Below the pieces are notes generated by a model, which searched no databases, was not told the origin of the DNA, and saw only the letters and a program-made list of their open reading frames with translations. Shown one piece after another: positions 1 through 64,000 of a DNA stretch of 64,000 nucleotides. The first letter of the stretch is position 1, and the number at the start of each line of letters is the position of its first letter. A program made the translations under genes and the position numbers. The stretch is from a virus (lineage: Duplodnaviria > Caudoviricetes), in the IMG/VR virus record IMGVR_UViG_3300042010_000129, positions 128,001 to 192,000 of that record. One strand, given 5' to 3'.

Positions 1-322
1 TGCCCGAAACGATTCGAGAATTAAATCAATTGCTCCCTTGGTTTTATTCCGGAAATCTTTGTTGTATGCCGCCCCCTTGATCAGGTGGTCGATGCATTCC
101 TGTTGCTGGCGTATCGGACGGGGGAAGCGTTCGTGAGTAATGCCGCTGTATTGCGCGGTGTATTTTTTGCCGGGAACGTTTTTGGTCAGGACAACTTTTA
201 TCCCGTCTTTTTCCAGAAGAATGGCGGCGGCTTCGTCGTCACGTTCATGGAAACGCAGCACACCGTCCGCCACAAAACCAGCGGCCAGCAATTGGTCGGT
301 AAAATCTTTCGCATCAACCGGA

Positions 323-655
323 TTAAACTTTGGCATCTGGTTTCACCGCTACACGCGTCGTGCCGTAAGTGCTAACCTGTTGGAAAAGCGCTTCGTCGAT
401 TTCTTTACGCGACTCAAGGCGCAGAGTTTCCGAACGCCCACGGCAGTAAACTTTGCCGTTGTCGCCGTAGTTGCAGAACCCGGCGCTGATCGCTTTACCG
501 GGGCGGTGGCCGTTACCCGATTTGCGAATCGCCATGTAGGTTGTTTCGTACATTTTGTCGTGGTTGATTGACTTCGGAAACATCACCGGAATGTTGTGCG
601 TCGCGCCGTCTTCGTCGGTGGTTTCCAGCACGATATATTTGAATGCTTCGCTCAT
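323..655 (-). CDS. hypothetical phage protein, KY...SAGF...C.G.S family (paralog 1 of 3)
   Basis: 110 aa. Pattern FKYIV...PVMF...H...ISAGFC...CRGRSETL..SR is shared with 8685..9068 and 46239..47051. Confidence 0.75.
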   Translation of the reverse strand: MSEAFKYIVLETTDEDGATHNIPVMFPKSINHDKMYETTYMAIRKSGNGHRPGKAISAGFCNYGDNGKVYCRGRSETLRLESRKEIDEALFQQVSTYGTTRVAVKPDAKV

Positions 656-981
656 TGTTCCGGATTCCTTGCCACGATGCTGATCGTTTCGCGATTGAGT
701 TGTACCAGACTTTTTTCCAGTACGCCGAGTTCGGTGTTCAGGAGGGCCACGCGTTGTTTGGTTTTTTCGACTTTGTTTTTCACGAAATCAATCAACCACA
801 ACTGCGCTTCACGTTCGGTGGCAAACGACACCATAGGCTTAGCCGCCGTGGCCCAACTGGCCCATGCGCCCTGCATATAATACTGCGGGATATAAAGCTC
901 ACTGAGTTTGATACCCGGCGCCGGTACGCGACAGAAAACGCGAAACGGAATTTGACTGCTATTGTCCATAGGGCCGTCCAT
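652..981 (-). CDS. hypothetical protein, C-terminal coiled coil
   Basis: Coupled overlap with 323..655. Confidence 0.6.
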   Translation of the reverse strand: MDGPMDNSSQIPFRVFCRVPAPGIKLSELYIPQYYMQGAWASWATAAKPMVSFATEREAQLWLIDFVKNKVEKTKQRVALLNTELGVLEKSLVQLNRETISIVARNPEQ

Positions 982-1216
982 TACTTTTGATCACGATTCG
1001 TTTTCCGTTTAAGTCGCGGCATACGGAACCGTAAATGATTCGGTGGCTGCGTGAAGGCCAGCGAACAGCTTCGTGATATTCCGACACGAACGTCAGGTCG
1101 TTCATGGTACACAGCAGCACACGACCTTCTGCAATTTCACGCGCCTGTTTTTCTTTCGGGGATTCGGTGGCACAACCCGCCAGAAACACCGCGAATAAAA
1201 CGATTAGATATTTCAT
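959..1216 (-). CDS. small lipoprotein
   Basis: MKYLIVLFAVFLAGC: signal peptide ending in a LAGC lipobox. Confidence 0.75.
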   Translation of the reverse strand: MKYLIVLFAVFLAGCATESPKEKQAREIAEGRVLLCTMNDLTFVSEYHEAVRWPSRSHRIIYGSVCRDLNGKRIVIKSNGRPYGQ

Positions 1217-1428
1217 GGTTTCAAATCGTCACGGGCGGCTTTGAATGACGCCACAGCACCATCACGAATGTGCGAAGCCAGAATGTAGAATCCACATACA
1301 ACACGTGCCACAAAATCCAACACACGGGATTCGCTTTCCCACGACTGATCTTCGCGCTTATTGTTCACGGCAAACATGACGCCATAAACCAAGAAAACCA
1401 GAACCACCAACAGCACTAAATATTTCAT
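1213..1428 (-). CDS. small membrane protein
   Basis: Start moved to MKYLVLL, downstream of a GGAG RBS. Hydrophobic N-terminus. Confidence 0.65.
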   Translation of the reverse strand: MKYLVLLVVLVFLVYGVMFAVNNKREDQSWESESRVLDFVARVVCGFYILASHIRDGAVASFKAARDDLKP

Positions 1429-1479
1429 TGTCCCTTGCTCCAAAGGCGCCCACCGATTGTGGCAGACGCCGTTTTCAGA

Positions 1480-1695
1480 TTATTTGACGCTGCGTTTTTT
1501 GATCATGCGGTGCGCCGCGAAAAACGAATCACGCAGGAAATCCCACACGATTAGCAGCGCAGCCCACAGTCCGACCACGAAATAGAAGAGCGGCGTCCAC
1601 CAACGGGCGTTGTCTTTGTCGTCTTTGCTGATATCGTAAGAGAACCAGACCGCGTAACCGATCCACACCAGAAAAATGAAATAAACCAGTGGCAT
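1480..1695 (-). CDS. small two-TM membrane protein coupled to the Gsp-like gene
   Basis: ATG at 1695 overlaps the upstream TAA (TAATG). Two hydrophobic segments. Confidence 0.7.
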   Translation of the reverse strand: MPLVYFIFLVWIGYAVWFSYDISKDDKDNARWWTPLFYFVVGLWAALLIVWDFLRDSFFAAHRMIKKRSVK

Positions 1696-3065
1696 TATTC
1701 GTCTTCCTCTTCTTCGTGTTTTTCGGGCATGTCGTTGATCAACACGTGCGGAATAAACCGCTCGTTCTTCCACGACAACGTTGGGGCATCGAATTCACGA
1801 ATGCACATTGTGGCCGCTGTCGATTCACGCATGGAATTGTAATCGGATGCAACGTCAGGAACCATGAACATTCCGATGATGAAATTGTTCCGGCCTTCGA
1901 CTTTGTGCGGTGCATGGTACGCCTGATAAACGCAGTCGTCGCCTTTGTACGGGCCATCGGTGACGTGAGTTGTTGCACCTTGGGCGTCAAAGATTTCGAC
2001 GTTGCTACTCATGCGACCAACACGTGGTTTTTTCACGTAAGAAACTTTATCGGTTTCGAATTTACGCTCGTTCACGTAGGTCGGAATCACTGGCAAATCG
2101 CCGTAACGCTCTGCGAACGCTGCGTCGGTTTCCAGCAGGCGCCAGATGTAGGCCCAAATACCTTTGTTGCTGGTAAACCAGCGCCACGCCGGTTCGAGCA
2201 TGGTGGTATAGGATGCCCAGTTCTGCCATTCCTTGTACGCCTGCGGGAATGCCGCGACCATTTCTTCCCACGGCACCAACGCGAAAATAACCGTCAGCGG
2301 ATTTTCACCGATGTGGAACGGGTTGGTTTTGTTGTTGAAGTCGTAGTCGATTTCCGTAACGTCTGCGAAAAGGCACACGTTGTTTTCGCCAAGAATTTGC
2401 GCGATAACTTCGGAGGTCGCAGTGTCCTCAAACGAATTGCTTTCGTGAATCACGGCAGCGTTGCCCGGAATCTCGCCCATGTCGCCAATCATGGTTTGCA
2501 GCAGCGGGTAAAAACTATTCAGCTGCAATTCGTTGTCACCGGTCACGGTTTCGCAAACCTGATTCTGGAACGAAACAGATTCGAAAAGCATGGTCGGCGT
2601 GTCGCCGTTGAATTCGTAGATCCCGGTCACTTCCTCAGTCACAGGATCGAACGCAGCGTCGAAGCGACCGTAGATAGCCTGACGGGCAGACCCATGGTCA
2701 CGATAGGAGAACTTCGCGTAGTCGATGAAATACGGATGTTTGCGGAGGAAATCACAGCCCATAAAATACATGAGCGTTTCATTCGATTCGTTGAAGAGTT
2801 TCCCGACAGCCTCAACCAGCATTGCGTATGCACGTTCGAAAGTGACTTCGATTTTCGCGCAGGAACTCAGATGCAGATTGTAAACCGGCATGTGGGAACT
2901 GTGTTCGAGGGGGAACGCAAAATATTCTTTTACGTCCGAGTAGAATTCCGCGTCTGCTTCGGATTCTGGCTTCGGCATTTCGCGGTAGAAGGCTTGAGTC
3001 CACGGCAATTCCTCGACCATCAGTTTGTTCAGGTCGAAGCCGATATTGTGATACGTGCAATGCAT
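1695..3065 (-). CDS. glutathionylspermidine synthase-like ATP-grasp ligase (YgiC/YjfC family)
   Basis: Motifs YGRFD, YEFNGDTPTMLFES, EPAWRWFTSNKGIWAYIW, YVKKPRVGRMSSNV and VYQAY match the GSP_synth family. No CHAP amidase domain. Confidence 0.88.
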   Translation of the reverse strand: MHCTYHNIGFDLNKLMVEELPWTQAFYREMPKPESEADAEFYSDVKEYFAFPLEHSSHMPVYNLHLSSCAKIEVTFERAYAMLVEAVGKLFNESNETLMYFMGCDFLRKHPYFIDYAKFSYRDHGSARQAIYGRFDAAFDPVTEEVTGIYEFNGDTPTMLFESVSFQNQVCETVTGDNELQLNSFYPLLQTMIGDMGEIPGNAAVIHESNSFEDTATSEVIAQILGENNVCLFADVTEIDYDFNNKTNPFHIGENPLTVIFALVPWEEMVAAFPQAYKEWQNWASYTTMLEPAWRWFTSNKGIWAYIWRLLETDAAFAERYGDLPVIPTYVNERKFETDKVSYVKKPRVGRMSSNVEIFDAQGATTHVTDGPYKGDDCVYQAYHAPHKVEGRNNFIIGMFMVPDVASDYNSMRESTAATMCIREFDAPTLSWKNERFIPHVLINDMPEKHEEEEDE

Positions 3066-3095
3066 GAATAACTTCCTTGGAAAAATGCGAAAAGA

Positions 3096-3758
3096 TTACG
3101 AGCCGGAACCGTGGGATGCTGCACGGGCACCGCCACCACCGGACATTACGCCAGACGCACGCGATGCAGCCGCCGCTTTATACGTGGCCGGGGCACTCGA
3201 CGGGCTTGCACGCCACTGCGAAACGCGGTTGTTCATGTTCGAACGATACGACGGGCTAGACGTGACGGCAGCGCGATTATTATTCATCAGCATTGAGGTA
3301 TACGCAGCCGAGCCGCTGTTACGGCATTTGCGGCGATCTTGTTCGTTGCATTGCGTGGTTTGCAACGGCTGGTGCTGCTGCTGATATTGTTGCATACCGC
3401 CGTTTTGGTTCATCATTTTCGCCAACGCGTAACCACCGAGGGCAGCAGCGCCAGCACCGGCCACTAAGGGCCATACAGAATCGCTGCTCTGGCCGTTCGC
3501 TTCTTCACGCACGATATGCAATTGCTTTTCGCCATTCGGGCCGACGCCGTAATACGCATCTTTTACCGATGGATCTTTCGTTTGCAATTCCTTGATCGTG
3601 GCTTGCAAATCTTTTTCGTCTTCTGCGAGTTGTGCGCGGGTTGCTTGACCGGCCTCTTCGTCAACGTAGGCCTGTTCTTCAGCGTAGTCCGGGCTATCGT
3701 CACAGCCAGCGAGAATTACCAAACTTGCTGCTGCCAAAGCAATGACTTTTTTGTTCAC
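3096..3758 (-). CDS. lipoprotein, YgiB/DUF1190-like
   Basis: ILAGC lipobox and Gly/Ser/Ala-rich tail. Lies directly upstream of the YgiC-like gene, as ygiB does in bacteria. Confidence 0.65.
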   Translation of the reverse strand: MNKKVIALAAASLVILAGCDDSPDYAEEQAYVDEEAGQATRAQLAEDEKDLQATIKELQTKDPSVKDAYYGVGPNGEKQLHIVREEANGQSSDSVWPLVAGAGAAALGGYALAKMMNQNGGMQQYQQQHQPLQTTQCNEQDRRKCRNSGSAAYTSMLMNNNRAAVTSSPSYRSNMNNRVSQWRASPSSAPATYKAAAASRASGVMSGGGGARAASHGSGS

Positions 3759-3785
3759 TTCATTTGTTTCCTTAATGGGATGAAT

Positions 3786-3818
3786 GGGTCAGAAAAATCC
3801 TGACCCTTTGTATTTACA
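3786..3818 (-). promoter_or_regulatory. TGTAAATAC motif followed by a 7-bp hairpin upstream of the RBS
   Basis: Minus strand reads TGTAAATAC-AAA-GGGTCAG-GATTTTT-CTGACCC...AAGGAAACAA-ATG. Confidence 0.5.
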
Positions 3819-4433
3819 TTATTCGGTGCGGTCGATGCGCCCTTGCTGCTGTTCGTAATCGCCTTCAGACCACGCCGGGGCATCAGGATCGTTTGCTTCC
3901 TCAACTTCGCGTGCGTGCATTTCTTCGTACATCGCTTTATCAGGATGTGGAATACCCGCGACAACCATTTCCATGCACTGCGGGCAATGGTACATACCCA
4001 TCGGCGCACCACACCACATTTCCGGATGTTCGATACACTCGCCGTTGTTTTTGTACACGCGGAAAACAACGGTGCGGATGTTGCCGGTTTCTTCGTTCTT
4101 CAACACACGGAACGCGGTGTGGAATTCGTCCCAGTCGTATTTGAGCGCATGCGTAAAAGCACCGATCAATTTCATTTGTTCTTCTTGCTGATCAGCGGTG
4201 CCCGACAGACAGAAAACGAAAGTCAGACATTGCGTGGTCGGCTCGCCTTTTCCTTCGATGAAAAAGTTTTTGCCGTCTTTGTAGCGGAAGGGCACGATGC
4301 TGGTCGGCCCGGCGATGGAATCGAAAGAAATGCCGAGTGCTTCACCGTCGAACGGCGGCAGTTCCACATCCCACAAAACATCACGCTGCGTACCGTTGAA
4401 AACTACGACGACTTCACCTTTAACCAACGACAT
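3819..4433 (-). CDS. hypothetical protein with C-terminal CxxC
   Basis: Start moved to MSLVKG (GAGG RBS). Contains YHCPQC and an acidic tail. Confidence 0.65.
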   Translation of the reverse strand: MSLVKGEVVVVFNGTQRDVLWDVELPPFDGEALGISFDSIAGPTSIVPFRYKDGKNFFIEGKGEPTTQCLTFVFCLSGTADQQEEQMKLIGAFTHALKYDWDEFHTAFRVLKNEETGNIRTVVFRVYKNNGECIEHPEMWCGAPMGMYHCPQCMEMVVAGIPHPDKAMYEEMHAREVEEANDPDAPAWSEGDYEQQQGRIDRTE

Positions 4434-4860
4434 AAAACACCTCAGTAAATGATTGAATTGTTCGTGCGACCAAAGCCTGCACAATCGAATCGTCCGACTG
4501 GTAAGGCAAGCACGGATCATCCCACACGTCAGGCAGCGAATAATCGCCGTCGTAATTCGGTTCGAGCCATAGCAGGCCCTCTTCTTCCCGGTGGCCTTGC
4601 GGGCAGCATTTGATAACGCATTCGCGCATTTCCACACCGTACAGACGCATCAACTGGTGTTCGCTAATGTAATGCTGCTGGCCGTCGTTTTTACTGATCA
4701 CATAATTGGGAACGATCAGGAAATGTTTTTCATTCTGCGAACGAATTTGAGGACGACGCGCCATCATTTCCTCGACTGCTGCTTTCCCGTGAGGCGACCG
4801 CATGTAGTCGATTATTTCCTGTTGGTGTGGCGGAAGTTCAACGCCTTTGTGTTTGGTCAT
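4420..4860 (-). CDS. hypothetical phage protein
   Basis: Start MTKHK overlaps the upstream stop (ATGA). Contains VISKNDGQQHYIS..QL.RLYGV. Confidence 0.65.
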   Translation of the reverse strand: MTKHKGVELPPHQQEIIDYMRSPHGKAAVEEMMARRPQIRSQNEKHFLIVPNYVISKNDGQQHYISEHQLMRLYGVEMRECVIKCCPQGHREEEGLLWLEPNYDGDYSLPDVWDDPCLPYQSDDSIVQALVARTIQSFTEVFYVVG

Positions 4861-5528
4861 GGTTTTGGTGCTTCCAAATCCGTCGCCAAAACTTCTACGC
4901 AACCGCCGCCTTGCATTTCCACGCGGGCCATCACCCTTTGCTGTGTGAGACTTCCGCCGATCCACATGTGGCGCACGATGCCGTTACGCCGTGCAGTGCT
5001 GACGTAAACCGGCATGCCTTCCTGCGCAATAAATTGTGGCTTCGGTGGCAAATAATCCGGGCCGTATGCGCGGGGCAGCGACTTGATAGCGGCTTCCAGT
5101 TTTTCGAAGGTCATACAGTTGATATCCGAAACTTCGAGCTTAGGAAGTCCCTGCACGTTTACCGGTTTCGGCATCGCCAGAACTTCTTTGATTTCTGCTT
5201 CGAGTTTCGTGCCGTCAACATCGTGAGCGTGAGAATCGAATTCGACCGCGCTATGGAACCAGTCACCGACTTCAAGCAAACGCACGAACAGCGCACGCAT
5301 TACCCGGTTCTGTGCTTCCAGTTCTGCACTGCTGCGCAGCGAATCTAGGCTAGGAATGGTGCCGGTTTGTTTATGAATTTCCAGCATCATTTCAATCCAC
5401 GAAATGATTTCACTGTTCATGCTGCGGTGCTGGCTGTCCGCGATGGATTTGATTTCTTCACGCATGCCGTCCAAAAGACGCAACACGAATTTATCGGCGG
5501 TACGGCTGCTGTATGTTTTTGCACTCAC
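4857..5528 (-). CDS. Arc-family ribbon-helix-helix regulator, AmrZ(AlgZ)-like N-terminal domain fused to an unknown C-terminal region
   Basis: TYSSRTADKFVLRLLDGMREEIKSIADSQHRSMNSEII closely matches the P. aeruginosa AmrZ N-terminus as I recall it. Confidence 0.85.
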   Translation of the reverse strand: MSAKTYSSRTADKFVLRLLDGMREEIKSIADSQHRSMNSEIISWIEMMLEIHKQTGTIPSLDSLRSSAELEAQNRVMRALFVRLLEVGDWFHSAVEFDSHAHDVDGTKLEAEIKEVLAMPKPVNVQGLPKLEVSDINCMTFEKLEAAIKSLPRAYGPDYLPPKPQFIAQEGMPVYVSTARRNGIVRHMWIGGSLTQQRVMARVEMQGGGCVEVLATDLEAPKP

Positions 5529-5530
5529 GA

Positions 5531-6307
5531 TTATTTCCCCACCAAAGCCATTGCCAGCTGATCATCCAGCGACGGTTTATTGCGCAGATTGATCTTGAAA
5601 TATTTGCGAGTCAGTTGCTCAAGGCTCGCCAGTTCCCGCGCCACCGGATCACTCGAAGTTTGTTGCACGACGCATTCCACTTCTTTGATGGTGGTGATTC
5701 CGTATTTGAAAATGTACGGCAGGAAAAGTTTGTACGGGCCGAAGGTGCAAATCGCTTTCTTGCAAACGGTGCCCGGCACACGTTTTTCCGGCCACGTTTC
5801 TTGCAGAACTTTGATCACGTCGTCAACGGTTTTTACCTGCTTGTATTCATGCAGATAATCCATTTCGATTATGCCTTCGTCCTCATAATGCAAACTGAAC
5901 AGACGATCCCCGTTCAACTTCAGCGAAAACGCTGCATGCCATGGGCTGTCGAAGAAACGCTTTTTGACCGGTCGGCGATTTTTACGCGGAGGCCTCTTTG
6001 CAGGCTGCACCGTATGTACGCCCATTTCGTACAAACGAATTTCAATGGCGTCACACAGAGCGCTAAACGCAGCAAGATCAGCTTTGATTTTGTCTGCGTA
6101 AATCAGAACCTGTTTGAGGATTGTGGCGTCCATTGTGCGCGACGTGTACGTGTGTTCTTTGTCGTTGCAGACGACACGCACCCGGCCATCGAAAGTCAGC
6201 AACGATACGTCGATGTGATGGAACGCCAAGCGATCCCCACGCTGGCGGTGAAAGCCGTACTCAAGCAGCTGCGCGATCAGACCTGCGCGTTTTTCTTCCT
6301 GACTCAT
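5531..6307 (-). CDS. hypothetical protein, paralog of 6304..7149
   Basis: C-terminal block TVDDVIKVL...PGT...TFGPYKLFLPYIFKYGIT aligns with its neighbour. Confidence 0.7.
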   Translation of the reverse strand: MSQEEKRAGLIAQLLEYGFHRQRGDRLAFHHIDVSLLTFDGRVRVVCNDKEHTYTSRTMDATILKQVLIYADKIKADLAAFSALCDAIEIRLYEMGVHTVQPAKRPPRKNRRPVKKRFFDSPWHAAFSLKLNGDRLFSLHYEDEGIIEMDYLHEYKQVKTVDDVIKVLQETWPEKRVPGTVCKKAICTFGPYKLFLPYIFKYGITTIKEVECVVQQTSSDPVARELASLEQLTRKYFKINLRNKPSLDDQLAMALVGK

Positions 6308-7149
6308 GCAAAATCCCCTTGGCCCGACACTTCCAAAGCAGCAGTTTTCTTTTTGATGTACTCGAAGAATTCTTCGGTGGTAATCGCACGGCGCAACTTG
6401 ATTTCCGTGTAATGCATAGGTTCCGGGTAATCCTTCACCAGTTCGTGCAGGTCGGCGTTTTCCGTCGAGAACCGTTGCACGTTTGCCACGCGGTCGATAA
6501 CGCTGGTCACGCCATGGGTGAACATGAACGGCACGAAATCTTCGTGAGATTTGAACGTGATAATGGATTTGCCTTTGAACACAATGCGTTCGTCGGTGCC
6601 CGGCCAGTATTGCGTCTTGGAACCCAGCAGAATTTCGAATACTTCGTCCGCTGTTTCTACGTCGTAATCTTCGAACTGAATGTTCATCACGGTTTTGTTT
6701 CTGGCCCCGGCATACGCCAGATCAAACAGCGGTTCGGCCTTGTACGCATTCGTGTAGAACTTGCACACGTGCGTATCAACGTCGTCACGCTTCCAGAAAC
6801 CGATTACGCCCATTTGTTTTGCCCGGTGCAGGACGTCGGCACGCAGCGCATCGTAGGCCACCACGGACGAAGCACGCAACGCCATTTCTGATTCGATATA
6901 GGCCACGATTTCTTCGGCTGGCGTTTCTTGTGGCACCATCGAAAAGTTTTTGTACGTCACGATATCAACCGTGATTTCGTCGGCTGCAATTCGCACGCAC
7001 GCGTTGTCGTCGGTTTTCAGTTCATAAAGCATGTCGTCATCGTCAGACCATTCGGCGCGGACGAACTTGTTTTTCTTCAGGCACGCAGTGAGCGCAGGAC
7101 GACGGATAGGTTTCAATTTCTTAGCCATTTTTCTTGCACTCACTTGCAC
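6304..7149 (-). CDS. hypothetical protein, paralog of 5531..6307
   Basis: C-terminal block TADEVFEIL...PGT...TFKSHEDFVPFMFTHGVT. Confidence 0.7.
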   Translation of the reverse strand: MQVSARKMAKKLKPIRRPALTACLKKNKFVRAEWSDDDDMLYELKTDDNACVRIAADEITVDIVTYKNFSMVPQETPAEEIVAYIESEMALRASSVVAYDALRADVLHRAKQMGVIGFWKRDDVDTHVCKFYTNAYKAEPLFDLAYAGARNKTVMNIQFEDYDVETADEVFEILLGSKTQYWPGTDERIVFKGKSIITFKSHEDFVPFMFTHGVTSVIDRVANVQRFSTENADLHELVKDYPEPMHYTEIKLRRAITTEEFFEYIKKKTAALEVSGQGDFA

Positions 7150-7724
7150 ATGGTTTTGTAGGAAACGGTAGCGGCGTTTTTGCCGTTATCCATAAAGAAC
7201 GAATACGATTCTGCAATTTCGATACGCGGATTCCAGCGCTTGCCGTCCGACATTTCTTGTTTCTTGCTGGTGCCATCCGGCATGTGAGCCAGAATGGTGA
7301 TATCGGAATCAGCAGGGTCGATACGCGTTTCTTCTGTTTGTTGCTTAGTATCGTAAAACTTCCAACCGAGAACCGTGTAGTAGCGATACGAATAATCGCG
7401 GGTGCCTTTCACCGTCCGTTCACCGACTTTGAAAATGCATTGCGACTGGTGCGAACCGTAGCGATCCCAATCCTGCACAATGTTCGCCCGGTACGTCCAA
7501 CCCACGGCCCCGGCCAGACCAATTAACCCAAGCAACGCCAGCAGAAAATACAGGCGGAAAACCCATTTCGACCAACGCGCTTTGCGGTCGTATTTCGCTT
7601 TGTCTTCGCGATCATTCTGGATGATTTCGTCAAGCGCTTGCTCTGCGCGCTCGGCTGCTTCCGCATTCAGGTTTTCGTTCAGTTGAGTCATGTCTATTTC
7701 TTCCCCAGTAGAATGAGTGTTCAC
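7140..7724 (-). CDS. single-pass membrane protein
   Basis: TM segment LYFLLALLGLIGLAGAVGW. The start may instead be the internal MTQLN. Confidence 0.7.
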   Translation of the reverse strand: MNTHSTGEEIDMTQLNENLNAEAAERAEQALDEIIQNDREDKAKYDRKARWSKWVFRLYFLLALLGLIGLAGAVGWTYRANIVQDWDRYGSHQSQCIFKVGERTVKGTRDYSYRYYTVLGWKFYDTKQQTEETRIDPADSDITILAHMPDGTSKKQEMSDGKRWNPRIEIAESYSFFMDNGKNAATVSYKTMCK

Positions 7725-7733
7725 GTCCGTTCC

Positions 7734-8279
7734 TTAATACTTGTCCGCAAAGAATTCAATCTTTGCTTTGTGTTTTGACGACAGAAACGGATCGTGAGTA
7801 TGCACCAAATCAGTATCCGTAAAAACGTGGGTCTTATCACAAACAAACTGACAGCGATTGGTCGCCAGCACTTCAGTGGAGCGTGCCCAGTTCAACATCA
7901 TGCGCACCCGCGTCAAATTCATCAGCGGCTGCGTGTACGCCACGTGGTAAACATTTCGCTGACCGCGTGGAATATAATTGTGCAGGATCGCTAAGCTGCT
8001 TCCCTCAACCCAAAACAAATTCGCGGGCTGTTCCAAGAAGACTTTTTGCGTCAGCCATTTTTGTTTCAACACAAGAATTTTCTTGCGAAGTTTCAGTGTG
8101 TATTCCACCACTGCCCTATCACGACCGAAGGTAGCCCCATCGACCAACTGTTTCAGTATCATGCTTGTGGAAGCATAGATTTCCCCTTTGCGCGCACAGA
8201 CCGTTGCGATCTTTTTCTGCTCACGTAAACCGTTAAGCTCTACGGTAAATTTCAGTGCGCCTTCGGTGGTATCAAACAT
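7734..8279 (-). CDS. hypothetical protein
   Basis: 181 aa, AGGA RBS. Confidence 0.65.
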   Translation of the reverse strand: MFDTTEGALKFTVELNGLREQKKIATVCARKGEIYASTSMILKQLVDGATFGRDRAVVEYTLKLRKKILVLKQKWLTQKVFLEQPANLFWVEGSSLAILHNYIPRGQRNVYHVAYTQPLMNLTRVRMMLNWARSTEVLATNRCQFVCDKTHVFTDTDLVHTHDPFLSSKHKAKIEFFADKY

Positions 8280-8302
8280 CGGGATTTTCCTTGTACCCTT
8301 GA

Positions 8303-8755
8303 TTATATTTTGCGGCCCACAGTCGTCGGGTCTACGTCATCAGTCAAATACTGATAAGGCCCTTTCGAATAATGAGGCGCAATACGTTTTTTCTTTTTCT
8401 CGGTTTCTTCTTGTGCGATCCGTTCACGCGCCTCCCAGTCGTGCCCCTCTTCGAGAAAAATTCCTTCCTCGGTCACGGTGATCGACGGCGCGCTCGGGAT
8501 ATGTTTTACATCGCTGGTTCGGTAGTTCACCAAAAGGGATGATCCATCATCCTTTTTCTTTTTCTCTTTTGGCAACGAACCATCAGGCAGACGGCCCACT
8601 TGTTTTGCAAGCTTCGCCAATTCTGCCTGTTCCCGCGCTTGCTTTTGTTTTCGCTGCTGTTGCTGTTTGCGGGTCAGCATCGGATTATTCCTCTTTCTGT
8701 TCCTGTTCCGATACAGGCTCTGCGGCAACGGGTTCACCGACTGGAACACTGGCAA
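8303..8755 (-). CDS. basic, charged hypothetical protein
   Basis: K/R/Q-rich. The true start may be the internal MLTRK. Confidence 0.55.
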   Translation of the reverse strand: MPVFQSVNPLPQSLYRNRNRKRNNPMLTRKQQQQRKQKQAREQAELAKLAKQVGRLPDGSLPKEKKKKDDGSSLLVNYRTSDVKHIPSAPSITVTEEGIFLEEGHDWEARERIAQEETEKKKKRIAPHYSKGPYQYLTDDVDPTTVGRKI

Positions 8756-9068
8756 AAGTTTCTGCGATCTTTTCCAGTTCTTCCGGTGCGATATCCTGCG
8801 GCACGCTCAGATTGATGAAACCGATTTGCGGATTTTCTTCACCGATGTAATCAGCGGCGCGCATCAGGATTTCATCCTTCAGGCCACGGCTACCGTATTC
8901 GCGACCGTTGATGGTTTGGGTCAGTTGGCACGACAGAAACATATTCTGCACCACGCCCACACCAGCACTAACAATCGGCCACGGGAATTGAACCTGATTC
9001 AGATCCACGTCGTTACCGAAAATCATCGGTACTTCGGATTCGTTGATTTTTACGATTACATATTTCAT
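8685..9068 (-). CDS. hypothetical protein, KY...SAG family (paralog 2 of 3)
   Basis: MKYVIV...PMIF...IVSAG...GSRGLKDEILM. Confidence 0.65.
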   Translation of the reverse strand: MKYVIVKINESEVPMIFGNDVDLNQVQFPWPIVSAGVGVVQNMFLSCQLTQTINGREYGSRGLKDEILMRAADYIGEENPQIGFINLSVPQDIAPEELEKIAETFASVPVGEPVAAEPVSEQEQKEE

Positions 9069-9078
9069 GATTTTTTAC

Positions 9079-9309
9079 TCAGTGATGAACTGCGTTTTCC
9101 AGAAGATCAGTAATGTCGTCGTAACTGATCAGTGCTTTGTTTTGCTCGATGTTGAATGAGCCTTCGCTAACCGTTGCGACAATTTCGAAATCGCCGGAAA
9201 GTTCGCGTGGAACTGCTGCAACATAGAAGTCGCCGTAGCGGTGGATATCGGTGGCGCGGACAGCAACAAAGCTGTCTTTGTTTCGTGAGGCATAAACCCG
9301 AAGGGACAT
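9079..9309 (-). CDS. hypothetical protein
   Basis: 76 aa, GGAG RBS. Confidence 0.6.
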   Translation of the reverse strand: MSLRVYASRNKDSFVAVRATDIHRYGDFYVAAVPRELSGDFEIVATVSEGSFNIEQNKALISYDDITDLLENAVHH

Positions 9310-9387
9310 AGCAGTTTCTCCAAACTAGATCGTGTCATAATTTCCCCTTTGTTGTGGCTCGGTGAATGGCCCGTGCCGAATGTTGTG

Positions 9388-9840
9388 TTACTTGGCTTTC
9401 GCTTTTTTGATTTTAGGCAACGGCGCGTGCGTGTCGCTGATCCGGGTGTACAAATTCCCCTTGGCCGTGCGCTCACAAATAAATTCGTTGTGGTCGCGTA
9501 CCCACTGCGCAAACGCAGAATGCCAAGCACTGGAAATTTTCAGAGACGATAGGCCTTTGTGCGAATGCAGACGGATCATCAAATCGTACAGGTTAAACCG
9601 TATACCGATTTTCAGTTTGCGTGCATACGGAACCAGCACGTCCCACGTCAGGCTGGCAGTATCAACCGGCTGGCGTTCCTCTTCGCAACATACGCTCAGG
9701 TGCTGACGCAAAATGCACTCGACAACATGTTCCAAAGAACGCCCGGAACTTTCCGCACATTCGTGAAGCGAACGTACCACACGCGGATCAAGATCCAACG
9801 ACAGATTTACCGACGTTAATTCCATTTCTTGCCCACTCAT
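9388..9840 (-). CDS. ribbon-helix-helix plus DUF1413-like DNA-binding protein
   Basis: N-terminal LDLDPRVVRSLHECAESSGRSLEHVVECILRQHL fits an RHH. C-terminal FNLYDLM...FAQWV...NLY resembles DUF1413. Confidence 0.5.
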   Translation of the reverse strand: MSGQEMELTSVNLSLDLDPRVVRSLHECAESSGRSLEHVVECILRQHLSVCCEEERQPVDTASLTWDVLVPYARKLKIGIRFNLYDLMIRLHSHKGLSSLKISSAWHSAFAQWVRDHNEFICERTAKGNLYTRISDTHAPLPKIKKAKAK

Positions 9841-9933
9841 TTTTATTGCCCCGTTTTTACAGCTGATCCCACTGCGCGAACAGCCGATCCATTTCACCGT
9901 TGTGGTTGCCCATGGGCACAGCGGCGCGTTGTT

Positions 9934-10125
9934 TTACGGTTCCTGCTGCCAATCGGCTTCGATCAGCTGCACTTTGAAGTTGCGCGCCAGTATTCGGCTT
10001 TCCGCCAAGGTGAATTGTCGGGCGCGTAGTCTGCTTTTGCATGTGTAAACCTTGTCTTCGGTAATCTTGAAAATGTAGGAGCCTTCTGAAAGCCTCGCTA
10101 CATATTTACAGTTTTTGTTGTCCAT
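9934..10125 (-). CDS. hypothetical protein
   Basis: 63 aa, in tandem with neighbours. Confidence 0.5.
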   Translation of the reverse strand: MDNKNCKYVARLSEGSYIFKITEDKVYTCKSRLRARQFTLAESRILARNFKVQLIEADWQQEP

Positions 10126-10384
10126 CTTTGCGCACCTTATGTGCCCACAACAACAGCCCCAGCAACGCCACTTGACCGGCCACTGAAATAATCTGAATCA
10201 GCACGACCAGCACACGCTGCGTTGAACCTGCAATCGACAGATCGTAGGCCTTGCCGAAAAAGAAATTGCACAGGCCCAAGCACACAACCATGATCGCAAT
10301 TGCCAGACGGTTAGACCAGATGGCCCTCGCTTTGCCCTGACGTTCCTTTTCGCGCCGCTTGAGTTCGCGATTTAAATCAACCAT
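10106..10384 (-). CDS. two-TM membrane protein
   Basis: Two hydrophobic segments. Confidence 0.65.
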   Translation of the reverse strand: MVDLNRELKRREKERQGKARAIWSNRLAIAIMVVCLGLCNFFFGKAYDLSIAGSTQRVLVVLIQIISVAGQVALLGLLLWAHKVRKDGQQKL

Positions 10385-11042
10385 TCTTCAGCGCCTCGAT
10401 GCATGTGATACGTGCGTCAAGTGTGCGCTGCCAAACGTATTCCCCGGCCTGCGTGTGCATCACTGCGCCTTTCAGAAAAGCGATTTGATTCGGGATAGCA
10501 TCAACCGGAATGACGCCCATTTCTTCGCACAGGTCAAACATCACATATTGAATGCAGTGCGGTTCCAAACTTTCCATCAGGTCAGCATCGCGCAGGCAGC
10601 ATTCCAAAATGCTCGCCGGTTCAATCGGGAACGCCATGTCGCGGAATTCCGTGCAGCGAATTGCACGTTCGATAATTCCGATTCCAGCCGGGCCGAAATA
10701 ATCATGCACGCATTCAGCGCCACGCAAACCTTTCACCGCGATTTCGATATTGTTGATATCCGGGCCTTTGCCGGTGTGGCCGAAATCGTGAAACAGTGCA
10801 GCGACAATTCCGCGTGCGTAATCAGCCTTCAGGCGCCAGCCGCTGGCCGTCATCAGTTCCACGAAACGCCACGCTACACGGATGCAGTGATCGGGGTTGT
10901 GGTACGCATTGCCGGTTTCGAATTGCGGTTCCTGCACATAACGATAAATCGTGGACAGACCGTATTCTTCGACCAGCGCTTCGAACATCGACAGCCGATA
11001 CATCGCGGCAATGTCGAGTTGCATATTCGGAATGAGGCTCAT
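10377..11042 (-). CDS. HD-domain phosphohydrolase with class I PDE-like motifs
   Basis: AYHNPDH...AALFHDFGH...NN...RDADL. Start moved to MSLIPN. Confidence 0.8.
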   Translation of the reverse strand: MSLIPNMQLDIAAMYRLSMFEALVEEYGLSTIYRYVQEPQFETGNAYHNPDHCIRVAWRFVELMTASGWRLKADYARGIVAALFHDFGHTGKGPDINNIEIAVKGLRGAECVHDYFGPAGIGIIERAIRCTEFRDMAFPIEPASILECCLRDADLMESLEPHCIQYVMFDLCEEMGVIPVDAIPNQIAFLKGAVMHTQAGEYVWQRTLDARITCIEALKNG

Positions 11043-11476
11043 GGGAAAACTCCGATATTTGTGAGGATACCAAATACACCGCCCAGCGTTCCGCCCAGCA
11101 CCATGTAACCAACAGAACGCCAGCCGTGGATTTCTTGCAGCGCCAATTTCCAGCGGTATTCCTGCGTCATGAAAAACCCGTCTTCTACGTCTGGCAGGCA
11201 ACCGGTTTTCGTGAAGTGCTGCAACAGTGGAAGCATGCGCTTAACCTGCCCTTGGGTCAGATGCATGCGCGTGTCGCTGTGCAGGTCGAGGCCTTCAGGA
11301 AACTCGAAAGGCACCCAACCTTTGCCCGCCACACAATGGCGCGTGTTCGATTCGTTAACGCCGAACCAGATAGCGCCCTCGGTTGCGAGACTGCTTTCCT
11401 GCAACGAACATTTAACGCCGTAGCGGTCGTCAAATTCCATCCGGGCCAAACCACGCTCTGTATTTCGTGCAATCAT
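11039..11476 (-). CDS. conserved phage hypothetical protein with C-terminal TM
   Basis: F.D.YG..CSLQ.SSLA...IW.G...TRMHLT..QV..LP.LQ.F..TG, a pattern I recognise as a recurrent phage family. Confidence 0.7.
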   Translation of the reverse strand: MIARNTERGLARMEFDDRYGVKCSLQESSLATEGAIWFGVNESNTRHCVAGKGWVPFEFPEGLDLHSDTRMHLTQGQVKRMLPLLQHFTKTGCLPDVEDGFFMTQEYRWKLALQEIHGWRSVGYMVLGGTLGGVFGILTNIGVFP

Positions 11477-11742
11477 TTTTCGTTCCCTGTATTCAAAACT
11501 TTCGGATCGACACTTTCGAAAGGATTCGGTGACGTACTATCAACAATATCGACTGCGATTCGTGCGCAGGCATTGCCGTCGAGGATCTTGATGATTTCCG
11601 TCGAGTAGGCCCGGCGTGCTTTGTTCCAGCCTTCCTGCCATTCCTTACGCGGCACATCGTCAAACGCCTGCGGATAAACACCGAGATTAATGCTCAGGAT
11701 TTTGTGCAGCGTTTCTGCCAACTGCTTTTCAACCTCAGTCAT
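11473..11742 (-). CDS. hypothetical protein
   Basis: ATGA coupling. Contains W.EGWN.A. Confidence 0.6.
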   Translation of the reverse strand: MTEVEKQLAETLHKILSINLGVYPQAFDDVPRKEWQEGWNKARRAYSTEIIKILDGNACARIAVDIVDSTSPNPFESVDPKVLNTGNEK

Positions 11743-11912
11743 TTTTTAATCTCCACCTTGACCGTGATATCCAGATAGACAATAAACGCGATGAAACAGA
11801 ATCGCGTAAATGCATCCTGATATTTATGTTTGTAAATGTCGGTGATCATCATGACGATCAGCCCGGCAAGCACAACCCACTTCACGGTCTTGACGCTGAC
11901 GTTAGGAAGCAT
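11739..11912 (-). CDS. small two-TM membrane protein
   Basis: Start moved to MLPNV. Hydrophobic. Confidence 0.55.
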   Translation of the reverse strand: MLPNVSVKTVKWVVLAGLIVMMITDIYKHKYQDAFTRFCFIAFIVYLDITVKVEIKK

Positions 11913-12477
11913 TCTGTTCTTCCAGCCGCTGTTCGATCCGGTCTTCTGCTGCGCGTTCTTCAGCGAGTTCACGTTCCAGAATTTCGTCACGCTTTTTCTG
12001 GAATTCTGCCCGCCACTTTTTCATGATCTTGCCACGCGAACCTTCCAGATCATTTACCACGATCAGGCCCGGCCCAACCATACGCCGCATTTTGCGAACT
12101 ACGGCCTTCAGGTCAAACGACCATTCCCGATACATGCCATCGACTTCACCCAACAATTCCGGATCGCGAACTTCCAGAACATATTGCCACTGGATACGCA
12201 TGCGACGACCACGCTTTTTCTGTTCGTCGATGTAGTGCCGGGCGCTGTTGTAATTGCCCGCTTCCCACGCGCACGGTGTGGAATAACCGCCACGATCCCA
12301 TTCCTGAATTTCGAAACCTTCGATGCGCAGCACTGCATCACAATCGCGAAACAGCGGGCGATATTTCGGATTGATTTGGATGTGGTTGCGCTTCCACCGC
12401 CGCATTATCCAACTGCCGTAAATCGGATGGTCAGGCGACACACCCGAAAACTCGCAAACCTTTTCAATTCCCGCCAT
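11902..12477 (-). CDS. conserved phage hypothetical protein
   Basis: MAGIEKVCEFSG...KRNHIQI.PKYR.LF, a recurrent myophage family pattern. Confidence 0.65.
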   Translation of the reverse strand: MAGIEKVCEFSGVSPDHPIYGSWIMRRWKRNHIQINPKYRPLFRDCDAVLRIEGFEIQEWDRGGYSTPCAWEAGNYNSARHYIDEQKKRGRRMRIQWQYVLEVRDPELLGEVDGMYREWSFDLKAVVRKMRRMVGPGLIVVNDLEGSRGKIMKKWRAEFQKKRDEILERELAEERAAEDRIEQRLEEQNAS

Positions 12478-12904
12478 TGAATTTCTTCCTGATAAAATAA
12501 ATTTCGCCGCCCACCATCCAGCAACCGACGATGAACGCAATCACCAGCCCGACGCTGCCGAACAACTTGTAGAAAAACCCTATCGACGTTTGTTCACGCT
12601 TGTCGATGCTGTACGGCCACAAAACCTCAATCGGTTTATTTCCTTCGCGCTCGAATTGGCGGTACAGGCTGTCACCGATGCTGTCACTGAATTTCAGGCC
12701 AGTTTCTTTATCTACAAAATACCCGTAGGTGTTGTAATAGTGCTGTGCTTTGACCTGCGAGTGTTGCGCGTTGGTGTCGATCATGCGCGCACTACGCATA
12801 ACCTTTTCTTCACGGTGCTGGCCGACCTTGTAAAGCTCGACGCTGCCCCAACCCAACAACGCGGCACCGACGATAATTGACCACGCGATAATTCGCTGAC
12901 GCAT
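12464..12904 (-). CDS. membrane protein with N- and C-terminal TM
   Basis: Start moved to MRQRII. Confidence 0.65.
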   Translation of the reverse strand: MRQRIIAWSIIVGAALLGWGSVELYKVGQHREEKVMRSARMIDTNAQHSQVKAQHYYNTYGYFVDKETGLKFSDSIGDSLYRQFEREGNKPIEVLWPYSIDKREQTSIGFFYKLFGSVGLVIAFIVGCWMVGGEIYFIRKKFNGGN

Positions 12905-13944
12905 CACATGAAATCCCCGTACTTGGCTTTCCATTCTGCGTCTTCTCTGGCACGCACTTTTTCACGCAATTCTGCACGCTCTTTCTTTTCGTAAGCGGCG
13001 CCGATTTCTTCCAGCTGCCGTGCAACCCACTTGCGCCCATTCTTCTCGCGCTTGACCAGATAGTTCACAGCGTCTTTATGCTTGAACTTTTTCCGGGCCT
13101 TTTCGTACAACTGCGTGAGACGGTCGGTCGGATTGTACAGGTACTGCATATCGCCCATTTTGTAATCGAGGGCGAAATGGTACGGGCTAGCGCTGCGTTT
13201 CTTTGGCCTATCAATAACAAAACAGTCAACGTTTCGCTTCATGCGTTCGAGCGTCCCTTCCAAATCCATATCGGCTTCGAGGTCGATATAAAGCTTTCCT
13301 TCATGTGCTTCAGCAAATGCCTTCAGCCACAATTCAGAATTCGTGGCTTGGATCGGCCAGTTGCGATTTGTCTTTGCCCGGATTTCCATCGGCACATGCA
13401 TCGGCTGGTTATACCAACTGTTCAAAGGAATTCCACCGTTCAACATTGTGTTGAGCGAATGTAACCCGGTCAGGATTGGAACGCCGGTTTTACGATGGCC
13501 CTTGTACTCCGGAATATTATCCGCAAAACGCTTCGCCATTTCAGCAAGACTTTCGCGCTGGTGTTCCTTTGGTTCGAACGCCTCGAATATACCACCGGGG
13601 CTAACGCTAACCACATCGTCGAACATGCCCGGATAATTCATGTAACCGTGCATTCCCATTTGTTCGCCGGTTTCCCACATGCGCCGCATCACTTCGGTTT
13701 TTCCGCCGCCCTTTGGAAGGTTGGCGCCGATTGTACCGCCGCTGCTTCCCCAGCGCTTGCTGGTGATGCTACTCCACTGCCAAGGCCACAGACGCGGCTT
13801 TGCTGCGAACGCGAATTGACGCGGGCCGTGTACAACCATGTCGCGCATTTCACGCCAAGCAATGGCGGTTTGTTCATCGCTCTTCGGATCTTTGCCAAGC
13901 AGGCCGATGTAATCCGTTGGTTTGTCGTCAGGCCGATTGTTCAT
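12904..13944 (-). CDS. hypothetical protein with fragmentary DnaB/RecA-like motifs
   Basis: TGLHSLNTMLNGGIP and KLYIDLE, plus a separate LPKGGGKT. Confidence 0.5.
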   Translation of the reverse strand: MNNRPDDKPTDYIGLLGKDPKSDEQTAIAWREMRDMVVHGPRQFAFAAKPRLWPWQWSSITSKRWGSSGGTIGANLPKGGGKTEVMRRMWETGEQMGMHGYMNYPGMFDDVVSVSPGGIFEAFEPKEHQRESLAEMAKRFADNIPEYKGHRKTGVPILTGLHSLNTMLNGGIPLNSWYNQPMHVPMEIRAKTNRNWPIQATNSELWLKAFAEAHEGKLYIDLEADMDLEGTLERMKRNVDCFVIDRPKKRSASPYHFALDYKMGDMQYLYNPTDRLTQLYEKARKKFKHKDAVNYLVKREKNGRKWVARQLEEIGAAYEKKERAELREKVRAREDAEWKAKYGDFM

Positions 13945-14116
13945 CGCTCTTCCTTCGCTTGATTTCCAGCACAGCAGCCGAAACTAATTTCGCTCTGCTT
14001 TTTGGTTTTAAATGGCGGTACTCTTCGTTCAAACTTTTAACGATTTGATCCGCCGACATTCCTTTGGCGAGCCGCACCAGCATGAGGTCTACGGCTACGT
14101 CGATTTCTGTACGCAT
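13928..14116 (-). CDS. small helical hypothetical protein
   Basis: 62 aa. Confidence 0.55.
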   Translation of the reverse strand: MRTEIDVAVDLMLVRLAKGMSADQIVKSLNEEYRHLKPKSRAKLVSAAVLEIKRRKSDEQSA

Positions 14117-14118
14117 TT

Positions 14119-14574
14119 TCAGGCCCGCAATTGACGCAGGCGGCTCACACCACGGCGGAAAGTGTCGGTGTAAAACTCGATGCGGTAAGGACGTTCTAGC
14201 ACCGTGAAGGCGTCGTAGAAGTCGATAGCCGGGCCGTCTTCGTCACAGGACAGAGGCAGCGTAATGTACGGGCACTGATCATGGCTGGAACTGATCTTGA
14301 AAGAAATCGCTTTTTCGATTTCACGAATTGCGATTTCGATCAGTTCTTCAATCGAATCGCTTTTGTGTTCCTTGCCGTCGAAGAAGAAATGGTAGGTGCC
14401 GTTTTTCGTGTTGTACGCCAGATATTCTTCTTCGGTGCAGGGGAACGTAGCATGCAGCAACGTCGGCACAATACTCATGAAAAACTGGCCGGGGAATTTC
14501 AACAGGGTTTGCACAGGAATCATACGGTTCTCACTTTTCGTTGTATTCACGGGTACGTTTTTTGATGTGTTCAC
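14119..14574 (-). CDS. hypothetical protein
   Basis: The start may be the internal MIPVQ. Confidence 0.6.
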   Translation of the reverse strand: MNTSKNVPVNTTKSENRMIPVQTLLKFPGQFFMSIVPTLLHATFPCTEEEYLAYNTKNGTYHFFFDGKEHKSDSIEELIEIAIREIEKAISFKISSSHDQCPYITLPLSCDEDGPAIDFYDAFTVLERPYRIEFYTDTFRRGVSRLRQLRA

Positions 14575-15046
14575 GACTCAATTTCCAAATATCTTGGTCG
14601 CGCATTGAGTCACGGAATTCGGTGGTCATCAGGCCGTACATATCCGAGCCTTGACCTTTGCTGTTTACTGCCCAGTCCGAATTACCTTCCATCACGTGCG
14701 ACAGGCGCCCGGTGGTTTGCATAAGTGCGTGCAGGCGTCCGGGGTTTTGCAAATACGCTTCACGGATCGCAATGCGCATTGTGTCGATGCGTTTGGTCTG
14801 GTGGTCTTCGCGCTTTTTGCCACCGGCCTTTTTCGAAGCGTGGTATTTCGCTTTGTACGGACAGTAGGCGTCGAGGATCTTTGTCCGCAATTCTTTTTCA
14901 GAAACGTCCAGCGAATAAAACTGGTACATCTGTTCGATGGATTTGAACAGGCGTTTCTTGTAGTAGAACGGTGAAGGCCACATGGCGCTCCACATCGGAT
15001 TTTCATACGAGTTAAACGGTGTGGTCTTTACTGCTTTCTTCGCCAT
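14531..15046 (-). CDS. NADAR (YbiA-like) ADP-ribosylglycohydrolase family protein
   Basis: F.YKKRLFKSIEQMYQ...P.KAK...IDTMRIAIREAY.QNP...L.QT...L...SDW...G.G.DMYG fits NADAR. Start uncertain (15046 or 15136). Confidence 0.72.
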   Translation of the reverse strand: MAKKAVKTTPFNSYENPMWSAMWPSPFYYKKRLFKSIEQMYQFYSLDVSEKELRTKILDAYCPYKAKYHASKKAGGKKREDHQTKRIDTMRIAIREAYLQNPGRLHALMQTTGRLSHVMEGNSDWAVNSKGQGSDMYGLMTTEFRDSMRDQDIWKLSREHIKKRTREYNEK

Positions 15047-15233
15047 CTTTTTTAGAACCGTATGGGCAAGGTAAGTGAACGCGTTTGAGCATTGCGCGGG
15101 CTTGGTCAGCGGAAACGTATTTGATTCCGTTTTCATCCATGTATTCGGTGGCTTCGCGTGGCCGAATTCGAATTACAGTTGTAGCGCCGGGCCACGTGCA
15201 AGGATCAGGGCCTTCCTCACGAATTTTAATCAT
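15012..15233 (-). CDS. hypothetical protein
   Basis: 73 aa, ATGA-coupled to the upstream gene. Confidence 0.45.
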   Translation of the reverse strand: MIKIREEGPDPCTWPGATTVIRIRPREATEYMDENGIKYVSADQARAMLKRVHLPCPYGSKKDGEESSKDHTV

Positions 15234-15502
15234 CGCGTTTTCCTTTCGACAATTTCAATCAGCACGAACTGCGCATCGCCTTCATGCGTAGTCATCCAGT
15301 GGTCGAGTTTCTGGTAAGCCAAATCGCGATCAGTGAAAAACGGTTGGCCCAAATGGTTTTGATTCAACGGTTCCGGATTGATGTGATTTTTATCACGGTC
15401 GATAATGACCATTTTATCCGGATCAACCAGACGTTCACCTCTTTGGGTATCCTGCAAAATGCGCCAGACATACCGCGCTTTAATGTTTGTGAAATAACGC
15501 AT
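15230..15502 (-). CDS. hypothetical protein
   Basis: 90 aa. Leader repeated at 42884. Confidence 0.65.
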   Translation of the reverse strand: MRYFTNIKARYVWRILQDTQRGERLVDPDKMVIIDRDKNHINPEPLNQNHLGQPFFTDRDLAYQKLDHWMTTHEGDAQFVLIEIVERKTR

Positions 15503-15518
15503 CTTTCATTGTCCCTAA
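15500..15518 (-). repeat. 19-nt leader repeat TTAGGGACAATGAAAGATG, copy 1
   Basis: Identical to 42884..42902. Confidence 0.85.
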
Positions 15519-15520
15519 GT

Positions 15521-15542
15521 GGGATGCCCCGAAGGGCACCCC
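15521..15542 (-). terminator. GC-rich UUCG hairpin (weak terminator or 5' stabiliser)
   Basis: GGGGTGCCC-TTCG-GGGCATCCC, with only ACTT after it. Confidence 0.55.
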
Positions 15543-15548
15543 GTGCTT

Positions 15549-16199
15549 TTAGTCGCAACCACCGGGGCTGCTGTCGTTGTTGTTCGACGGCGAATCATAG
15601 CTCTCAGAACGGCTAGGCGACGAATAGGATTCGCTGCGGCTCGGTGCAGGCTCAGGCGCAGAATAAACCGGGCTGCATTGCTGTGCAGTGTGGCTAGGCG
15701 AACCGGGATAACCTTCGGTTGCCTGTACTTGCGGAACTTCCACCACGTGCGCCCGGAAATCCGAATCGACTACTGCAAAAGCGGTAGCCGTAAGCAGAGC
15801 GCTGTTGTCTGGTTGGGAACTTTCCAGCGGTTCGCGATCATTACGGCGACGGCGATTCAAATCGCTCGCCATATCACCAGAACGCACGTCGGACTTTGGG
15901 CCTTGGGTTTGCCCGTGTCCGTGCGTGCCTTTCACTTGGTACGGCAAATTGTCAGCGTGTGCAGCGCCAGACAAAACAGCAATGCGATTGCGGCATTCGT
16001 CCAGCTTCTGATCCCGCTCTGCAAGTTTGCGCACGTAGTCGCGATTTGCAGCCTGCAATTGATGCACTTCGTTTTCCAACGTCACGCGATCTTTTTGCAT
16101 TTCTTTTTGGCGCGCAACGAACGCTTTCCATGCCTGCGTGTTGAACAGTACGTCGTACCAGCAAAACGATTTTACGAATACGCTCATTGTGCGTTCCAT
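15549..16199 (-). CDS. coiled-coil protein with Ser/Asp-rich low-complexity tail
   Basis: SRSESYSSPSRSESYDSPS...GGCD tail. Confidence 0.65.
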   Translation of the reverse strand: MERTMSVFVKSFCWYDVLFNTQAWKAFVARQKEMQKDRVTLENEVHQLQAANRDYVRKLAERDQKLDECRNRIAVLSGAAHADNLPYQVKGTHGHGQTQGPKSDVRSGDMASDLNRRRRNDREPLESSQPDNSALLTATAFAVVDSDFRAHVVEVPQVQATEGYPGSPSHTAQQCSPVYSAPEPAPSRSESYSSPSRSESYDSPSNNNDSSPGGCD

Positions 16200-17026
16200 C
16201 CGAGGTTAGCGAACAAGTCTTCACCGATTTCATAATCGGCGTCCAAACTGTTCAGGTGTTCAGCGAAAAGTTTCGACCAGTTTTCCAGTTCAACGCCCGG
16301 ATAAACCGAGGCGAAATCACGCAGTGCAACAGGCGGAATAAAATCGACGCCTTTTTCACGCGATCCAACAGTAACGCCTTTGCGCAGACGCAGACGCAGT
16401 GCGACCGCCACATGCAAACGACCGACGTTATCAGTTGCATCGAAAATCAAACCTTCGAAGTGCAGCGAAGCCAGATGCGCCAGACTGTGAACAGTGGCGA
16501 TCAAACGTTCTGCGGGTGTGCCTTCGTTTTCCCACGCGACGAATTTCTCGCCGTTGACGAACCACGTCATTTCTTCGAACGCTTCACGCATCACGTTGTA
16601 AAGCAGCGTGGCGTATGCGTCGATAACGCTGGTCGGAATACCGCCCGCATTGATTACGGTTTTTACGTCGAGGAAATCGGTATGTCCACCGGGGCACAGC
16701 GAGCCACGGCCCTGCAAATCCGATTCGCCGTTACCTTCCCGCGCACGCATGTACGGATTCACTACCGGCTGAAATGCTGGCGTGCCGTGTTCTTCGACCG
16801 TGAAGTAATTCAGCCACTGCGCATAATCGCGGTTGCCTTTGTACGACTCGCCCCAGTGCAGGGATTCGTCGAGGTCTTCACGCTGGCCGATAATCAGACC
16901 GCGTTTGGTCAGGTTCAGGAATTGTTGAAAATCAACTTTCACAAAACCTTTGCCACCCAAACCGAGTTGCGGAATGTCTTGCAAAACTTTGCGGCGAATT
17001 GCCACGATAGATTCTGGATATTTCAA
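16184..17026 (-). CDS. Nudix-fold phosphoesterase (COG4112-like)
   Basis: Y.RA..G.GE..L.G..S...GGH.D...MREAFEE...G.I.D.T..VG.LH.AV. TTG start after AGAGGA. Confidence 0.72.
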   Translation of the reverse strand: MKYPESIVAIRRKVLQDIPQLGLGGKGFVKVDFQQFLNLTKRGLIIGQREDLDESLHWGESYKGNRDYAQWLNYFTVEEHGTPAFQPVVNPYMRAREGNGESDLQGRGSLCPGGHTDFLDVKTVINAGGIPTSVIDAYATLLYNVMREAFEEMTWFVNGEKFVAWENEGTPAERLIATVHSLAHLASLHFEGLIFDATDNVGRLHVAVALRLRLRKGVTVGSREKGVDFIPPVALRDFASVYPGVELENWSKLFAEHLNSLDADYEIGEDLFANLGWNAQ

Positions 17027-17043
17027 AACGGTGTTCCTCTAAA

Positions 17044-17091
17044 GGTAGGGCCTGCCCGGATTGGACAAGCATCCTACCCCTAGTATTTACA
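17044..17091 (-). promoter_or_regulatory. TGTAAATAC motif followed by a hairpin upstream of the RBS
   Basis: TGTAAATAC-TAG-GGGTAGG ATGCTTG TCCAATC CGGGCA GGC CCTACC-TTTAGAGGA. Confidence 0.5.
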
Positions 17092-17097
17092 GTTTAA

Positions 17098-17613
17098 TCA
17101 GGAACGACCGCCAAGCTTCAGCGACAGGCCCGCATAGCGCAAACGAACGTCAGGCCCTGCGAATACATCGGCAAACGCGTCACCGGTTTCAACCGTGAAC
17201 GGAACGACCATACCAGAAGCGTTCGTGCAGGACAGGCGGAACGTGCCGTGCAAATCGGCGTACACCCAAATTTCATCGTCCGGGCGTTTTGCAGCAAACT
17301 TCTGAATCTCTTTGATCTTTTCGGAATGATCCCCGATGGTCGCAGCAGGAGAAACAGAAACCAATTCGAAGCGGCCTTCGAAATCCGTAACGAATTTACG
17401 ATAATGTTCGTCGTTGCCGAAATACTGCGTGAAGCGCAACCACAACGACGCCGGATTCATTTCGTCTTCCAGATACAGAAACGAAATCGGGCGCGGTTCC
17501 GATCGGTGACGTTCTATCATCATGTCGGTGTATAGGCCACCCATGACGGTGTTGGTTACACCCGCACCGGGGCGCGATTGTGCAGCGATCATTTCGGGAA
17601 AAACGTATTTCAT
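17098..17613 (-). CDS. degenerate RecA/DnaB-fold protein (Walker A Lys absent)
   Basis: AQSRPGAGVT (compare AARPxxGKT), then FLYLEDEMNPASLWLRF (compare VLFFSLEM..EQL..R). Confidence 0.55.
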   Translation of the reverse strand: MKYVFPEMIAAQSRPGAGVTNTVMGGLYTDMMIERHRSEPRPISFLYLEDEMNPASLWLRFTQYFGNDEHYRKFVTDFEGRFELVSVSPAATIGDHSEKIKEIQKFAAKRPDDEIWVYADLHGTFRLSCTNASGMVVPFTVETGDAFADVFAGPDVRLRYAGLSLKLGGRS

Positions 17614-18110
17614 TGTGGGCGTCCTACGCGACGATCTACGGAACCAGCGAAACGAACCAAACTCGGTGCGTCCATCGCCAGCGTTACGATTTCAATTTCG
17701 ACATTCGGATTATCGAAAAGGAAATTTTGGAAATCTGCGTCCACGTCCGCGTCGATAAAATAAACGTGGGGCAGTGTGCCGGAAACACGCACCGACATAT
17801 CGTGTTTCAGATCCATGTAAACATGCAGCGGTTTATCCGGGTGCTGCTGCGCAACCGCTTTCATCTGGCCCATGATGTACGACACGTGATGCACTGTGAA
17901 AACTTTCACCGTGTCGATCATGTCAGCAATACGACCGGCGCCTTCTTTTTCTTGCAGCTTTTTCAGCAACGACAAACCATTTTCTTCTGCCGAGAAATAC
18001 AGGAATTGACGCCCGTCGCGGTAGCGGTCGAAATGGTGACGCAGATGCGAGAACGCAGCAGAAGAACTTCCACAGCCGGTCATTGCAAATGTCAAAAGTT
18101 TAGGCAGCAT
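17610..18110 (-). CDS. degenerate RecA/DnaB-fold protein (Walker A Lys absent)
   Basis: TFAMTGCGSS followed by QFLYFSAEE...SLLKKL. Confidence 0.55.
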   Translation of the reverse strand: MLPKLLTFAMTGCGSSSAAFSHLRHHFDRYRDGRQFLYFSAEENGLSLLKKLQEKEGAGRIADMIDTVKVFTVHHVSYIMGQMKAVAQQHPDKPLHVYMDLKHDMSVRVSGTLPHVYFIDADVDADFQNFLFDNPNVEIEIVTLAMDAPSLVRFAGSVDRRVGRPQ

Positions 18111-18113
18111 TTT

Positions 18114-18515
18114 TTACTCCACGAACAGTGTGATTGTTGCAACGTCGTCACGTGCCATCTGACGTTTGATTGTGTCGCTGGTGATTTCCACCGGCAACCA
18201 ATCGCCTGCGTCTTGCTTGTATTTGATTTGGTCGGGCATCCAATAAACGATATGGATATTCGGCGCCAAATCACCCGGCAGGTTTTTGTAATACTCGATG
18301 CATTCGTCTACCCGGCCAACACCGTGGCAAACTGCAACCGCTTTGCTTGGCTTCTGGAACTCGCCCATGACGCGCAGTTGTTGCGGCAACAAATCCTGAT
18401 CGGCAACAACCACGATAAGCGACTCGAAACGCTCCAGACGCTTGCCGATGGTGTGGCCCAACAGAAACGTCGATTGTGAACGGTCGGTGCCGGTAATCAC
18501 GTTGTAGGTTTTCAT
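18114..18515 (-). CDS. degenerate P-loop-like protein
   Basis: YNVITGTDRSQSTFLL followed by LIVVVAD. Weakest of the three. Confidence 0.4.
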   Translation of the reverse strand: MKTYNVITGTDRSQSTFLLGHTIGKRLERFESLIVVVADQDLLPQQLRVMGEFQKPSKAVAVCHGVGRVDECIEYYKNLPGDLAPNIHIVYWMPDQIKYKQDAGDWLPVEITSDTIKRQMARDDVATITLFVE

Positions 18516-19219
18516 TCTGGTTTCTCCAAAAGAGTCAGACCGTGCCCATAGATTGCCTCGATTGCTTCGTATGCCTCTTCCTCAGATGCATACGTCCAAC
18601 GACCGGCAGGTTTATCACCCACATACAGCATCGAATTTTCTTGCGCCTTTTGCGGATCTACTTCGTTGACCACCAGCACCCACGCATGGAAATTCCATTC
18701 GTCTTTCCCGCCTGTGATTTTGTACGGCGTCAATTTGCTTTCGCCCTGCGCGACAGACTTGGCGAATGTGTCACCGGTAATCAGGCACACAGGGTGTTTT
18801 TTGTAACGTTCACGCTCGCGATTTTCACGCAGACGCTGACGACGCATTTTTTCTTCTTTCGCGTCGTCTTCCCGGCGTTGTTCTTTCTCAGCAGAAATGC
18901 GCAGCGTGCCCGCCGTGATTTCCTGTTCGAGTTGCTTGGCGTATTCGGTGCCGTCGAACGAACCGCTTTGACTCAGAACGCGCTTGGCTTTTACCGAAAT
19001 TGCCGGATGATCATCCAGTTTCTTTTTCGGCACCAAATCAATAACTGCGGCCAGTGCGAATTCCGCTTCGGTACGCATGTCGTTGACACGGTTCAGTCGG
19101 TTCATAACCGCTGTCTGCATTGCGAGAATAAGCGGCCCCATCCATTCCGGGTTTTCTTCGATAACGTCCATCACGTTTTGGAAGAACCGTTCTTTTTTCA
19201 TCGGATCGAAATCGTTCAT
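18512..19219 (-). CDS. hypothetical protein with charged coiled coil
   Basis: 235 aa. Confidence 0.7.
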   Translation of the reverse strand: MNDFDPMKKERFFQNVMDVIEENPEWMGPLILAMQTAVMNRLNRVNDMRTEAEFALAAVIDLVPKKKLDDHPAISVKAKRVLSQSGSFDGTEYAKQLEQEITAGTLRISAEKEQRREDDAKEEKMRRQRLRENRERERYKKHPVCLITGDTFAKSVAQGESKLTPYKITGGKDEWNFHAWVLVVNEVDPQKAQENSMLYVGDKPAGRWTYASEEEAYEAIEAIYGHGLTLLEKPE

Positions 19220-19827
19220 TCTTCGGCTTCCTCTTCTTCCAGTGTCCCTAACAAATCGGCGTGGTGCCGGGACATGTGTTCGCTAATGTTCGCCATCAGT
19301 GCAGCGGTCATTTCGAGAAACCGTTTGGTGAAGGCACGCTCTTTATACAGGAACAGCTGACGGTCGCGCTGGTCACGCAGGCCACGCCACAACCTCACCA
19401 GATCCTGCGGTTTATTTTCTTCGATGAATTCACACAGCAATTTGTGCAAACCTTTTCTGTACCATTCCACCATTATTTCGGTGTCGTGGTCACGGTCGTA
19501 ATCACCCAGTGTCACAGGCAACACTAGACGCCAGCGCTCAGGTGCCGACGCAATGAAATCAATTGCAGCCACCGCGCCGTTGCCATAACCGAGGCGAATC
19601 AGTGCATCACGTTCGTCGAAGGCTTCCACAGAATCCATCTGCGAATTCTTGCTGCGCCAGTGAACCCACCACGTGCCCAGCGTGCGAATTTCAGTGTTGC
19701 CGTTTTTCATCGACAGGCGCAGGTCGCCCAACCGGGTAAAGAAACTGATTTCTTCAGCCGTTGGATTTTGGTAATTCTTCAGGTCGAAATGCGCCAGCAA
19801 ATCGTCAATCAACTTTTCGTGATTCAC
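19216..19827 (-). CDS. hypothetical protein
   Basis: GTG start overlapping the upstream TGA. Confidence 0.65.
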   Translation of the reverse strand: MNHEKLIDDLLAHFDLKNYQNPTAEEISFFTRLGDLRLSMKNGNTEIRTLGTWWVHWRSKNSQMDSVEAFDERDALIRLGYGNGAVAAIDFIASAPERWRLVLPVTLGDYDRDHDTEIMVEWYRKGLHKLLCEFIEENKPQDLVRLWRGLRDQRDRQLFLYKERAFTKRFLEMTAALMANISEHMSRHHADLLGTLEEEEAEE

Positions 19828-20594
19828 TTGCCGTTCTCCACATTCATTTTCACGTCGTGTGTACGAACCAGAACCCACACCTTCGTCGGCTCGACTTTGA
19901 TTTCCGGCAAAACGTAATTGCTGGTAATCGAATAATGCTCAAGCGCCGGAACGAAAGTGAATGGGCCACCTTCGATGAAATTGCCGTGTGCTTCAGGTGC
20001 GTGCCCATCGACGTAAACCTGCCCGACAGGCGAACCGAGGGAAAGCGTCATGTTGTTGAAATGGTGGTGCGCCACACGTTCGCTTTCGTGAGTGTTGTAG
20101 CAATTGTCCACCACGAAATAATCGTGACCGGCCAGAAATTTGTAGAACGTATTCTGACCCAAGCGATTCAATTTCACCCACGCCTGAATACCGATACGAA
20201 TTGCGTTGTCGTGGCCCTGCGCCTCGCGTGTGTAGATCGTGAATTCGATCCACTCCGGGGCTTTGGTGATATCCCGAACGAAGTTGGCGTACAGCGCACA
20301 GCAGCACGCCAGACGCAGGTAATCTTCGACCGCTTTCGTTTCTTCGTCGGTGGTCGGCACGTGCAACTGTTCGTGCCAATCCCAATCAATACCATCGCCG
20401 TGGGTTTCCACTTTCTTGCGGTACACGTTGATCGTGTTTTTGTTGAACTTGATGCGGACGCCTTCCGCCTGAATCAGACAGCCCCAGCGCGACGGTTCAT
20501 TCTCGAACGGAACTGCACGCGCCGTGAAATATTCCAGCACGAAATTAATGTGTTTTTGTAGCGGATGTGGTGCAGTCATTCTCATACGTCCCAT
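19824..20594 (-). CDS. hypothetical protein, probable paralog of 20582..21346
   Basis: LQKH...RAVPFENE...EGVRIKF. Confidence 0.65.
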   Translation of the reverse strand: MGRMRMTAPHPLQKHINFVLEYFTARAVPFENEPSRWGCLIQAEGVRIKFNKNTINVYRKKVETHGDGIDWDWHEQLHVPTTDEETKAVEDYLRLACCCALYANFVRDITKAPEWIEFTIYTREAQGHDNAIRIGIQAWVKLNRLGQNTFYKFLAGHDYFVVDNCYNTHESERVAHHHFNNMTLSLGSPVGQVYVDGHAPEAHGNFIEGGPFTFVPALEHYSITSNYVLPEIKVEPTKVWVLVRTHDVKMNVENGK

Positions 20595-21346
20595 TCATGA
20601 GGAAAAATAAGCGGCAGCGGCATTTGATCGCGTGGAACGAGTACGAGGAAATTATCCTGCATTACGCGGCCCTCTACGATTTGAATGCCTACGGCTTCGC
20701 ATTCTTCTTTGTTGTTCACGACCATTTTCTGACGACGCTCAAACCACGCCAGCACCATGTTCGTATCGACCGGCAAATAATCGAAAGGCTTGTAGGCACT
20801 TTCTGCAAATACTTGGAACGGCCCCTGATTCAATTTCGTGAAGTCTTTTTGCTTGCGCAAGAAAGGCTTTTTCACGCCGACGAATTTCGCCTTTGTTCCT
20901 GAGTCACTGATCACGCGCCGGTAAGCTTCGTGATTGGTGTTCAGGCCACGCACGCGGTACAGGGCATAGATGCTTATATAATCTGCATCGTCCCAATACT
21001 TGCGGCCCTTCAGGAAAGAACGCTCGCCAACTGCAAACACGATTTCCGGAACATTGAAGCCCGGCATTGTGCGCCAGCGTCGGAACTCCTGCGCGATATC
21101 CGCAACGCCTGTCAGCGCTTCGAGTGCAGTATCGGAATAGCGAAACTTCCCGATAATAATTGGCCCCATCGTTGCGAGATTTACGATGTGGTCAGAATAC
21201 GCGTAGGCTCGAATCACGTATTCGGTTGCGGTGAACGTGACAGACAGCCCATCGGTCGCGACTTCATTTTCAGAATCCGCAAACGGCACCGTGCGACCAT
21301 CCAGCAGGTCAATAAAGTGCTGCTGAAATTGTTTATCCTTATCCAT
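20582..21346 (-). CDS. hypothetical protein, probable paralog of 19824..20594
   Basis: FQQH...RTVPFADSENE...DGLSVTF. Confidence 0.65.
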   Translation of the reverse strand: MDKDKQFQQHFIDLLDGRTVPFADSENEVATDGLSVTFTATEYVIRAYAYSDHIVNLATMGPIIIGKFRYSDTALEALTGVADIAQEFRRWRTMPGFNVPEIVFAVGERSFLKGRKYWDDADYISIYALYRVRGLNTNHEAYRRVISDSGTKAKFVGVKKPFLRKQKDFTKLNQGPFQVFAESAYKPFDYLPVDTNMVLAWFERRQKMVVNNKEECEAVGIQIVEGRVMQDNFLVLVPRDQMPLPLIFPHEWDV

Positions 21347-22448
21347 TGTTCACGTCCATAAGTTTGGCGATCACGTTGTAGAAATCGCTGATTTCGATTC
21401 GGTTCGCCGTGTGCAGTTCTTTACGAACAAACGCGCCGTTCTTTTCCATCACGAAAATCAGATAGGCCTGATTGTGATGATCCATTGCCGTGACCAGAAC
21501 GCCCTTGTGGTTAGGGCAATCATGGCGCACCACTTCGAATTCGTTGGTGCTGCGAACGAACGCGACCAAACGATCATCAGGGCAGTACGTCAGGCGCTCT
21601 TTAAGGCCTTCTATGGCCGCGTAACCAACGCCGTCGTGAATTCCCATCAGTCCGTTGTGCGGTGCGCCTGTAATCGCTTGCAGAACGAAACCCACAATGT
21701 CTTGACCTCGGGTTGGCAAATCGAATTGACTCACGTCGCCATGCGCCGTTTCGATCAGCACGCTTTTACTCGACTTGCGGTATTTGATCGTTACGTTGCC
21801 ACCGATTGTCCAGACGGTGCCGACGCCTTCGGGCCAGTATTCGAATTCACGATCATGCAACGCCGCGCAATGTTCCAGCGCACGCGATAACTCGTCTTCG
21901 TTTTTCGGTATGCCGCCAAAATCTGCGATAAACGATTTCCAGCGTTCCAGAAACTGCGCCATTTTTTGTGCGCGGTATCCGTCTTTAAACAGGCTGCGCA
22001 ATTCCATCACGGCGTTTGCCAGCAGCAAATGTTTTGCAGCCACCGGCACACGCACAGGACGCACAGTGTCATCGACCACCACGCCGTTTGCCACGCTGAG
22101 CATCGGCAATTCCCCACGCACAAATTTCATGAGGTTACGAACGTGCAGACCGGCCCACGGAAATACGACGGCTTGCATTGTGTGTTGCCGGTGAACTTGT
22201 GCCATGTCGTACAGGTGGTTCATGAGGCCGTGCGCAACAGCGGTCGGATTGTAGATATCGAAAGGCTCACCGACTTTCGGAAACACGTTGCCGAAAATGG
22301 TGCGGTTCTTGCGCCCGAATTTATCGAACACCTCAACGCAGAAATTCGCGGGCTTATGCATATTGTCCTCGAACACCACGTCGTACATTTCGTGAAACCC
22401 GCGATGGTCGGTAGCCATTTCCAAAACTTGATGCGGAGACAGGTTCAT
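21339..22448 (-). CDS. hypothetical protein
   Basis: 369 aa, ATGA-coupled. Confidence 0.7.
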   Translation of the reverse strand: MNLSPHQVLEMATDHRGFHEMYDVVFEDNMHKPANFCVEVFDKFGRKNRTIFGNVFPKVGEPFDIYNPTAVAHGLMNHLYDMAQVHRQHTMQAVVFPWAGLHVRNLMKFVRGELPMLSVANGVVVDDTVRPVRVPVAAKHLLLANAVMELRSLFKDGYRAQKMAQFLERWKSFIADFGGIPKNEDELSRALEHCAALHDREFEYWPEGVGTVWTIGGNVTIKYRKSSKSVLIETAHGDVSQFDLPTRGQDIVGFVLQAITGAPHNGLMGIHDGVGYAAIEGLKERLTYCPDDRLVAFVRSTNEFEVVRHDCPNHKGVLVTAMDHHNQAYLIFVMEKNGAFVRKELHTANRIEISDFYNVIAKLMDVNNG

Positions 22449-22849
22449 GCAGATTGTTCCTTATATTCGTCTTCGAAGGATTCGCGAAGCCCGGTGGCCT
22501 CGGCTAATTTTTGATCCCAATTTCGCAGATAGGTATTTTCGTTACCTATGTGAATCATTTGGGGTTTCCCGGTAACTGGATTGCACACCGCAAAGCGATG
22601 CTTAATCTGGTTGCCGTCTTTCACCGTGTAATGCGTGATGCCCACGGGAAGCTCACTCGTTTTATTTGAGCGAGCTTTTGTTTCGAGTTTACGCGGTGGT
22701 GCGTCTTCAGGTTCGATTTCGCGCACAGCAGCGGCATACGACTGCTCACGGCTACCGAAATCAATATCTAAAAACTTTGTGCGCTGGGTTCCAAAGCGCT
22801 CGGGGATATACCATCCGGTTTGAATGGCGTTACGATAAATCTTTTTCAT
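22445..22849 (-). CDS. hypothetical protein, possibly AP2-like DNA-binding
   Basis: LPVGI...F.V..P...I.IG...L.EA..LR resembles AP2-like beta-sheet domains. Confidence 0.4.
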   Translation of the reverse strand: MKKIYRNAIQTGWYIPERFGTQRTKFLDIDFGSREQSYAAAVREIEPEDAPPRKLETKARSNKTSELPVGITHYTVKDGNQIKHRFAVCNPVTGKPQMIHIGNENTYLRNWDQKLAEATGLRESFEDEYKEQSA

Positions 22850-23478
22850 GGTTTGGCATAATATACACTCGCTTCGTGGGCCGGAATAACGGCACTCATA
22901 AAATCACCCGTGGGCGAAGTGAAAACGTCGAGGCGCCTGAATTCTTCTTCAAGCTCTTCGATTTGTTGGCGATTCTCCATCTGCACCACGAATGCATTTT
23001 CACGCACCGGGCACAGCGTCCAGCAATAACGGTCGGTGCGCAAATGATTGCGCCGCGTGTCGATCCAGATTTTCTTTCCTGCACCGTCACCAACGTAGGC
23101 GTAACGACGCGCCTCGGGCACGTGGTCAAGATCCACGCCCAACACATCAATAAACTTACGGCGGAACTTAGGCGAGACTACAGACGCCCCACGCACCCAT
23201 TTAGAACGCGTCTCGGGTTTGCATACAAGGTCGAGGTTCACACCCTGCCGTTGCAGTTCGAGAATGTGGTAAGCGTACAGGGCCAACCGCCATTCATTTT
23301 CGAAGTCGTCTAGAACGCTAAGCGCTTTAACCTCTTCCAACGGCGGCAAATACATTCCCGTGCCGTATGCGTGCAGCGTTGCAGTTGCACGCTCAACAGA
23401 CCAATCCATTTTGGCAGCGAAAGGATCGACGATAGAACGATTGCCTGCCATAGCACCAATCGACGAATAAAACATCAT
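22846..23478 (-). CDS. hypothetical protein
   Basis: 210 aa, GAGG RBS. Confidence 0.7.
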   Translation of the reverse strand: MMFYSSIGAMAGNRSIVDPFAAKMDWSVERATATLHAYGTGMYLPPLEEVKALSVLDDFENEWRLALYAYHILELQRQGVNLDLVCKPETRSKWVRGASVVSPKFRRKFIDVLGVDLDHVPEARRYAYVGDGAGKKIWIDTRRNHLRTDRYCWTLCPVRENAFVVQMENRQQIEELEEEFRRLDVFTSPTGDFMSAVIPAHEASVYYAKP

Positions 23479-23528
23479 GAAAAACCCTCTGATCCCGATT
23501 TGGTTTCTTAAAAAATTTACTGCCGTGT

Positions 23529-23563
23529 AAAAAATAAATGGGCCACCTATCCAAGCATGGCCC
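23529..23563 (-). terminator. intrinsic terminator
   Basis: GGGCCA-12 nt-TGGCCC followed by ATTTATTTTTT. Confidence 0.75.
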
Positions 23564-23569
23564 GGCGCG

Positions 23570-25072
23570 TCAGACGAAAGTCACGCTGTTCATAAAGAAC
23601 GAATCGTCATCAGGGCTGATACCTGTTTCCGGATGGAAATTCGATTCGGCTTCCGCGCTGATCGGCAGATGCATCACGTTATGTTCATCGACATAAATGC
23701 CGTGGATATTCAGAATCGCACGACCAGCATTCAAATTGCCTTGGTGTTCACGCAGACTGGCAACGCCGCGATGTGGGCCGTTGTCATAAACTTTGTTGTC
23801 CAGATAATAAACGCGGAAATTCATTTCATGAACAGACATTCTGTATTCGTCGAACGCGCCCGCCGAATCCTCACGTTCGAACAAAACGCCGCGTGGTGCG
23901 CCAGCCGCCAGCAACAAAAATTCTGCTGCTGTAAAATGCGCGCCGTTGTCCGTCAGACGAATCGACTTACCCGGCAACGACGACATGAACGCAGACGGGT
24001 TTTGCGGAATGTCTTGGATGATTTCGAATTCCATCCCGGCAACGGCCTTGCGGTCGAAGCCTACGCCTTTCAGAACGGTTTCCAGTTGATCACCGCTCAG
24101 GGTATCGAAGTAATGGAAAACACGCTCTACGGCGTCCTGTAGGCTCGCTGTAGTGGCGAAGAACGAATAGCCTTGCTTGTCCTCGCCTACGATCACTTCT
24201 ACGCGATCCTTGCGCACCACGGCGCGGAATACGCTGGTGATGAAAGTCCACGAAAGATCGCGAACGTCAGCGGCGTTATTTGCATAATGACGGAACGTGG
24301 TCGGCCACAATTCCAACATTGCCCGGAACGCTTTGAGTTGCGACAGACTTTCGTAATCTTGAAAATCGACGTGCTGCACATTGCGTTCGTAATCGTCGGT
24401 CAGGTAATGCACCCGATTCAAATCGCGCTCGGTGAACAGGTCGTAAACTTCATCACCGGCAGAATATGCAGGAAGCACTTTCTTTTTCGGTGGCTGTTGG
24501 AATTCGTCGATTTCCAGCGGCGAACCTTCGCACAGGTAAATGCCTTGGCTCTCCAGTTCCTCTAACGTTTCGTCGCTAGGAGTTGCCACTTCGTCACGCC
24601 AGTTTTTAATCGACTGCGCGCTGTACAGCTTTTGCACCAATGCGATTTGATCCGCCGACAACTGACTGAGGTTGTAGCTAATCAACGCACGGCGATATGC
24701 GCGGTTCACGTCCTGCCTGCTGCAACTGCTCATTGCAATAAGCATATCGTTGGTGATGTGGCGGATTGCGTCCGGTTTTTCACCTTCGGCATAGTCGATA
24801 TACAGACGCGCCGAATCCATGTCATCGAAAGCACCCGCGTAATTTTTCAGCGCCGAGTGTTGCTCATTCCACAGTTTGCGGAATTGCAGAGGCTTTGCCT
24901 TTTTGATCGGGGCCGACGCAAAGGATTCAGTCGGGCGCACCAGACGACCTTTTGCGACAGGCTTTGTCTTTACAGGTTTTTTCTCGACGACAGGTTTTGC
25001 AGCCGCTGGCTTTTTAACAACCGCTTTCTTTTCAGTTGGCGATTTGGTCACTGGGTTAGATTTTGCAGCCAT
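23570..25072 (-). CDS. 500-aa hypothetical protein with K/P/A-rich (H1/AlgP-like) N-terminus
   Basis: KKAVVKKPAAAKPVVEKKPVKTKP. Strong AGGAG RBS and its own downstream terminator. Confidence 0.75.
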   Translation of the reverse strand: MAAKSNPVTKSPTEKKAVVKKPAAAKPVVEKKPVKTKPVAKGRLVRPTESFASAPIKKAKPLQFRKLWNEQHSALKNYAGAFDDMDSARLYIDYAEGEKPDAIRHITNDMLIAMSSCSRQDVNRAYRRALISYNLSQLSADQIALVQKLYSAQSIKNWRDEVATPSDETLEELESQGIYLCEGSPLEIDEFQQPPKKKVLPAYSAGDEVYDLFTERDLNRVHYLTDDYERNVQHVDFQDYESLSQLKAFRAMLELWPTTFRHYANNAADVRDLSWTFITSVFRAVVRKDRVEVIVGEDKQGYSFFATTASLQDAVERVFHYFDTLSGDQLETVLKGVGFDRKAVAGMEFEIIQDIPQNPSAFMSSLPGKSIRLTDNGAHFTAAEFLLLAAGAPRGVLFEREDSAGAFDEYRMSVHEMNFRVYYLDNKVYDNGPHRGVASLREHQGNLNAGRAILNIHGIYVDEHNVMHLPISAEAESNFHPETGISPDDDSFFMNSVTFV

Positions 25073-25092
25073 TGGGTGTTTCTCCTAAAGGC

Positions 25093-25115
25093 GGGGGCCG
25101 CGTTGGCATGCCCCC
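25093..25115 (-). promoter_or_regulatory. GC hairpin directly before the RBS
   Basis: GGGGGC ATGC CAAC GCG GCCCCC-GCCTTT-AGGAG. Confidence 0.5.
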
Positions 25116-25126
25116 TGTTCGGTATT

Positions 25127-25933
25127 TTAGTTTTTGACTTCTTGCGCTGCCAGTTCGGCAAAGCGCGAATCAATCGTGCAGAGATATTTCAAGATACGTT
25201 TCGGGAAATTCAGAACCGAAACCGCACCGCTGTAGATTTCATGCGACGACGATTGACCGCTGTTCATGTCGTGGAAGAACAGGAGTTCGCCAACCGTCAT
25301 TTTGTAATAACGAGTGTGGCCGTAATTTGGCACACGCTCTTGCAGACGTTTCCACGCTGCATCCGAACCACGCCCAAGCATGAGCAATTCGAATTCGTTT
25401 TTGCTTACAACAGTCAACACATGCACGTTGCCGAAACGGGTCACGGTGTTTTCAAACCAGCGCGCACGGAATTCCTGATCAACAAGGGCCTGCACATATT
25501 CAATGCGCTCGCCAGTTTCGTCAGCGATGATTGCCATTTGCTCGGCAGTAGGAACAAACGTGCCGTTGTGGCGGAACAATTGTTCGCGCAGATTTGGAAG
25601 CGGCAACGATTTAAACGTTTCCATGTACAGGTTCACAAAGTCGGTGAACGGTGTCGCGGTTTCCGCTTCGTCGAAATACTCGCCAACCTGATAAACGTGC
25701 GAACGTTCAACGCGGGTTTTCTTTCCACGGATCAGCCATTGCTTGGCAACGCCCAACTGGCGAACGTCGAGCATTGTCCAAACATTCGGGCACGCCTGAT
25801 TAAAAAGCAGGTCGGCTTCCTCACGGGACAACGCAATTACGTGCGCTTCCATTTTCTTCACCACGGTATCCAACACGGTGAAAATGTAGTGGAACGAATA
25901 AAGCGAGCTAGTGGTACGTGCATTTGCAGCCAT
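25127..25933 (-). CDS. hypothetical protein
   Basis: 268 aa. Confidence 0.7.
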   Translation of the reverse strand: MAANARTTSSLYSFHYIFTVLDTVVKKMEAHVIALSREEADLLFNQACPNVWTMLDVRQLGVAKQWLIRGKKTRVERSHVYQVGEYFDEAETATPFTDFVNLYMETFKSLPLPNLREQLFRHNGTFVPTAEQMAIIADETGERIEYVQALVDQEFRARWFENTVTRFGNVHVLTVVSKNEFELLMLGRGSDAAWKRLQERVPNYGHTRYYKMTVGELLFFHDMNSGQSSSHEIYSGAVSVLNFPKRILKYLCTIDSRFAELAAQEVKN

Positions 25934-25952
25934 TGATGAAACCTCGTAGGGG

Positions 25953-26204
25953 CTAGTAGAAACACAAAAGAAGAAACAGCAGACCGAACATCACCATATT
26001 GGCGCGTTCGACTTTGGTTGTGCTTGGATCGGTGGCGCGTCCAACAAAGAACAGCGCAACCACACAAACCAGAAAACCGATGATACCTATCACAGCGTGC
26101 GCCGTTGGAATGCGTAACGCAGTTCCAAACAGCACTATAAGCAGCCCCACAAAACCATAGTGGGGGCGCATCCATACAGCATGCCTAGCTTTCATTGTAC
26201 CCAT
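25953..26204 (-). CDS. small three-TM membrane protein
   Basis: Three hydrophobic segments. The AAGGGA RBS lies within the upstream RNA stem. Confidence 0.7.
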   Translation of the reverse strand: MGTMKARHAVWMRPHYGFVGLLIVLFGTALRIPTAHAVIGIIGFLVCVVALFFVGRATDPSTTKVERANMVMFGLLFLLLCFY

Positions 26205-26212
26205 CGAAACTT

Positions 26213-26312
26213 CCCTTAATCCGTGAGGGTTGTAAGACCGGGCAGCGAATGCCCAGCCGCCATACTGGCATCGCTAGGCGTCCGGTGTCAAGTTCTCCAC
26301 ACGGATCAAGGG
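26213..26312 (-). ncRNA. putative structured cis-regulatory RNA (long imperfect hairpin)
   Basis: 13-bp closing stem CCCUUGAUCCGUG/CACGGAUUAAGGG, inner stems ACCGG/CCGGU, GCCUAGC/GCUGGGC and GCCA/UGGC. The mismatches become G-U pairs on the minus (transcribed) strand. Confidence 0.6.
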
Positions 26313-26339
26313 TTTAGGCTCTGAAGCTGCTGTATGGCG

Positions 26340-26798
26340 TTAGGCGTCGGTAGCCTCGGCAAGCAGGGCCGCGACCTTTGCCAGCTTCACGGCTTCGTGC
26401 TGCTCGGGCGACATGATCGAGGCCAACCCGGCGTCGATATCGAACCACTGACGTTTGCGCAGTTCGAACTCTTCCCAACTCACATACGACAGGAAAGAGG
26501 CGCGATAGAAAATCTCACGCTGAATCTTTTCGTCGTGGGTATCAGTTGCCGGGTAATGCAAAACTTCGTCGTAAATCTTTTCGTGCAGTTGAATGCCGAC
26601 GCCTGCCTCTTCAGCATATTCCTTCTTGGCGTTTTCTTCAGGCGTCAAACCTTCCTCGACGCCACCTTTCGGCAAAACCCACAGGCCGGGGAATTTCAAA
26701 GACGTGACCAGCATCACTTTCGAAAGGGTGTTATCCAGCATCACGGCGCCGGAAGTGGTACGGGTGTAATTCAGGTTTTCAGATTTTTGAACGAACAT
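26340..26798 (-). CDS. Nudix hydrolase (Ap4A/DIPP-like)
   Basis: Nudix box WVLPKGGVEEGLTPEENAKKEYAEEAGV, with C-terminal W.E...RKRQWF. Confidence 0.88.
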   Translation of the reverse strand: MFVQKSENLNYTRTTSGAVMLDNTLSKVMLVTSLKFPGLWVLPKGGVEEGLTPEENAKKEYAEEAGVGIQLHEKIYDEVLHYPATDTHDEKIQREIFYRASFLSYVSWEEFELRKRQWFDIDAGLASIMSPEQHEAVKLAKVAALLAEATDA

Positions 26799-26823
26799 GC
26801 GTATTCCTTAAATGGTCAGCGAA

Positions 26824-27069
26824 TTAATAACGTGCAGAGTTTTGGCGAGCGGCCTGCGCCAGCATCACAAGGTTTTCCAGATCGTCGAAACCTTGCCAGC
26901 CCTTGCCGTTGTGAATTTCCATCCCGGCCACCACGTCAGTTTTGCACACGTGGTCAGAAAGATCAGAGCGATACGATTCCTCGGATTCGTTTTCGAGCGG
27001 GGCACGGAAGCCATACATTTGTGCAGCGCCTGCCAACTGCGTCATATCTTTGAATTTGGTACGCATCAA
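26824..27069 (-). CDS. hypothetical protein
   Basis: 81 aa. Confidence 0.6.
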   Translation of the reverse strand: MMRTKFKDMTQLAGAAQMYGFRAPLENESEESYRSDLSDHVCKTDVVAGMEIHNGKGWQGFDDLENLVMLAQAARQNSARY

Positions 27070-27812
27070 TTTTCCTCCCGTGGAACCATAAGGTAAGTCA
27101 TGTCGGAACCGAATACAGAACCGAACAAATCCATCAAATGCGGATCAACCGTGAACTTCAGATCGAAGTTATCGAAATCGACGCGGATCTTGTAGGCGCG
27201 TGCCGTCATGTGGTGCCACACCATGTGAAAATATTCGTCCTCACAGGTATTTTCAGGCGGCACATAAAGTTCACCACGGCCATACACAACGCGCTGTGCA
27301 TACGCAGCATGCGTGACCTGCCGAAACAGTTCGTGAACCAAAACGCGACAGCGCTGAATTTCAAACTGATCATCGACAGGGTGTGCGCTTTGCAACGTTT
27401 TCGCAATGGTGAATTTCAATTCCGTTTCGTATTCATGGATAAACGTTTTAATAACGGTCGCCATGCCGATAAGGTCAGACAGCGCCACGCCACCGGGAAT
27501 GCCCCAATGCAGCACAGGGCCGAACCCCGGCTGTAAGTGCAGGATCGAATAACCATTGTGAAAAATCCGGTCACGGTCTGCTGCTGGCAGATGCTCAAAC
27601 CTCATGTTTATTTTTGGATGCGTCCGCCCTATTGGATCACGCGAATTGTGCAGCCAGTCTTCGACCAGCGTCTTCACAATAAAATGTGAATACTGCTGGG
27701 GCTTGGCCGCGCAATAAATCATCGCGTGATTAATTTTCGCATCTGGCGTAATGCACGCAGCCCTGTCGAACGTCAAACTGAATTTCGGGATAGCACATTT
27801 GAGAAACATCAC
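27066..27812 (-). CDS. hypothetical protein
   Basis: 248 aa. Confidence 0.65.
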   Translation of the reverse strand: MMFLKCAIPKFSLTFDRAACITPDAKINHAMIYCAAKPQQYSHFIVKTLVEDWLHNSRDPIGRTHPKINMRFEHLPAADRDRIFHNGYSILHLQPGFGPVLHWGIPGGVALSDLIGMATVIKTFIHEYETELKFTIAKTLQSAHPVDDQFEIQRCRVLVHELFRQVTHAAYAQRVVYGRGELYVPPENTCEDEYFHMVWHHMTARAYKIRVDFDNFDLKFTVDPHLMDLFGSVFGSDMTYLMVPREEN

Positions 27813-28195
27813 AGCAGCCCCTTTTCAATCAAGTAGTCTTCGATTGCTTCACGTGCAACCCGGTCAATTTGTTTTGCGCGTCGGCCTTTCTTCGCCAGTT
27901 TCATTCGTTCATGGCGTTTTTTCATCAGCCGATCATGCAGCACCATTCCAGCAACCCAACCGGCCCCAGCGCCTACGCAACTGAAAAGCGAGTAATACGG
28001 ATTTTCCATCTTGAGTGCAGCAACGCCAATCGTCAGCATAATAATCAATTCGCAGGCGCTCATTGCAGACCCGCCACAAAATGCCATGATCTTGTGACCG
28101 CCTGAAGCTGCCTTGCTCTGCATCCCACGTAAAAGAGTGGTGACGAACAAAACACCACTCATGGACAATACAGTTGTCGCCATGTGCCAATCCAC
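27809..28195 (-). CDS. three-TM membrane protein with basic tail
   Basis: Three hydrophobic segments. Confidence 0.65.
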   Translation of the reverse strand: MDWHMATTVLSMSGVLFVTTLLRGMQSKAASGGHKIMAFCGGSAMSACELIIMLTIGVAALKMENPYYSLFSCVGAGAGWVAGMVLHDRLMKKRHERMKLAKKGRRAKQIDRVAREAIEDYLIEKGLL

Positions 28196-28740
28196 TACGA
28201 TGTTGCCCCCATTTTCTCAAGTGCGAAACGCATGGTGGTGTCGGTGATAATGCTGCAAACTTTCACCATATCGCCACTGCCTTTTTCCAGCACAACCAAG
28301 GCCGGGAATTTCGAAGAATCAATCGTGACGGCAATCGGCCAATCAAGACGAATGCGGCACTTGCCGGGAATGCGTGCGACTTTGCGCGCAGCGGTGTACA
28401 GCCCCGGCATAGAACGAACCAGCCACAAGTTTTTATGCAGGTGTTCGTATTGGTCGTGGTCGGGACTGTCGAATTCGATTGAAACACTATTTTTGTGCGG
28501 CTGCATTTGCTGCACAGCGTCGATCATTTGTTGGTCGGTGAAGAATTTCAGATCGTAAACGAGCGGGCCTTTCGGGCTTTCGCAAATCTGCATCCACCAT
28601 TGAACATCGTCACCGGTTTCTTCCGGGTAATTGCCGGTAAACTCGAATGGGCAATCTGCGCCCAAATCACTATAGGCCCTGACAAGACGCGGGATATCCG
28701 AGCGGTTGCGCACCGGAAATATATTACGCTTGTTTTCCAT
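28195..28740 (-). CDS. hypothetical protein
   Basis: TAATG coupling. Confidence 0.65.
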   Translation of the reverse strand: MENKRNIFPVRNRSDIPRLVRAYSDLGADCPFEFTGNYPEETGDDVQWWMQICESPKGPLVYDLKFFTDQQMIDAVQQMQPHKNSVSIEFDSPDHDQYEHLHKNLWLVRSMPGLYTAARKVARIPGKCRIRLDWPIAVTIDSSKFPALVVLEKGSGDMVKVCSIITDTTMRFALEKMGATS

Positions 28741-28749
28741 TGTTCTTCC

Positions 28750-29331
28750 TTAGATCATTTTCGATTGGATTGAGTAGGAGCCTTCACCGGTCGAGCCGAT
28801 GAATGTTGCGTTTAAAATTGCGCGTTGTAAATCGTGGTACACACCAGCCCGCCATGCTGTGTAACTATCAGGTTTGGAATCAGGGTGAAATTGCAGACGG
28901 CGTTTTTCTTGTTCGTCGTACTCGAACAATTCATGCGCCACCAGATTGTCGATCATGTCCAGCAGCGTGCGCAATTCGCGCTCTTCCAGCAGCCCCCGTG
29001 CCACCATGTCGAAGTGTACCGAAACAAAACCATCATCCAGATAGGCGCTGAGTTTCGAACACGCATGCATGCACATCCGCTTCGATTTTTTCCAGAATTC
29101 ACGCGGTGCATTTCCGTCACCTATATACTCGGCTTGCGAAGCGCGGTGGCAGAACCGGGCAGCAGGCAGGAAAACTTCTTGGCGGAAGAATTCACGCAGT
29201 TCCTGTACTTGCTGATCCTTCGCCCGGATCTTGTTGAAACGTTCGTGAATGAAATGCGAAGGGAACCTGAAAATCACCGCATGTTCATGCTTGGTCAGCA
29301 TTTTCATCAGCCGATCATTTTTATCGAGCAT
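28750..29331 (-). CDS. hypothetical protein
   Basis: 193 aa. Confidence 0.65.
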   Translation of the reverse strand: MLDKNDRLMKMLTKHEHAVIFRFPSHFIHERFNKIRAKDQQVQELREFFRQEVFLPAARFCHRASQAEYIGDGNAPREFWKKSKRMCMHACSKLSAYLDDGFVSVHFDMVARGLLEERELRTLLDMIDNLVAHELFEYDEQEKRRLQFHPDSKPDSYTAWRAGVYHDLQRAILNATFIGSTGEGSYSIQSKMI

Positions 29332-29675
29332 TACTTGTTCCCCAGCTGCGCTTCGAGTGCTTTCCGCTGTTCGATGGAATCGCGATACGTCCGGTACTTG
29401 TGCGCCAGATTATCGTTGCCCGGTTTCAGACACGACATGCGGCCCTGTGAAGCGCTGCTGGCGTAGCAAACCACATTCGCATCCGAATCGTAAAAGCGGG
29501 TCATGTCCGCTGCGCCCGGCCCATGGTTGAAAAACTCAATCATGAACGGCGACTGTTCAATATACTGATTGGTTTTGGTTTCTGCTTCGGCACGCGGAGA
29601 GTTCACGAAGTTCAGCGTCAGCGCCGTGACGATCATTGCGGAAATCAGCGAAAGGTTTCGGTAGTCGTGTCGCAT
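29331..29675 (-). CDS. exported or membrane-anchored small protein
   Basis: Signal-like N-terminus. Contains RFYD...VVCY...MSC. Confidence 0.6.
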   Translation of the reverse strand: MRHDYRNLSLISAMIVTALTLNFVNSPRAEAETKTNQYIEQSPFMIEFFNHGPGAADMTRFYDSDANVVCYASSASQGRMSCLKPGNDNLAHKYRTYRDSIEQRKALEAQLGNK

Positions 29676-30103
29676 TAATTAACCCCATCCAGAATTTGAG
29701 CTTTGATCATGTCGAGAATACGATCCACGGAATCTGCGTGGTCGCACGCTTCTTTCACCGTCGAGAATTTCGTGCCCAGCGACAACCCGTGCGGCAACCG
29801 GGCTTTTTCCAAATCGAAACCGCCAACCAAACGCACGTACCAATCGCCATCCCAATAAACTTTCGTCCACTGACTTTCTCGATTGCGTTCGCCGCGTACA
29901 GTCACACCCTTGATCGGTGTGTTGTCGCCTACAATGTTGTTATGTTTGAGCCAATCATTCACAGGAATAAAAACGTTCACATCCTGCGTCATTTTAACTT
30001 TTACACCAACGAGCTTCCCGCAACACTCGCTCGTAAAAACTGGGGTTGTATAGTTCTGCAACGGCTGGTTGCAGTACGGGCACTGTAGATTTTCGTGGGT
30101 CAT
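29675..30103 (-). CDS. zinc-ribbon protein
   Basis: CPYC...ECCG. Confidence 0.65.
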   Translation of the reverse strand: MTHENLQCPYCNQPLQNYTTPVFTSECCGKLVGVKVKMTQDVNVFIPVNDWLKHNNIVGDNTPIKGVTVRGERNRESQWTKVYWDGDWYVRLVGGFDLEKARLPHGLSLGTKFSTVKEACDHADSVDRILDMIKAQILDGVN

Positions 30104-30230
30104 TCGGTTTCGCTTCCACTTTGGTAAGCGCGCTACAATAAACGCAGCGCAATTTTAATTCCGAGGTCAGAAACAACGCCAGCATTTCCGGCGAGCAAAG
30201 CAGGCCTCGGCTACATCGTCGGCAATTCAT
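29994..30230 (-). CDS. possible small zinc-binding protein
   Basis: CRRC...CVYC, ATGA-coupled, but overlaps the downstream gene by about 110 nt. Confidence 0.3.
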   Translation of the reverse strand: MNCRRCSRGLLCSPEMLALFLTSELKLRCVYCSALTKVEAKPNDPRKSTVPVLQPAVAELYNPSFYERVLREARWCKS

Positions 30231-30478
30231 GTGCGGTGCGCAGAACCGTCAAGTTCACCGGCACGCTTGAATTGATGAATCAAAAACTTTTCAGCAGATT
30301 CCAGTTCGGCTCGAACCTGATTATCCCGCTGATCCAAAAGGCGTTTACGTGCCTCATGGAAGTTTTGGTAGCGCAGTGCTTTCGAAAGATGTTCCTGCGC
30401 ATTCGCCAACTGAACACCGGTAATCCGACGCACGCGCCGGGCCACGGCTTTGAAAAGTTCCAGTGCGTTGTCATCCAT
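30227..30478 (-). CDS. small helical hypothetical protein
   Basis: G..L..AQE.LSKAL.Y.NFHE resembles glyoxalase-superfamily-associated helical domains (weak). Confidence 0.55.
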   Translation of the reverse strand: MDDNALELFKAVARRVRRITGVQLANAQEHLSKALRYQNFHEARKRLLDQRDNQVRAELESAEKFLIHQFKRAGELDGSAHRT

Positions 30479-30648
30479 TAACAGGTAATCCGTGGCGGTG
30501 TGATAAGGGTTTCATGTCCGCAACCGGGGCACACGTGGCGGTACTGCATACCACGCGGAATTACCATGCCGGTTGGTGGTCGGTGCGACAGGTTGAAACA
30601 CGGTTCTTTGTATTCCGGAATAGGCTCGAAGCCTGACTGCTTTTTCAT
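30478..30648 (-). CDS. 56-aa zinc-ribbon peptide (not in ORF track)
   Basis: MKKQSGFEPIPEYKEPCFNLSHRPPTGMVIPRGMQYRHVCPGCGHETLITPPRITC. GGAG RBS, TAATG coupling. Confidence 0.65.
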   Translation of the reverse strand: MKKQSGFEPIPEYKEPCFNLSHRPPTGMVIPRGMQYRHVCPGCGHETLITPPRITC

Positions 30649-30663
30649 TGTCCCTACTCCAAT

Positions 30664-31125
30664 TTACAGTTTGGGCAACTGGTGAATTTTGATCCACTGA
30701 TCGTTCGGCGCAAGGTAATGCGTGCGCACCGATTTTTTATCGGTCTGGTATTTCGCGCCCTTGTGATGCAGCGAGATTGCCCACTGAACTTCGCCCGCGT
30801 TATCCACGATATAACCGGCTTCTTGAATCGCTGCGTCAACCCGCAGATGCCAATCCTTCAGCGCTTCGTTTTTAACGCGCTTCAGATGCGGAACACGCTC
30901 GGCCAATTCCCAACGGAAATCAGGATCAATTTTCAGTTCTGGCGCGTCGTGCATGTCACTGTGCAAAACCAGATCGTAAACCGCAACGCCGGACTTGGAT
31001 TGTTCGTAGTTGAAACGCAACGCGCAATCGGCGCCTTTGTGCTTATCCACGAAATCGCGAAGCTCCTGCATAGTCAAACCACCGGGTCGTTCGGTGCCGA
31101 TGCGAATGCTGTCGATTGCTTTCAT
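30664..31125 (-). CDS. hypothetical protein
   Basis: Start moved to MKAIDS. Confidence 0.6.
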   Translation of the reverse strand: MKAIDSIRIGTERPGGLTMQELRDFVDKHKGADCALRFNYEQSKSGVAVYDLVLHSDMHDAPELKIDPDFRWELAERVPHLKRVKNEALKDWHLRVDAAIQEAGYIVDNAGEVQWAISLHHKGAKYQTDKKSVRTHYLAPNDQWIKIHQLPKL

Positions 31126-31126
31126 T

Positions 31127-31588
31127 TTAAACGTCCCTTTGCGCGAAGTTTTCTTTTGGCAGAACACCACCGGTAAACACGCAGGTCAGCAGGTCGGGAA
31201 CCTCTTCCATAATGCCCGGCAAATATTTGGTGAAGTCCACGCAGTGCAGCACACGCAATTTGTTGTAGGCGTCACGGCTACGGGCGTTCTGCGAAATCTT
31301 GAACCGGGTGATTGCAGAATCAATTTCGCAAATATCAATCCAGCCCTTGTTGAACATGGTGTCCACTTTGGCAACCAGATTCGTCAGCGCCTGCATTTGC
31401 CAAACGTCATCCATATTTTCCGGTTCAGGAAATACGATCAGGTCTGTGATTTTCTGCTTACGGAAAACGCGGATGCTCGGCGCTTCCTGACGGGAAGACT
31501 GTTGCGAAATGTGCGCCATCGCGGTCGATGCAGAAGGTGTGCTGTCCGTGTCTTTTACACGGGTGATTGAAAGTCCCAAAAAGTTCAT
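31127..31588 (-). CDS. conserved phage hypothetical protein
   Basis: IDIC.ID...AY..LR.LHCV.F, a recurrent phage pattern. Confidence 0.65.
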   Translation of the reverse strand: MNFLGLSITRVKDTDSTPSASTAMAHISQQSSRQEAPSIRVFRKQKITDLIVFPEPENMDDVWQMQALTNLVAKVDTMFNKGWIDICEIDSAITRFKISQNARSRDAYNKLRVLHCVDFTKYLPGIMEEVPDLLTCVFTGGVLPKENFAQRDV

Positions 31589-31875
31589 ACGGGTTTTCCC
31601 TGTTGCATGCGTGCGGCTCTTTTCGATTGCCCTGCACGGTCACGCCGAGATTGGTTTAAAAGCGGCCACTGAACATCGAGGAATTTACACGCCTCATAAA
31701 ATTTACGCCGGTCGTATCCGAGGATTTCGGCAGCGTGCGTTCTGCTGTGTCCAGTAGCCGCAAGTTCCCTGCACTTAGTTACAAGGCAGTCCGTTTTTTC
31801 CAGTTGCGTTTCGGTTTGTACGTCCGGTATTTCGTTTTGCATATCGCATACACCGTAACGGCCAGCGGCAGGCAA
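31585..31875 (-). CDS. HTH DNA-binding protein
   Basis: GHSRTHAAEILGYDRRKFY. Confidence 0.55.
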   Translation of the reverse strand: MPAAGRYGVCDMQNEIPDVQTETQLEKTDCLVTKCRELAATGHSRTHAAEILGYDRRKFYEACKFLDVQWPLLNQSRRDRAGQSKRAARMQQGKPV

Positions 31876-31912
31876 TTCATGAACACCATGAAAAGGATAA
31901 ACAACGTTTTCA

Positions 31913-32158
31913 CTATTCGCTCACTACCAGCTGAAGGTCATAGCCAAGATTCGCGCAGAACATCAGGATACGGGCGAGCGGCACTTGGCCCCGGCCCGTG
32001 ATGATCCCGTGCAAATCAATTTCGGAAATTTTATACGTCTTGCAAAGTTCGGGCGCTTTCATTCCGAGCTTCGAAAGTTTTGCTTGAATTGCAGCAACCG
32101 CCTGATCGCGGATATCGTCTACAGCGATTTGGCCTCGGTCGAGGTTTGGCTTGGGCAT
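31913..32158 (-). CDS. XRE-family HTH regulator
   Basis: GMKAPELCK...I.EIDLH.I..G....LARIL.FCANLGYDL. Confidence 0.65.
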   Translation of the reverse strand: MPKPNLDRGQIAVDDIRDQAVAAIQAKLSKLGMKAPELCKTYKISEIDLHGIITGRGQVPLARILMFCANLGYDLQLVVSE

Positions 32159-32505
32159 TTCGTTCCCCGTAAATCAATGAGTAGTTGGCGGCGCGCTTGC
32201 TCCACCGTAATGTTACTCATTTTATTTACAGTATCTAATTCGATGCGCAGTTCCTTGATCAGTTCGCGCAATTCCCAATGGTGGTGTTCGATTGGTTGCC
32301 CGCCGATGTTAATGCGTGGCTTGGGCCTGCTGTAGATCGTACCCGGCATGCGGAAAGCTTCGTATTCTTCAGGTGCGATAATATCGACAACCTGTGCGCG
32401 GTCACTGTTCAGGAAGCGTTCAAAACCTTCGGCCTTCAGCAAAAGATTTTTGATGCGCTCGGCCTGTGTAAGCAGCATCCCATTTTCGTCACGCTCTTCA
32501 GTCAT
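32119..32505 (-). CDS. hypothetical protein
   Basis: Start moved to MTEERD. Confidence 0.55.
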   Translation of the reverse strand: MTEERDENGMLLTQAERIKNLLLKAEGFERFLNSDRAQVVDIIAPEEYEAFRMPGTIYSRPKPRINIGGQPIEHHHWELRELIKELRIELDTVNKMSNITVEQARRQLLIDLRGTKCPSQTSTEAKSL

Positions 32506-32977
32506 TGGTCGGGTGCCCCAGCGCAGTCCACAAAAAGTATGCAGGTTTTTCAGCTTGTTCCACAGAACGAACTTGCCAGCTGGTTTCCATCGTACCCAGT
32601 TCGATACCGGCGTTGACGTTCTGGTAGCTGACGGTCGCGTGGAAAAGAAAACGCGGCATGGAACCATCACGCGGATAGTTCGGAATGCGGAACATATTCG
32701 ACACGCTTACCACGATGGAATACGCACGAACTTTTTCGCCGTACATTTCCTGATAGATGCGTTTGTGCAGCGCGTGCGAATAGTCGCCGGTTTCGAAGGG
32801 ACGCATATCGCGCCACGTGTAACCTGCATCGCTGAACGCCAGAAAGATTGGATCGTTGGCCAGACCGTTAGGCAGATTGCTTGCGCTTTTTGCTGTTGGA
32901 TCGGGCACGACGTGACTTACGTTCCGGCTCAAATTCTGATTCGACTGGTTCATCTTTTTTGGTTTCCGTTTCGGCAA
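32498..32977 (-). CDS. hypothetical protein
   Basis: 159 aa. Confidence 0.55.
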   Translation of the reverse strand: MPKRKPKKMNQSNQNLSRNVSHVVPDPTAKSASNLPNGLANDPIFLAFSDAGYTWRDMRPFETGDYSHALHKRIYQEMYGEKVRAYSIVVSVSNMFRIPNYPRDGSMPRFLFHATVSYQNVNAGIELGTMETSWQVRSVEQAEKPAYFLWTALGHPTND

Positions 32978-33305
32978 GAATCATTTCGACCAATTTTACG
33001 GGCGCAGGGTGCCACATAATGGTCATCATCAGATCGAAGTTCGAAGTCCAAACTTTTTGTACGTCGCCACCTTCACCTTCGACGTATTGAACTTGATCAA
33101 CTTTTTGCAGCATTTCCCACGCAGCTTTCCGCACACCAAGTGCTGTGCCCACCAACCGCGCAGCCAACACCACGACCAGCAACGCGTGCCGGTAGTCATG
33201 CAGGATTTTTGGCGGGTCTGGTTTCTTTGGAAAAATAACAAAGTGAACATGGTACGCAATTGAAGTGCGTGCAAACGGCGCCTTAAACTTTATCACTTCC
33301 CGCAT
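32868..33305 (-). CDS. membrane-anchored hypothetical protein
   Basis: One hydrophobic segment. Overlaps the downstream ORF. Confidence 0.45.
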   Translation of the reverse strand: MREVIKFKAPFARTSIAYHVHFVIFPKKPDPPKILHDYRHALLVVVLAARLVGTALGVRKAAWEMLQKVDQVQYVEGEGGDVQKVWTSNFDLMMTIMWHPAPVKLVEMILAETETKKDEPVESEFEPERKSRRARSNSKKRKQSA

Positions 33306-33594
33306 TTACTGCACTCGCCTTATCGTCGAACAACTTCCACAGCGCATGAAAATCCGTGTCTTCTTGCGCGGCCCTTGTTTGGTTAAGTGCGGCACGGATC
33401 GTTTCGTGATCCACGCCATCCAGATATTTAATGATCGCCACTTCTAGCCGGTGTAGGCCGTTGGCTTTTTTGCAGAAATCGGAATTCATTTTCTGCACGG
33501 TTTGTTCATGGCCCGCCGCGTAATGCCTTTCACCCGTGGCATTCGCACGCGAACCGTTGCGCGGTTTCTTTTTAGCTGGCAGTGGCTCGGTCAT
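33283..33594 (-). CDS. hypothetical protein
   Basis: 103 aa. Confidence 0.6.
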   Translation of the reverse strand: MTEPLPAKKKPRNGSRANATGERHYAAGHEQTVQKMNSDFCKKANGLHRLEVAIIKYLDGVDHETIRAALNQTRAAQEDTDFHALWKLFDDKASAVNAGSDKV

Positions 33595-34003
33595 GAACGT
33601 GAGTCCTCAGTCCCATACGGCCTTTGAAAATCGGCATGTTCAGAGTGACAAGCGCATTCAGAACTTTCACCGTTTCTTCCGGATCGCAATCGCAGGAGTG
33701 TTTGACCTGAATCAAATCACCGTCCGCATTTTCGCGATAAATAAACCGCGCATTCTGCCGCCAGATACCGGGCACCATCGTGTACAACAAATCGCCCAGC
33801 ACATCGTGCGGCGCCATTTTACGTTCGGCGCGCAGAAGGTAGTAGCAATCGGTGCCGATATTCATGCGCAAAACAAACGCTTCAATATCTGCGTCGTCAG
33901 CTTTCAAGTCGAATGCCTTGATGCACTGGTCAAGTGCGGTTTTATTGCTGAAGCCGAGAATCAAACGACCGTGACCTTCAGGAATTGTAGGAATCGGAAT
34001 CAT
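33572..34003 (-). CDS. hypothetical protein
   Basis: 143 aa. Confidence 0.6.
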   Translation of the reverse strand: MIPIPTIPEGHGRLILGFSNKTALDQCIKAFDLKADDADIEAFVLRMNIGTDCYYLLRAERKMAPHDVLGDLLYTMVPGIWRQNARFIYRENADGDLIQVKHSCDCDPEETVKVLNALVTLNMPIFKGRMGLRTHVHDRATAS

Positions 34004-34593
34004 GCTTGTGCCTCGCTTTGTTGGTTGAGGGTGTGCAGCAAACCTTCGGCTTTCAACCGGCGAATTTCACTGAGGGATTTTCCGTACTTCGCCGCCAGTT
34101 CTTTCACTGTACCTTCGGGCGCAGGTTGGTGCTGGCTGTTGAAGGCCGCACGCTGCTGTTCTGCGCCACGCTTTGCGCGTTCCTGTTCTTTACGTTGCTC
34201 TGCGCGCACATCACGCCATTGCAGGGCCACAGGCTTTTCTTGTCGCAGCATAGCAGCCATCAAACGAATGGTTTCTTCGTCAATGAACGGCATGAGTTTG
34301 CGCGCAGTTTCCAGCATGTGTTCCTGCGCCCATTCCTTCACTTCTTTTAGCAGCGAATCTGCGACCGGCCCGAAAACGAATTCGGCGTCTTTCAGATTGT
34401 TCATGTCCACATAACGTTCGTTGATTGCCCAAAACAACGCCATACGGATTTCCATGTCGGCTTCGTTCGTGAGCAATTCACGCGCAAACTGAAATTCCTT
34501 TTTGTAACTGTCGAGATACAGCGTGTAGCCGATCCGTGTGCGATGCTCTGTCGTCAGATGTGCGAACGGACTTTTCGCTTTCGTGGCATTCAT
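34000..34593 (-). CDS. hypothetical protein with C-terminal HTH-like tail
   Basis: TVKELAAKYGKSLSEIRRLKAEG. Confidence 0.65.
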   Translation of the reverse strand: MNATKAKSPFAHLTTEHRTRIGYTLYLDSYKKEFQFARELLTNEADMEIRMALFWAINERYVDMNNLKDAEFVFGPVADSLLKEVKEWAQEHMLETARKLMPFIDEETIRLMAAMLRQEKPVALQWRDVRAEQRKEQERAKRGAEQQRAAFNSQHQPAPEGTVKELAAKYGKSLSEIRRLKAEGLLHTLNQQSEAQA

Positions 34594-34961
34594 TAAAAAA
34601 TCTCGATATCGTAAATGAATTCGTCGCCCGCCAAGTGCTGTTTAACAGTCTGATAAAGCACAGGCAGCATTTCGGGTTTCTTGAAAATCGGAGGGCAGTA
34701 CATCGGCAGAATGTACGTCGGTTTACTTCCGTTCGGTGCCCACGTGTGAATCACAGCCCAGTGAGAAAAACGCAGGTCGCCAACATGCGCACGAAATGCA
34801 GAAACTTTCGCCTCTGCTGCTTTCGTTTTGCGATCAAGTGAGTCGCTACGCATGTTGCCCGGAATTCTCAACAGGCACTGGTAATCATCAATCTCAGCCT
34901 TGCCCTTTTGCATCTGCTCAACTGTGATGTGATTACCGTAAGAAATGCCTGTGAATTCCAT
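34593..34961 (-). CDS. hypothetical protein
   Basis: TAATG coupling. Confidence 0.6.
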   Translation of the reverse strand: MEFTGISYGNHITVEQMQKGKAEIDDYQCLLRIPGNMRSDSLDRKTKAAEAKVSAFRAHVGDLRFSHWAVIHTWAPNGSKPTYILPMYCPPIFKKPEMLPVLYQTVKQHLAGDEFIYDIEIF

Positions 34962-34963
34962 GG

Positions 34964-35716
34964 TTAATCCCTGTGATGTTCTTTCAGGATTTGAGCGGTC
35001 ATTACTTCGAGGGCTTCCGGCGTTACATGAACGTCGTGCGTAGTGGAAAATTCCAGCACATTACCTTCGAGCATTTGCAGATAAAGCTGGTGAACCACAT
35101 TGACGTAAAGCTCGCGCACGTCTTTGGTTGGCAGCACGGAATCCATGACCACAGTCTGACCACCCGGCGCCTCATAGAAGAACTGCGTTTGCTGCACGTA
35201 TTGTGGTTCGATACTTTCCAGATTAATGGAAACATCGAAACGGTTGAAAGCAGTTTCCAGCAATTGCTTTGCCATCTTGCCAGTCATGTACGGCAAGTCT
35301 GGCTGACCTTTTGGATCGACCTTCGCGTGCAATTGCAATTCCAGCGTGTCGCCGTCGTGGTTCGCTTCGTACACAACGTTCAATTCGAGTTCCGCAATGC
35401 ATTCGTGCGTGCGGATTTCGTTGAGGTCGTGCAGCAGCGGTGCAAGGCACTTGCGCACGGAATCGGTGAATACTTCCACCGGGTTCATTTGTGCCACGAT
35501 TTGCTTCGCCAGCGAATCACCCGACAGGCCAGCCAGAACAACCGGAACTTTGAATTCCATCGGACTGAAAATTTCATGGCTGGTGATTTCACGATAACCG
35601 ATGCGCTTGTCTTCCAGCTTCGGTTTGCGGACACGCGGTTTAGGAGGGTTCTTTTTCAGGGAAGCCTTTGCTTTTTTCTCTTCTACTTTTTTCTTGCCAG
35701 CCATTATTTCACCCAT
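34964..35716 (-). CDS. hypothetical protein with Lys-rich N-terminus
   Basis: MAGKKKVEEKKAKASLKKNPPKPRVRKPK. Confidence 0.7.
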   Translation of the reverse strand: MGEIMAGKKKVEEKKAKASLKKNPPKPRVRKPKLEDKRIGYREITSHEIFSPMEFKVPVVLAGLSGDSLAKQIVAQMNPVEVFTDSVRKCLAPLLHDLNEIRTHECIAELELNVVYEANHDGDTLELQLHAKVDPKGQPDLPYMTGKMAKQLLETAFNRFDVSINLESIEPQYVQQTQFFYEAPGGQTVVMDSVLPTKDVRELYVNVVHQLYLQMLEGNVLEFSTTHDVHVTPEALEVMTAQILKEHHRD

Positions 35717-36903
35717 ACCCAGTCTTTAAGTTTCGCATCCCACATTTTTGTATTGGCGGGAGTCATGCGAATGAGGTTCATGTTTTTGTATACGCCCCAG
35801 CCGCCTTTGGCAAAGTTCACAACCCATGGCGATGTGCTGGTAGCGCGCACGTACAATTTACGGACTTTCAAGCGATCAGCACCGGTACGGTCGATGCAAA
35901 TCATCTGGCGTTGAATCTCAACTACGCCAGTTTTCAAACGAGTCAGAATCTGGATGTTGTAGCACCCATTTTCCAATTCGAGTTTTGGCAATTCACTCGG
36001 TTTGTAGCGCGGATAATTCGCGATGATTACTCGCGACTCCGACGCCCCCGCGTGAATGTATTCGTCGTTCGACATTCCGCTGTACAGGAAATGATCCCCG
36101 TAGTTTGCGCGCAGGAATCCAACGTTAACCGGCGACCGGTCAAAGTTGCCGCTGAAGTACGCGCCGTATTCTGCCACCAGTTGGTTTGCCGAACGGAAGA
36201 ACGCGCCGTATTGCCCATTTGCAGCGGTGTTCACATCGGGAATATCCGGCCCGTGGTCGGTGATCAGAATCACGCCGTTACCGGCCTCACGATACGCCAC
36301 CATTGCCGCCACGCCTTGCGGTGTGAAACGCCCGGTTGCCGTCGTGTAATCCGACGACATATGCAGCACTGCGCAATACTGGTCGAGTTCTGCGAACGTC
36401 GGGTTCAGCGTGCCGCTGTAGTCCGCACGATCTTTGAAAACCGGATTGTAGCCAGCGATTGCAAACAGGTTTACAAACGACGTGTAGAAGCCCGTAGGTG
36501 CCCCCGATTTAACCGGGTAGTTCTCGGCTGCAATTGCATCGCCCAAAATCAGCACGTTGCGATTGCCCGCGTTGACCTTCACTTTGTTGCTCACGAAATT
36601 CAGCGCGTTGTGCAAATATTTAAACGCACCAGACAGCCCGGCGAATCCGACGTTGGCCGCTGGCGCATAGATGTTGTAAAACTTCGGAAAACCGCCGTCG
36701 TAAACAACGTTGCCGCGCCCGTCCTGCGTCACCGCAATAAACGGATTCGGCGGCGACAGTGTGTCGTAGGCAACGTATTCGGAAAGCGTAGGCATCAATC
36801 CGTTAACAGTGAACATAACGAAATCGACGCTTTGGCTCGCTTGCCAGTCAACGGTTTGGCGAGTGGTGTACGTGCCCGCCAAGTGATCAAGATTTACATG
36901 CAT
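35704..36903 (-). CDS. putative virion/tail-associated protein of jumbo-phage type
   Basis: Start moved to MHVNL. Gly/Asn/Tyr-rich, contains GNVVYDGGFPKFYN, and ends in LYVRATSTSPW...W..K..W, like fibre-associated proteins. Function is recalled, not verified. Confidence 0.45.
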   Translation of the reverse strand: MHVNLDHLAGTYTTRQTVDWQASQSVDFVMFTVNGLMPTLSEYVAYDTLSPPNPFIAVTQDGRGNVVYDGGFPKFYNIYAPAANVGFAGLSGAFKYLHNALNFVSNKVKVNAGNRNVLILGDAIAAENYPVKSGAPTGFYTSFVNLFAIAGYNPVFKDRADYSGTLNPTFAELDQYCAVLHMSSDYTTATGRFTPQGVAAMVAYREAGNGVILITDHGPDIPDVNTAANGQYGAFFRSANQLVAEYGAYFSGNFDRSPVNVGFLRANYGDHFLYSGMSNDEYIHAGASESRVIIANYPRYKPSELPKLELENGCYNIQILTRLKTGVVEIQRQMICIDRTGADRLKVRKLYVRATSTSPWVVNFAKGGWGVYKNMNLIRMTPANTKMWDAKLKDWVWVK

Positions 36904-36913
36904 GGGAAACCTA

Positions 36914-37228
36914 TTAATGTGGTCGGTAGTCTTTATCCGGCCAATGCCCACACTCCACCATCGCATCTACCCATTGATAGTGGCAGAATTTGTAAACGCA
37001 CCCATCAAAAACTTCGCACAATTCCTCGAAGGTTTCTACTTCGTGATTTCCGTAACGAGTTTCGATGTACAGAGTTCCGCCCTTGGTGGTGTAGGCGTTC
37101 ATGTTGGCTTTTGCGCCGGTGTTGAGGTCGTAAGTAAAACGGGATTTTTCTTTGTCGTATCCGAGGGTGATTTCTACGCCGAGTTTAACCAGCTGTTCAA
37201 CCAACGGATGGAGGGGTTTCATCTTCAT
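36914..37228 (-). CDS. hypothetical protein
   Basis: 104 aa. Confidence 0.65.
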   Translation of the reverse strand: MKMKPLHPLVEQLVKLGVEITLGYDKEKSRFTYDLNTGAKANMNAYTTKGGTLYIETRYGNHEVETFEELCEVFDGCVYKFCHYQWVDAMVECGHWPDKDYRPH

Positions 37229-37673
37229 GTTCTTTACCTTTACAGTTATCGTCAGGCTCAGATATTTTTGGTCGTTGCGCTTCGAGTTCGCGGATTTTAT
37301 TCAGCTTGATGGCTCGCAGTCTTTGCGATGTGGTCATCAGGATTTCTTCGACCACGCGATTACCCGGCGAATGGTATTGTGCATGCTGCTTACCGTCACG
37401 GGTCAGCGGCACACCGTATTCGCTGAAGACGCCTTTTTGAATTCCGTTCGCATCGTGCATGCGCCAACGAATATTTGTGTGACTGATTTTTTCTTGCGTA
37501 ATCGCCAGCCGGAAAGCATCGAATGCAATTTCGTTGGCGATGTGGATCGTCTCATGCGCGTCGGGCGCAAAGTAACGCGACGGGAGCGAAAGTGCCTCGC
37601 CATCCGAAAGTGCGTACACTGCGTATTCCGCTTCGTCTTGCGATCCGGGCAGGTGCAGGTGAATTGTTATCAC
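37197..37673 (-). CDS. hypothetical protein
   Basis: GTG start, GGAG RBS. Confidence 0.6.
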   Translation of the reverse strand: MITIHLHLPGSQDEAEYAVYALSDGEALSLPSRYFAPDAHETIHIANEIAFDAFRLAITQEKISHTNIRWRMHDANGIQKGVFSEYGVPLTRDGKQHAQYHSPGNRVVEEILMTTSQRLRAIKLNKIRELEAQRPKISEPDDNCKGKEHEDETPPSVG

Positions 37674-37971
37674 GTTGGATTAACTCCACGTTCAAGAAAT
37701 ATTCCGCATCGTGTACGTCGTGGAAAATACGCCGCCTGCACACCATGCCATGTTGATAAAAGTCTACGGTGAATTTCCGGCGTTTGCCTTTCACGTTCTC
37801 GGAGACTTTGATATTTTTCTCTGAATCGCTGATAAAGATTTCGTGCTGGTACTCGCCACGACTCAAGCGATAAAGGGAGTATGACGCTTCACGCGGTTGA
37901 TCATTGTGTTGAACAATCCGCGCCACTTTGAGGAATTCAGATTTTCGGAGCCAAGGCCAGATGCCTTGCAT
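37552..37971 (-). CDS. hypothetical protein (boundaries uncertain)
   Basis: Fills a gap but overlaps both neighbours by about 110-120 nt. Confidence 0.35.
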   Translation of the reverse strand: MQGIWPWLRKSEFLKVARIVQHNDQPREASYSLYRLSRGEYQHEIFISDSEKNIKVSENVKGKRRKFTVDFYQHGMVCRRRIFHDVHDAEYFLNVELIQRDNNSPAPARIARRSGIRSVRTFGWRGTFAPVALLCARRA

Positions 37972-38237
37972 TTTTGTACGCTCTGACGCCGCTGGATTGT
38001 GCGTAGCATGCACAGCAGATCCTCCTTCTTGGACTCGCTGTAGCTTTTTGCAAGTCCTGTATTCAAATTACGCAAAACGAAGCTTTTACGATATTCAATC
38101 AGCACGTAATAAATCGGGCGCTGATCAGCACCGCGTGCCTTGAAAGAAAATTCGAGCGTTCCCTCGCCACGCGATTGCACCACTTTGTACTCAGGCAGTG
38201 CAGCGCGCAAATCCGATACAATTTTTGACCACAACAT
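37863..38237 (-). CDS. hypothetical protein
   Basis: AAGGA RBS. Confidence 0.55.
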   Translation of the reverse strand: MLWSKIVSDLRAALPEYKVVQSRGEGTLEFSFKARGADQRPIYYVLIEYRKSFVLRNLNTGLAKSYSESKKEDLLCMLRTIQRRQSVQKCKASGLGSENLNSSKWRGLFNTMINRVKRHTPFIA

Positions 38238-38266
38238 TTTTCAGAAATCCTTTTCTCAGTTTTGGG

Positions 38267-38590
38267 TTACAGGCTGCGTGGAATACCGGCCCGTTCTTCG
38301 GCCTGCGCAATGTCTTCCTGCGACAGGCTACGGATGGCAGTTTTGCGAACAGTGAAGCAGAAAATATCGTTCGCGCTGAATTCACCGTTTGCCAGTTTGT
38401 CTTCCAGCACTTCGGCGCCCCGGCGAATTACTTCCGGCAGCGGGTCAGGAATATAGGTTCCTGCTGCGTCGAACATCGTCAGCGTATTTGCCAGTTCGAT
38501 ATCAACGCTTTTCATGCCGCCGCCAGCGCGTGGCCCCGAGACATTTACTTCTGCCGCGTATTGGTCTTCGTAGCGAATTTTATCGTTCAT
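38267..38590 (-). CDS. hypothetical protein
   Basis: GAGG RBS. Confidence 0.6.
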   Translation of the reverse strand: MNDKIRYEDQYAAEVNVSGPRAGGGMKSVDIELANTLTMFDAAGTYIPDPLPEVIRRGAEVLEDKLANGEFSANDIFCFTVRKTAIRSLSQEDIAQAEERAGIPRSL

Positions 38591-38597
38591 ACAGACC

Positions 38598-39392
38598 TCA
38601 ATGAATGTGGTGATTAGGAACGTTCAGGCGCACCACAGTACGCGTGCAATCGCGCAGCACTGGCAACGACTCATGCACGAACGTAACGTTGCCTGCGTAG
38701 GCCGTGTGGGCGTCCAGAATGACTTCCTGCATATGGCTGAAATCCAGATGCGAAACATCACCACCGGGCAACACCAAACCTTCCCATTCGCCAAGCAATG
38801 CACGACTGGCCGAAATGTCAGAAGCCAAAATAATTGCTTCCGGTCGGTCGTTCAAATCGAACACCCAATTTTCTGCACCAGCTTTTTTCGTCGGTTTGCG
38901 TGTGTCGTAATTTTCGCGTTTGGTCTTGTGGGGTTTTCCGAGGTCGGCACGTTCTTCGTTGCGCTTTTGTTCCTCACGCTGGCGGCGCTGATATTCTTCC
39001 TCGGAAATATACCCGTGCCCATCGCGACGGCGACCAACACCCGAATGGCTACCACGTGGCCCATGAGAGGGAGGACTAACGCCGCCGTGTGCAGAAATTG
39101 CGTTCCACGGTTTTTGTCCATCGTTCCACGCGCCCGCAGGATTCCAATAACCATCAACATGCAGACCGGGGCGACGATGCGTTGTGGTGGCAGAAACAAA
39201 TTTCTGATCGACCATCAAATAAATCGGGCCGTCAGTATCAACGCCGACCAACATTTGATCGACGGTTTGTTGCCAGCGTTTCAGGTCTTCAGGCAGACCA
39301 GTTTCCAAACGAAATTCACGCATGTAAATTCGTTCTGCTGTGAACGCCGGGAAATCAACCGGGCCAACTTTCTGCATAACCGACTGCAACAT
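38598..39392 (-). CDS. 2OG-Fe(II) dioxygenase-like protein with a disordered insertion
   Basis: HRRPGLHVD (HxD), distal VHES, and R.VVRL. Start MLQSV by TAATG coupling. Confidence 0.65.
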   Translation of the reverse strand: MLQSVMQKVGPVDFPAFTAERIYMREFRLETGLPEDLKRWQQTVDQMLVGVDTDGPIYLMVDQKFVSATTTHRRPGLHVDGYWNPAGAWNDGQKPWNAISAHGGVSPPSHGPRGSHSGVGRRRDGHGYISEEEYQRRQREEQKRNEERADLGKPHKTKRENYDTRKPTKKAGAENWVFDLNDRPEAIILASDISASRALLGEWEGLVLPGGDVSHLDFSHMQEVILDAHTAYAGNVTFVHESLPVLRDCTRTVVRLNVPNHHIH

Positions 39393-39718
39393 TATTTCTT
39401 CCTCGACTGCTGACGCATTTTCTTTTTGACCTTGCGCAGTTTGCGAGCTTTGGCCGCACCGTGTACGCCTTGACCAGAAGTGCGCTTTTGCCCGTACTGC
39501 CAACCGCCAGAATAGCTCAGGCCACCGAATGGCAAATGGGTACGCGGTTCCGTGTCTTCGGTGCGTGGGGGCGTCGGGTGCATTGCAGCGGCGGTTGCCA
39601 TTGCAGCAGCCAGCATACGCAAATGACCACCACGCGCGCCGCTGGTAGTGGTGCTGATAATTTCGATACCGTCCGGAAATTTGCTTACCGGTACGTCGTC
39701 TTGAATTTCATTTTGCAT
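39392..39718 (-). CDS. small protein with Lys/Arg-rich C-terminal tail
   Basis: KARKLRKVKKKMRQQSRKK. Confidence 0.65.
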   Translation of the reverse strand: MQNEIQDDVPVSKFPDGIEIISTTTSGARGGHLRMLAAAMATAAAMHPTPPRTEDTEPRTHLPFGGLSYSGGWQYGQKRTSGQGVHGAAKARKLRKVKKKMRQQSRKK

Positions 39719-40135
39719 TTAGCGAATTCCGACAGAAGTTTGAGAAACGATTACGGTGTATGTGCGCGTCGATTGGTCGGCCATCAGGGCCTTAACCTGT
39801 TCGTTCGCAATTACTTCGTCGCGGTAGTGAATCGCACGACTGCCGACTTTGGTTGTCGCTACAGAATCCAGCGCAATCACCGCCACATATTCCATCGAAC
39901 GATTTTCGCGGATCATGTAGAGATAATCGGAACCTTCCAGAAGCGCACCACGTTCAACAGTTTCGAAACCGGGACTGGCGGGCGCATCCGACCACAACTT
40001 TGCAAAGGCTTCTGCGCTTTCTTTGTTGGGAAAGCTCAGGGCCTCCCGTTCGAGTGGCAGCATTCCCACCTTGCCATCCGGATAAATCATACCGACAAAG
40101 CTGCCAGTTTTTTTGTTGCGGATTAAATAGGCCAT
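39719..40135 (-). CDS. hypothetical protein
   Basis: MAYLIRNKKTG.FV...A..F...E.A. Confidence 0.6.
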   Translation of the reverse strand: MAYLIRNKKTGSFVGMIYPDGKVGMLPLEREALSFPNKESAEAFAKLWSDAPASPGFETVERGALLEGSDYLYMIRENRSMEYVAVIALDSVATTKVGSRAIHYRDEVIANEQVKALMADQSTRTYTVIVSQTSVGIR

Positions 40136-40779
40136 TATTTCCGGTTCCTTTCTGCGTCAAACATCACAACCACAACCACACCGTAGCGCGTCGATTGAGG
40201 GCCACGCAAAGAATCGCGAACCTCTTCCGCCAGTTTACGGCCCGTAATCAGCATCGCTTTTTGAATGTTGGTACTACTGCGAATGTCAGGGCCAACCAAC
40301 GCCGTAATGTAACGGTTCGTGTGGTTGTCGCTGATCGCGTACATGTTCAGGTCTGTTGTTGCAGGAGGCACCGCACCCACTGGCGTAATAGGCTTCCAGT
40401 AAATGTATTCCAGCGCATCGGTAGAAGCGACACGAATATAACCATTGCGCGGCAAAGATTCTTGCAGGATTTCCGAATGCACTTGATCGACGAATACCGC
40501 GAAGTATCCGAGGGCCGCTGCGCGATTCTCCAGCCACGAAAGCAGCGTGCGGAAAAAGCCTTGTCCGCGCAGACGGGCCGCTACGTCAATCGACGCCACG
40601 GTGATTGCAGGAATGAACGTGCGGCCTTCCGGTTCCAGACGACGCCCGGCCCGCAAATAAATACGGAACTGCGAACATTTAAATTCTTCCGAACGTGGAA
40701 GCTGTGCGTCGAGTTGCTTAGTTAGCCATTCCGCGATTGCGTCCATGGTGGGGCCAGCATTATCTTTTTTCGCTTTCAT
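40135..40779 (-). CDS. GNAT-family N-acetyltransferase plus C-terminal domain
   Basis: VASIDV...LRGQGFF.TLL (acetyl-CoA motif A), later L.RNGY. Confidence 0.7.
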   Translation of the reverse strand: MKAKKDNAGPTMDAIAEWLTKQLDAQLPRSEEFKCSQFRIYLRAGRRLEPEGRTFIPAITVASIDVAARLRGQGFFRTLLSWLENRAAALGYFAVFVDQVHSEILQESLPRNGYIRVASTDALEYIYWKPITPVGAVPPATTDLNMYAISDNHTNRYITALVGPDIRSSTNIQKAMLITGRKLAEEVRDSLRGPQSTRYGVVVVVMFDAERNRK

Positions 40780-41336
40780 AACTTACCTGCCTTTTTCGCG
40801 GCCAAGAATTGTTTTCGGAATGCCTGTTTACGGCGCGTCTGTATAATTCGTATTGCTCGCCAGCGGTCGATAAAAAGCTCGCCGGTCTTTTCGCGGATTT
40901 CCTGCGCGGCCAGCTGAATTTCAGCTTCGCCAAAAGTATTGTCCGGCACATACACAAAATGCCGTTCGAAGAAATCCAAGGAACCCGGATAACCCTGCTC
41001 ACCCTGAATAACACGGTTGCCGAAGTTCTCCAGTTCACGCAGTCGTTTCAGCATGGCCCCTGCAACGCCCTTACGGCGCTTTGTAGGCGTCACGTAGAAC
41101 TGTGCATAGCAGCGCTTGGGTTCGAACAGAATGCAGCCCACAGGCCAGCTTAGTTTCGGCCCGCCCCATGCAACAATGATCAACACTTCCCGGCGTCCGT
41201 CTTTACCAGTGCGTGCGACACGTTCCCATGAATCTTGCAGTTGGCCGCTTTCTTCGAACATGCGTTCCATTGCCATGATCCCGGCGATTTCTTTTAACGC
41301 AGTTTCACCAGTGTACGAATGACAAGCCAATTTCAT
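40776..41336 (-). CDS. GNAT-family N-acetyltransferase
   Basis: FYV.P.KRRKGVAGAML (motif A), later S.DFF. Confidence 0.75.
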   Translation of the reverse strand: MKLACHSYTGETALKEIAGIMAMERMFEESGQLQDSWERVARTGKDGRREVLIIVAWGGPKLSWPVGCILFEPKRCYAQFYVTPTKRRKGVAGAMLKRLRELENFGNRVIQGEQGYPGSLDFFERHFVYVPDNTFGEAEIQLAAQEIREKTGELFIDRWRAIRIIQTRRKQAFRKQFLAAKKAGKL

Positions 41337-41512
41337 TTGCGGCCCTTACGCTGCGCACGCAACGCTGCACGTTTCTTTTTGGAAGGCACGCACACTTTGC
41401 GTGGATCTTCTTTCCGGTCTTTCGGATTGCTGCGCAGGATCGGCCCTAGTTGTGTACCGAGGCGAATGCTGCGCGCAATCATGTCATCGACGAAATATCG
41501 GTCTGGCATCAT
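41333..41512 (-). CDS. 59-aa basic peptide (not in ORF track)
   Basis: MMPDRYFVDDMIARSIRLGTQLGPILRSNPKDRKEDPRKVCVPSKKKRAALRAQRKGRK. ATGA overlaps on both sides. Confidence 0.7.
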   Translation of the reverse strand: MMPDRYFVDDMIARSIRLGTQLGPILRSNPKDRKEDPRKVCVPSKKKRAALRAQRKGRK

Positions 41513-41751
41513 TTCTTTTTGGCTCGCGACTGCTTACGCATTTTCTTTTCGGTCTTACGCTTGGCTTTCTTTTTCTTCGCGGCTGCGATTTCGTGCGGCC
41601 AGATTGGATCGGTTGCGCGGCTCAGATAACCCGGATGCGGTTTACCCGGCGTGAGAAACAGCGTACCGGTATTTCCAGTCAGTCGGTCGAACACGGTCGG
41701 GTTTTCGTTGCGGTCACTCATTAGCGCGTTGCGCAATCCTTGATCCATCAT
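41509..41751 (-). CDS. small protein with Lys/Arg-rich C-terminal tail
   Basis: AAAKKKKAKRKTEKKMRKQSRAKKK. Confidence 0.65.
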   Translation of the reverse strand: MMDQGLRNALMSDRNENPTVFDRLTGNTGTLFLTPGKPHPGYLSRATDPIWPHEIAAAKKKKAKRKTEKKMRKQSRAKKK

Positions 41752-42479
41752 TGCTGTGCCCTCGCTGGCGATTCATTCGATACAGGAATCGGGTGCGTAA
41801 TCATGTACACGTATGGCATGCGGTACGTCTTGCCGTGCGTGCGGATCGAAACTTGATTCGGTAAAAGGCTGCTGACAAAACCCTGACGAATATTCATACC
41901 GAAAACACTTTTGCACGAACGCCCGTTAATGATGATCGCCAGTTCTACGGGATCACCAATGTGCAGTTCGTTGTCGATTTCTGTTGAGAAATGCGGTTGC
42001 CGACAGAGAATCGAAAATAACAGTTTCAGGAACGTGGCGTTCGGACTGAAATAAATATCGTTCTGCACGTCGTGCCACATGCAAAGCGAACGGTGTTCTT
42101 CCATTGGCCGGATCAACGACGTTTTGCCGTCGAATACATCCTGAAGTCCGGCGCTAATTCCTTCAGGGCCACCGAGGCGTTCGAGCCTATCGGTCGCTAC
42201 AAGCGCGTACAGGCGTTTTCCCTGTACGAACAGCGTTTGATATTCGGGTTGCTCGCCTACTTGCGACAAACGCGTTGTAGGACGGCAGGAAAGGATAACG
42301 AGCGAGTAAGGAACACCCTCAAGCAGTTCACGGCGCACGCGGTATTCGCTTTGTGGATATGCGCCGAAAAACTCCGGTGCCGCCATATCCTCATAGCTGA
42401 CAATTTCCTCGACGCTTTGACCGCGATGGAGTTCGGAGTAGCGGAAGCCAACACGATGCAGCAATTTAGGTTTGTACAT
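41748..42479 (-). CDS. hypothetical protein
   Basis: 243 aa, AGGA RBS. Confidence 0.65.
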   Translation of the reverse strand: MYKPKLLHRVGFRYSELHRGQSVEEIVSYEDMAAPEFFGAYPQSEYRVRRELLEGVPYSLVILSCRPTTRLSQVGEQPEYQTLFVQGKRLYALVATDRLERLGGPEGISAGLQDVFDGKTSLIRPMEEHRSLCMWHDVQNDIYFSPNATFLKLLFSILCRQPHFSTEIDNELHIGDPVELAIIINGRSCKSVFGMNIRQGFVSSLLPNQVSIRTHGKTYRMPYVYMITHPIPVSNESPARAQQ

Positions 42480-42514
42480 TTTTGTATTCCTTGTTCAAGG
42501 GCCGGTATTACGGA

Positions 42515-42886
42515 TTATTTTTTGTAGGGCGATTTTGCGCTCAACTTTACAGCGCCGTCCGGGTACATGGATGTACCTTCGGGAAGTGTTGCACCACCAC
42601 GCGGCCCGCCACGCTGATTGTTCAATTCCTGCTGAATAATTGCAGCAGCATTAAACGACGGATCGGGATGCGTGATGTAACCCATGAAACGTTCCACGGC
42701 TACGGGCGGAATCGAGCCGTAGTAATCGACCTGATTCACCGCACGGAAAATTTCCTGCACGGTGCGGGCCAGATGCTGGTCACGCAATTTAATTTTGCGC
42801 AGCAGTCGGAGAATGTAGAACTGCCCACACGCCAAAGCGAGCAACACACATGCCCAGCCAACAGCCATCCAATTTACTGTTTCCAT
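42515..42886 (-). CDS. N-terminally anchored membrane protein
   Basis: TM segment WMAVGWACVLLALACGQFYIL. Confidence 0.65.
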   Translation of the reverse strand: METVNWMAVGWACVLLALACGQFYILRLLRKIKLRDQHLARTVQEIFRAVNQVDYYGSIPPVAVERFMGYITHPDPSFNAAAIIQQELNNQRGGPRGGATLPEGTSMYPDGAVKLSAKSPYKK

Positions 42887-42902
42887 CTTTCATTGTCCCT
42901 AA
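42884..42902 (-). repeat. 19-nt leader repeat TTAGGGACAATGAAAGATG, copy 2
   Basis: Identical to 15500..15518. Confidence 0.85.
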
Positions 42903-42909
42903 AGTAAGT

Positions 42910-42932
42910 GGGCCACTCGAAAAGAATGGCCC
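42910..42932 (-). terminator. hairpin (weak terminator or stabiliser)
   Basis: GGGCCATTC-TTTTC-GAGTGGCCC followed by ACTTACTTT. Confidence 0.55.
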
Positions 42933-42941
42933 TTGTGGAAA

Positions 42942-43949
42942 TTAAGTCAGCGATGCGCTACGGCCTGCCGCACGTTTTGCAGAAATAGGCATTTCGTCGC
43001 CCATCAAAATAAAACGCGAATTGCAGCGGGATTCAACAGCATCACCGATAAGGTCACTGACGTATTCCGTCATGAACCCAACGGTGCGGCGTTTGACCAC
43101 CATGTTTTCCAAGGAACGCGCAAGAAAGCTGCGCGTAATACCTTTGATGTGGATCAGGTCGTCGTCTTCCGCTGGAAATGCTTCTTCGTTACTCACGCGA
43201 CCCACGCGTACAGGGCAACCCGTCGCACGGCAGATCAAATCTTCCAGTTCCAACACTTTGATGGAAACGCCGGATACGGAAACGTCGGAATCCTCTTTTT
43301 CCTGTTCGTGCAGCTTGCGGTATTTCACCCGGTCGTAATCCGGGGCGCAGGCGTATTCGTGTTCGTCGTAGCAGACCTTTACGCCTTGCTCAGGAATGCA
43401 GCGCGCTACAAATGCCAGCACATCAAGAAGGTCGTTGTCCTCTTCCGCCAAATTGATCATGGCGCCAGCGAACCACAACAGACTGCCACGCAGGACAAGC
43501 GTTTTCTTCGAACTGGATTTGCGCAGGATTTGAATTTTGAAGCCGGTCGCCTCGAACACCAGACTTTCGATTACGACGATTTGCTGAATTGAATGATCGT
43601 CAACTTTCAATTCAGCCAAACTACGCTGGTCGCTACGGCTGATTTTTTCAGCAGCCGTTTTTGCAAAATCCGGAATGTCTTGTTGTTCTTCCAACCACAA
43701 ACCGACCTGACGCAGACGGTCAATTTGATCCAGCCAGATTTCTTGCGCGTCTTCGTCGTGCCCGTCCATATCGACGTTTTTGCAATCGTACAGCACGCCG
43801 TTCCGCGTAACGTTATGCAATGCCTTCGCAAACCGGGAAGGCCCCAACGTGGAAACCACGTTAGCTAATACGCTCTCTGCTAAATCCATAGACTTACGTC
43901 CCATGCTCAAACTTCCTCTAATGCGTGAGTGCTTTTGTTTCGGGCACAC
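42942..43949 (-). CDS. hypothetical protein
   Basis: Acidic. The start may be the internal MGRKS. Confidence 0.65.
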   Translation of the reverse strand: MCPKQKHSRIRGSLSMGRKSMDLAESVLANVVSTLGPSRFAKALHNVTRNGVLYDCKNVDMDGHDEDAQEIWLDQIDRLRQVGLWLEEQQDIPDFAKTAAEKISRSDQRSLAELKVDDHSIQQIVVIESLVFEATGFKIQILRKSSSKKTLVLRGSLLWFAGAMINLAEEDNDLLDVLAFVARCIPEQGVKVCYDEHEYACAPDYDRVKYRKLHEQEKEDSDVSVSGVSIKVLELEDLICRATGCPVRVGRVSNEEAFPAEDDDLIHIKGITRSFLARSLENMVVKRRTVGFMTEYVSDLIGDAVESRCNSRFILMGDEMPISAKRAAGRSASLT

Positions 43950-44005
43950 AATGGGCCAGCCGCCACACTACCATTCGTCGGCCCATGGGTCAAGGTTGTG
44001 AGGCC

Positions 44006-44302
44006 CTAGAGCGCGTAGCACTGCCGAACGGCGGGCACCGGGCCATCGGTGGTTACACGGACGGTTGCGCCCTTCTTGTCGTAGTACCGGGTAACGCTGT
44101 TGCCTGCCTTTGCCAGTTCGATCAACGCAAGGCGCAAACCATTTGCCCAAATGCTTAACGACCATCCGCATTCGATTTCAACCACGGACGAAATATAACC
44201 GCGCTGCTTTGCCAATTGCTGCGCGTTACGAATCTGGTTGAAAATAATGTCTACGTCTTGTTTCGTCTGCCGTGACTTTGGCGGCATCTTCACTTTTGCC
44301 AT
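44006..44302 (-). CDS. hypothetical protein
   Basis: GAGGAAGTGAAAGATG leader. Confidence 0.6.
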   Translation of the reverse strand: MAKVKMPPKSRQTKQDVDIIFNQIRNAQQLAKQRGYISSVVEIECGWSLSIWANGLRLALIELAKAGNSVTRYYDKKGATVRVTTDGPVPAVRQCYAL

Positions 44303-44696
44303 CTTTCACTTCCTCAGTTTTACGCATGAACAGAATCAGGTCAGCGGGAATATCGTCCGGCGCATGAATTGGATAACTTTTAATGTCATCACCTAATGCA
44401 CTCAGGCTAACACATTGACCATCCCCAACTACTTCGATTGCGGTGTAAATAAAACGGTCTTTGGTTTGGCTCACAATTGCAATATCGCCCCCGGTGCCCA
44501 TAACCAGACTCGGACGATTTACACCACGGTCGCGAAGGTACTGCAAAACCTGCAATGCCTCGGCAACGATTTTGTGATTTGTCGGTTCGCCTTCGCCACA
44601 GCACCAACCCGGTTCCGAGGTCAGAAATAATTCCAGACGCTCGAACTGGTATTCACTTAGCGAAAAAGTCCGGGGCCTTGAGAGTTTCGATTTCAT
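44226..44696 (-). CDS. hypothetical protein
   Basis: Overlaps both neighbours. Confidence 0.5.
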   Translation of the reverse strand: MKSKLSRPRTFSLSEYQFERLELFLTSEPGWCCGEGEPTNHKIVAEALQVLQYLRDRGVNRPSLVMGTGGDIAIVSQTKDRFIYTAIEVVGDGQCVSLSALGDDIKSYPIHAPDDIPADLILFMRKTEEVKDGKSEDAAKVTADETRRRHYFQPDS

Positions 44697-44964
44697 CTTG
44701 CAGTTCCCGAATGTAGGCGTTCTTTTCAGTCAGCGTGTTCTGCAATTGCAAAGCGTGCTGGCGCTGGCGGGCGTAACGTTCTTTCCACACGCGCACCATG
44801 CGCACATAGCGATTGTTCAACGCCGTCCACATGAAATCCGGAACCGGAACGCCGATATAATTCGCACGTTTCACAATTGCTTTGATGGAATGACGCTTGC
44901 CTTTGTAACCGGTGTCAGTGACGACAGGTTTATTGGCGTCCGGGTGATTCTTGTAATCAATCAT
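44653..44964 (-). CDS. hypothetical protein
   Basis: ATGA-coupled. Confidence 0.6.
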   Translation of the reverse strand: MIDYKNHPDANKPVVTDTGYKGKRHSIKAIVKRANYIGVPVPDFMWTALNNRYVRMVRVWKERYARQRQHALQLQNTLTEKNAYIRELQDEIETLKAPDFFAK

Positions 44965-45731
44965 GGTTTGGTATTCCGCATAAGGTCAGAGAAAGCCATG
45001 TTCAAAACGCCGCGATGTTCATCCTGCTTGTGTGTAACCAGCTTCGGATAATCCAGCGAGTACAGAAGGTCGATACACCACTGCGCGAATGCATTTTGTT
45101 TTTCGGTTGGTTCGTCTGCCGTGGCCCATGCAAACAAATCACGAATCACGCCCTGTTCCGACATTGCCGGAAGTTGCAGCGTCATGTACTGGTCGATGTT
45201 CACAGTAGGCAGCATCGGCCCGCGCTGATCGTTGTAGTCTTTCAACTGCAAACCGACGAACAAATAACGGAATGTTTGACGACGGCGTTTCGCTTCGTCG
45301 GTGTGCTTAACCGAACTCATGCTGCCGATGGTGGAACGGAACATTTCACGCGGATCGAAGCAGCGCTGACTGACCAGTTGGAAAATTTCACGGGTTTTGT
45401 CACTGCCGTAATAAACGAACGGCGAATTGATCGCTTCGTACCCGACCAGCACAGACTTTTGCAGCTTGCGCAGAAACTTCGCAATGCTGAAAACGCGCAC
45501 GTCACATTCCTGACCTTTGAACGTGATTTTCTGTGTGAAAGAATCACGCGGGTACTGGTAGATATCGTAGTTGATATCGTGGGCCACGACCGTGAAATCG
45601 TGGTCGGAATTTTCGGTATCGGTGCCCCACGCTTTGCTGCCAGTTTCAGCAACAAAAACCAGATGCAAACCGAGGCCGCGCAAGGTATCCAGAAGCTGAT
45701 AACGCTCTTCGGAATTTAAACGTGTTTTCAT
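44961..45731 (-). CDS. Pol-beta superfamily nucleotidyltransferase (YcgL/RlaP-like)
   Basis: VAETGSKAWGT.T.NSDHD (GS...DxD), third Asp in CDVRVF, then L.KS...EAINSP. Confidence 0.8.
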   Translation of the reverse strand: MKTRLNSEERYQLLDTLRGLGLHLVFVAETGSKAWGTDTENSDHDFTVVAHDINYDIYQYPRDSFTQKITFKGQECDVRVFSIAKFLRKLQKSVLVGYEAINSPFVYYGSDKTREIFQLVSQRCFDPREMFRSTIGSMSSVKHTDEAKRRRQTFRYLFVGLQLKDYNDQRGPMLPTVNIDQYMTLQLPAMSEQGVIRDLFAWATADEPTEKQNAFAQWCIDLLYSLDYPKLVTHKQDEHRGVLNMAFSDLMRNTKP

Positions 45732-46238
45732 TTATTCCTCTTTCGGCTTCGCGGCGGTCAGCGTGAGTTTCGGATACGCCTCATGCAAAGCGATGTAGGC
45801 CGTTTCGTGCTGTTCTTTGTTGACGCGGGCACCAAAGCGATTTTTGATGCTGGTCAGATTACCGGCGTCGTCTTTGATGAAAATGGATTCGGCGGGTTCC
45901 TGATAAGCTTTCGGCAAATTGTCGCAGATCACTTTCAGGCAAGTCCAGCCGTTTACCTTGAACGCACTTTTCGCCAGATGCGCAATGTACTGGTCGATTT
46001 GTGCCTGCGTGATAATTACAGCCGGTGAATTCTTCGCGGCCTGTTCTGCAACCACGCGCAGACATGCAGGAACCGGGTACAACAGAACGTAAGTATTCAT
46101 CACAATTACCTCTTCAACTTTTCGATATGGTTCATCGACGACGATCCAGCCGAACCACCGTTTGGAAATGGTGGCCGTGCCGCCCGCCGCGTTGTTGCGT
46201 TGCATTTCACGCACAGCACTTTCGTAGGAGAAAAACAT
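45732..46238 (-). CDS. hypothetical protein
   Basis: ATG directly follows the upstream TAA. Confidence 0.55.
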   Translation of the reverse strand: MFFSYESAVREMQRNNAAGGTATISKRWFGWIVVDEPYRKVEEVIVMNTYVLLYPVPACLRVVAEQAAKNSPAVIITQAQIDQYIAHLAKSAFKVNGWTCLKVICDNLPKAYQEPAESIFIKDDAGNLTSIKNRFGARVNKEQHETAYIALHEAYPKLTLTAAKPKEE

Positions 46239-47051
46239 TTATTCACCGTCGAGGTTGAAGAACTCCAACATCTGCTCCAAAGAACCGTGGAATTTTTGTT
46301 TCTCGCCACCGCCCAGCAGAACGTAATAGGCCATCATCTGGTCGTGGGGTTCGCCCATAGGCCACAGGTCGATAACACCGTGAATATTTACAGCTTTTGC
46401 CACGCCGTCAACGTTGATCACCGCGCACTGAACTTTTGCCAGTTTGCGAAGCATCGGATGGTCTTTGTGGATGCCGAAAAGATTGCTGGCGCTGAACGAA
46501 TAAACGCCGTCGTAATCGCCGTAGTATTTCGAGGAAGAATCCACGATGAACAAATGCGCTACGCGTCCGTCAGCGTTGAGGGTAGGCCCGCGATAACGCA
46601 GCAGCATTCCCTCTTCGAAATCTGCCGATTCACCGGTCGCCAAATCGAAGCCGACAATTTCGTGACCAACGATGCACAATTGATTGTGTGCTTTGGAAAC
46701 CATCACACCGCAACTATGCGAAAAGTTTTGCAGCACGTTGCGAATCATTTCCGCGTCGTCAGTTGGCACCGAATCGAAATTCAACATCGACGCCATCAGC
46801 ACCAGTTCGTCGGCCTGACCACGGGTGTGAATGTTGAGCGATTCTGAATGGCCCCAGCACTTCACCGGAACGCCAGAAGAACAGAAACCGGCACCTACCA
46901 CTTTCACGTCGTCGAAGCCCGTTTCGAACGTCATGGAAATGCAGACCTGCATATGTTCCGCAACGTCGGCGTGAGTCAGCTGCTCATGGTGCATCAGACC
47001 GATTTCGAATTGCATGTCACCTTTCGTGACTTGGAAGATTTCGTATTTCAT
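46239..47051 (-). CDS. KY...GAGF...C.G.SESL family domain (paralog 3 of 3) with C-terminal extension
   Basis: MKYEIF...H...VVGAGFC...CWGHSESL...RGQADE. Confidence 0.65.
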   Translation of the reverse strand: MKYEIFQVTKGDMQFEIGLMHHEQLTHADVAEHMQVCISMTFETGFDDVKVVGAGFCSSGVPVKCWGHSESLNIHTRGQADELVLMASMLNFDSVPTDDAEMIRNVLQNFSHSCGVMVSKAHNQLCIVGHEIVGFDLATGESADFEEGMLLRYRGPTLNADGRVAHLFIVDSSSKYYGDYDGVYSFSASNLFGIHKDHPMLRKLAKVQCAVINVDGVAKAVNIHGVIDLWPMGEPHDQMMAYYVLLGGGEKQKFHGSLEQMLEFFNLDGE

Positions 47052-47296
47052 TTTCCATTTCTCCGGAAAACCCAGTCGCCTAGTGGGCGGTAGAAAAGAG
47101 GCAGGGCCATAATCAAGATCCACACCATTTGCCACAGCATCAGGTAGGAGAAAATCATTCCGCTTTTACCCAGCGTACCGGCCAGCGCATCGCAGACAAA
47201 CCAATATGAGGCCGGGACTGCGTAAAGCGTTGCGAGAATGATCAACCACCACGCTTTACGCGGAGTGCTTTTGAGATAATTCAGTAGACGTTTCAC
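47048..47296 (-). CDS. two-TM membrane protein
   Basis: Hydrophobic, GTGA coupling. Confidence 0.6.
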   Translation of the reverse strand: MKRLLNYLKSTPRKAWWLIILATLYAVPASYWFVCDALAGTLGKSGMIFSYLMLWQMVWILIMALPLFYRPLGDWVFRRNGK

Positions 47297-47502
47297 AGTC
47301 TTTGAATCCAGTCGAAAACATCACTGCCGATGGCAGCGTACAGCATGCACCAGCAATAGATCAGGGCAGACATTGCGGCGATGCGCCCGTGAGGAATATT
47401 CGGTCGCGGCCACCACATGGCCCAAACAAACAGGTAGGTGAAAATGAGCGGAAGAAACATCCAGATAAACGTGTACACCTGTTTCAACAATTCCGGATTC
47501 AT
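47293..47502 (-). CDS. two-TM membrane protein
   Basis: Hydrophobic, TAATG coupling. Confidence 0.6.
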   Translation of the reverse strand: MNPELLKQVYTFIWMFLPLIFTYLFVWAMWWPRPNIPHGRIAAMSALIYCWCMLYAAIGSDVFDWIQRL

Positions 47503-48254
47503 TACCCAACCACCTTAACCATTTCCAGATCCAGCGTTACCGGCATTTCGTATGGCTTCGGCGTTTCCTCAACCTGCACCACGCAAATCATTTGATCCAC
47601 GAAAGAACGGTGCCAACCATCGTGGCCGATCATGCAGCAGATTTTACCTTCGAGTTTTCCGCGCAGTTTGATCGCGATAAATTCACGCGGGTTAATCACG
47701 TTGACGAACGCGATTTGCGCCGGGCGCATTTCAGGCTGGATCACGTGGGCCTGAAAGTATTTGAAACCGTATTTGAAAATCATACGGTCTTCAATGTAGT
47801 CGGGGAACAGATCGCCCCAGCGCCGGTGCAGTTCGGCTTCGACTTTGCCGCCGAGTTCTTTTACTTTTTCTTGTGCTGCATCGTAGTCTTTTACGAAGCC
47901 AACCACCATGTGACCAGAACGGCCCGGATCGAGGGATTCTTCCAGCGAACGGCGCAATGCGGTTTCGAAATTCTCGCGCATGATTTTCTGAACCATGTCG
48001 GCACCGGCCAACGTGTAGTAATCGTGTTCGATATCGCCGCCGTGAATGTACTGCGTAGCCATGTGAACGTTTTCGTTACCGTCAATATCCGTACCGAAAA
48101 AACGAACAACACCGAAGTCGCCTTCCTCGCCATCGACGTAAACATAATCGTCGTTGTTTGTGGTCAGGGTGTCGGCCCACTTCGCAACAGCTTCGTCCAG
48201 CATGTTGCCGTAATGCAAACGAACATTTGACATGGTGTAGTTCCTTAGTGCCAA
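47502..48254 (-). CDS. hypothetical protein
   Basis: 250 aa. The start may be the internal MSNV. Confidence 0.65.
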   Translation of the reverse strand: MALRNYTMSNVRLHYGNMLDEAVAKWADTLTTNNDDYVYVDGEEGDFGVVRFFGTDIDGNENVHMATQYIHGGDIEHDYYTLAGADMVQKIMRENFETALRRSLEESLDPGRSGHMVVGFVKDYDAAQEKVKELGGKVEAELHRRWGDLFPDYIEDRMIFKYGFKYFQAHVIQPEMRPAQIAFVNVINPREFIAIKLRGKLEGKICCMIGHDGWHRSFVDQMICVVQVEETPKPYEMPVTLDLEMVKVVG

Positions 48255-48595
48255 GTGGATACGGCGAAGTATTGCAGTTTGTCTTCCAGCTGCTTTTGAT
48301 CAGCTTCAGACAGGCCGCGCTTTTTACCGTGTGCAATCAGTTCCGCTTTGACGGTTTCGACCAGTTTCACACGGGCTTTGAATTCGGGGTTACGTTTGCA
48401 ATCGTACACAAGGCCAACGCACATAAAGTTCGGGGAGAATTCGTATTTTTGTCCGCAATCAAATTCTACAGATTCGTTCCAGTGGCCGTTGCAATGCTGT
48501 GCCCACTTCCGGGTTTCTTTCACAGTGCCACAACCGCACAACGGGCAGCGGGTTACGTCAGTCAGACGTTTGATGCCAATCTGGAAATCAGTCAT
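48245..48595 (-). CDS. Cys-rich zinc-binding protein
   Basis: CPLCGC...HCNG.W.E...F.CG. Confidence 0.65.
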   Translation of the reverse strand: MTDFQIGIKRLTDVTRCPLCGCGTVKETRKWAQHCNGHWNESVEFDCGQKYEFSPNFMCVGLVYDCKRNPEFKARVKLVETVKAELIAHGKKRGLSEADQKQLEDKLQYFAVSTWH

Positions 48596-48843
48596 GTGCT
48601 TTTCCTTGTACCTTTACGAAGTGGTTTCCGTTCCGGTTCCCACCGCTCTGTGATTTGTTCGCAGCACCGGGCAATTTGACCATCGGTGACGCCGGGGTTT
48701 TGCTCGCGCAGTTCCGTCCTGATAAATTTACCGGACGATTTAGGATACTGCCGCGTGAGGTTCACGATGCCTCGAATGATATCGAAATCATCGTACAAAT
48801 ATTCAGGCTCGAAATCTTCTTGAACAACCTTTGGTTTTTTCAT
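48592..48843 (-). CDS. hypothetical protein
   Basis: GAGGAAGTGTAAGATG leader. Confidence 0.6.
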   Translation of the reverse strand: MKKPKVVQEDFEPEYLYDDFDIIRGIVNLTRQYPKSSGKFIRTELREQNPGVTDGQIARCCEQITERWEPERKPLRKGTRKST

Positions 48844-48856
48844 CTTACACTTCCTC

Positions 48857-48883
48857 AAAAAGGGGAATCCCGTAGGACTCCCC
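48857..48883 (-). terminator. intrinsic terminator with UACG tetraloop
   Basis: GGGGAGTCC-TACG-GGATTCCCC-TTTTT. Confidence 0.85.
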
Positions 48884-48891
48884 CGACCAGA

Positions 48892-49497
48892 TTATTGCGC
48901 TGGCTTTTTGCTCATGTCGTACAGGCCTTGATCTTTGCCGGTTTCGAACGAAGTCGCGGTACGCTCGTTCATCAACGGCGCGTATTTGTCCGGGCCATCG
49001 TTACAACCGATTTCCAGTTTGGCGGCGCCAGTAATACCGATCACGATATTATTCGGGAACACCGAACGATAGGTACACGCAGCGGTTTTGCGATCAGTCA
49101 TCATCTTTTCTTCGTGCGTGTACTTGTCACGACCTTGGTCGATCAGGTTCACGATTTTCATCGCCAGTTCTTGCGAAGCCGGGATATTGTTTTCACGCAG
49201 GAAAAGCACAGTCGCTTTCATACCTTCGGCACCGGAACGCAACTTGATTTGTTCGTTCACAGTTTTGCGGATGTTTTCGACGTTCATGTCTTGCACGCCG
49301 ATGGCTTCTTGCACCTTCTGGCTCAGGTTCGACAGAACGGCCTGACGGCTTTTGTTCGCACCGACGATACCGGCTTCCTGACGCACGACCGTGTTATTGA
49401 TGCTGACGACCCACAGGCCCAACGCAATAACGAGGCCGATAGCTACCATAGCGCCGACCGAGATAAAACCGCCTTGTTTCGATTTCATTATTTCCAT
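48892..49497 (-). CDS. LemA-like membrane-anchored helical protein
   Basis: N-terminal TM followed by SINNTVVRQEAGI...QAVLSNL..KV.E, the LemA architecture. Confidence 0.55.
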   Translation of the reverse strand: MEIMKSKQGGFISVGAMVAIGLVIALGLWVVSINNTVVRQEAGIVGANKSRQAVLSNLSQKVQEAIGVQDMNVENIRKTVNEQIKLRSGAEGMKATVLFLRENNIPASQELAMKIVNLIDQGRDKYTHEEKMMTDRKTAACTYRSVFPNNIVIGITGAAKLEIGCNDGPDKYAPLMNERTATSFETGKDQGLYDMSKKPAQ

Positions 49498-49502
49498 TTT
49501 CC

Positions 49503-49607
49503 TTAGTTGGTACAGCTTTTGAGGGCAAACAACGCAACACCGACAATCAGCACAACGATCAGAAGTTCGATCAGCGTGAAGCCCTTAGATTTCTTTGGAG
49601 ATTTCAT
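49503..49607 (-). CDS. 34-aa headless type IV prepilin-like peptide (class III signal peptide; not in ORF track)
   Basis: MKSPKKSKG/FTLIELLIVVLIVGVALFALKSCTN: basic leader, G-1, F+1, E+5 and hydrophobic helix. GGGA RBS; fills the gap between two genes. Confidence 0.85.
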   Translation of the reverse strand: MKSPKKSKGFTLIELLIVVLIVGVALFALKSCTN

Positions 49608-49618
49608 ATTGGTTCCCG

Positions 49619-50689
49619 TTAGAAAAAACCGAACTTGCGATGGCGCCGACCGTAGGCGTTACGTCTGTCCAGTATATAGTTTACAGTTAATGACGGGATC
49701 ACCACGATTGCCAGCAGCGACAACGCAATCAACCAATAAGGCGGATCGTATTCGTCTTTCAGGAAGTCGTAACGTCCGAGGTCTTCGCGTTGGAAATACT
49801 GAAACGCACTATCCAGCGATTCGATATATCGGGCTGTGTCGTAACGATTCAGCTTCACCGCGTTGACGTGCATCAGATTGGAAAAGTTGAAGCCTTGCGG
49901 ATCGGTCAGGTTATCAGCCGACCGGGTAAACGAATTCGCGTTGATAACCCGGCCTTCTTTGTCCAGACGCATGATCACCACAGCATCGTTTTTCTTGCCA
50001 CCTTTCCACTTGCTTTTCAGCGCGTAATAAAAACCTTTGAAGTCGGTTTCTTCACGCAATGCAATGACGATCACGTTGACGCCGTGCATCGGCCCCCAGC
50101 GCTTTTGTGCCACGTTCAACTGGCGCGACAATTCGCGTTGGTCAACTTGCGGCGTGTTGGAGAATCCGCGCTGCACTTTGAAGCCCGCGTAAACATGCGG
50201 ATATTCCGGCAACCAACCTTTGTACTCTTCAGCGGCTTCGCGGTCGATCATCACCGTTTGTTCGCTCACGTTCTGGAAATTCAGAAAGCGTTTGCTGGTG
50301 GTGAACGGATCGCCTATTTGCGTGTTGGTGTAAATCTCCGGCGCACGAATGGATTGATGCGTGTATTCGCTGAATTTGTCACCGTCGATATCCGACACAA
50401 CGTCCCAGCGCCAGCGTGGAATTTCGCGGGTGCAGGTTTTCGTGTGGCCTTGGGAGTCTTTGCCGCAATCGTAGCTTTCAGTTTCTGGATCATAAACACG
50501 TTTTTTCTCCGCGACAGAACCGCTCAACAATTGCAGGTCGGACGCCTGCCAATACATCGGCCCGTAGTACACTGCGCACGATACGACCACACCGACAACA
50601 AAGCACGCGCCCGACGCCAGCCAGTCATGTTCCCGGTGGTGCCAATAGGCCGCAACCAAAAGGGCTGCGAAGAGATACGCAAAAATCAT
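49619..50689 (-). CDS. membrane protein with TPM-like periplasmic domain
   Basis: Two N-terminal TMs and one C-terminal TM. GVNVIVIA...ALKSKW.GGKKNDAVVIM resembles the TPM (YgcG) core. Confidence 0.55.
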   Translation of the reverse strand: MIFAYLFAALLVAAYWHHREHDWLASGACFVVGVVVSCAVYYGPMYWQASDLQLLSGSVAEKKRVYDPETESYDCGKDSQGHTKTCTREIPRWRWDVVSDIDGDKFSEYTHQSIRAPEIYTNTQIGDPFTTSKRFLNFQNVSEQTVMIDREAAEEYKGWLPEYPHVYAGFKVQRGFSNTPQVDQRELSRQLNVAQKRWGPMHGVNVIVIALREETDFKGFYYALKSKWKGGKKNDAVVIMRLDKEGRVINANSFTRSADNLTDPQGFNFSNLMHVNAVKLNRYDTARYIESLDSAFQYFQREDLGRYDFLKDEYDPPYWLIALSLLAIVVIPSLTVNYILDRRNAYGRRHRKFGFF

Positions 50690-50964
50690 TGGTAAATCTC
50701 CAAATTCCTTTTGACTTCAGGCCACGCCATGATGCCCTTGGAAATGTCCTGATCATCGACAGGAACCAGATTGTATTTAAACCCGCCTGCCGCATCGCCG
50801 TAGCCGCAAATCAGATTGTCCGCGTAGTCGTGCGACCAGTACGGGGCAAACCCGGCGTCGTAGAGCGCGTAAGCAATGCAGATTTCATCCTCGAACGTGA
50901 CCAGACGTTTTTCGCCGTTGGGCATACGGTTTGGATCGAACGGCATGTATTTATCCATTTGCAT
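50686..50964 (-). CDS. hypothetical protein
   Basis: Start moved to MQMDKY. Confidence 0.55.
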   Translation of the reverse strand: MQMDKYMPFDPNRMPNGEKRLVTFEDEICIAYALYDAGFAPYWSHDYADNLICGYGDAAGGFKYNLVPVDDQDISKGIMAWPEVKRNLEIYQ

Positions 50965-51499
50965 TTGGCGCCCCCGGTTGACGGAAGTTTTCGTTGATCC
51001 AGCGCACGGTTTTGTAAATGTCTTTACGCCCAAGAAACTCGATGTAAAACCATTTGCCATTTGGTTCGTGCGCACCGCCCTGAAAGAACGGTGACGAATT
51101 TCGACGGATTTGATAACCGGGTTTGTCGATCCACGTAGTGAACAATTCACCCATCAGGAATTCATGCAATTCTGGCGTGGCGTGATGCTCCAGAACTTGA
51201 ATGCCGATATCGTAGCGCTGGCACATGGTCGGGAAGAAACGCGGCACGCCATCGACCACACGTTGGCTCATGGTGTAGCCGGTGCGCATGTGAGAGTGGA
51301 AACCAATCACCGGCAGATTGTCGTCCACGATTTTGTACGTGCCGATAACACGATCCAAGTCATGATCGAAAATTTCGCCGTTATCCTGATAGGAAAGCAC
51401 GTCAGTGAAATGCTCTCCGAAGCCGAGGCCCCGCAGCAAAGAAGTGCAGCGTTCGCGCAGGGTTTCGCCCACGATAAATTCGCTCGCATCAAACGTCAT
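50951..51499 (-). CDS. hypothetical phage protein
   Basis: Start moved to MTFDAS. Contains PFFQGG.HEP.G.WFYIEF. Confidence 0.6.
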   Translation of the reverse strand: MTFDASEFIVGETLRERCTSLLRGLGFGEHFTDVLSYQDNGEIFDHDLDRVIGTYKIVDDNLPVIGFHSHMRTGYTMSQRVVDGVPRFFPTMCQRYDIGIQVLEHHATPELHEFLMGELFTTWIDKPGYQIRRNSSPFFQGGAHEPNGKWFYIEFLGRKDIYKTVRWINENFRQPGAPNANG

Positions 51500-51704
51500 G
51501 ACGGTATGCCTCCGGCAAATCATCCCAAGCCACTACGTCAACTTCCTGCCAGAAACCGAAAACGTCTTCGACCCAGCGACCACCATCGACGCAAACACCT
51601 TTATTAAATCGCACAACATCCGTAGTCATTCGACCACGAACGGTTGCGATGTAATCCCCGGTTTTACTCGGGGTATATTCGGTCTTCCAGTTAGCGACGG
51701 CCAT
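51489..51704 (-). CDS. DUF551-like small protein
   Basis: W...P...G.Y...V.AW..LPEAY. Confidence 0.55.
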   Translation of the reverse strand: MAVANWKTEYTPSKTGDYIATVRGRMTTDVVRFNKGVCVDGGRWVEDVFGFWQEVDVVAWDDLPEAYRHDV

Positions 51705-51946
51705 TAGTTATGCTCCACGTCACCGGCCCAGCCGTACACGCGGAAGCACTCGGTCATGAATTTGTTGTAATACCAGTTGTAGCCGTCTTCACTCAGACGT
51801 TCACGCACTGCACGCGGCAGTTCTTCGTCGGTGAAATCCACGTAGGATTCTTTATCCTCGACTGCGGCCTTCGTGATCTTTTCGATAGCCGCGTCGTACT
51901 CCGGCATATCCTCACGGATTTTATCTTTCAAATCTTGCAGGTTCAT
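51704..51946 (-). CDS. hypothetical protein
   Basis: 80 aa, acidic. Confidence 0.6.
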   Translation of the reverse strand: MNLQDLKDKIREDMPEYDAAIEKITKAAVEDKESYVDFTDEELPRAVRERLSEDGYNWYYNKFMTECFRVYGWAGDVEHN

Positions 51947-52752
51947 ACGTCACCCATTTTCTCGAAGCGCGTCTGCATAGGTTCGAAAACGATACCTTGC
52001 TGACGCAGGCTTTCTTCAACTTCGTCCAGCATTTTGCGCCGGGTTGCAATTTCGTGCGTGGTGTATTCATCACCCGTCTGATAACTGCGTGGAAGTTTCA
52101 CTTTATATTCTGGTTCGTCGCGGGCCGTAACCATCGCTTTGTAAATGGCCTCGACCGCGTTTTTGCCGTGCGCTTCTGCGTTCTCTTCGCCTTCCTCACG
52201 CTTACCGTCGAAATTTACTTCCGGCTCGGTATCGAAGAAACGACCGAGTGCCGTCATACCGGCTTTGATCATTTTTTCCGTGGTCTGGTATTTGAACGGC
52301 ACGGCGTATTCACGTTCAACCATTCCGGCAGTCAGATCGGTCAGCTGCGACAGTTGCGTTTGCAGTTCGTAAAACTTTTCCTGTACACCGTCAGCCGTGC
52401 GGGTAATCAGAGCCTTTGCCGCTACCTGCACAGCTTTTTCGAAATCGTCAAAATGCGCAGCACTCAGTTTCTGTTGAGCCAGACGATTCGCGAAATACGA
52501 CATGATTTTGTTGAAGTCTGCGTAGACCACGCGTTCGCTATTCAGGTAGATCGAAACTTTCATGCGTTCCGAATCCCACAGGGGATCGTCAACGATACGC
52601 GAAAGCGTTTCACGTGGTACAGCATCCAGCAGCACGAAATTGAACCAGCTGCCTTTGCCGCCGTTGTCGTTCTCGCCTTTCATGAAACTAACGAGTTCGA
52701 ATTCACCGGCCTCGAAAGCTTTGTCGATTGGCGATTGATTTTTCTCAGCCAT
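51943..52752 (-). CDS. hypothetical protein
   Basis: Start moved to MAEKNQ. Confidence 0.65.
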   Translation of the reverse strand: MAEKNQSPIDKAFEAGEFELVSFMKGENDNGGKGSWFNFVLLDAVPRETLSRIVDDPLWDSERMKVSIYLNSERVVYADFNKIMSYFANRLAQQKLSAAHFDDFEKAVQVAAKALITRTADGVQEKFYELQTQLSQLTDLTAGMVEREYAVPFKYQTTEKMIKAGMTALGRFFDTEPEVNFDGKREEGEENAEAHGKNAVEAIYKAMVTARDEPEYKVKLPRSYQTGDEYTTHEIATRRKMLDEVEESLRQQGIVFEPMQTRFEKMGDV

Positions 52753-53272
52753 TTTTCTCTTCCTTGTAACGACGATGTTCGGCGCGGCCACCATGATCAA
52801 CGATGCCCATTTTCAAAGTGCTGTAATCCATTGCATCCAGAATCACTTTTGCATGCGCCAACGCTTTTTCAACATCGGTAAAAATACTTTCCATGCGGAC
52901 ATGATTCGTTCCCCACGTGCGGCACATGGCATTCATGTAGGCCCGGATCATGTTGTTGAAATCGTCCAACGCATCCTGACGTTTCATCGCGTCTTGTGGC
53001 AGCACGATTTCCATGTTGCCGAATTTCAGGCGCGGAGTGAAATCCATACACGCTTGCCAGCCGTTCCACTGCATGGCGATAGCAGGATCGTCAGAGCCTT
53101 TTGGGTTCAGCTTGGATTTATCCAGAATCTGGCTTTCAAATTTCAGGCGGGATTCTCGCAGAAGTTTTCCGCGATAACGGGCGCAAGTTGCAGCCCATTC
53201 ATCAGCAGCTTTTTTCTGTGCCGCTTGGTACTCTTCGGGAGTGCCCAAAATATCTTCGAGGCTGCTTTTCAT
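52745..53272 (-). CDS. hypothetical protein
   Basis: Contains KFE...W.GWQA, a common phage motif. Confidence 0.6.
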   Translation of the reverse strand: MKSSLEDILGTPEEYQAAQKKAADEWAATCARYRGKLLRESRLKFESQILDKSKLNPKGSDDPAIAMQWNGWQACMDFTPRLKFGNMEIVLPQDAMKRQDALDDFNNMIRAYMNAMCRTWGTNHVRMESIFTDVEKALAHAKVILDAMDYSTLKMGIVDHGGRAEHRRYKEEKNG

Positions 53273-53487
53273 GTTCTACGCCTTCTTGTCCAGCGGGAAA
53301 ATTTACAGGTAAGAAAACTGATCACGATCAAGACAATCAGGAACCCGGCAAACGTAATCACCGGGCTATCGAAAAATACAATCTTGAAGCGACCGTTATA
53401 CCAATCAATTACTGGCATAAGGCACGACACAAAGCTTAACGCAATGGAATCACCGTGCCTTGCCCAAATGGAACGCAGAAAGTTCAC
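53269..53487 (-). CDS. two-TM membrane protein
   Basis: Hydrophobic with a basic tail. Confidence 0.6.
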   Translation of the reverse strand: MNFLRSIWARHGDSIALSFVSCLMPVIDWYNGRFKIVFFDSPVITFAGFLIVLIVISFLTCKFSRWTRRRRT

Positions 53488-53759
53488 TTGAACATTTTCT
53501 CTGCCGGAACGTTGTAAGTTTCCTGCGCCATCACCGAATAGAACAGGCGGGCCAGATCGGTGTGCGCTACCGGCGTTTTGTTCATCATGCGGCTGCGAAT
53601 TGCGCTCGCCATTTCAGGACTGACAAAACCGTTTTCGTCGAACAGCCCCGGCGCAATCAACGGCTTGTCGTTGACCTTCACCGAATTCTGTTTCAGCTGG
53701 CCGTTCGGCATGAACAGCGCGGACAGGGTTTTAGCAGCTTGCATATTTTTGTCGTTCAT
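53484..53759 (-). CDS. hypothetical protein
   Basis: 91 aa. Confidence 0.6.
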   Translation of the reverse strand: MNDKNMQAAKTLSALFMPNGQLKQNSVKVNDKPLIAPGLFDENGFVSPEMASAIRSRMMNKTPVAHTDLARLFYSVMAQETYNVPAEKMFK

Positions 53760-53760
53760 T

Positions 53761-54333
53761 TTATTGCTCCCGTTGGGCGATGCGCTGTTGCACGTAGTTG
53801 ATAAGTTCGTTCGTGGTTTGCCACGTCATGTCTTCGTCGGGAATTTCGAGGCTGAAATGTTCCTCGACACACAACGTCAGGTCGAACATGGAAATCTCGT
53901 TGAATTCCATTTCGCTGAATGGCGTGCTGGCCTTGATGTGGTCTGCGCGATAACCAAAACTACCGGCCACCATTTCGAGAATCGTGGCTTTCAGTTCTGG
54001 TGCCATTTCACTCGGCATAATTTCCTCTACTTCGTCAAATGGCACGGTGTTCGGCAGCGGGTAATTCTTGGCCGCGTCGTCGAGTGCAGCGCGCAGCGAC
54101 GGCTTTGGTTCCGTCCGCTCAAAGCGCCACATCAAATTGAATTCTTTGGCCGGTGTGCGCTGAAACATATTCGGGTTGATCGACAGGCCGCTATTCGACA
54201 GGGCCGTGCGGCGTTCCAGATAATCGAGGCGATCAGTGTCCTCGAAAAGTTCGCGCAATTTTGCAGCGAGTTTGTAATCGGTGGCGCACACCAATTCGTA
54301 TGCGCGTTGGCGTTCCTGTTTGGTCAGGCTCAT
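53761..54333 (-). CDS. phage N-terminal domain fused to an acyl-carrier-protein-like domain lacking the attachment Ser
   Basis: LK..IL..VA..FG...I..ST.F..M..NEI.MF.L...VEEHF.LEIPDED...TT..LINYV aligns with ACP. The DSL motif reads NEI. Confidence 0.75.
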   Translation of the reverse strand: MSLTKQERQRAYELVCATDYKLAAKLRELFEDTDRLDYLERRTALSNSGLSINPNMFQRTPAKEFNLMWRFERTEPKPSLRAALDDAAKNYPLPNTVPFDEVEEIMPSEMAPELKATILEMVAGSFGYRADHIKASTPFSEMEFNEISMFDLTLCVEEHFSLEIPDEDMTWQTTNELINYVQQRIAQREQ

Positions 54334-54335
54334 GA

Positions 54336-54605
54336 TTAATTCACCAGCTTACGAATGAGAAACGACGTGCGAGCATAACCGATTACTTTTGAATTCTTCG
54401 GTAGCTCAATTAGCTTTCCGTAGGCCTTGCGGGTTTTATGCCCTTGGCCTTTCCCGTACCAGTACCCGGCCATCAAATGCAGACCGGGCTGGCGGGCGTT
54501 TGCACCACGCTTGATATCTTGCTGCGTGATGTTGATCGCTACCCAATGGCGGCGACCGCTACCGGTTGTTTTCGCCGGAATTTTCACTAACGACAGGTTC
54601 TTCAT
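54336..54605 (-). CDS. basic hypothetical protein
   Basis: Start moved to MKNLSL. Confidence 0.55.
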   Translation of the reverse strand: MKNLSLVKIPAKTTGSGRRHWVAINITQQDIKRGANARQPGLHLMAGYWYGKGQGHKTRKAYGKLIELPKNSKVIGYARTSFLIRKLVN

Positions 54606-54798
54606 TTTCGTTTTCTTCCAGATTGCAGTCAGGGCACGGATCACAAACACTATCGACTTGACCATCACCCCACGGCACTAAACCACCGATCATTCCGTGG
54701 TCGCCGCAGGTCATGCATTTAATTGAGGCCAATCGTTCAAGCTGCTCAGGCGTCAACGGAACCGCTGGTGCAAATGGAATATCGTTCTCGCCTTCCAT
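54559..54798 (-). CDS. small zinc-finger protein (CxxCxxxG)
   Basis: CMTCGDHG...CDPCPDC. Confidence 0.6.
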   Translation of the reverse strand: MEGENDIPFAPAVPLTPEQLERLASIKCMTCGDHGMIGGLVPWGDGQVDSVCDPCPDCNLEENENEEPVVSENSGENNR

Positions 54799-54817
54799 CG
54801 ACTACCTCACTTTGTTT

Positions 54818-54904
54818 TTAAATTCCGCGAAGAAACCACGCGATTGCAAACGCTACGCCGACCACGCAAAATGCACCGGGCCACGATGTGATTATTTCTA
54901 CCAT
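54818..54904 (-). CDS. 28-aa single-TM peptide (not in ORF track)
   Basis: MVEIITSWPGAFCVVGVAFAIAWFLRGI. ATG overlaps the upstream stop region. Confidence 0.55.
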   Translation of the reverse strand: MVEIITSWPGAFCVVGVAFAIAWFLRGI

Positions 54905-55167
54905 TGTGGTGGTTCCTGTTCATGGCGCCACATTTCTTTTTGACGCACGATTTCTTCCATCTGTGCGCGCAGCGGTGCTTCCTCTTCGTGTTGCTTCACA
55001 CGGTCGGCACACGTTTCAGTTTTGATGCAATGCCCACCAGTCCACGAACAACCATAACCGTTGCTGCTGGTGCCGTAGATATGAGCGTTGATTTGTGTAC
55101 GCAACGGACAATCGGAATTCCCGTGGCCCGGATGATTTGCGTGATTACCTTTCTCAGGATGAATCAT
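54898..55167 (-). CDS. small Cys/His-rich protein
   Basis: H...H...CP...C..TGGHC...C. Confidence 0.55.
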   Translation of the reverse strand: MIHPEKGNHANHPGHGNSDCPLRTQINAHIYGTSSNGYGCSWTGGHCIKTETCADRVKQHEEEAPLRAQMEEIVRQKEMWRHEQEPPQW

Positions 55168-55176
55168 TTATTTATC

Positions 55177-56034
55177 TCAGAATGGAGGCAAGCCTTCAAG
55201 CTCGTAACCCATGATGAATTTAAAGAACGATGCAGACGGCAGCACGCCCTGTTTGATGTACGTGGAATAACCAGACGGCCATTTCCAGCCTTTGTATTTG
55301 AAATCCGACGATCCGTTGCGGGAACCGTCCCACCGATGCGTACTCCAGCCTTTGTAAGGTGCCGAAGTTGCCTTGCTTTCGACCGAAGCCAGCTTTACCA
55401 AAAACGCTTGTGCGTCAAACGATTTCAGTTTCAACGCGACCGGGAAAGGAAGCTGCGTTCCCCTGCCGAATACACCGGGTTTTTCTCGCCAGAACCCAGC
55501 CGTTTTTTCCGGGGCTTCACAGTCTGCATTCAGCGAATCATATGTGTCCTGACCCGCGTAAGTTTTCGGCTTCTTTTCCCGCGTTTTGGTTTCTGACGGG
55601 GAAAGCCCCATCGCACTACGAATACGCGGTGAAGACGTGCCGATGGTTGTGCAGATATCGCAGTGGCCCATTCCCAACTTGGCAGCCACACGAATTAGTG
55701 CATCCATCACATAATCCGCCGACAATTCTTTTTTGATCGGTTCGTCGTCCTGCCGGTGGAATGGCCGTACAGGTAACGGTTCTGGCTGGCGCACCACATT
55801 AAACGAACGCAGACCAATTCCGCACAACACGTCGTAGGCTTCTGCGAGCGTGTAGCTAAGGCGCAATCCGTTTTTGTCCACCAACGTGCGCGTCTGGTCT
55901 TTGACGAAAAACACAATGATGAAATTGTCTTTGAACGTGGCTTCGAAAACCCGACACAAGTCAGGCTCGGTTTCCCGACCGACCAACAACTTTTTGGCTT
56001 GGGCCAACGTAACAGATGTTCCGCGTGTGGTCAC
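55177..56034 (-). CDS. hypothetical protein
   Basis: GTG start coupled to the upstream TGA. Confidence 0.5.
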   Translation of the reverse strand: MTTRGTSVTLAQAKKLLVGRETEPDLCRVFEATFKDNFIIVFFVKDQTRTLVDKNGLRLSYTLAEAYDVLCGIGLRSFNVVRQPEPLPVRPFHRQDDEPIKKELSADYVMDALIRVAAKLGMGHCDICTTIGTSSPRIRSAMGLSPSETKTREKKPKTYAGQDTYDSLNADCEAPEKTAGFWREKPGVFGRGTQLPFPVALKLKSFDAQAFLVKLASVESKATSAPYKGWSTHRWDGSRNGSSDFKYKGWKWPSGYSTYIKQGVLPSASFFKFIMGYELEGLPPF

Positions 56035-56501
56035 TTGCGCCTCCGCTCTTCTTTTGTCTTCGTCACGATTTTCATCATGTCGGAGAATTCGAAATTTTCA
56101 TCGGTATCACAGCGGTAGATAATCAGCTTCCAGCCGCGTGAAATCTCTTCCAATTCTTTTCCTGTACCTGCCTTACGTTCATCCAACGCCTTCAGCGTGG
56201 AATCCAGTAATTCGCCGTACTTGAACGTGTTGGAAAAATGCCCGGTATTGATATCGAGCCAAACCGCTTTTTCATTCGGCTTGAGTTCTTCTTTTACCCA
56301 CGCTTCGATTGCCTTTACCACGCCTTCATAGCTCAGGTCGTAGTCGATGCCGGTGTGGCCCTTCGGCGGCACGGCACCCGGTGGATTCAGATGCGGATAC
56401 CAGTAGTCGATACTCGGATTCATAATGTTGAGGCCGGTTTCTTCGTACTCGTATGCGTAAATCGGCATACGTGCCATTACAGCATCCCAATCAATATTCA
56501 C
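56031..56501 (-). CDS. hypothetical protein
   Basis: 156 aa. Confidence 0.65.
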   Translation of the reverse strand: MNIDWDAVMARMPIYAYEYEETGLNIMNPSIDYWYPHLNPPGAVPPKGHTGIDYDLSYEGVVKAIEAWVKEELKPNEKAVWLDINTGHFSNTFKYGELLDSTLKALDERKAGTGKELEEISRGWKLIIYRCDTDENFEFSDMMKIVTKTKEERRRK

Positions 56502-56860
56502 TGTTGCACCTCAGAATTCCGTCGCACAAATCCAAAGCTCAACACGTAGCGCGTGCCGTGGACAACAGGCGTCACGCTGTGCAGATGCAGATCAGGCCGG
56601 AAGAAAGTGAAAAAACGATTACTGAAAATTGCACCAGCGTGTTCCGGTACACCACCATCCTTTGCGTTCCACAAATAAACGTTCAGCCGATAATGCTTGT
56701 GGTCTGGCACGGGATCGCGATGCTTTGGAATTCCAGATCCCACCGGATAACGCAGCAGGTACAAATCCCATTTGAAGCGACTGAAAAACTTCCAGCGATT
56801 TAGGAGTTTCAGTTTTTCATAACCGGTTCCCTGTCTGCCCGGTTCCCAATTAAATCGCAT
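56498..56860 (-). CDS. minimal 2OG-Fe(II) oxygenase (P4H/AlkB-like fold)
   Basis: LLRYP.G..IPKHRD (HxD)...FRPDL.LHSVTPV..GTRYVLSFG (H, R-x-x-x-S). Confidence 0.85.
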   Translation of the reverse strand: MRFNWEPGRQGTGYEKLKLLNRWKFFSRFKWDLYLLRYPVGSGIPKHRDPVPDHKHYRLNVYLWNAKDGGVPEHAGAIFSNRFFTFFRPDLHLHSVTPVVHGTRYVLSFGFVRRNSEVQQ

Positions 56861-56863
56861 GGC

Positions 56864-57142
56864 CTACACCTTTTCGATTGCTACAAAGCCACGATGCTGC
56901 AAGTAACTGATAGCCCAAGACAGGACGGCCCGCGATTCTGCGTCAGGATTGACCCGCACAACTTCGAAGGTTTTGGCGGCGTTAACCCGGATGGAAAATT
57001 CAGCATCCGTTCTAGGAATCACCGCGTCAATTACACACGCGCCGTCTTGTGGTTCGATGTTGCAGAAAATCACATCGTACACACCTAGCAATTCATCTTG
57101 CATTTGAGTGCATACGACTTCTGTGTTGATACCGATGTTCAT
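56864..57142 (-). CDS. hypothetical protein
   Basis: GAGGT RBS. Confidence 0.6.
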   Translation of the reverse strand: MNIGINTEVVCTQMQDELLGVYDVIFCNIEPQDGACVIDAVIPRTDAEFSIRVNAAKTFEVVRVNPDAESRAVLSWAISYLQHRGFVAIEKV

Positions 57143-57168
57143 AAAAAACCGACCTCGGAATTAATGGC

Positions 57169-57191
57169 GCACGTTTTTGAACAGAACGTGC
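57169..57191 (-). promoter_or_regulatory. intergenic hairpin upstream of the RBS
   Basis: GCACGTT-N9-AACGTGC. Confidence 0.4.
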
Positions 57192-57204
57192 AAACTGTTA
57201 GGCC

Positions 57205-57633
57205 TTACTGCGCTACGCCGCCTTTCAGACGAAGCAGTTGCGCTTCCAGTTCTTCGACCGACAGGTTTTCCAGCGCCGCGTCTTTCTTCTTGGCGAGAGT
57301 ATCGGTGATTTTCGCGATTTCGGTTTCGCGTGCTTTCTGGTCGGTCTTCGCTTTGTTTTCAGCGACACGGGTGTCGATGATGCTTTTCACAACGTCGAAA
57401 CGCAGCTGAATAACCGGATCTTTTTTCGCGCCGGAAACGAAGCTTTTGTTTTTACCTTTTTCCAGTTGTTCGTCGAGGTCGATTGCCAGCGCATCGAGGC
57501 TCGCTTTGTTGTTGCCGCGTGCAGTCAACGGCAGATCCCACAGGTCTTCGACCGACAGCTTACCGATAGGGGTATCGAAGCGCAGTTTCTGGCGGGTAGC
57601 TTGTTCGAAGATGTTTGCGTTTTCAGTAGTCAT
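57205..57633 (-). CDS. conserved phage coiled-coil protein
   Basis: IFEQA.R.KLRF.T..G.LSVEDLWDLPL...SL..LA, a recurrent phage family pattern. Confidence 0.8.
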   Translation of the reverse strand: MTTENANIFEQATRQKLRFDTPIGKLSVEDLWDLPLTARGNNKASLDALAIDLDEQLEKGKNKSFVSGAKKDPVIQLRFDVVKSIIDTRVAENKAKTDQKARETEIAKITDTLAKKKDAALENLSVEELEAQLLRLKGGVAQ

Positions 57634-57665
57634 TTTTCAGTTCTCTTTTTTCAGGTTTTGCGGGA

Positions 57666-59684
57666 TTAGAATTTTACGTTCAGGATGCGATTGATTGCGC
57701 CCTTCACACGGACTTGCATTTCAGCACGATCATTGACCGAGAAGCCGAGGCCGCTCAGTTGGTCAGCGCTGGCAGGCACTTTCATTTGCGCGGAAACCGC
57801 TTCGAAAGCTTTGCGATGTTTGCTCAGTTCATCGCGCAGGTATTCGTTGTAGAAACCACGGGTGCCCTCTTCGTTTACGCAGCCCTTGAGCATAAAGAAA
57901 ACATGCTCATGGCCCACGGCCTGATCGTTCCAGAAATTCGGGGAACGGCAGATCAAATCAACCGGTGTCCATTCTTCGGTTTTGATGCCCCAGTTTTCAA
58001 CCGAGGAACCAGCACCACCGACCATGCCTTGGCCTTCGACGCTGATATTGCCAGCTGCATCGACGACGATGTAACCAGCGGTAACGCGGCGATCATTGCC
58101 CAGTTCTTTTGGATGCGAGAAGCTGTAGATTTTGCCCAGCACTTCCACTTCCACTTCGAAGCCGACGTTATTGGTAGTTCGCTGCGACCAGTTGTGAACC
58201 TGAATTTCGTAGCGGCCTTTTTTGATATCGCCTTTGTCAGTCCAGAAAATGTTTTCCACTGGATCGACGCTGTTCGCGGCGTGACCGGCGTTCATGTCCA
58301 CATCGAGCGTGGCATTGAAAACTTTACGGGTACGGAAGTCGCAACGATCCCGGCCATTGTTTACGCTTAGGTCGAGGTCGTCGCCGTTCTGCCACGAAAG
58401 CGAAACGCGAATATCGCCGTCGATTTTACCGCCTGCTTTTTTCACACGTTCGCGAATCGACGACGAAGTAACTTCACCAATGTACGACCACGAAAATGGG
58501 TTGTCCCATTTCAGCAGCGGTTTCGCGTCCGGATTAACCGGGGCGATCAGGGAAACGAAACTGGCGGTGTGTTCGTGCTTCACCAGCACTTCGAGGGTGT
58601 CGGCTTTCGGCAAAACTTTCTTGATGAAATCTTTGATCGAAATGTCTTCAACGTCGTTCAGAACCGGAACGTTTTTCTTGGTCGGTTTGATGCCACCGAA
58701 CGCGCCGCCCAGCAGTTGCTTTTTCACCGTGCCGTCAACGAACAGAACGTCGTTAACCGAAATGTCTTCACGGGTTGCGTAACGACGCGCCAGCGAATCA
58801 CCGAGGCCCAGTTTATCGACCAGCTTTTCAGCTTCGTCGATCATTTTCTGAGTGACCAAAGCTTTCGAACGTTTGTAGTTCGGGCCAGCGGTTTTGAATT
58901 CGAAAGCCTTCACGGCGTTTTCGAGTTCCATGCCTTGGGTGATATCCGACAGCAGCGTGCCCACAACGTCGTTGAGGATGCGGGTGTGCGGCGTCGAATT
59001 CTTCCACAGGAAAATTTCACGACCGCGTTCGGTTTTCAGCTTGGCGTAATCCGCTTTCAGTTTACGCAGCGCTACAACTTTCTTGCGCTTTTCGTCGCCT
59101 TTGTACAGCGAGTCGGTGTCGATCAGATCCATCACGATATCAATCGCGAAATCCGCGATTTCATTGATCGAACGTTCCAGCAGATTTTTGTCTACGCTGG
59201 ATTCACCGATGTAGTCAGTTGGGTTTTTATCCCAACGGAAAATCGCAGGCACCAGACCGTGGAAGTGGTGCCACACTTCGCCCGTTTCTTGGCTGGTGGT
59301 TTTCGCGCAACCGTATTGCGGCATTTCCGCAATGAAACGGTTTTTGATTTTCAGCGAACGCACCTTTGCAGCCATTGCGTCGGCCACCGCTTGATGCGTT
59401 GGATCTTCGACCTGCACATCCCACACGGTCAGCAGTTTACCTTTCTCGGCGTACACGACAGCACCGAGGTTGCGCACGAAATTGTGGCAGGTATTGCATT
59501 CGTATTCGCGACGTTCACGGAACATCGGGTTGGTGCCTTCAGGGAACGACGCAAGGTAATGCGCCCACAATTCGTCACCGTTGATATCAACGAGGAAAAC
59601 GCTGTTCTTTTTCCCTTCGTCTTTTTGCAGCATCGAATTGTAGTTTGCGGTTACAGCCTGACCGAATTTCGAAAAATCACTCAT
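57666..59684 (-). CDS. conserved 672-aa phage protein with N-terminal CxxC and YfaP/DUF2135-like C-terminal domain
   Basis: YL.SFP.GTNP.FRERREY.C..C..F; KWDNPFSWSY.G; IRVSLSW.N.DDLDL; GFYNEYL..EL..HRK.FE. Confidence 0.8.
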   Translation of the reverse strand: MSDFSKFGQAVTANYNSMLQKDEGKKNSVFLVDINGDELWAHYLASFPEGTNPMFRERREYECNTCHNFVRNLGAVVYAEKGKLLTVWDVQVEDPTHQAVADAMAAKVRSLKIKNRFIAEMPQYGCAKTTSQETGEVWHHFHGLVPAIFRWDKNPTDYIGESSVDKNLLERSINEIADFAIDIVMDLIDTDSLYKGDEKRKKVVALRKLKADYAKLKTERGREIFLWKNSTPHTRILNDVVGTLLSDITQGMELENAVKAFEFKTAGPNYKRSKALVTQKMIDEAEKLVDKLGLGDSLARRYATREDISVNDVLFVDGTVKKQLLGGAFGGIKPTKKNVPVLNDVEDISIKDFIKKVLPKADTLEVLVKHEHTASFVSLIAPVNPDAKPLLKWDNPFSWSYIGEVTSSSIRERVKKAGGKIDGDIRVSLSWQNGDDLDLSVNNGRDRCDFRTRKVFNATLDVDMNAGHAANSVDPVENIFWTDKGDIKKGRYEIQVHNWSQRTTNNVGFEVEVEVLGKIYSFSHPKELGNDRRVTAGYIVVDAAGNISVEGQGMVGGAGSSVENWGIKTEEWTPVDLICRSPNFWNDQAVGHEHVFFMLKGCVNEEGTRGFYNEYLRDELSKHRKAFEAVSAQMKVPASADQLSGLGFSVNDRAEMQVRVKGAINRILNVKF

Positions 59685-59737
59685 GTACTTACACTTCCTT
59701 CATGTTGGTATATTTTTTGGGATCGCTTGGCACGCAA

Positions 59738-59983
59738 TTACATTTCGCGTTTGCTTTTGTCTTTGCGTAATTCGCCAACGAATCCGAGGTCTTTTTTACA
59801 GCCCAAACAAATGCCGTGACAGGCCCTGTTTTCGCGGTAGGCTTTGTGCGGGCACCGCCACTGCTTGATCTTGTCGAGGAACGCCAGCACGACGACTACG
59901 ACAATCAGCACCAGTAGGATGGTCATTCCCACCGCCATTTCTGCGAGCGTCTTGGAAATCCAAAACCAGAAATAGTCGAACAT
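59738..59983 (-). CDS. membrane protein with Cys cluster
   Basis: TM followed by CPH...CHG.C.GC. Confidence 0.6.
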   Translation of the reverse strand: MFDYFWFWISKTLAEMAVGMTILLVLIVVVVVLAFLDKIKQWRCPHKAYRENRACHGICLGCKKDLGFVGELRKDKSKREM

Positions 59984-59984
59984 T

Positions 59985-60395
59985 TTAACTCCGCTTTTTG
60001 CCGATGAACGATTGTTCCTTGCGGAATGCCTCGCTCCAGATATCGGCGTGGTCGTTGTTGATATCGACGTAAGGATTATCTTTGCCGCCGAAACCTTCCT
60101 GAGCCATCATCTTGCCCATTTGCGCCGGGCTGTATTCTTCGAACTCATGTTCGCGAACATACAGGATGGAAATGCGGGCGCCGCCTTTGTCGATATTCAC
60201 TTCTTCCATGATCGGATCGGTCAGTTGGCGAAGTGAAGGGCCATACGACCAGACGCACATAGAGCCTTCGTAAACCGACTGCCATTCGTGTTTCTGATAC
60301 GCTTGGATTTTTACGGTTACATCGAAACGGCGTTTGCATTTTACGAATTTCAACGGCATTACATATTCCTCATTTTTTCCATCAAAGCATCCCAC
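59985..60395 (-). CDS. hypothetical protein
   Basis: C-terminal G..G..NPY...W..AF. Confidence 0.55.
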   Translation of the reverse strand: MGCFDGKNEEYVMPLKFVKCKRRFDVTVKIQAYQKHEWQSVYEGSMCVWSYGPSLRQLTDPIMEEVNIDKGGARISILYVREHEFEEYSPAQMGKMMAQEGFGGKDNPYVDINNDHADIWSEAFRKEQSFIGKKRS

Positions 60396-60571
60396 ACGTC
60401 ACGCGGGCGGTCATTGCGGGTGAACGGTACGCAACGGTCGGCGTCGAGGCCAAAGCTCGCTACGGTATCGGCTGGCACATCCTCAACAGCGTGAGTAATT
60501 GCCTCGGCCATGTTTACGCCGACTTTCGGTTCGTACCGATCATCGACGATTTCATAAGAACGATTTTCCAT
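60359..60571 (-). CDS. hypothetical protein
   Basis: 70 aa. Confidence 0.55.
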   Translation of the reverse strand: MENRSYEIVDDRYEPKVGVNMAEAITHAVEDVPADTVASFGLDADRCVPFTRNDRPRDVWDALMEKMRNM

Positions 60572-60608
60572 TTTGTATTTCCTCGCCTTCCTCAGTGCAG
60601 CAATTCGC

Positions 60609-61289
60609 TCACGGATTCAGATGCAGTTGGTATTTCTCGACCATGTGAGCCAGACCCGGATGGGCACAGCCAATGGAACCTTTCATCATGTTGATCATTT
60701 GCCCAACGAACCACGCACGGGTTTCGTATTGCTTGTGAGGCTTTTTGCCGTCGCCTGCAATCGTGAATTCGTTTTCCTTGTACCCGGCAGCTTCAAGCAA
60801 CGGCAGAAGCTCTGCGCCGTAGTGCTTGATATTTACATTATCTGCCAACTCAATATATTCCTTCAGCAGAAGCATCAGGCGGCAGGCAACCCAGTCGTTC
60901 GGTTGAATGCCAGAACCGCCGTGAGTCGCTGCCCAGTCCGTCAGAATCTTTTTGATTTCTGCCACGTAACTGTTCATCTTTTCCTGATTGTCCAGCGTTT
61001 GCAAACGGCGGCTTTCTTCTGCCTGTTTGTATTCGTCGGATTGACGGTAAGCTTCGGCGTTATCATCCGAAACTTTTTTGTATACCAGATAAGCCAATTC
61101 AGGATCATCGGTATACACCAGATTCAGCGTGACGCCGTTGCACTTCAGCACGCCTTTGACTTGCTGCCCGGCGTCCTCTTTCTGCTTGAGGATTTTTAGC
61201 GCATCTTCGATGCTTTCGCGGATGGTGTACCCGCCAATGCCTTCGAAGTGGTAAACAGCACCTTCACGCTTTACGATTTCAACCGCCAT
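60609..61289 (-). CDS. hypothetical protein
   Basis: TAATG coupling. Confidence 0.65.
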   Translation of the reverse strand: MAVEIVKREGAVYHFEGIGGYTIRESIEDALKILKQKEDAGQQVKGVLKCNGVTLNLVYTDDPELAYLVYKKVSDDNAEAYRQSDEYKQAEESRRLQTLDNQEKMNSYVAEIKKILTDWAATHGGSGIQPNDWVACRLMLLLKEYIELADNVNIKHYGAELLPLLEAAGYKENEFTIAGDGKKPHKQYETRAWFVGQMINMMKGSIGCAHPGLAHMVEKYQLHLNP

Positions 61290-61537
61290 TATTTCGGTTC
61301 CTTCTGCAATGTGTTGTAGGCCTGATCGCGCAAATGTTCCAGCTGCGAAGCGACCAAAGATTCTTCACGATTGAGCAAATAATTCTGCCCGGTTTCTTGC
61401 ATGCGGCGGTGCGCTAATTCTCGCATCGCTTCCAGCACGCCGAGAGCGTAGGTGTAATCTGCACGGGCTTGCTTGTAGTCGATGAACGTTGTACACGAAT
61501 AACTTACGTTGACTGGGGTTTGATCGGGCGTTGACAT
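61289..61537 (-). CDS. hypothetical protein
   Basis: Start moved to MSTPDQ (GGAGG RBS). Confidence 0.55.
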   Translation of the reverse strand: MSTPDQTPVNVSYSCTTFIDYKQARADYTYALGVLEAMRELAHRRMQETGQNYLLNREESLVASQLEHLRDQAYNTLQKEPK

Positions 61538-62049
61538 ACGTCTTCCTCCTGCGCCAGTTCCACGATTTCGATATTCTGCAACCAACCGAAACCAACCAGC
61601 CCGTGGTGGTGATGGAAAATTTTCAGTGCGAAATTCTGCACTTCGTCCGGTCGCAAATAAATGGGCAACCAGTGGCCCCACTCAACGCAAACGTCTTCTT
61701 TGCGTTCGCGTAGCCAGTCTTTGTATTCACAGTTATCGAGGTTCGGCTGCTGCCACGGATGCGCCACGATGAAATTGTGATACTTCACGTGCGGATCGGA
61801 TGGACTGAAACCGCCACCACTTTCGCAATTAATCAGCCACGCATATTCCCACCATACGCGGCTATCCTGCTTGAACTTTTTCCACGCAGGATCGAACACG
61901 GTCATGGCCGACAGGTAATCGTCCGCTTGCTGTGCCAGCATGACAACTTCGTCGAATTCCATGTGGCCGTAAACCTGACGCAGGTTGCGCAATTTCATTT
62001 CGCACAACCGAGTAACGAATCCGCTTTTCGGTTTCTGTTCTTCAGACAT
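61504..62049 (-). CDS. hypothetical protein
   Basis: 181 aa. Confidence 0.6.
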   Translation of the reverse strand: MSEEQKPKSGFVTRLCEMKLRNLRQVYGHMEFDEVVMLAQQADDYLSAMTVFDPAWKKFKQDSRVWWEYAWLINCESGGGFSPSDPHVKYHNFIVAHPWQQPNLDNCEYKDWLRERKEDVCVEWGHWLPIYLRPDEVQNFALKIFHHHHGLVGFGWLQNIEIVELAQEEDVCQRPIKPQST

Positions 62050-62935
62050 TTACAGATTCCTTGTGCAAGGCCCTTGCGAGAATATCCGGGTCATACGTCG
62101 AACCCGAATCAATGCATTTCACCCGGCACCCTTTGACCAGTTCGTAAGCCGCTTCGTTCACCAGCAAAACGTCACCGTGATTGAGGGCGATTGTGTGCAG
62201 CGATTCGCCGTTGATATCCAACACCGCGCTAGGCATATGCAGCAAGGCCCGTGAGAGCGCCGTAGAGGCCCAATCGCCATGCGACTTAACGTTGATTACC
62301 AGTGCATGCGAAAACCCTTTACGCCAGCCCACACGACGCGGATGCAACGCGGCTTCCAGCAACCGGCGACCGTTGGCGACTTCCACCAGCGGTTCAGCCT
62401 GCTTTGCACTAGGTTTGCGTTTACCCGGTTTCGATTCATCACCGATTTTGCAAACGTCGATGTAGTTCACGCGGAAAACCATCGTGTAACCGAGTTCCTG
62501 CATTTCCTCAACGCAGGCCTGATTAAACGCCGGGTTGTCGTTGGGCCAGATGGTTGCAACGTTCCGGAATTTCGCCGGGGAAAGGCGCAGCAACTTTTCG
62601 TTCGTTTCAACGTAAAGCTGTTCCAGCCGCTTGCAGATGTTTTCGATAATCGCGGGCCACTGATCCGGCTCCACATTCGTAACCGGCAACCGGGAAATAA
62701 AACAGGCATCGGCGCCGATTTGAATTTTGTAACCGCGTTCGCCCATCAGTTCACGCAGAGCGCGCTGATTAGGATTGGTCAGCGGAGTGAAGCCGTAGTC
62801 CGCTGCCAATGCGTTTACGGTGCGGCGTGGAATGCGCACCTTTGGATTATCTGAACCACCAACACGACCGATCAAATCGTCAGCGAATTTGTGGAACTGC
62901 TTACTGAATTCCACACGCGGTTTAGGATGCTGCAT
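62042..62935 (-). CDS. hypothetical protein with an internal twofold repeat
   Basis: ...NQRALRELMGERGYKI.. and ...FNQACVEEMQELGYTM... Confidence 0.6.
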   Translation of the reverse strand: MQHPKPRVEFSKQFHKFADDLIGRVGGSDNPKVRIPRRTVNALAADYGFTPLTNPNQRALRELMGERGYKIQIGADACFISRLPVTNVEPDQWPAIIENICKRLEQLYVETNEKLLRLSPAKFRNVATIWPNDNPAFNQACVEEMQELGYTMVFRVNYIDVCKIGDESKPGKRKPSAKQAEPLVEVANGRRLLEAALHPRRVGWRKGFSHALVINVKSHGDWASTALSRALLHMPSAVLDINGESLHTIALNHGDVLLVNEAAYELVKGCRVKCIDSGSTYDPDILARALHKESVNV

Positions 62936-63266
62936 TTTGCTCTTCCTGTGCAGGCGACGGGGCGCCAATCATTTCCAGAATTTCGTTGATGTGATCGCTG
63001 GCCTTTTCTTTCAGACGCGGGCCGTAGATTTCCATGATTTCGTTGTGTCGCACAGTCACACGCTGCACCGATTCGTTTACGTTGGCAGCACTAGAGCCGG
63101 TTTGTTCTACGGCTTCCTTTTGAGTCAGGCCATTGACCAGAACCAGATACGCGCCCTTCGTGGATTTCACATCCAGACTGGTACGCATCCACTTCGCATG
63201 CAGCATGAATTCTGCTTCGGTCAGTGTTGGATATTCGTTCCGTGGTTTGCTTCCGCCGTAATACAT
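62922..63266 (-). CDS. KorA/TrfB-like HTH transcriptional repressor
   Basis: TLTEAEF...AYLVLVNGLTQKEAVEQTGSSAANVNESVQRV. Confidence 0.65.
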   Translation of the reverse strand: MYYGGSKPRNEYPTLTEAEFMLHAKWMRTSLDVKSTKGAYLVLVNGLTQKEAVEQTGSSAANVNESVQRVTVRHNEIMEIYGPRLKEKASDHINEILEMIGAPSPAQEEQNAAS

Positions 63267-63583
63267 TAGCTCGACTTCCTCATTCTTGGTTTTCTATATT
63301 TCTTGCCAGCAGCCCGGCACAGAATTTTGTACAGCGTATCGCCTTCTTTCAGGAGGCCAGCAGCGTGCAGCACATCCTGACTATCCAGCAATGCTTTTTC
63401 GAAACGGTACACAGCTTTTTCACGCGCCTGTTCGTGACGCTTTTTAATTGTCCCCAACGTGTTTGCTGTTGAGTCCAAAACCGATTCTTTCACTGGGGTT
63501 CGGTACGTGCGTTCGTAGCTGTGCCCGCCCATGCCCAGCGAATTTGCAACACGCATCATCATGCCGCCAAATGATCCGCCCAT
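63266..63583 (-). CDS. hypothetical protein
   Basis: TAATG coupling. Confidence 0.55.
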   Translation of the reverse strand: MGGSFGGMMMRVANSLGMGGHSYERTYRTPVKESVLDSTANTLGTIKKRHEQAREKAVYRFEKALLDSQDVLHAAGLLKEGDTLYKILCRAAGKKYRKPRMRKSS

Positions 63584-63957
63584 TAAAGCATTTCCTCTTC
63601 AGGAATCAGCACCGGGCAAACTTCCGCATCGCCGTGCGTGCCGACCAATTTGATCGAAGGCCACAAACCAGAACTGTCCGGGTTGCGTTGACGGTGTGCG
63701 TTCAACCATTTCAACGCCGCGTGTTCCATGTGGTGCGTGTTGGTGCTGATAATTCCGACGCGACTGGATTTGTATCCGTCATCGGTCAGCGTGTAAATCC
63801 AGAAAATGCCAACGCACACAGCGCCGTCGTATTGGTTCTGCTGCCAACCCAAACCCGGATCAACGAACAACACTTCCTGCGCCGTGTAATCCTGCCGAAA
63901 ATAATGCAGGAAGTTTTCCAACGTTTCACCGCCGTTTTCGAAACCCTTGCGGATCAT
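63583..63957 (-). CDS. hypothetical protein
   Basis: TAATG coupling to the downstream gene. Confidence 0.6.
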   Translation of the reverse strand: MIRKGFENGGETLENFLHYFRQDYTAQEVLFVDPGLGWQQNQYDGAVCVGIFWIYTLTDDGYKSSRVGIISTNTHHMEHAALKWLNAHRQRNPDSSGLWPSIKLVGTHGDAEVCPVLIPEEEML

Positions 63958-64000
63958 CAGGCGGTGATAGTCGTAGGTACGGCTAAACGAATCAATGACA

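Follow-up and report, generated by a model that had tools for sequence, protein, structure and literature searches.

The stretch of DNA analysed here (64,000 nucleotides, in the following the window) carries at positions 4857-5528 on the minus strand a gene for a 223 aa ribbon-helix-helix (RHH) protein of a Lu11/HRDY3-like jumbo phage. The gene is real and conserved. Its product belongs to the published class of phage AmrZ homologues, of which it is a longer variant with three modules. By analogy with this class, the protein may be a transcription factor that acts on host promoters controlled by AmrZ, a proposal for and against which the arguments appear to us about evenly balanced. Since phage AmrZ homologues that act on the host have already been published (bioRxiv 10.1101/673095; PMC13650114), the idea is not new. 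Phage-encoded copies of host master regulators are a documented route to switch off defence and to remodel the cell surface. To this, the 223 aa family adds a longer form composed of three modules, which so far comprises proteins from Lu11/HRDY3-like jumbo phages and from uncultured contigs, the longest of them >300 kb, that originate from plant, rhizosphere, soil and food samples.

The reading frame consists of 223 codons followed by a TGA stop and begins with GTG at 5526-5528. A Shine-Dalgarno-like GGGGA can be read directly at 5536..5540 (minus strand), 7 nt ahead of this GTG. In the alignment, the relatives open with M-S-A-K-T-Y-S-S-R at the same position as the 223 aa protein, so that the start can be regarded as sound. 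The stop codon of the upstream gene is located 2 nt before the GTG. At the other end, the TGA overlaps within ATGA at 4857-4860 with the ATG (4858-4860) of a downstream gene for 146 aa (4420..4860, minus strand), i.e. the two genes are translationally coupled. Such tight overlaps are the rule in this gene block, where intergenic space is very small. The 146 aa protein matches only phrog_7644 (function unknown), and searches with PADLOC, Pfam and NCBIfam yielded no match to a toxin or defence family. Its gene is kept in the uncultured relatives L002 and L003 and is missing from Pseudomonas phage HRDY3. Two upstream genes for 258 and 281 aa (5531-6307 and 6304-7149, both on the minus strand) precede the RHH gene in every relative examined and are retained in HRDY3, L002 and L003. 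With 28% identity over 92 residues (E 5e-7), they represent remote paralogues of each other, and neither of them matches a known family. A few genes upstream of the RHH gene, a 169 aa protein encoded at 9388-9897 (minus strand) and conserved in HRDY3, L002 and L003 may be a second RHH regulator: its residues 35-66 resemble a FitA-like RHH domain, though weakly and below the cutoff (PF22513, E 7e-4).

The window is part of a 312-kb uncultured jumbo phage, and an identical RHH protein is encoded on a contig of 311,964 bp. Minus-strand open reading frames alone cover 94.5% of the window, and no tRNA genes were found in it. It is syntenic with Pseudomonas phage HRDY3 (313 kb): 17 of 21 neighbouring proteins, among them the product of a glutathionylspermidine-synthase-like gene downstream, have a counterpart there, mostly in the same order and with 33-72% identity. 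A 672 aa protein encoded elsewhere in the window is closest to those of HRDY3 (60%), Lu11 (57%) and pf16 (54%), all of them Pseudomonas phages. Lu11 and PaBG have been placed in one jumbo-phage group (PMC7412058). The pseudomonad host proposed in the sequence-only reading is thus independently backed by the nearest cultured phages, HRDY3, Lu11 and pf16, all of which infect Pseudomonas; judged from these relatives, such a host is likely. A megablast search with 6 kb of the window against the phage collection gave no match. Several studies of food, plant, rhizosphere and soil samples yielded metagenomes with near-identical DNA, and among the public runs that contain it there is no RNA run. One public run, labelled as a single organism and not as a metagenome, contains 87% of the words sampled from 3800-7200 and might point to a host or carrier strain. 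For the RHH protein itself, a word-indexed search detected 18 full-length relatives with 46-100% identity on contigs that reach 316 kb where their length is known. An exhaustive comparison with 1.8 billion cluster representatives brought in another eight, which are more distant (194-214 aa) and include one identical to the HRDY3 protein. In total, the family comprises about 26 full-length relatives, and in the uncultured relatives L002 and L003 the neighbours of the RHH gene are kept as well.

The N-terminal RHH head (residues 1-50; 5379..5528, minus strand) most probably represents a domain of the AmrZ subfamily. Among all PDB chains searched with phmmer, AmrZ (3QOQ) is the sole match (E 3.4e-13, residues 3-49). 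The Pfam family Arc (PF03869) is hit by residues 8-46 (E 6.5e-14, 52 bits against a cutoff of 20.4), and PHROG families of Arc-like regulators match the protein at E 2e-14. The head aligns without gaps to the entire RHH domain of 3QOQ. The phmmer alignment contains 30 identical residues among the 42 between T5 and E46, in agreement with the figure given in the sequence-only reading, and the two stretches singled out there, TYSSRTADKFV and HRSMNSEII, are both identical to AmrZ. Over the ungapped 44-residue core, identity amounts to 30/44 or 68%. An AmrZ-type RHH protein is indeed encoded on a phage, as the 3QOQ match and the synteny with HRDY3 indicate.

The crystal structure of AmrZ identified K18, V20 and R22 as base readers of the 5'-GGC half-site, with S13, R14, R28 and the beginning of helix 2 contacting the DNA as well (PMC3325190). 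With an offset of five, these amino acids correspond to K13, V15 and R17, to S8 and R9 and to R23 of the phage protein, where all of them are present, and the N-terminus of AmrZ helix 2, HRSMNS (H34-S39), is kept, too. None of these positions varies among the 18 closest relatives. In the whole family of 26, no member deviates at K13, F14, R17, R23 or R35-S39, and at least 90% of the members retain S8, R9, V15 and H34. Differences from AmrZ concern the turn between strand and helix, where the closer subclade has Leu in place of the near-universal Pro of R-L-P-E/D-G, and helix 2 (W44). In addition, the N-terminal arm of AmrZ comprises 10 residues before T-Y-S-S compared to four in the phage protein. 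In the monomer AlphaFold model, the head has a pLDDT of 36-53 and the strand is drawn as a helix, as expected for an obligate dimer like RHH; because this model of the head is unreliable, no argument is based on it.

How special is the similarity to AmrZ? Over the 44-residue core, AmrZ-type proteins share on average 65% of the residues with the phage head, compared to 61% for barrel-type and for other RHH proteins, and the maximum is 68% in all three classes alike. Furthermore, the K-V-R triad is found in 232 of the 253 other RHH cores compared. A pattern scan revealed genomic relatives mostly in Pseudomonas and Atopomonas and also in Brucella and Rhizobiales. The equal ceiling of 68% across the classes argues for a head that belongs to a large AmrZ-like subfamily and is not a fresh copy of a host gene. 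Judged from these comparisons, it is a long-standing member of this subfamily and no recent host-gene capture, so that the term 'mimic', which had been used for the protein, is too strong. A separate case is provided by Pseudomonas phage Y12 (UNVERIFIED record), where a 108 aa open reading frame (L020:1174-1500) shows the AmrZ layout in full, from the N-terminal arm to the helical C-terminal domain. It could be a very recent host-gene capture or host DNA inside an unverified record.

The C-terminal part of the protein is composed of two modules and a linker. The helical module (residues 57-120; 5169..5360, minus strand) was delimited by family alignments, and its helices are predicted with moderate confidence. 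G88, E96 and E112 are invariant and W90, S93, G106 and L117 nearly so; Pfam has no match for this module. It is followed by a variable linker (residues 121-160; 5049..5168, minus strand), which is shortened or deleted in the distant relatives and has a mean pLDDT of about 40-52 with long runs <50. The last module is a confidently predicted Tudor/SH3-like beta-barrel (residues 161-223; 4860..5048, minus strand; pLDDT 82-90 in two AlphaFold models). Its full length can be aligned with Tudor, chromo and KOW domains, the best being the Tudor domain 6hq9 (Z 8.6, rmsd 1.9 over 55 residues).

That the remaining ~170 aa are unlike AmrZ had been proposed from the letters alone, and the searches bear this out: BLAST of the phage tail against the AmrZ tail yielded nothing at E<=100, and a profile-profile comparison (hhalign) of the middle module with the helical C-terminal domain shared by 41 AmrZ-type proteins in the match lists (S-P-E-L-S ... 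E-L-L-x-R-F-R-x-L ... Q-Q-N-A-L) gave a probability of 0.2%. A BLAST alignment to AmrZ that extended to residue 84 found no support in the profile comparison and was rejected.

By contrast, the designation 'foreign C-terminal extension' holds with regard to AmrZ and fails with regard to the barrel, which recurs in other AmrZ-like RHH proteins including that of PaBG. This recurrence was established by searching a barrel profile against the tails of 241 RHH proteins, with shuffled and reversed tails as decoys. RHH heads had been removed, because padding could let the profile drift into the RHH end. After five rounds of iteration, 58 of the 241 tails and none of the 482 decoys were matched at E<1e-3. 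Among the matches are the PaBG AmrZ homologue (E 6e-12), the HRDY3 protein (E 4.6e-15) and many proteins of 113-205 aa with RHH heads. A single-pass alignment (hhalign) against PaBG alone is weak (E 0.025, probability 2%), and it is the iterated profile that carries the link between the two barrels. According to this profile, the barrel is not peculiar to the 223 aa family but common to many AmrZ-like RHH proteins. With residues 57-223 alone as the query, every match, among proteins of 122-391 aa, was an Arc-fused member of this family, i.e. it is the helical middle module that sets the family apart. A two-copy complex prediction for residues 57-223 gave a median of 0.40 against a mark of 0.42, with controls at 0.00, and allows no verdict either way.

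AmrZ-type proteins carried by phages and plasmids of Pseudomonas have been studied. Five of six mobile homologues complemented an amrZ deletion in PA14, and three, among them the PaBG protein, repressed production of the Csy complex and hence CRISPR-Cas (bioRxiv 10.1101/673095). Gp53 of PhiPA1019 binds the promoters of fleQ, pslA, amrZ and ftsZ (PMC13650114). Like the 223 aa protein, the PaBG protein (gp184/'algZ') and those of phi3 and JBD68 as well as Gp53 are phage-carried and have an AmrZ-type RHH head with intact DNA-contact residues. The mobile homologues tested in these two studies, however, do not include a member of the 223 aa family. The PaBG protein (138 aa) also ends in a barrel, but the 223 aa protein has a conserved helical module and a variable linker between head and barrel, and the PaBG gene is not syntenic with the RHH gene described here. 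The phi3 protein (81 aa) has a short coiled coil instead of a barrel. AmrZ (AlgZ) of P. aeruginosa itself (3QOQ) makes the same RHH contacts as predicted for the phage head, with the 68% core identity given above, but is a chromosomal protein of 108 aa, in contrast to the 223 aa protein on a 312-kb phage contig, which lacks the helical tetramerisation domain of AmrZ with its E-L-L-x-R-F-R-x-L motif. XDJ14992 of HRDY3 is homologous throughout (38% identity, 98% of the length aligned) and has the same three modules and the same place in the syntenic block. Its R-L-P-D-G turn is the canonical one, most of the linker is missing, no 146 aa gene follows, and the annotation is just that of an Arc-like DNA-binding domain protein. 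HRDY3 is a cultured relative in which the RHH gene could be studied directly.

Arc and Mnt of P22 belong to the same Pfam family as the phage head, and neither has a barrel. Arc reads DNA with Q9/N11/R13 instead of the K/V/R triad of the phage protein, and in Mnt, a C-terminal assembly domain has been added to the RHH head. Both act on P22's own immI operators.

If the 223 aa protein is a regulator of host AmrZ-controlled promoters, the following mechanism can be envisaged. [quoted passage not shown] Because K13, V15 and R17 match AmrZ K18, V20 and R22, 5'-GGC-type half-sites should be read as by AmrZ. Binding to AmrZ-type sites is plausible by analogy. During infection, the protein would then occupy host promoters that are normally under AmrZ control, i.e. 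those for motility, exopolysaccharide, c-di-GMP and possibly CRISPR-Cas, in analogy to PaBG, phi3, JBD68 and Gp53, and might repress or rewire these host genes to the phage's benefit. Helical module and Tudor-like barrel most likely stand in for the tetramerisation domain of AmrZ and could provide higher-order assembly or contact with a partner protein. GGC half-sites are too short for target prediction. In the 64-kb window, amrZ1-type sites (GGCWWWWNGCC) occur four times compared to 2.5 expected and are not enriched, which is a weak test and, with this weight, gives no sign of a phage-borne operator set. Against the proposal count that many other RHH proteins are as close to the head as AmrZ is, that the closer subclade has the Leu-for-Pro turn and the first 5 residues of the AmrZ arm are missing, and that related RHH proteins such as TprA of PAPI-1, to which NCBIfam reports a weak match, regulate their own element.

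The last point leads to the main rival explanation, according to which the protein regulates the phage's own genes by temporal control or autoregulation, as Arc and Mnt in P22 and TprA in PAPI-1 do, without a designed effect on the AmrZ regulon. This is the classic role of RHH proteins from phages and mobile elements, and in addition to the TprA match, the fixed place of the gene in a long co-directional block across all relatives and the second, weak RHH protein in the same block are in line with it. Moreover, the Lu11/PaBG group has been reported to encode its own sigma-70-type factor (PMC7412058), so that such a phage plausibly needs repressors or activators of its own. However, amrZ1-type sites are not enriched in the window, scans of 3000-11500 for sigma-70 promoters and terminators, equally a weak test, remained at or below chance and revealed no promoter-like site near the gene, and the block leaves very little intergenic space. 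Furthermore, the phage homologues tested so far act on host promoters. Altogether, self-regulation is a possible but rather unlikely explanation. Still more doubtful is the second suggestion of the sequence-only reading that the protein poisons AmrZ by forming mixed dimers. The residues assigned to the RHH core by analogy with Arc-type folds (F14, L18, M22, I26, M37, I41 and I42) are mostly identical to AmrZ or conservatively changed, which would permit such dimers. RHH dimers, though, fold together during synthesis, which favours homodimers, and the family deviates from AmrZ by Leu for Pro in the turn between strand and helix and by W44 in helix 2, so that we consider poisoning quite improbable.

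Two other alternatives concern the tail. The barrel might bind host RNA polymerase at the beta subunit like the Tudor-like domains of CarD/CdnL, Mfd and UvrD, and the protein might tether or trap polymerase at GGC-type operators. Foldseek retrieved nothing from PDB or BFVD at E<=0.001, but its top single-domain matches comprise the C-terminal domain of UvrD in complex with the RNA polymerase lobe (7egs_B, E 0.049, target TM 0.70, rmsd 2.6, 22% identity) as well as the UvrD1 Tudor domain, CdnL, Mfd and NusG KOW, and two ESM Atlas searches repeatedly returned CarD_TRCF_RID clusters (query TM 0.3-0.4); the Atlas search by features yielded no usable match. However, every Foldseek E-value exceeds 0.01, and the highest Z-scores belong to eukaryotic Tudor domains, which suggests that the barrel may be just a common small fold. 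At the sequence level, 16 barrels had no Pfam match at E<=5, the CarD/TRCF domain PF02559 included, and a profile search of PDB sequences was empty. Taken together, the barrel is best read as a widespread small fold that hints weakly at RNA polymerase binding, and tethering of polymerase by it appears improbable. We give equally little credence to a bolder version, a new class of phage transcription factors whose head sits on host GGC operators, whose barrel grips the RNA polymerase beta lobe and whose helical module sets the geometry. If polymerase binding were true, the phage would trap or recruit host polymerase at AmrZ-controlled promoters, beyond competing with AmrZ.

Finally, the RHH protein could be the antitoxin of a toxin-antitoxin pair with the 146 aa gene (4420-4860) as toxin. 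An N-terminal RHH domain is found in many type II antitoxins, and the ATGA overlap and the retention of the 146 aa partner in L002 and L003 would fit. But HRDY3 keeps the RHH gene without the 146 aa gene, the overlap is of a kind found throughout the block, the putative toxin is without PADLOC, Pfam or NCBIfam match, and the tail ends in a folded barrel and not in a disordered peptide that could wrap around a toxin. An antitoxin role is therefore very hard to credit, and a type II antitoxin of the ParD/CcdA/FitA type was rejected, since an adjacent toxin gene is not obligatory (HRDY3) and a match to a toxin family is lacking. The barrel is of wider interest: as it links many AmrZ-like RHH proteins including that of PaBG, its role is a question for the entire class.

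Besides the RHH gene, the window contains a recurrent element. If one mismatch is tolerated, 21 copies of TGTAAATAC are counted on the minus strand (at 3810-3818, 17083-17091 and other positions) compared to nine expected, and none of 100 shuffles reaches 21. Both exact copies of TGTAAATAC sit between genes, directly ahead of a GC-rich hairpin and a ribosome-binding site. Several short intergenic gaps, at 15503-15548, 25073-25126 and 42887-42941 (minus strand), are built in a common order, a GC-rich hairpin followed by a ribosome-binding sequence of the C-T-T-T-A-G-G-x-A type and the start codon. Hairpin-type intergenic gaps of this kind may be RNA processing or stability elements.

Follow-up and report, generated by a model that had tools for sequence, protein, structure and literature searches.

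A candidate transcript-origin-dependent translational gate, with a sigma-70-type promoter between its arms, at a small membrane-protein gene of a Lu11-like jumbo phage

Introduction

How is a small phage gene translated when the message that runs into it from the gene upstream can fold its ribosome site into a long helix? This question is raised by a locus within the 64,000-nt stretch of DNA analyzed here (the window; positions 128,001 to 192,000 of IMG/VR record IMGVR_UViG_3300042010_000129). The source phage is a giant (jumbo) phage related to the Pseudomonas phages HRDY3 and Lu11. The timing of gene expression in jumbo phages of the Lu11 type seems not to have been studied so far, and no transcript maps for them were found in the literature and sequencing runs that we searched. 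A preliminary description of the window had reported a structured RNA burying the Shine–Dalgarno (SD) sequence of a membrane gene, and had suggested a translational switch, a thermosensor or an RNase III site. The decisive feature, absent from that description, is a sigma-70-type promoter located between the two arms of the helix.

Results

A conserved small membrane-protein gene follows a Nudix gene

Every gene around the RNA element lies on the minus strand of the window. The order on this strand is a Nudix hydrolase gene (26340..26798; Pfam NUDIX, E = 1.3e-12; phrog_10313, E = 2.3e-33), a 135-nt spacer, an 83-codon ORF (25953..26204) and a 268-codon ORF. Using the neighboring 268-aa protein as a handle, we gathered 21 loci from isolates, IMG/VR, metagenomes and Logan assemblies, across which this protein showed 44–100% identity. 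The order of Nudix gene, spacer, small TM gene and 268-aa gene was retained in 21/21 related loci, with 108–170 nt between the Nudix and membrane genes. Genome-wide pattern searches were run on three complete related genomes. A search of the window for tRNA and tmRNA genes found none.

The 83-aa product carries three predicted membrane helices, in agreement with the preliminary description, and the ORF is present in all relatives; judged by this conservation, it is a real gene. The protein gave no Pfam or PHROG family and no informative Atlas match. Its N-terminus reads MGTMK in all loci except the Lu11 clade; in Lu11 itself the N-terminus is different and longer. The initial 15 nt of the gene (ATGGGTACAATGAAA, 26190-26204), which include a second in-frame ATG, are identical even at synonymous positions in all loci outside the Lu11 clade, in contrast to the rest of the protein, which diverges (window and 16 relatives). 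A further membrane protein of 128 aa is encoded two genes upstream of the Nudix gene (27809-28195, minus strand); it matches phrog_30210, a family of unknown function (E = 3e-49), and weakly matches the holin family phrog_7045 (E = 1.3e-4).

A long-range helix covers the ribosome site

On the minus strand, CCCUUGAUCCGUG (26312..26300) pairs with CACGGAUUAAGGG (26225..26213) to form an outer stem of 13 bp with one G-U pair, which covers AAGGG of the AAGGGA SD (26217..26212) of ORF 25953..26204. The 151-nt minus-strand RNA folded with a minimum free energy (MFE) of -54.8 kcal/mol (z = -2.73; 0/200 shuffles as good), compared with z = -1.04 and 30/200 shuffles as good for the plus-strand control fold. 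The stems named in the preliminary description (ACCGG/CCGGU, GCCUAGC/GCUGGGC, GCCA-GUA-UGGC and the hairpin 26257..26237) all exist and appear in the MFE fold. The burial of the SD by a 13-bp outer stem was likewise confirmed, with pair probabilities of 0.94–1.00 in 151-, 311- and 501-nt contexts, and the helix was found to reach further than described. For the window, pairing of the 34 nt that precede the -35 box with a 40-nt segment spanning the start codon gave a 20-bp duplex of -28.6 kcal/mol, a value reached by 0/300 dinucleotide shuffles of the 5' arm, and this extended helix covers both the SD and the AUG. Helix, folding and opening energies given here are thermodynamic predictions.

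The 5' arm, or 'anti-leader' (26296..26320, minus strand; core CCCUUGAUCCGUG at 26300..26312), is located wholly before the -35 box, and its duplex partner is the start region. The 3' arm (26199..26229, minus strand) comprises CTCAC (26223..26227), the SD AAGGGA (26212..26217), the AUG (26202..26204) and the first codons, and is nearly invariant in relatives. As a rule, the pairing of GCCUA with UGGGU forms one end of the helix and the base adjoining the -35 box the other; the UGGGU lies within the start of the membrane gene, and its pairing accounts for part of the 15-nt invariance noted above. Arm duplexes of -19 to -37 kcal/mol were found in 16/19 loci, and in 13 of those at most 5/300 shuffles of the 5' arm were as good. 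The helix measures 18–28 bp in 16 loci, with shorter forms of 14 bp in L024 and 12–17 bp in the weak Lu11/L011 duplexes. In most lineages it amounts to quasi-continuous double-stranded RNA of 20–28 bp with internal loops.

The recurrence of the structure in relatives held for the outer helix, which is found in most related phages, and failed for the named inner stems, which are not conserved in close relatives. This bears on the suggestion that the element senses a ligand (a riboswitch, perhaps for a nucleotide) or temperature (an RNA thermometer). Such a switch would fit the sequestered SD and the alternative inner folds of the window sequence. However, the inner stems fail in near relatives, and the interior is variable except for promoter elements and one 5' hairpin, leaving no conserved core that resembles a ligand pocket. 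In the long RNA, the hairpin 26237..26257 had a probability of 0.00 and GCCUAGC/GCUGGGC one of 0.41. An Rfam search at permissive thresholds returned only microRNA and snoRNA noise with E > 1 (best E = 1.3, microRNA). The mean outer-stem pair probability in silico was 1.0 at 20–42°C and 0.99 at 50°C; that is, the helix is predicted to stay paired throughout the range in which a thermometer would be expected to act. The Nudix gene, taken earlier as a hint of a nucleotide ligand, would merely be the upstream gene whose transcripts read through. We therefore consider a sensing switch highly improbable.

A sigma-70-type promoter lies between the arms

The sequence enclosed by the two arms carries the elements of a host-type, extended -10 promoter. 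The -35 hexamer TTGACA (26286..26291, minus strand) is invariant in 21/21 loci. In the window it is followed, after an 18-nt spacer, by the extended -10 element (26262..26270, minus strand), consisting of TG (26270..26269), c and CAGTAT (26267..26262), of which A2 and T6 are invariant. From promoter geometry, transcription is predicted to start about 5–8 nt after the -10 hexamer, at 26254..26258 on the minus strand. The -35/-10 spacer is 17 nt long in the 21 loci except for the window, its twin L009 and L021, where it is 18 nt, and the sequence between the boxes is freely variable. The distance from the -10 to the ATG is 57–60 nt in 18/21 loci. These features agree with a sigma-70 extended -10 promoter (TTGACA, a spacer of 17 ± 1 nt, TG at -15/-14, A2 and T6), the TGn directly before the -10 hexamer being found in 15/21 loci. 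TG is absent from L027–L029, the three most distant loci, which carry the near-consensus hexamer CATAAT; this is the compensation expected of sigma-70 promoters. It is also absent from L018–L020, where the weak hexamer (CAGTAT or CACTAT) is kept. As a phage late promoter the site fails: the motif is sigma-70-like (TTGACA/TGn/nAnnnT), and no T4-type late motif was found in it. Taken together, the sequence comparisons identify an invariant sigma-70-type promoter between the helix arms.

Across all clades the -35 box marks the end of the 5' arm, and in 21/21 loci the promoter is placed, at the sequence level, such that its transcripts would lack the 5' strand of the helix. Because the promoter is nested in this way, we interpret the element as a transcript-origin-dependent translational gate rather than a ligand or heat switch.

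TTGACA is rare in the window. It occurs only 5 times in 128 kb (both strands), where base composition predicts about 30 copies and a Markov model 10, and only the copy described here precedes a proper -10. Sigma-70-like sites as a whole are depleted in the window (4, compared with 13.3 ± 3.5 in shuffles), and TATAAT is depleted likewise. Several restriction-type hexamers, each expected about 30 times, are wholly absent from the window, among them ACCAGG, ACCTGG and CCAGGA, which contain CCWGG; AGGACC and AGGTCC, which contain GGWCC; and ATCGAT, AGATCT, ACTAGT and AGTACT. Their absence suggests strong restriction-site avoidance.

The pattern TTGACA-N14/15-TGnnAnnnT gave 18 matches in the three complete related genomes, all on the gene strand, compared with 2 for the reversed-pattern control. 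One of the 18 was annotated as a sigma-70-like promoter by the depositors of Lu11 (Lu11 record, 9922..9948); it shares with the promoter class TTGACA, the 17-nt spacer, TGn, the A2/T6 of the -10 hexamer and a consistent gene strand. The Lu11-like phage group has been reported to encode sigma factors (PMC7412058). From its sequence type, the promoter presumably acts early and depends on host RNA polymerase.

The promoter and leader form a reused cassette

In one related genome, 6/7 other matches to the promoter pattern carry the same cassette as the membrane-gene locus. The cassette consists of the promoter, a GC hairpin right after the predicted start, ACTCAC, 6–7 nt, (A)GGGAAGTT(T), 3–5 nt and the ATG; TTGACA lies 87–92 nt from the ATG in six of seven copies and 75 nt from it in one. 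In its short form, the leader reads CTCAC, 6–7 nt, GGGAAGTTT, ATG. A search with CTCAC-N6/7-GGGAAGTT-ATG gave 16 matches in the three genomes, 15 on the gene strand and 1 on the opposite strand, and the reversed-pattern controls gave 0. The leader is common to 4–7 genes per genome (L030 and L032–L037 of the related genome G001; HRDY3 and Lu11 records).

The GC hairpin of the window (26237..26257, minus strand) is located at the predicted 5' end of promoter-initiated mRNA. RNAalifold recovered it in 10 relatives, with one-sided changes only (G-C/G-U/A-U), and reading of the other same-class cassettes revealed an equivalent hairpin after the -10. As these cassettes share both features, the near-invariance of CTCACGGATTAAGGGAAGTTT and the hairpin 26237..26257 are traits of the promoter–leader class. 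The hairpin had earlier been cast as the competing half of a switch, a role that its place in the other cassettes and its probability in the long RNA speak against. By the same comparison, the 3' arm is a generic leader, not special to the membrane gene.

A second cassette of this class was found in the window (43902..43993, minus strand): TTGACC, 17 nt, TGg-TAGTGT, a GC hairpin, ACTCAC, GAGGAAGTT and an ATG at 43904. It is the ortholog of L030 in the related genome, and L030 lacks a complementary arm upstream (z = +1.0). Behind the first gene of the second cassette lies a good terminator-like hairpin (42932-42910). Upstream of several HRDY3-like cassettes, we also observed GC-rich palindromes (TATACGCGTGCG..GCGCGTA, then GGGGCC..GGCCCC; L001 1960-1995, L003 2562-2600, L006, L034 and L036), which are absent from the window's shorter spacer and may be terminators without a U-tract, or insulators. 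In the literature searched, no description of a leader-bearing promoter class was found for Lu11-like phages. The invariant ACTCAC box could be a signal for translation, decay or antitermination.

The upstream arm is specific to the membrane gene

Among the 7 cassettes of one related genome, strong upstream complementarity was found only at the membrane-gene locus (z = -4.5); the upstream regions of the other cassettes gave five z values between -1.1 and +1.0 and one of -2.5. In the related genome, the 34-nt 5' arm paired with its own leader at -32 kcal/mol, compared with -8 to -21 kcal/mol for other leaders. The far better fit to its own leader argues for action in cis. Action of the arm in trans on other early leaders was considered and dropped on the same values.

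Whether the two arms have evolved together was addressed in two ways, with different outcomes. Column-wise covariation in an unbiased MAFFT alignment of 19 loci was nil: 76% of cells were paired, compared with 75% in column shuffles, with 2 double changes, while slid controls on this alignment fell to 26–47%. RNAalifold on 10 main-clade loci gave a covariation term of -0.49 kcal/mol and no pair changed on both sides. It follows that sequence conservation maintains most of the helix, the 3' arm being conserved in its own right as a generic leader. An alignment-free test, in contrast, showed that cognate arm pairs fit better than non-cognate ones (p = 0.0007 with 10 lineages; p = 0.0004 with 14; p = 0.04 without the most divergent clade). 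When the arms were arbitrarily split into inner and outer halves, the cognate test was not significant (p = 0.22 and 0.08). Column by column, then, there was no signal above shuffles, but the cognate test (p about 0.0004) points to co-evolution of the arms.

Several lineages provide examples of this co-evolution. In L028, CCGU/ACGG has become CCGC/GCGG (U-A to C-G); in the L017 clade, a G-U pair has become G-C; L022 has a private 8-bp extension; and in the L027 clade the partner is re-registered, so that the 5' block pairs directly with the SD. Nearly every clade retains the block (T)TGATCC of the 5' arm, including those in which it shares bases with the Nudix stop codon.

This conservation also fits a DNA element, in which the arms would be inverted-repeat operator half-sites near -50 and +40, flanking the promoter and bound by a regulator of phage or host origin, possibly with looping of the DNA. 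In the core TTGATCC / GGATyAA, each side is conserved in sequence and the columns hardly covary, the 5' block is unchanged in the L027 clade although its partner changed, and the antisense duplex is at least as stable as the sense duplex in the Lu11 and L017 clades. Overall, however, the sense strand is favored, its duplex being modestly more stable on average (p = 0.037). The 5' block lies 12, 16 or 21 nt from the -35 box, spacings that do not keep helical phase, and the 3' 'half-site' is the generic leader, which is found at promoters without an upstream partner. The complementary extensions in L022, L027 and L028, lineage-specific and of unrelated sequence, fit pairing and not a protein motif. 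We regard an operator as quite improbable.

The gate model and its exceptions

In the model towards which we lean, on the strength of sequence, modeled energies and analogy with T4 genes e, soc and I-TevI, the membrane protein would be translated only from messages that start at the internal promoter. The spacer holds a complete sigma-70 extended -10 promoter and leader, a cassette type reused at several genes of Lu11-like jumbo phages, and only at the membrane-gene locus does a 25–30-nt anti-leader, complementary to the CTCAC-SD-AUG of the leader, lie just upstream of the -35 box. A read-through mRNA from the Nudix gene would contain both arms and could form the interrupted helix of 20–28 bp around a loop of about 70 nt; this would hide the SD and AUG, and the membrane protein would not be made from it. 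An mRNA from the internal promoter would start downstream of the 5' arm; carrying only a short hairpin at its 5' end and a ribosome site that is less occluded, it would be translated. Expression of the membrane protein would thereby be tied to the activity of its own promoter. What the sequences show is the helix, the promoter signature, the nesting of the one in the other and the conservation of both; the transcription start, the read-through transcription and the difference in translation are what we infer in this model.

In silico, the SD and/or AUG is paired in upstream-started transcripts, with the helix present in 16/19 loci, and in the window the stretch that leads from the Nudix stop codon to the 5' arm has no terminator-like site. 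Opening the region from SD to AUG in the window was predicted to cost 16.1 kcal/mol in the long RNA, compared with 7.9 kcal/mol in RNA from the predicted +1. The difference between long and short RNA was 7–10 kcal/mol in 9/19 loci (the window clade, most of the HRDY3 clade and L027) and 4–6 kcal/mol in L023 and L025. In L004, L017, L024, L026, L028, L029 and the Lu11 pair it was only about -1 to 3 kcal/mol; the values of -0.6 to 2.7 kcal/mol obtained for L004, L017, L026, L028 and L029 count against the gate. So does the promoter type: an early, host-type promoter, as this one looks to be, would give the silencing of read-through messages a temporal logic unlike that in T4.

Arm complementarity is mostly lost in the Lu11/L011/L024 clade (z = +1.1, +1.0 and -0.5), and the gate would accordingly be dispensable there. 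In Lu11 (L002 2436-2470), the 5' block lies instead in a 9-bp hairpin, GCCCUUGUC paired with GACAGGGGC, that includes the -35 box. A loose scan of the viral collection with the 5' block and promoter gave only chance matches: of 118 loci, 3 survived a crude filter by regular expression, and no locus had the look of a relative. Four wastewater runs labeled RNA-Seq yielded a few contigs of 151–757 nt, probably DNA and partly from relatives, which hold no information on starts or strand.

A helix of this kind might also be cut by RNase III in the read-through mRNA, separating the Nudix message and either freeing the SD or destabilizing the downstream RNA. RNase III sites of phages include helices of this length with internal loops, so that the 20–28-bp interrupted helix is in range, and it spans a gene boundary as such sites do. 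Cleavage gives no account of the complete promoter that is always nested in the loop, nor of the loss of the helix in the Lu11 clade, and no comparable complementarity is present at the other cassettes of the same genome. Although cleavage is compatible with the gate model, we consider it unlikely as the explanation of the element.

The position of the Nudix stop codon raises a further alternative. In the L017/L025/L026 clade the stop lies inside the 5' arm, and in the L027–29 clade it abuts the arm. Ribosomes terminating there would open the helix, which suggests coupling and not silencing in these two clades and counts against the gate. As a general explanation, coupling would mean that the 5' arm is melted by ribosomes completing the Nudix gene, and that the membrane gene on that mRNA thereby becomes open to translation. 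In the window, however, 20 nt separate the stop codon (26340-26342) from the first paired base and 27 nt separate it from the core, and in the HRDY3-like clades it is about 50–60 nt away with extra hairpins between, a distance beyond the reach of a terminating ribosome. Coupling also needs no internal promoter. It is plausible only where the stop touches the 5' arm (the L017 and L027 clades), and for the element as a whole we hold it to be decidedly unlikely.

The gate may, finally, be one part of a larger scheme. The cassette of about 90 nt (-35/extended -10, +1 hairpin, ACUCAC and the GGGAAGUUU SD) might define an early regulon of Lu11-like jumbo phages whose shared leader RNA is recognized by a phage factor acting in translation, decay or antitermination; the cis-acting anti-leader, located in the 3' UTR of the gene upstream, would then be a second gate that limits the membrane protein, which may be harmful, to a short early pulse. 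We put this forward tentatively, as possible but doubtful.

Discussion

Helices that hide ribosome sites in long transcripts are known from other phages. In the account of T4 genes e, soc, 49 and I-TevI given in PMC3014915 (citing McPheeters et al., 1986), the ribosome site lies in a helix in transcripts from upstream promoters, and promoters within or after the 5' strand give translated transcripts, as was shown experimentally. The present locus resembles these genes in that the SD and/or AUG is predicted to be paired in upstream-started transcripts, that promoter placement would free the mRNA of the 5' strand, and that the element is conserved among relatives. It differs in architecture: T4 uses a short local hairpin and a late promoter (TATAAATA, gp55), whereas here the arms are 25–30 nt long around a loop of about 70 nt, and this loop holds a whole sigma-70-type promoter and 5' hairpin. 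The likely timing here is early, compared with late in T4, and the present case is predicted from sequence where those of T4 rest on experiment. Because the promoter is sigma-70-like and not late, we describe the element as working like the T4 cases and do not file it as homologous to them.

PMC3014915 also cites mobE of phage Aeh1, for which an RBS-sequestering hairpin was shown experimentally (Gibb and Edgell, 2009). There, too, a gene carried within a longer transcript has its ribosome site concealed by an RNA hairpin; the phage family and gene class are different, and the present case is a prediction.

Relative to sigma-70 extended -10 promoters in general, the promoter class described here is distinguished by its fixed leader (5' hairpin, ACTCAC, GGGAAGTTT, ATG). 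The lambda N leader and the RNase III sites of T7 early mRNA are long interrupted helices at gene boundaries of polycistronic phage mRNAs and can involve the downstream SD. They act through cleavage and have no promoter in the loop.

The locus offers a concrete regulatory design, in which a host-type cassette is reused and an anti-leader placed upstream of it would tie translation to the origin of the transcript. If the model is true, the logic of the T4 'e-type' genes also operates in an unrelated lineage of phages and with a promoter of the early type, and the 83-aa membrane protein stands out as one whose expression is confined to a controlled window. Work in Pseudomonas would gain a strong, compact promoter–leader part in the cassette, and the promoter signature, together with the CTCAC...GGGAAGTT leader, can be used to locate early transcription units in this phage group.

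What the first reader, a model, noticed from the sequence alone, without database searches (positions are those of the whole stretch)
48857..50689. Headless 34-aa type IV prepilin inside a TPM-like / LemA-like membrane operon
Seen: an unannotated ORF at 49503..49607 reads MKSPKKSKG/FTLIELLIVVLIVGVALFALKSCTN. It has its own RBS and sits between a TPM-like membrane protein and a LemA-like protein, and the three genes end at a UACG intrinsic terminator. Established: G/F-x-x-x-E is the class III signal cleaved and N-methylated by prepilin peptidase (PilD). In P. aeruginosa, the pilin N-terminal helix, including E5, is sensed by PilS and represses pilA. Several phage proteins (Tip, Aqs1) disable type IV pili. 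Inference: after processing, this would be a 25-residue pilin helix with no head domain. It could cap or jam T4P/T2SS assembly, titrate PilD, or trick PilS into silencing pilA, blocking pilus-dependent competitor phages. The TPM-like and LemA-like partners may present it or buffer envelope stress.
Basis: partly seen in the sequence, partly recalled or inferred. Interest (0 to 1): 0.88.

Follow-up and report, generated by a model that had tools for sequence, protein, structure and literature searches.

The report
Phage headless mini-pilin gene
A giant Pseudomonas-type phage from soil and plant samples carries a real, conserved 34-codon gene that encodes only the signal and membrane helix of a bacterial type IV pilin. 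It probably tampers with the host's pili; "pilin stubs" of this kind have been noted in print but never tested.

Summary
ORF 49503..49607(-) encodes a 34-aa class III (prepilin) signal plus a 25-residue helix. It scores above the curated cut-offs of Pfam N_methyl and TIGR02532.

It is a real gene. Eight distinct variants sit in the same slot, between the same two genes, in related roughly 280-312 kb phage genomes from metagenomes. All give a mature peptide of 25-26 residues. G-1, F1, T2, I4, E5, I8 and V9 are invariant, and dN/dS is 0.1-0.3.

On the flank-protein tree the gene is ancestral to the Lu11-like clade and was lost at least four times, including in the only cultured relatives, Lu11 and HRDY3.

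The flank labels hold at fold level only. The 356-aa protein has a TPM-like domain and the 198-aa protein is LemA-like. This pair occurs without any pilin in many large phages.

The profile of the eight variants resembles type IVa major pilins most closely. The function is untested. My best reading (about 0.4) is a PilD-processed mimic of the pilin membrane helix that lowers functional pili.

Truncated pilins of about 60 aa in virulent Pseudomonas phages were noted in print in 2026. This scan has also flagged 30-59-aa phage pilin stubs on other DNA. I class it as a new variant of a known, uncharacterised kind.

The parts
49503..49607 (-). Mini-prepilin gene, 34 codons plus stop. It has a 9-residue basic leader ending in Gly, then a mature 25-residue peptide starting F-T-L-I-E, a hydrophobic helix and the tail K-S-C-T-N.
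   Evidence: above the Pfam and TIGR cut-offs. (syntenic copies). (dN/dS 0.1-0.3; 8 synonymous and 0 non-synonymous changes in G-1..V10 against L060). (invariant G-1, F1, T2, I4, E5, I8, V9).
49613..49617 (-). Shine-Dalgarno-like GGGAA, 6 nt upstream of the mini-pilin ATG.
   Evidence: Relatives use GGAGG (L073) or a start that overlaps the upstream stop (L078 TAATG, L060 TGATG, L080, L082 GTGA).
49619..50689 (-). Upstream gene, 356 aa (phrog_2087). It is an inner-membrane protein with two N-terminal TM helices, a beta-sandwich (residues 50-136), a TPM-like alpha/beta domain (about 150-300) and a C-terminal TM helix (318-343).
   Evidence: phrog_2087, E 1.4e-68. (model pLDDT 85.9). (2kw7 probability 1.0, TM 0.50; 3pvh 0.97; 8c7i; TPM-domain entries in AFDB). 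There is no Pfam TPM hit.
48892..49488 (-). Downstream gene, 198 aa (phrog_1383, annotated 'virion structural protein' in Lu11 and Ea35-70). It has an N-terminal TM helix and a LemA-like helical bundle.
   Evidence: (pLDDT 86.3). (top AFDB hit is a LemA family protein, TM 0.70/0.72, followed by many more LemA entries). (9 of 61 homologs hit Pfam LemA weakly, best E 8e-5). The window protein itself has no Pfam LemA hit.
48857..48884 (-). Intrinsic-terminator-like hairpin (10-bp stem, UACG loop) followed by a U5 tract, 7 nt after the LemA-like stop codon.
   Evidence: centroid -19.4 kcal/mol, z -2.2. The simple consensus scan did not list it.

Best explanation
The ORF is an accessory gene of a Lu11-like jumbo phage, probably a Pseudomonas phage. 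It makes a prepilin that consists of nothing but the class III signal and the membrane helix (alpha1-N) of a type IVa major pilin.

Inferred steps:
1. The peptide inserts N-in into the inner membrane.
2. The host prepilin peptidase (PilD) removes the 5-9-residue leader and N-methylates Phe1. This leaves a 25-residue helix with Glu5 and a short periplasmic tail.
3. The peptide joins the membrane pool of pilins as a mimic of the part that the pilus machine handles. It competes with real pilin at the assembly platform or the filament base, and having no head it cannot support further growth.
4. Functional surface pili fall. This stops pilus-dependent phages, whether competitors or the phage's own progeny, from adsorbing to an already infected cell.

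Shown here: the motif, the selection on it, and its conservation and repeated loss. Steps 1-4 are inferred.
For: - The motif scores above curated cut-offs.
- Eight variants lie in one slot. G-1, F1, T2, I4, E5, I8 and V9 are invariant, while the rest of the helix changes only between hydrophobic residues.
- dN/dS is 0.1-0.3. Against L060 there are 8 synonymous and 0 non-synonymous changes in G-1..V10. Selection therefore acts on the very residues that PilD and pilus assembly use, not merely on a membrane anchor.
- The mature length is 25-26 residues in all eight variants.
- The profile of the eight matches the N-termini of type IVa major pilins best: Geobacter PilA-N, PilA, MshA, PAK pilin and PilE. 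The L082 variant carries the standard major-pilin string through residue 15.
- The gene is ancestral and was lost at least four times while its neighbours stayed. It is the only N_methyl ORF in a complete relative and is absent from whole genomes of Lu11, HRDY3 and one other. This is the pattern of a dispensable host-interaction gene.
- Precedents: a 17-residue N-terminal pilin peptide lowers pilus-phage susceptibility by 77% in Caulobacter (PMC7196804). Truncated PilA of about 60 aa in six virulent Pseudomonas phages was proposed to incorporate into, or inhibit, type IV pili (PMC12952977).
Against: - There is no evidence of transcription, translation, processing or phenotype.
- The host is not identified, and neither is its pilus status.
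- The gene never leaves the slot between two phage membrane proteins, and its start often overlaps the upstream stop. This could instead mean it works with them.
- It is not known whether a 25-residue helix can be extracted into a filament or can occupy the platform.
- A lytic phage may gain little from a slow loss of pili.
- No cultured phage carries the gene.
Confidence: 0.4

Rival explanations
1. Signal mimic. The processed helix is read by a membrane sensor kinase that monitors the pilin pool (PilS in Pseudomonas, as PleC does in Caulobacter). This falsely reports a full pool and shuts down pilin transcription or rewires surface-sensing outputs.
For: - In Caulobacter the 17-residue helix alone binds TM1 of PleC, impairs pili and lowers phiCbK susceptibility.
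- Inner-membrane PilA levels control PilS-PilR output (PMC6058289).
- Invariant E5 and the conserved first 10 residues fit an intramembrane recognition code.
Against: - From my own recollection of Kilmury & Burrows 2016 (not held), Pro22 as well as Glu5 was needed for repression. No variant has Pro near position 22.
- Transcriptional shut-off is slow compared with an existing pilin pool.
- Nothing was tested here.
Confidence: 0.2
2. Phage-internal role. The peptide is a small accessory subunit of the inner-membrane module formed by the TPM-like and LemA-like proteins. The prepilin signal serves only to give it a defined topology or a processed N-terminus.
For: - It is always in the one slot between these two genes, in 8 lineages.
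- Its start overlaps the TPM-like stop in four lineages.
- All three proteins are predicted membrane proteins.
- Scan notes report another phage mini-prepilin in front of a membrane scaffold protein (unchecked lead).
Against: - The pair is conserved without any mini-pilin in Lu11, the HRDY3 clade, L076/77, L083, distant jumbo phages, CBA120 and Ea35-70.
- It was lost four or more times.
- The slot also takes an unrelated small ORF (Lu11 gp350, and L080), so it behaves as an insertion hot spot.
- Invariance of G-F-T-x-I-E is not explained by a mere anchor.
Confidence: 0.2
3. Peptidase decoy. A highly expressed minimal substrate or product occupies PilD, so that all prepilins and T2SS pseudopilins stay unprocessed. 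This blocks both pili and type II secretion.
For: - The leader, G-1, F1 and E5 are intact and invariant.
- It is the smallest possible substrate.
- NCBIfam also gives weak N-terminal matches to GspH and GspG.
Against: - PilD is an enzyme with turnover, so titration needs very high expression or slow product release.
- The strict mature length and the conserved polar tail are not needed for a decoy.
- The similarity is to major type IVa pilins rather than pseudopilins.
Confidence: 0.1
4. Relic. The ORF is a neutral leftover of a captured 5' end of a host pilin gene, with no function.
For: - It is dispensable in several lineages.
- The L082 variant is almost identical to the standard pilin N-terminus.
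Against: - dN/dS is 0.1-0.3 with saturated synonymous sites.
- Start context, reading frame and a stop after 25-26 mature residues are kept in 8 lineages whose flank proteins are only 36-45% identical to the window's.
Confidence: 0.05

Closest known systems
Truncated phage PilA-like proteins ('P-PilA', N-terminal ~60 residues) in six virulent Pseudomonas phages (Sztanko et al., Cell Rep 2026, PMC12952977, section 17)
   Same: Both are phage-encoded, on Pseudomonas-type phages, and keep the pilin N-terminus without the globular head. Both have a proposed role of incorporating into or inhibiting type IV pili to block phage adsorption. Neither has been tested.
   Different: This one is about half the size (31-35 aa precursor, 25-26 aa mature) and ends where alpha1-N ends. 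It belongs to a different phage group (Lu11-like jumbo phages) and sits in a fixed slot between a TPM-like and a LemA-like membrane protein. I could not retrieve the published sequences to compare them directly.
Prophage P-FimU minor pilins of F10-like P. aeruginosa phages (same paper)
   Same: A phage-encoded type IV pilin-family protein used in phage-versus-phage competition.
   Different: P-FimU is a full-length minor pilin that is built into a working pilus tip and masks the receptor. The present peptide has no head and cannot present a surface.
CIP peptide: the 17-residue N-terminal helix of mature Caulobacter PilA (Del Medico et al., PNAS 2020, PMC7196804)
   Same: A pilin membrane helix alone is bioactive. 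It binds a sensor-kinase TM helix, impairs pili and lowers pilus-phage susceptibility.
   Different: CIP is a laboratory fragment of a host type IVc pilin, not a natural gene and not from a phage. Its target is PleC, which Pseudomonas does not use for this purpose.
Geobacter PilA-N ('Geopilin domain 1', 61-residue mature pilin) and other type IVa major pilins (PAK PilA, PilE, MshA)
   Same: These are the best sequence matches of the 8-variant profile among solved chains (E 6e-11 to 1e-6). The leader, G-1, F1 and E5 are the same.
   Different: Even the shortest of these keeps alpha1-C and forms filaments. Here the protein stops at residue 25-26.
Phage inhibitors of type IV pili that are not pilins: Tip (D3112), Aqs1 (DMS3), PfsE (Pf4).
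   Same: Small phage proteins that would have the same outcome: fewer working pili and superinfection exclusion.
   Different: They bind the motor PilB or the platform PilC as non-pilin proteins. No sequence relation is expected and none was tested here.
Bacterial LemA (PF04011) and TPM-domain (PF04536) membrane proteins
   Same: The two flanking phage proteins share these folds.
   Different: The window proteins have no direct Pfam match. The function of the phage pair is unknown. The cellular families are not known to include a pilin-like peptide.

Membership tests
Type IV prepilin / class III signal peptide (PF07963 N_methyl, TIGR02532) | HMM score above the curated cut-off | tested here: met
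   PF07963 scores 36.8 bits against 21.2. TIGR02532 scores 30.1 against 16.3.
Type IV prepilin / class III signal peptide (PF07963 N_methyl, TIGR02532) | Short basic leader ending in Gly(-1), Phe(+1), Glu(+5), then about 20 hydrophobic residues | tested here: met
   Read directly from the sequence. These positions are invariant in 8 variants.
Type IV prepilin / class III signal peptide (PF07963 N_methyl, TIGR02532) | Cleavage and N-methylation by a prepilin peptidase (PilD) | not testable with these tools
   Needs mass spectrometry or a gel shift in strains with and without pilD.
Type IV pilin proper (major or minor pilin, pseudopilin) | Alpha1-C plus a globular beta-sheet head after the membrane helix | tested here: not met
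   The ORF stops 25-26 residues after the cleavage site in all 8 variants. It is therefore not filed as a pilin, only as a prepilin-signal peptide.
Type IV pilin proper (major or minor pilin, pseudopilin) | Assembly into a filament by a T4P or T2SS machine | not testable with these tools
Phage-encoded truncated pilins (P-PilA stubs, PMC12952977) | Encoded by a phage, pilin N-terminus kept, head missing, conserved among related phages | tested here: met
   The flanks are PHROG families and the relatives are Lu11 and HRDY3. Eight syntenic variants were found.
Phage-encoded truncated pilins (P-PilA stubs, PMC12952977) | Sequence homology to the published ~60-residue family beyond the shared N-terminal motif | not tested
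   The paper's supplementary table is not held. A 34-aa tblastn query cannot reach significance in the phage collection.
TPM domain (PF04536), for the 356-aa flank | Pfam HMM match | tested here: not met
   No TPM hit at E up to 1.
TPM domain (PF04536), for the 356-aa flank | TPM alpha/beta fold | tested here: met
   The model has pLDDT 85.9. Foldseek gives 2kw7 at probability 1.0 and TM 0.50, 3pvh at 0.97, 8c7i at 0.85, and TPM-domain entries in AFDB for residues about 150-350. This is likeness at fold level only.
LemA (PF04011), for the 198-aa flank | Pfam HMM match | tested here: inconclusive
   The window protein has no hit. Nine of 61 homologs hit LemA weakly, best E 8.1e-5, all below a confident level.
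LemA (PF04011), for the 198-aa flank | N-terminal TM helix plus the LemA helical bundle | tested here: met
   The model has pLDDT 86.3. The top AFDB cluster hit is a LemA family protein at TM 0.70/0.72 and probability 1.0, followed by many further LemA entries. PDB 2etd ranks only third, with E about 1.

The most novel reading that the evidence does not exclude
A 25-residue, PilD-matured 'alpha1-N only' peptide is the smallest natural member of the pilin world. Giant Pseudomonas phages use it as a dominant-negative poison or false signal for the host's type IV pilus system. If so, a bare pilin membrane helix would be enough to control pili in nature, and such stubs would be a general phage tool for superinfection exclusion.
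Probability: 0.4. Interest if true: 0.75.

Novelty: new variant of a known kind. Interest (0 to 1): 0.55.

Why it matters
Type IV pili are major phage receptors and colonisation factors. If a natural 25-residue peptide can switch them off, it defines the minimal part of a pilin that the machine or its sensors recognise. It would also be a ready-made probe for PilD, the assembly platform and PilS-type sensing.

The repeated loss of the gene in sister phages offers natural plus and minus pairs for testing what the gene buys the phage. The idea of phage 'pilin stubs' is in print but has not been tested. This family is the shortest well-supported example I could document, and it has clear signs of selection.

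Tried and rejected
- A tblastn search of the 34-aa peptide against 50,697 phage records found no match at E up to 1. The query is too short to reach significance, so this is not evidence of absence.
- The search for homologous proteins and the search for related loci refuse queries this short. I used a degenerate DNA pattern and flank-protein look-ups instead.
- Complex prediction with the TPM-like protein, the LemA-like protein and the mini-pilin as partner gave 'no answer' (score 0.00). This is neither support nor evidence against binding.
- Expression could not be shown. No RNA run holds the stretch. The short pieces at 49551-49583 in wastewater RNA-labelled runs are generic pilin N-terminus DNA from other organisms.
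- Sequence searches of the flank proteins against PDB chains found nothing.
- Another first-stage note suggested a second prepilin-like leader on the LemA-like protein (M-K-S-K-Q-G-G/F-I-S-V). I rejected it. There is no N_methyl hit, no Glu5, and homologs have other residues there.
- The PF00589 hits in four related genomes lie in a 563-581-aa ORF. They fit the tyrosine-recombinase-fold topoisomerase described for Lu11 (PMC7824862), not an integrase. They say nothing on lifestyle.
- The PilS paper of Kilmury & Burrows 2016 is not held, and the supplement of PMC12952977 is not held.
- The ESM Atlas look-up gave only sub-threshold leads to clusters of short N_methyl peptides.
Full report
**What is there.** On the minus strand, 49503..49607 is a 34-codon ORF. 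It has a 9-residue basic leader ending in Gly. After that come Phe-Thr-Leu-Ile-Glu, a hydrophobic stretch and the polar tail Lys-Ser-Cys-Thr-Asn. It scores 36.8 bits on Pfam N_methyl (cut-off 21.2) and 30.1 on TIGR02532 (cut-off 16.3). It is the only such motif in the six frames of the window. A GGGAA element lies 6 nt before the start.

The upstream gene (49619..50689, 356 aa) belongs to phrog_2087. The downstream gene belongs to phrog_1383, annotated 'virion structural protein'. Homologs and public gene calls show that the downstream gene starts at 49488, giving 198 aa. A 10-bp hairpin with a UACG loop and a U5 tract follows it at 48857-48884.

**Where it comes from.** The stretch is about 72% identical in DNA to Pseudomonas phages Lu11 (280 kb) and HRDY3 (313 kb), and to nothing else in the phage collection. 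The flank proteins are 97% identical to those of a 311,690-bp metagenome contig. Runs that hold the stretch come from plant, rhizosphere, soil and food samples. No whole genome is held for the window. It is therefore an uncultured jumbo phage of the Lu11 group, and Pseudomonas is its likely host.

**Is the small ORF a gene?** Yes.
- The nearest named relatives first looked negative. Lu11 has an unrelated 61-aa ORF (gp350) in the slot. HRDY3 and two IMG/VR genomes have a gap of about 30 bp.
- A degenerate DNA pattern for the motif then hit a 312-kb IMG/VR phage. There, a 31-codon prepilin ORF lies exactly between homologs of the same two genes.
- Look-ups of homologs of both flank proteins in public assemblies found more copies. 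Gene callers had already called 33-35-aa ORFs with PF07963 in that slot in L069-L075, L078 and L080. Two uncalled copies are in L081 and L082.
- In all there are eight distinct sequences (alignment A4). G-1, F1, T2, I4, E5, I8 and V9 are invariant. The rest of the helix varies only among hydrophobic residues. Five of the eight tails carry Lys-(Ser/Gln)-Cys. Every mature peptide is 25 or 26 residues long.
- Pairwise dN/dS is 0.1-0.3 with near-saturated synonymous sites. Between the window and L060, the eleven codons G-1..V10 differ at 8 synonymous and 0 non-synonymous positions.
- In four lineages the start overlaps the stop of the upstream gene.

A neutral relic is therefore very unlikely.

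**Distribution.** On a tree of the two concatenated flank proteins, rooted with distant jumbo phages, the gene is present in all deep branches of the Lu11-like clade (L080, L081, L082, L060) and in the window's own group. It is missing from Lu11, the HRDY3 group of four, L083 and L076/L077. The tree needs five changes, and one gain followed by four losses is the simplest account (earlier version).
- Where it is missing there is a clean gap of 19-31 bp.
- In L080 the slot holds both the mini-pilin and a relative of Lu11 gp350, so the slot collects small accessory genes.
- Whole-genome searches found no other N_methyl ORF in Lu11, HRDY3 or one IMG/VR relative. In the complete L048 genome the mini-pilin is the only one.
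- The flank pair itself is far more widespread, with 430 phage records by tblastn. The two genes abut with no room for a peptide in distant jumbo phages, in CBA120 and in Ea35-70.

**The neighbours.** Neither has a Pfam match, but both fold with confidence.
- The 356-aa model (pLDDT 85.9) has two N-terminal membrane helices, a beta-sandwich, an alpha/beta domain and a C-terminal membrane helix. The alpha/beta domain matches TPM-domain structures: 2kw7 at probability 1.0 and TM 0.50, 3pvh, 8c7i, and TPM entries of AlphaFold DB.
- The 198-aa model (pLDDT 86.3) is a membrane helix plus a helical bundle. Its best AlphaFold DB cluster is a LemA family protein at TM 0.70/0.72, followed by many more LemA entries. 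Nine of 61 distant homologs touch Pfam LemA weakly.

**What it most likely does.** Selection falls on exactly the residues that define a prepilin peptidase substrate and that pilins use in assembly. It does not fall on generic hydrophobicity. The profile of the eight variants matches the N-termini of type IVa major pilins best among all solved chains: Geobacter PilA-N, PilA, MshA, PAK pilin and PilE.

I therefore think the peptide is processed by the host PilD and acts in the inner-membrane pilin pool as a headless mimic of the major pilin. My preferred mechanism is competition at the assembly platform or filament base, which lowers working pili and so blocks pilus-dependent adsorption (confidence 0.4).

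The rivals are:
- a false signal to a pilin-sensing kinase (0.2)
- a role as a small subunit of the TPM-like/LemA-like module (0.2)
- titration of PilD (0.1)
- a relic with no function (0.05)

Two papers give weight to the host-directed readings. In Caulobacter, a 17-residue N-terminal pilin peptide binds a membrane helix of the kinase PleC, impairs pili and lowers phiCbK susceptibility by 77% (PMC7196804). Sztanko et al. noted truncated PilA of about 60 residues in six virulent Pseudomonas phages and proposed incorporation or inhibition, without a test (PMC12952977).

For the phage-module rival, the fixed position and the overlapping start and stop codons count in favour. The repeated loss with the pair retained, and the wide occurrence of the pair without the peptide, count against. 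The complex prediction gave no answer and is not evidence either way.

**What is not shown.** There is no transcript, no protein, no processing and no phenotype. The host is inferred only from relatives and habitat. No cultured phage carries the gene, so tests need expression from a plasmid or a new isolate.

**Novelty.** Phage-encoded pilins (P-FimU) are established. Headless pilin stubs of about 60 aa have been mentioned in print. PHROGs holds small pilin-like families of unknown function. In my own pattern scan, 29 of the 49 complete pilin-like ORFs found in 51 viral contigs were under 90 residues; two further ORFs were cut off by contig ends. This scan has also flagged 30-59-aa phage stubs on other DNA (unchecked notes).

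This family is new in three respects. It is the extreme, 'alpha1-N only' form. It has a documented history of selection and loss in Lu11-like jumbo phages. It has a fixed place inside a LemA-like/TPM-like membrane gene pair. I class it as a new variant of a known but uncharacterised kind, with interest 0.55.

Noticed in passing
L001:3073-3258 (Lu11 gp350) and L080:about 2640-2840: The slot between the TPM-like and LemA-like genes also takes an unrelated small ORF of about 61 aa. It is alone in Lu11 and sits together with the mini-pilin in L080. The slot behaves as a hot spot for small accessory genes.
   Followed up: partly
window 48892-50689; L084 (CBA120 orf253/254), L085 (Ea35-70 gp045/046), L063-L065: The TPM-like plus LemA-like membrane gene pair is conserved and adjacent in very different large myoviruses (430 phage records by tblastn, including Ackermannviridae and several jumbo groups). 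Its function is unknown. The LemA-like member is annotated 'virion structural protein' in Lu11, HRDY3 and Ea35-70.
   Followed up: partly
L007:6772-6966, L019, L022, L023, L025, L041, L042, L045, L016 (IMG/VR contigs): A family of 63-67-aa pilin-like proteins with a prepilin N-terminus and a small Cys-containing tail recurs in many viral contigs. Among the 49 complete ORFs found in 51 viral contigs with the exact G-F-T-L-I-E-L-L-I-V motif, 29 are under 90 aa.
   Followed up: no
L021:8834-8965: A 43-aa prepilin-like ORF (GTG start) lies between a 113-aa ORF with an N-terminal membrane helix and an ORF with a lipobox-like M-A-G-C. This layout is reminiscent of spanin genes. L034:403-528 holds a 41-aa prepilin-like ORF in another phage.
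   Followed up: no
run X6 (also X15, X16), laid on window 48700-50900: Runs labelled with a single organism ('organism A', about 0.5 Gb each) hold a 176.6-kb contig that covers the whole stretch with 61 differences, mini-pilin included. They may be cultures that carry a close relative of this phage, and so a route to the host.
   Followed up: no
G001:C1:195880-196161, G002:C1:128685-128990, Lu11 155750-156052, HRDY3 106930-107232: All four related genomes have a 563-581-aa ORF with a weak tyrosine-recombinase (PF00589) match. This fits the phage-specific topoisomerase I described for Lu11 and PaBG rather than an integrase.
   Followed up: partly
window 50686-51150 (-) and further upstream: The ORF upstream of the TPM-like gene overlaps its start by 4 nt, and further co-directional ORFs follow. 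The terminator at 48857-48884 therefore closes a longer gene string than the three genes named in the finding.
   Followed up: no

Follow-up and report, generated by a model that had tools for sequence, protein, structure and literature searches.

A serine-less acyl carrier protein-like domain fused to a conserved phage domain in a Lu11/HRDY3-like jumbo phage

The phage protein P0001 carries at its C-terminus a domain with the fold of acyl carrier proteins (ACPs) in which the serine that would receive the 4'-phosphopantetheine group is replaced by glutamate. Its gene lies in a stretch of 64,000 nucleotides from a Caudoviricetes genome, which is referred to as the window in the following. This Ser-less ACP-like domain is real and far beyond chance, and because Glu occupies the phosphopantetheine position the domain is unable to carry acyl groups. 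By fold and Pfam assignment it belongs to the carrier-protein superfamily, of which it is a cofactor-free ACP-like variant. Regarding its function, we give about even chances to the reading that P0001 is a pseudo-ACP accessory protein, in which a cofactor-free acidic binding module is tethered to a conserved phage-specific N-terminal domain.

Phage ACP genes are routinely labelled as auxiliary metabolic genes, and JGI and UniRef list homologs of P0001 under the name 'acyl carrier protein'. Papers that mention ACPs of jumbo phages regard them as rare auxiliary genes whose role is unknown (PMC7760394, PMC13573597), and a search of the literature for the function of phage-encoded ACPs, for Ser-less phage ACPs or for the fused family yielded nothing specific. 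As P0001 lacks the defining Ser of a functional ACP, the annotation as an acyl carrier protein is unwarranted in this case.

Results and discussion

The ACP-like domain and its glutamate

The gene extends over positions 53761..54333 of the minus strand, including the stop codon. It starts with ATG and comprises 190 codons; the ORF list and the translation give a two-domain protein of 190 aa, which has 18 homologs on jumbo-phage contigs. The N-terminal domain (residues 1–95; 54049..54333, minus strand) is connected by an acidic flexible linker (residues 96–111; 54001..54048, minus strand), which is variable in length and sequence within the family and predicted with a pLDDT <50 for residues 96–109, to the ACP-fold or PP-binding-like domain (residues 112–190; 53764..54000, minus strand), which has a net charge of -10.

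A first-pass annotation made from the sequence alone had described the C-terminal ~80 aa as ACP-like, and our analysis bears this out. Residues 117–181 match the Pfam family PF00550 (PP-binding) with 30.9 bits and an E-value of 3.3e-7, the curated cut-off being 20.8, and the C-terminal part also matches PHROG 5934, 'acyl carrier protein', while the matches to the ACP models of NCBIfam stay under their cut-offs. The best solved sequence relative in phmmer searches is the Aquifex ACP 2ehs (E 5e-6). An AF2 model calculated from 19 family members reached a mean pLDDT of 73, with values of 72–87 in the ACP domain. When it was compared with solved ACPs using VIA-align, the four-helix carrier fold was recovered with a best Z of 14.2 and an rmsd of 1.0 Å over 76 residues (AntF), and with a Z of 12.4 and an rmsd of 2.1 Å for E. 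coli AcpP in its complex with LpxD. An earlier and shallower model had already matched ACPs in Foldseek with TM values of 0.83–0.88 and rmsd values of 1.0–1.4 Å.

The same annotation had read N-E-I in place of the invariant D-S-L of ACPs. This register is found in three independent alignments, namely the phmmer alignments of P0001 to 2ehs, 7e42, 1vku and 2cnr, the 19-member family alignment and an hmmalign alignment to a profile of canonical ACPs only, all of which place N145-E146-I147 opposite D-S-L. Between N145-E146-I147 and the EIPDED motif the alignment is gap-free, and single-residue gaps occur only outside both anchors. The AF2 model, superposed on AcpP and other ACPs, agrees with this register in that helix II begins exactly at E146. 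According to the alignments and the codon table, the phosphopantetheine Ser position corresponds to the GAG codon of Glu146 (53896..53898, minus strand). Contigs of four further runs, belonging to four studies, have the same codon; the two nearby differences in these contigs, at 53881 and 53884, are both synonymous and affect the third bases of the codons for D151 and F150. In a functional ACP, helix II opens with the Ser of a D-S-L motif; P0001 has N145-E146-I147 there, so that not only the Ser but also the Asp before the attachment site is gone (N145). The domain can thus not be phosphopantetheinylated at the canonical site, as had been proposed.

It might still be argued that P0001 is a carrier in which Ser148, another Ser or Thr, or even Glu146 holds the prosthetic group or the acyl cargo. 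Ser148, the Ser of the 'EISM' motif (codon TCC, 53890..53892, minus strand), lies only two residues past the canonical position and had been named in the first-pass annotation as the residue that could turn out to be the true site. However, this residue is Ala in P0004 and P0005, which are 89–93% identical to P0001, and Asp in all other homologs, which means that Ser148 is not a conserved attachment site. Transferases of the AcpS and Sfp type modify a Ser that is preceded by Asp at the N-terminus of helix II, and that Asp has been lost as well. In addition, a phage-encoded phosphopantetheinyl transferase (PF01648) is absent from the four relatives searched, i.e. HRDY3, Lu11 and two complete IMG/VR relatives. 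We regard a carrier function of P0001 as highly improbable.

Distribution of the serine in the family

The 18 homologs of P0001 share its two-domain architecture, can be aligned end to end and are located on jumbo-phage contigs of up to 250–320 kb. The DUF8224 gene and further neighbors are shared as well, which places P0001 in a fusion family of Lu11/HRDY3-like phages. P0001 is thus a member of the HRDY3 XDJ15383-like fused 'acyl carrier proteins', with which it has in common the architecture and the locus downstream of the DUF8224 gene and from which it differs in that HRDY3 and 13 other members keep the D-S-L motif. In the 19-member family the attachment column contains Ser in 14 cases, Glu in four (P0001, its two close relatives and P0011) and Asn in one (P0013), with the codons AGC for Ser, AAT for Asn and GAA or GAG for Glu. 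The Ser-bearing members (D-S-[LV]) include all distant ones (HRDY3 XDJ15383, P0014, P0016, P0017 and P0038-41). Since all distant members and outgroups carry D-S-L, Ser is the ancestral state. Conservation of the Ser loss among homologs, which the first-pass annotation had proposed to examine, is therefore a matter of subgroups: the close relatives, P0011 and P0013 share the loss, and 14 of the 19 members do not.

Two further Ser-less domains are found in Lu11. The syntenic gp353 (140 aa; L047:7038-7457, minus strand) matches PF00550 with 26.4 bits and reads G-V-D-D-L-D, which puts Asp at the Ser column; the RLDYLE N-terminal domain is undetectable in this protein. A protein of 241 aa (L049:1003-1728, minus strand, corresponding to ~275.0-275.6 kb of NC_017972) begins with an ACP-like domain in which the motif is A-D-E-T-D, the Ser column being occupied by Glu, and continues for ~160 aa after it. 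Its Pfam score of 15.9 bits is under the cut-off, and its match to the canonical-ACP profile has an E-value of 2.5e-11.

In the full-length tree, one and two losses of Ser in the 190-aa group are both compatible with the data, a single change being allowed in 42% of the bootstrap trees. The tree of the ACP domain only, a short domain with long Lu11 branches, requires 3–4 changes of state, and no bootstrap replicate is compatible with a single one. Among other phage ACP-like loci sampled from IMG/VR, the Ser is kept in 37 of 37. Loss of the Ser is thus a recurrent peculiarity of the Lu11/HRDY3-like group, the replacements being mostly acidic.

HRDY3 possesses the fused gene and, immediately downstream of it, the canonical stand-alone ACP XDJ15384 (GGDSLD; L001:4581-4853), and no further ACP. 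In the two complete IMG/VR relatives the fused gene is the sole ACP, and phmmer detected no second ACP within the 64-kb window. Like the transferase, ketosynthases (PF00109) and AMP-binding or adenylating enzymes (PF00501, above cut-off) are absent from HRDY3, Lu11 and the two complete IMG/VR relatives, so that the Ser forms would depend on host enzymes if they act as carriers. In the 14 Ser homologs the domain could be a working carrier that is modified by a host transferase, and the original job of the family may accordingly depend on the cofactor.

Selection and cassette exchange

The N-terminal domain shows dN/dS values of 0.04–0.07 among the closest relatives and of ~0.1–0.2 at larger distances. 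For the Ser-less ACP domain, values of 0.15 were obtained between the loci L003 and L004 and of 0.29–0.33 among the window, L006 and L007, and the ORFs of all Ser-less copies are intact, without stop or frameshift. Judged from these substitution rates, the Ser-less ACP domains are under purifying selection and clearly not neutral, although they are less constrained than the N-terminal domain.

These values bear on the possibility that the domain is merely decaying, i.e. that a true carrier became dispensable in some lineages, possibly with the carrier role being filled by a different ACP-domain protein of the genome, and that the Ser-less remnant is slowly eroding while only the N-terminal domain matters. 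The far stronger conservation of the N-terminal domain (~0.05 versus ~0.3 for the ACP domain in the closest relatives) is in line with such a decay and counts against a selected binding module. The same is true for the further erosion of the motif in the window copy from A-D-E-I-A to F-N-E-I-S (F144, N145 and S148), which also fits a relaxed constraint. However, the dN/dS of the Ser-less domains is 0.15–0.33 instead of ~1 and their reading frames are undamaged, their fold is still confidently predicted although the Ser-less alleles are old, and Lu11 has retained a Ser-less ACP-like domain even where the RLDYLE domain cannot be detected. Decay is, in our opinion, a rather unlikely explanation, if somewhat less so for the window copy with its eroded motif.

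The age of the alleles follows from a comparison of the two domains. Based on protein distances, the ACP domain has diverged ~3 times more than the N-terminal domain in pairs that are discordant for Ser, and equally in Ser-Ser pairs. In a sliding window comparison of the DNA of L002 (Ser) and L004 (Glu), the flanks and the N-terminal domain are 85–96% identical, the identity drops to 56–67% over nt 282–495, which comprise the linker and ACP segment, and it recovers by ~nt 540; this drop explains the excess divergence of the ACP domain in the Ser-discordant pairs. Synonymous sites in the linker and ACP segment are saturated between Ser and Ser-less alleles, indicating that these alleles are old. 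The linker and ACP segment is thus exchanged like a cassette between phages which are otherwise ~90% identical and have the same gene order; old divergent alleles, of which one type has the Ser and at least two types lack it, recombine into near-identical genomes. As Ser and Glu alleles occur in the same genomic background, selection on the Ser-less alleles would seem to operate without need of the prosthetic group.

Comparison of positions 53700-54400 of the window with the loci L002, L003 and L004 revealed a recombination mosaic throughout the neighborhood. L003 contains a divergent segment directly upstream of the ACP gene, and a further divergent block lies ~1.3–1.5 kb from the start of the ACP gene.

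Possible functions of the Ser-less domain

The pseudo-ACP domain, as we envisage it, would keep the four-helix fold and the acidic surface without the phosphopantetheine arm, and would bring the N-terminal domain and a partner, of either phage or host origin, together. Most likely it acts via partner binding, the cofactor being dispensable for what selection preserves, and the Ser-less domain of Lu11 without a detectable N-terminal domain points to a separate role for the ACP-like domain itself. Compared with the bacterial type II ACPs (AcpP, PF00550), P0001 has retained the four-helix fold (Z 12–14, rmsd 1.0–2.1 Å), the VEEHF motif of helix II, the EIPDED loop and the net acidic charge. Unlike them, it has Glu for Ser, has lost the flanking Asp residues and cannot be a holo-carrier, and its domain is fused behind a phage domain of 95 residues and shares only ~20–22% identity with AcpP.

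The use of the ACP fold as a docking subunit instead of a shuttle, as proposed here for P0001, is familiar from the ACPs of complex I, the mitoribosome, EmbA-EmbB-AcpM and MmpL5-AcpM, which are among our fold matches. These complex-subunit ACPs occur in the holo or acylated state and in many cases bind with the help of the arm, whereas arm-mediated binding is impossible for P0001. A closer precedent is the mitochondrial ACP of Plasmodium, which is without the Ppant group and yet binds and stabilises Isd11-Nfs1 (Falekun et al. 2021, PMC8547962). Both proteins are divergent ACPs without Ppant, the binding role being known for the Plasmodium falciparum protein and proposed for P0001. They differ in that the former is a eukaryotic organellar protein with Isd11-Nfs1 as its partner and the latter a phage protein with a fused domain.

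A partner in the host was at the center of the first-pass annotation, which had suggested that the domain could be an ACP decoy blocking the synthesis of lipids, lipid A or AHL signals, or acting on SpoT or MukB; our analysis lends no support to these functions. In the decoy reading the Ser-less acidic domain would dock on host enzymes that bind AcpP and act as a dead-end competitor, with the Glu perhaps mimicking the phosphate of phosphopantetheinyl-serine; PlsB, the Fab enzymes, LpxA/D and AHL synthases are candidate targets. [quoted passage not shown] The resemblance to AcpP of E. coli and P. putida (~20–22% identity) is however no closer than to the ACPs of Aquifex and Thermotoga, and the equivalents of D35, S36 and D38 of AcpP are N, E and S in P0001. 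Of the residues by which AcpP docks to its clients, D35, D38, E41, E47 and E48 correspond to N145, S148, D151, E157 and E158, three of five being acidic in this comparison of sequences. D35, S36 and D38 are required for binding to IscS (PMC13343975), and SpoT does not bind apo-ACP (PMC3896788), which further speaks against a decoy at these two targets.

The kind of residue that replaced the Ser can be read in two ways. An acidic residue stands at the Ser column in about four lineages (Glu, Glu, Asp and Glu), though it is at least two nucleotide steps from AGC, which would favor a decoy, and both the cassette exchange and the fast divergence of the segment would be in keeping with an arms race. 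Asp, Asn and Glu are, on the other hand, common residues at the N-termini of helices, where they act according to helix-capping preferences, so that a structural reason suffices for the replacements. Moreover, the surfaces of host ACP clients are conserved and the same should hold for a decoy, yet the ACP segment is the most variable part of the gene, and most homologs have retained the Ser. Taking both sides into account we consider a decoy of host ACP unlikely. A more specific form of it holds that the acidic replacements were selected as phosphomimetic 'pseudo-holo' ACP modules, which would resemble holo-ACP while permanently lacking the arm, obstruct a host ACP-client enzyme or a pathway that senses ACP during takeover, and be swapped as cassettes between phages in an arms race; this form we judge to be improbable.

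The case of P0001 means that some phage 'ACPs', at least, do not act as carriers; protein binding is their probable role. In a single lineage of jumbo phages the carrier Ser appears to be dispensable: it disappeared several times, mostly in favor of acidic residues, and the fold nevertheless stayed under selection. The natural Ser and Glu alleles in phage backgrounds that are ~90% identical constitute a simple test system for the role of a cofactor-free ACP fold in infection, and could also be used to ask whether the ACP fold touches host lipid metabolism.

Genomic setting

The gene of P0001 is part of a long run of small and closely spaced genes on the minus strand. Its source is a Lu11/HRDY3-like jumbo phage, i.e. 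a giant, soil- and plant-associated phage of the Pseudomonas type. The gene order at the locus is common to HRDY3 and Lu11, and 13 studies have metagenomes, sampled from food, plants, the rhizosphere or soil, in which DNA of the region is present. Five of the runs are possibly the source of the sequence itself, and among the runs listed no RNA data set contains it. A megablast search of the region against the phage collection gave no match, and a scan of the region for promoters and terminators returned counts at the level of shuffled sequences.

The DUF8224 protein of 672 aa is encoded 3.3 kb upstream (57666-59684, minus strand) and is 60% identical to its counterpart in Pseudomonas phage HRDY3 (313 kb) and 57% to that in Pseudomonas putida phage Lu11 (280 kb). 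It is a widespread phage protein, with tblastn matches in 555 phage records whose hosts include Salmonella, Klebsiella, Bacillus and Caulobacter, and is a handy marker for the placement of phages. In Pfam and PHROG scans of ten neighboring ORFs, the only match that suggested a function was to a 2OG-Fe(II) oxygenase (PF13640, 21.8 bits, below the Pfam cut-off of 27), obtained for a protein of 120 aa (56498-56860, minus strand) which also has a strong match to PHROG 13746. The latter protein is 87% identical to that of Lu11 and 80% to that of HRDY3, a degree of conservation that is unusual for the region.

The two genes which flank that of P0001 are possible clues to its context. Upstream, and separated by 2 nt, lies a gene for a basic protein of 89 aa (54336-54605, minus strand), a possible functional neighbor with the sequence pattern RRHWVA...GYWYGKGQGHKTRKAYGK and without a family match in Pfam or PHROG. 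This protein is 100% identical in the window, L006 and L007, whose ACP genes differ by 7–11%, and in HRDY3 and Lu11, where the locus is rearranged, homologs of its gene still adjoin the ACP-fusion gene or lie close to it; the gene in the same slot of L003 shows an identity of only 27%. Downstream, starting 1 nt past the stop codon, a gene for a protein of 91 aa (53484..53759, minus strand) is kept behind Ser forms and Ser-less forms alike; in HRDY3 and Lu11 its homologs lie on the other side of the fusion gene, upstream. In the clade of the window this unrelated conserved gene takes the slot that is occupied by the stand-alone ACP in HRDY3. The idea that the slot might hide a cryptic ACP was rejected, the hhalign probability being 0.2%. 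A complex prediction for P0001 with the 91-aa and 89-aa neighbors gave a score of 0.00 without a verdict and counts neither way.

The N-terminal domain

The fusion to an RLDYLE-type phage N-terminal domain noted in the first-pass annotation is present, and this domain (RLDYLE...SGLSINP...MWRF...LRAAxD; dN/dS 0.04–0.2) is the most conserved part of P0001. The AF2 model predicts helices at residues 5–18, 20–45 and 80–90 and a small beta-hairpin formed by strands 51–54 and 65–69, with a pLDDT of ~60–85. The N-domain family has no significant match in Pfam or PHROG, and ten N-domains compared with Pfam gave no match at E <= 5–10, PF13935 (Ead/Ea22-like) included. In a feature search all matches stayed at values <0.9, the sole lead to PF13935 (0.76) pointing to a cluster in which 29% of the members carry PF13935. 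The result lists of fold searches with P0001 (pdb_via_wide, afdb_clusters, viral and atlas) were filled by matches to ACPs.

A profile search revealed one distant relative of the N-terminal domain outside the family (E 1.8e-6), the 132-aa protein P0113 (L051:5001-5399), whose C-terminal half matches it with the pattern RLDWIQ...GWRFMR...IREAIDHA. A tblastn search with P0113 against the phage collection gave no match. The protein is encoded on a phage contig of 41 kb and its neighbors are genes of a replication module (DNA polymerase A, Thy1 and Lar).
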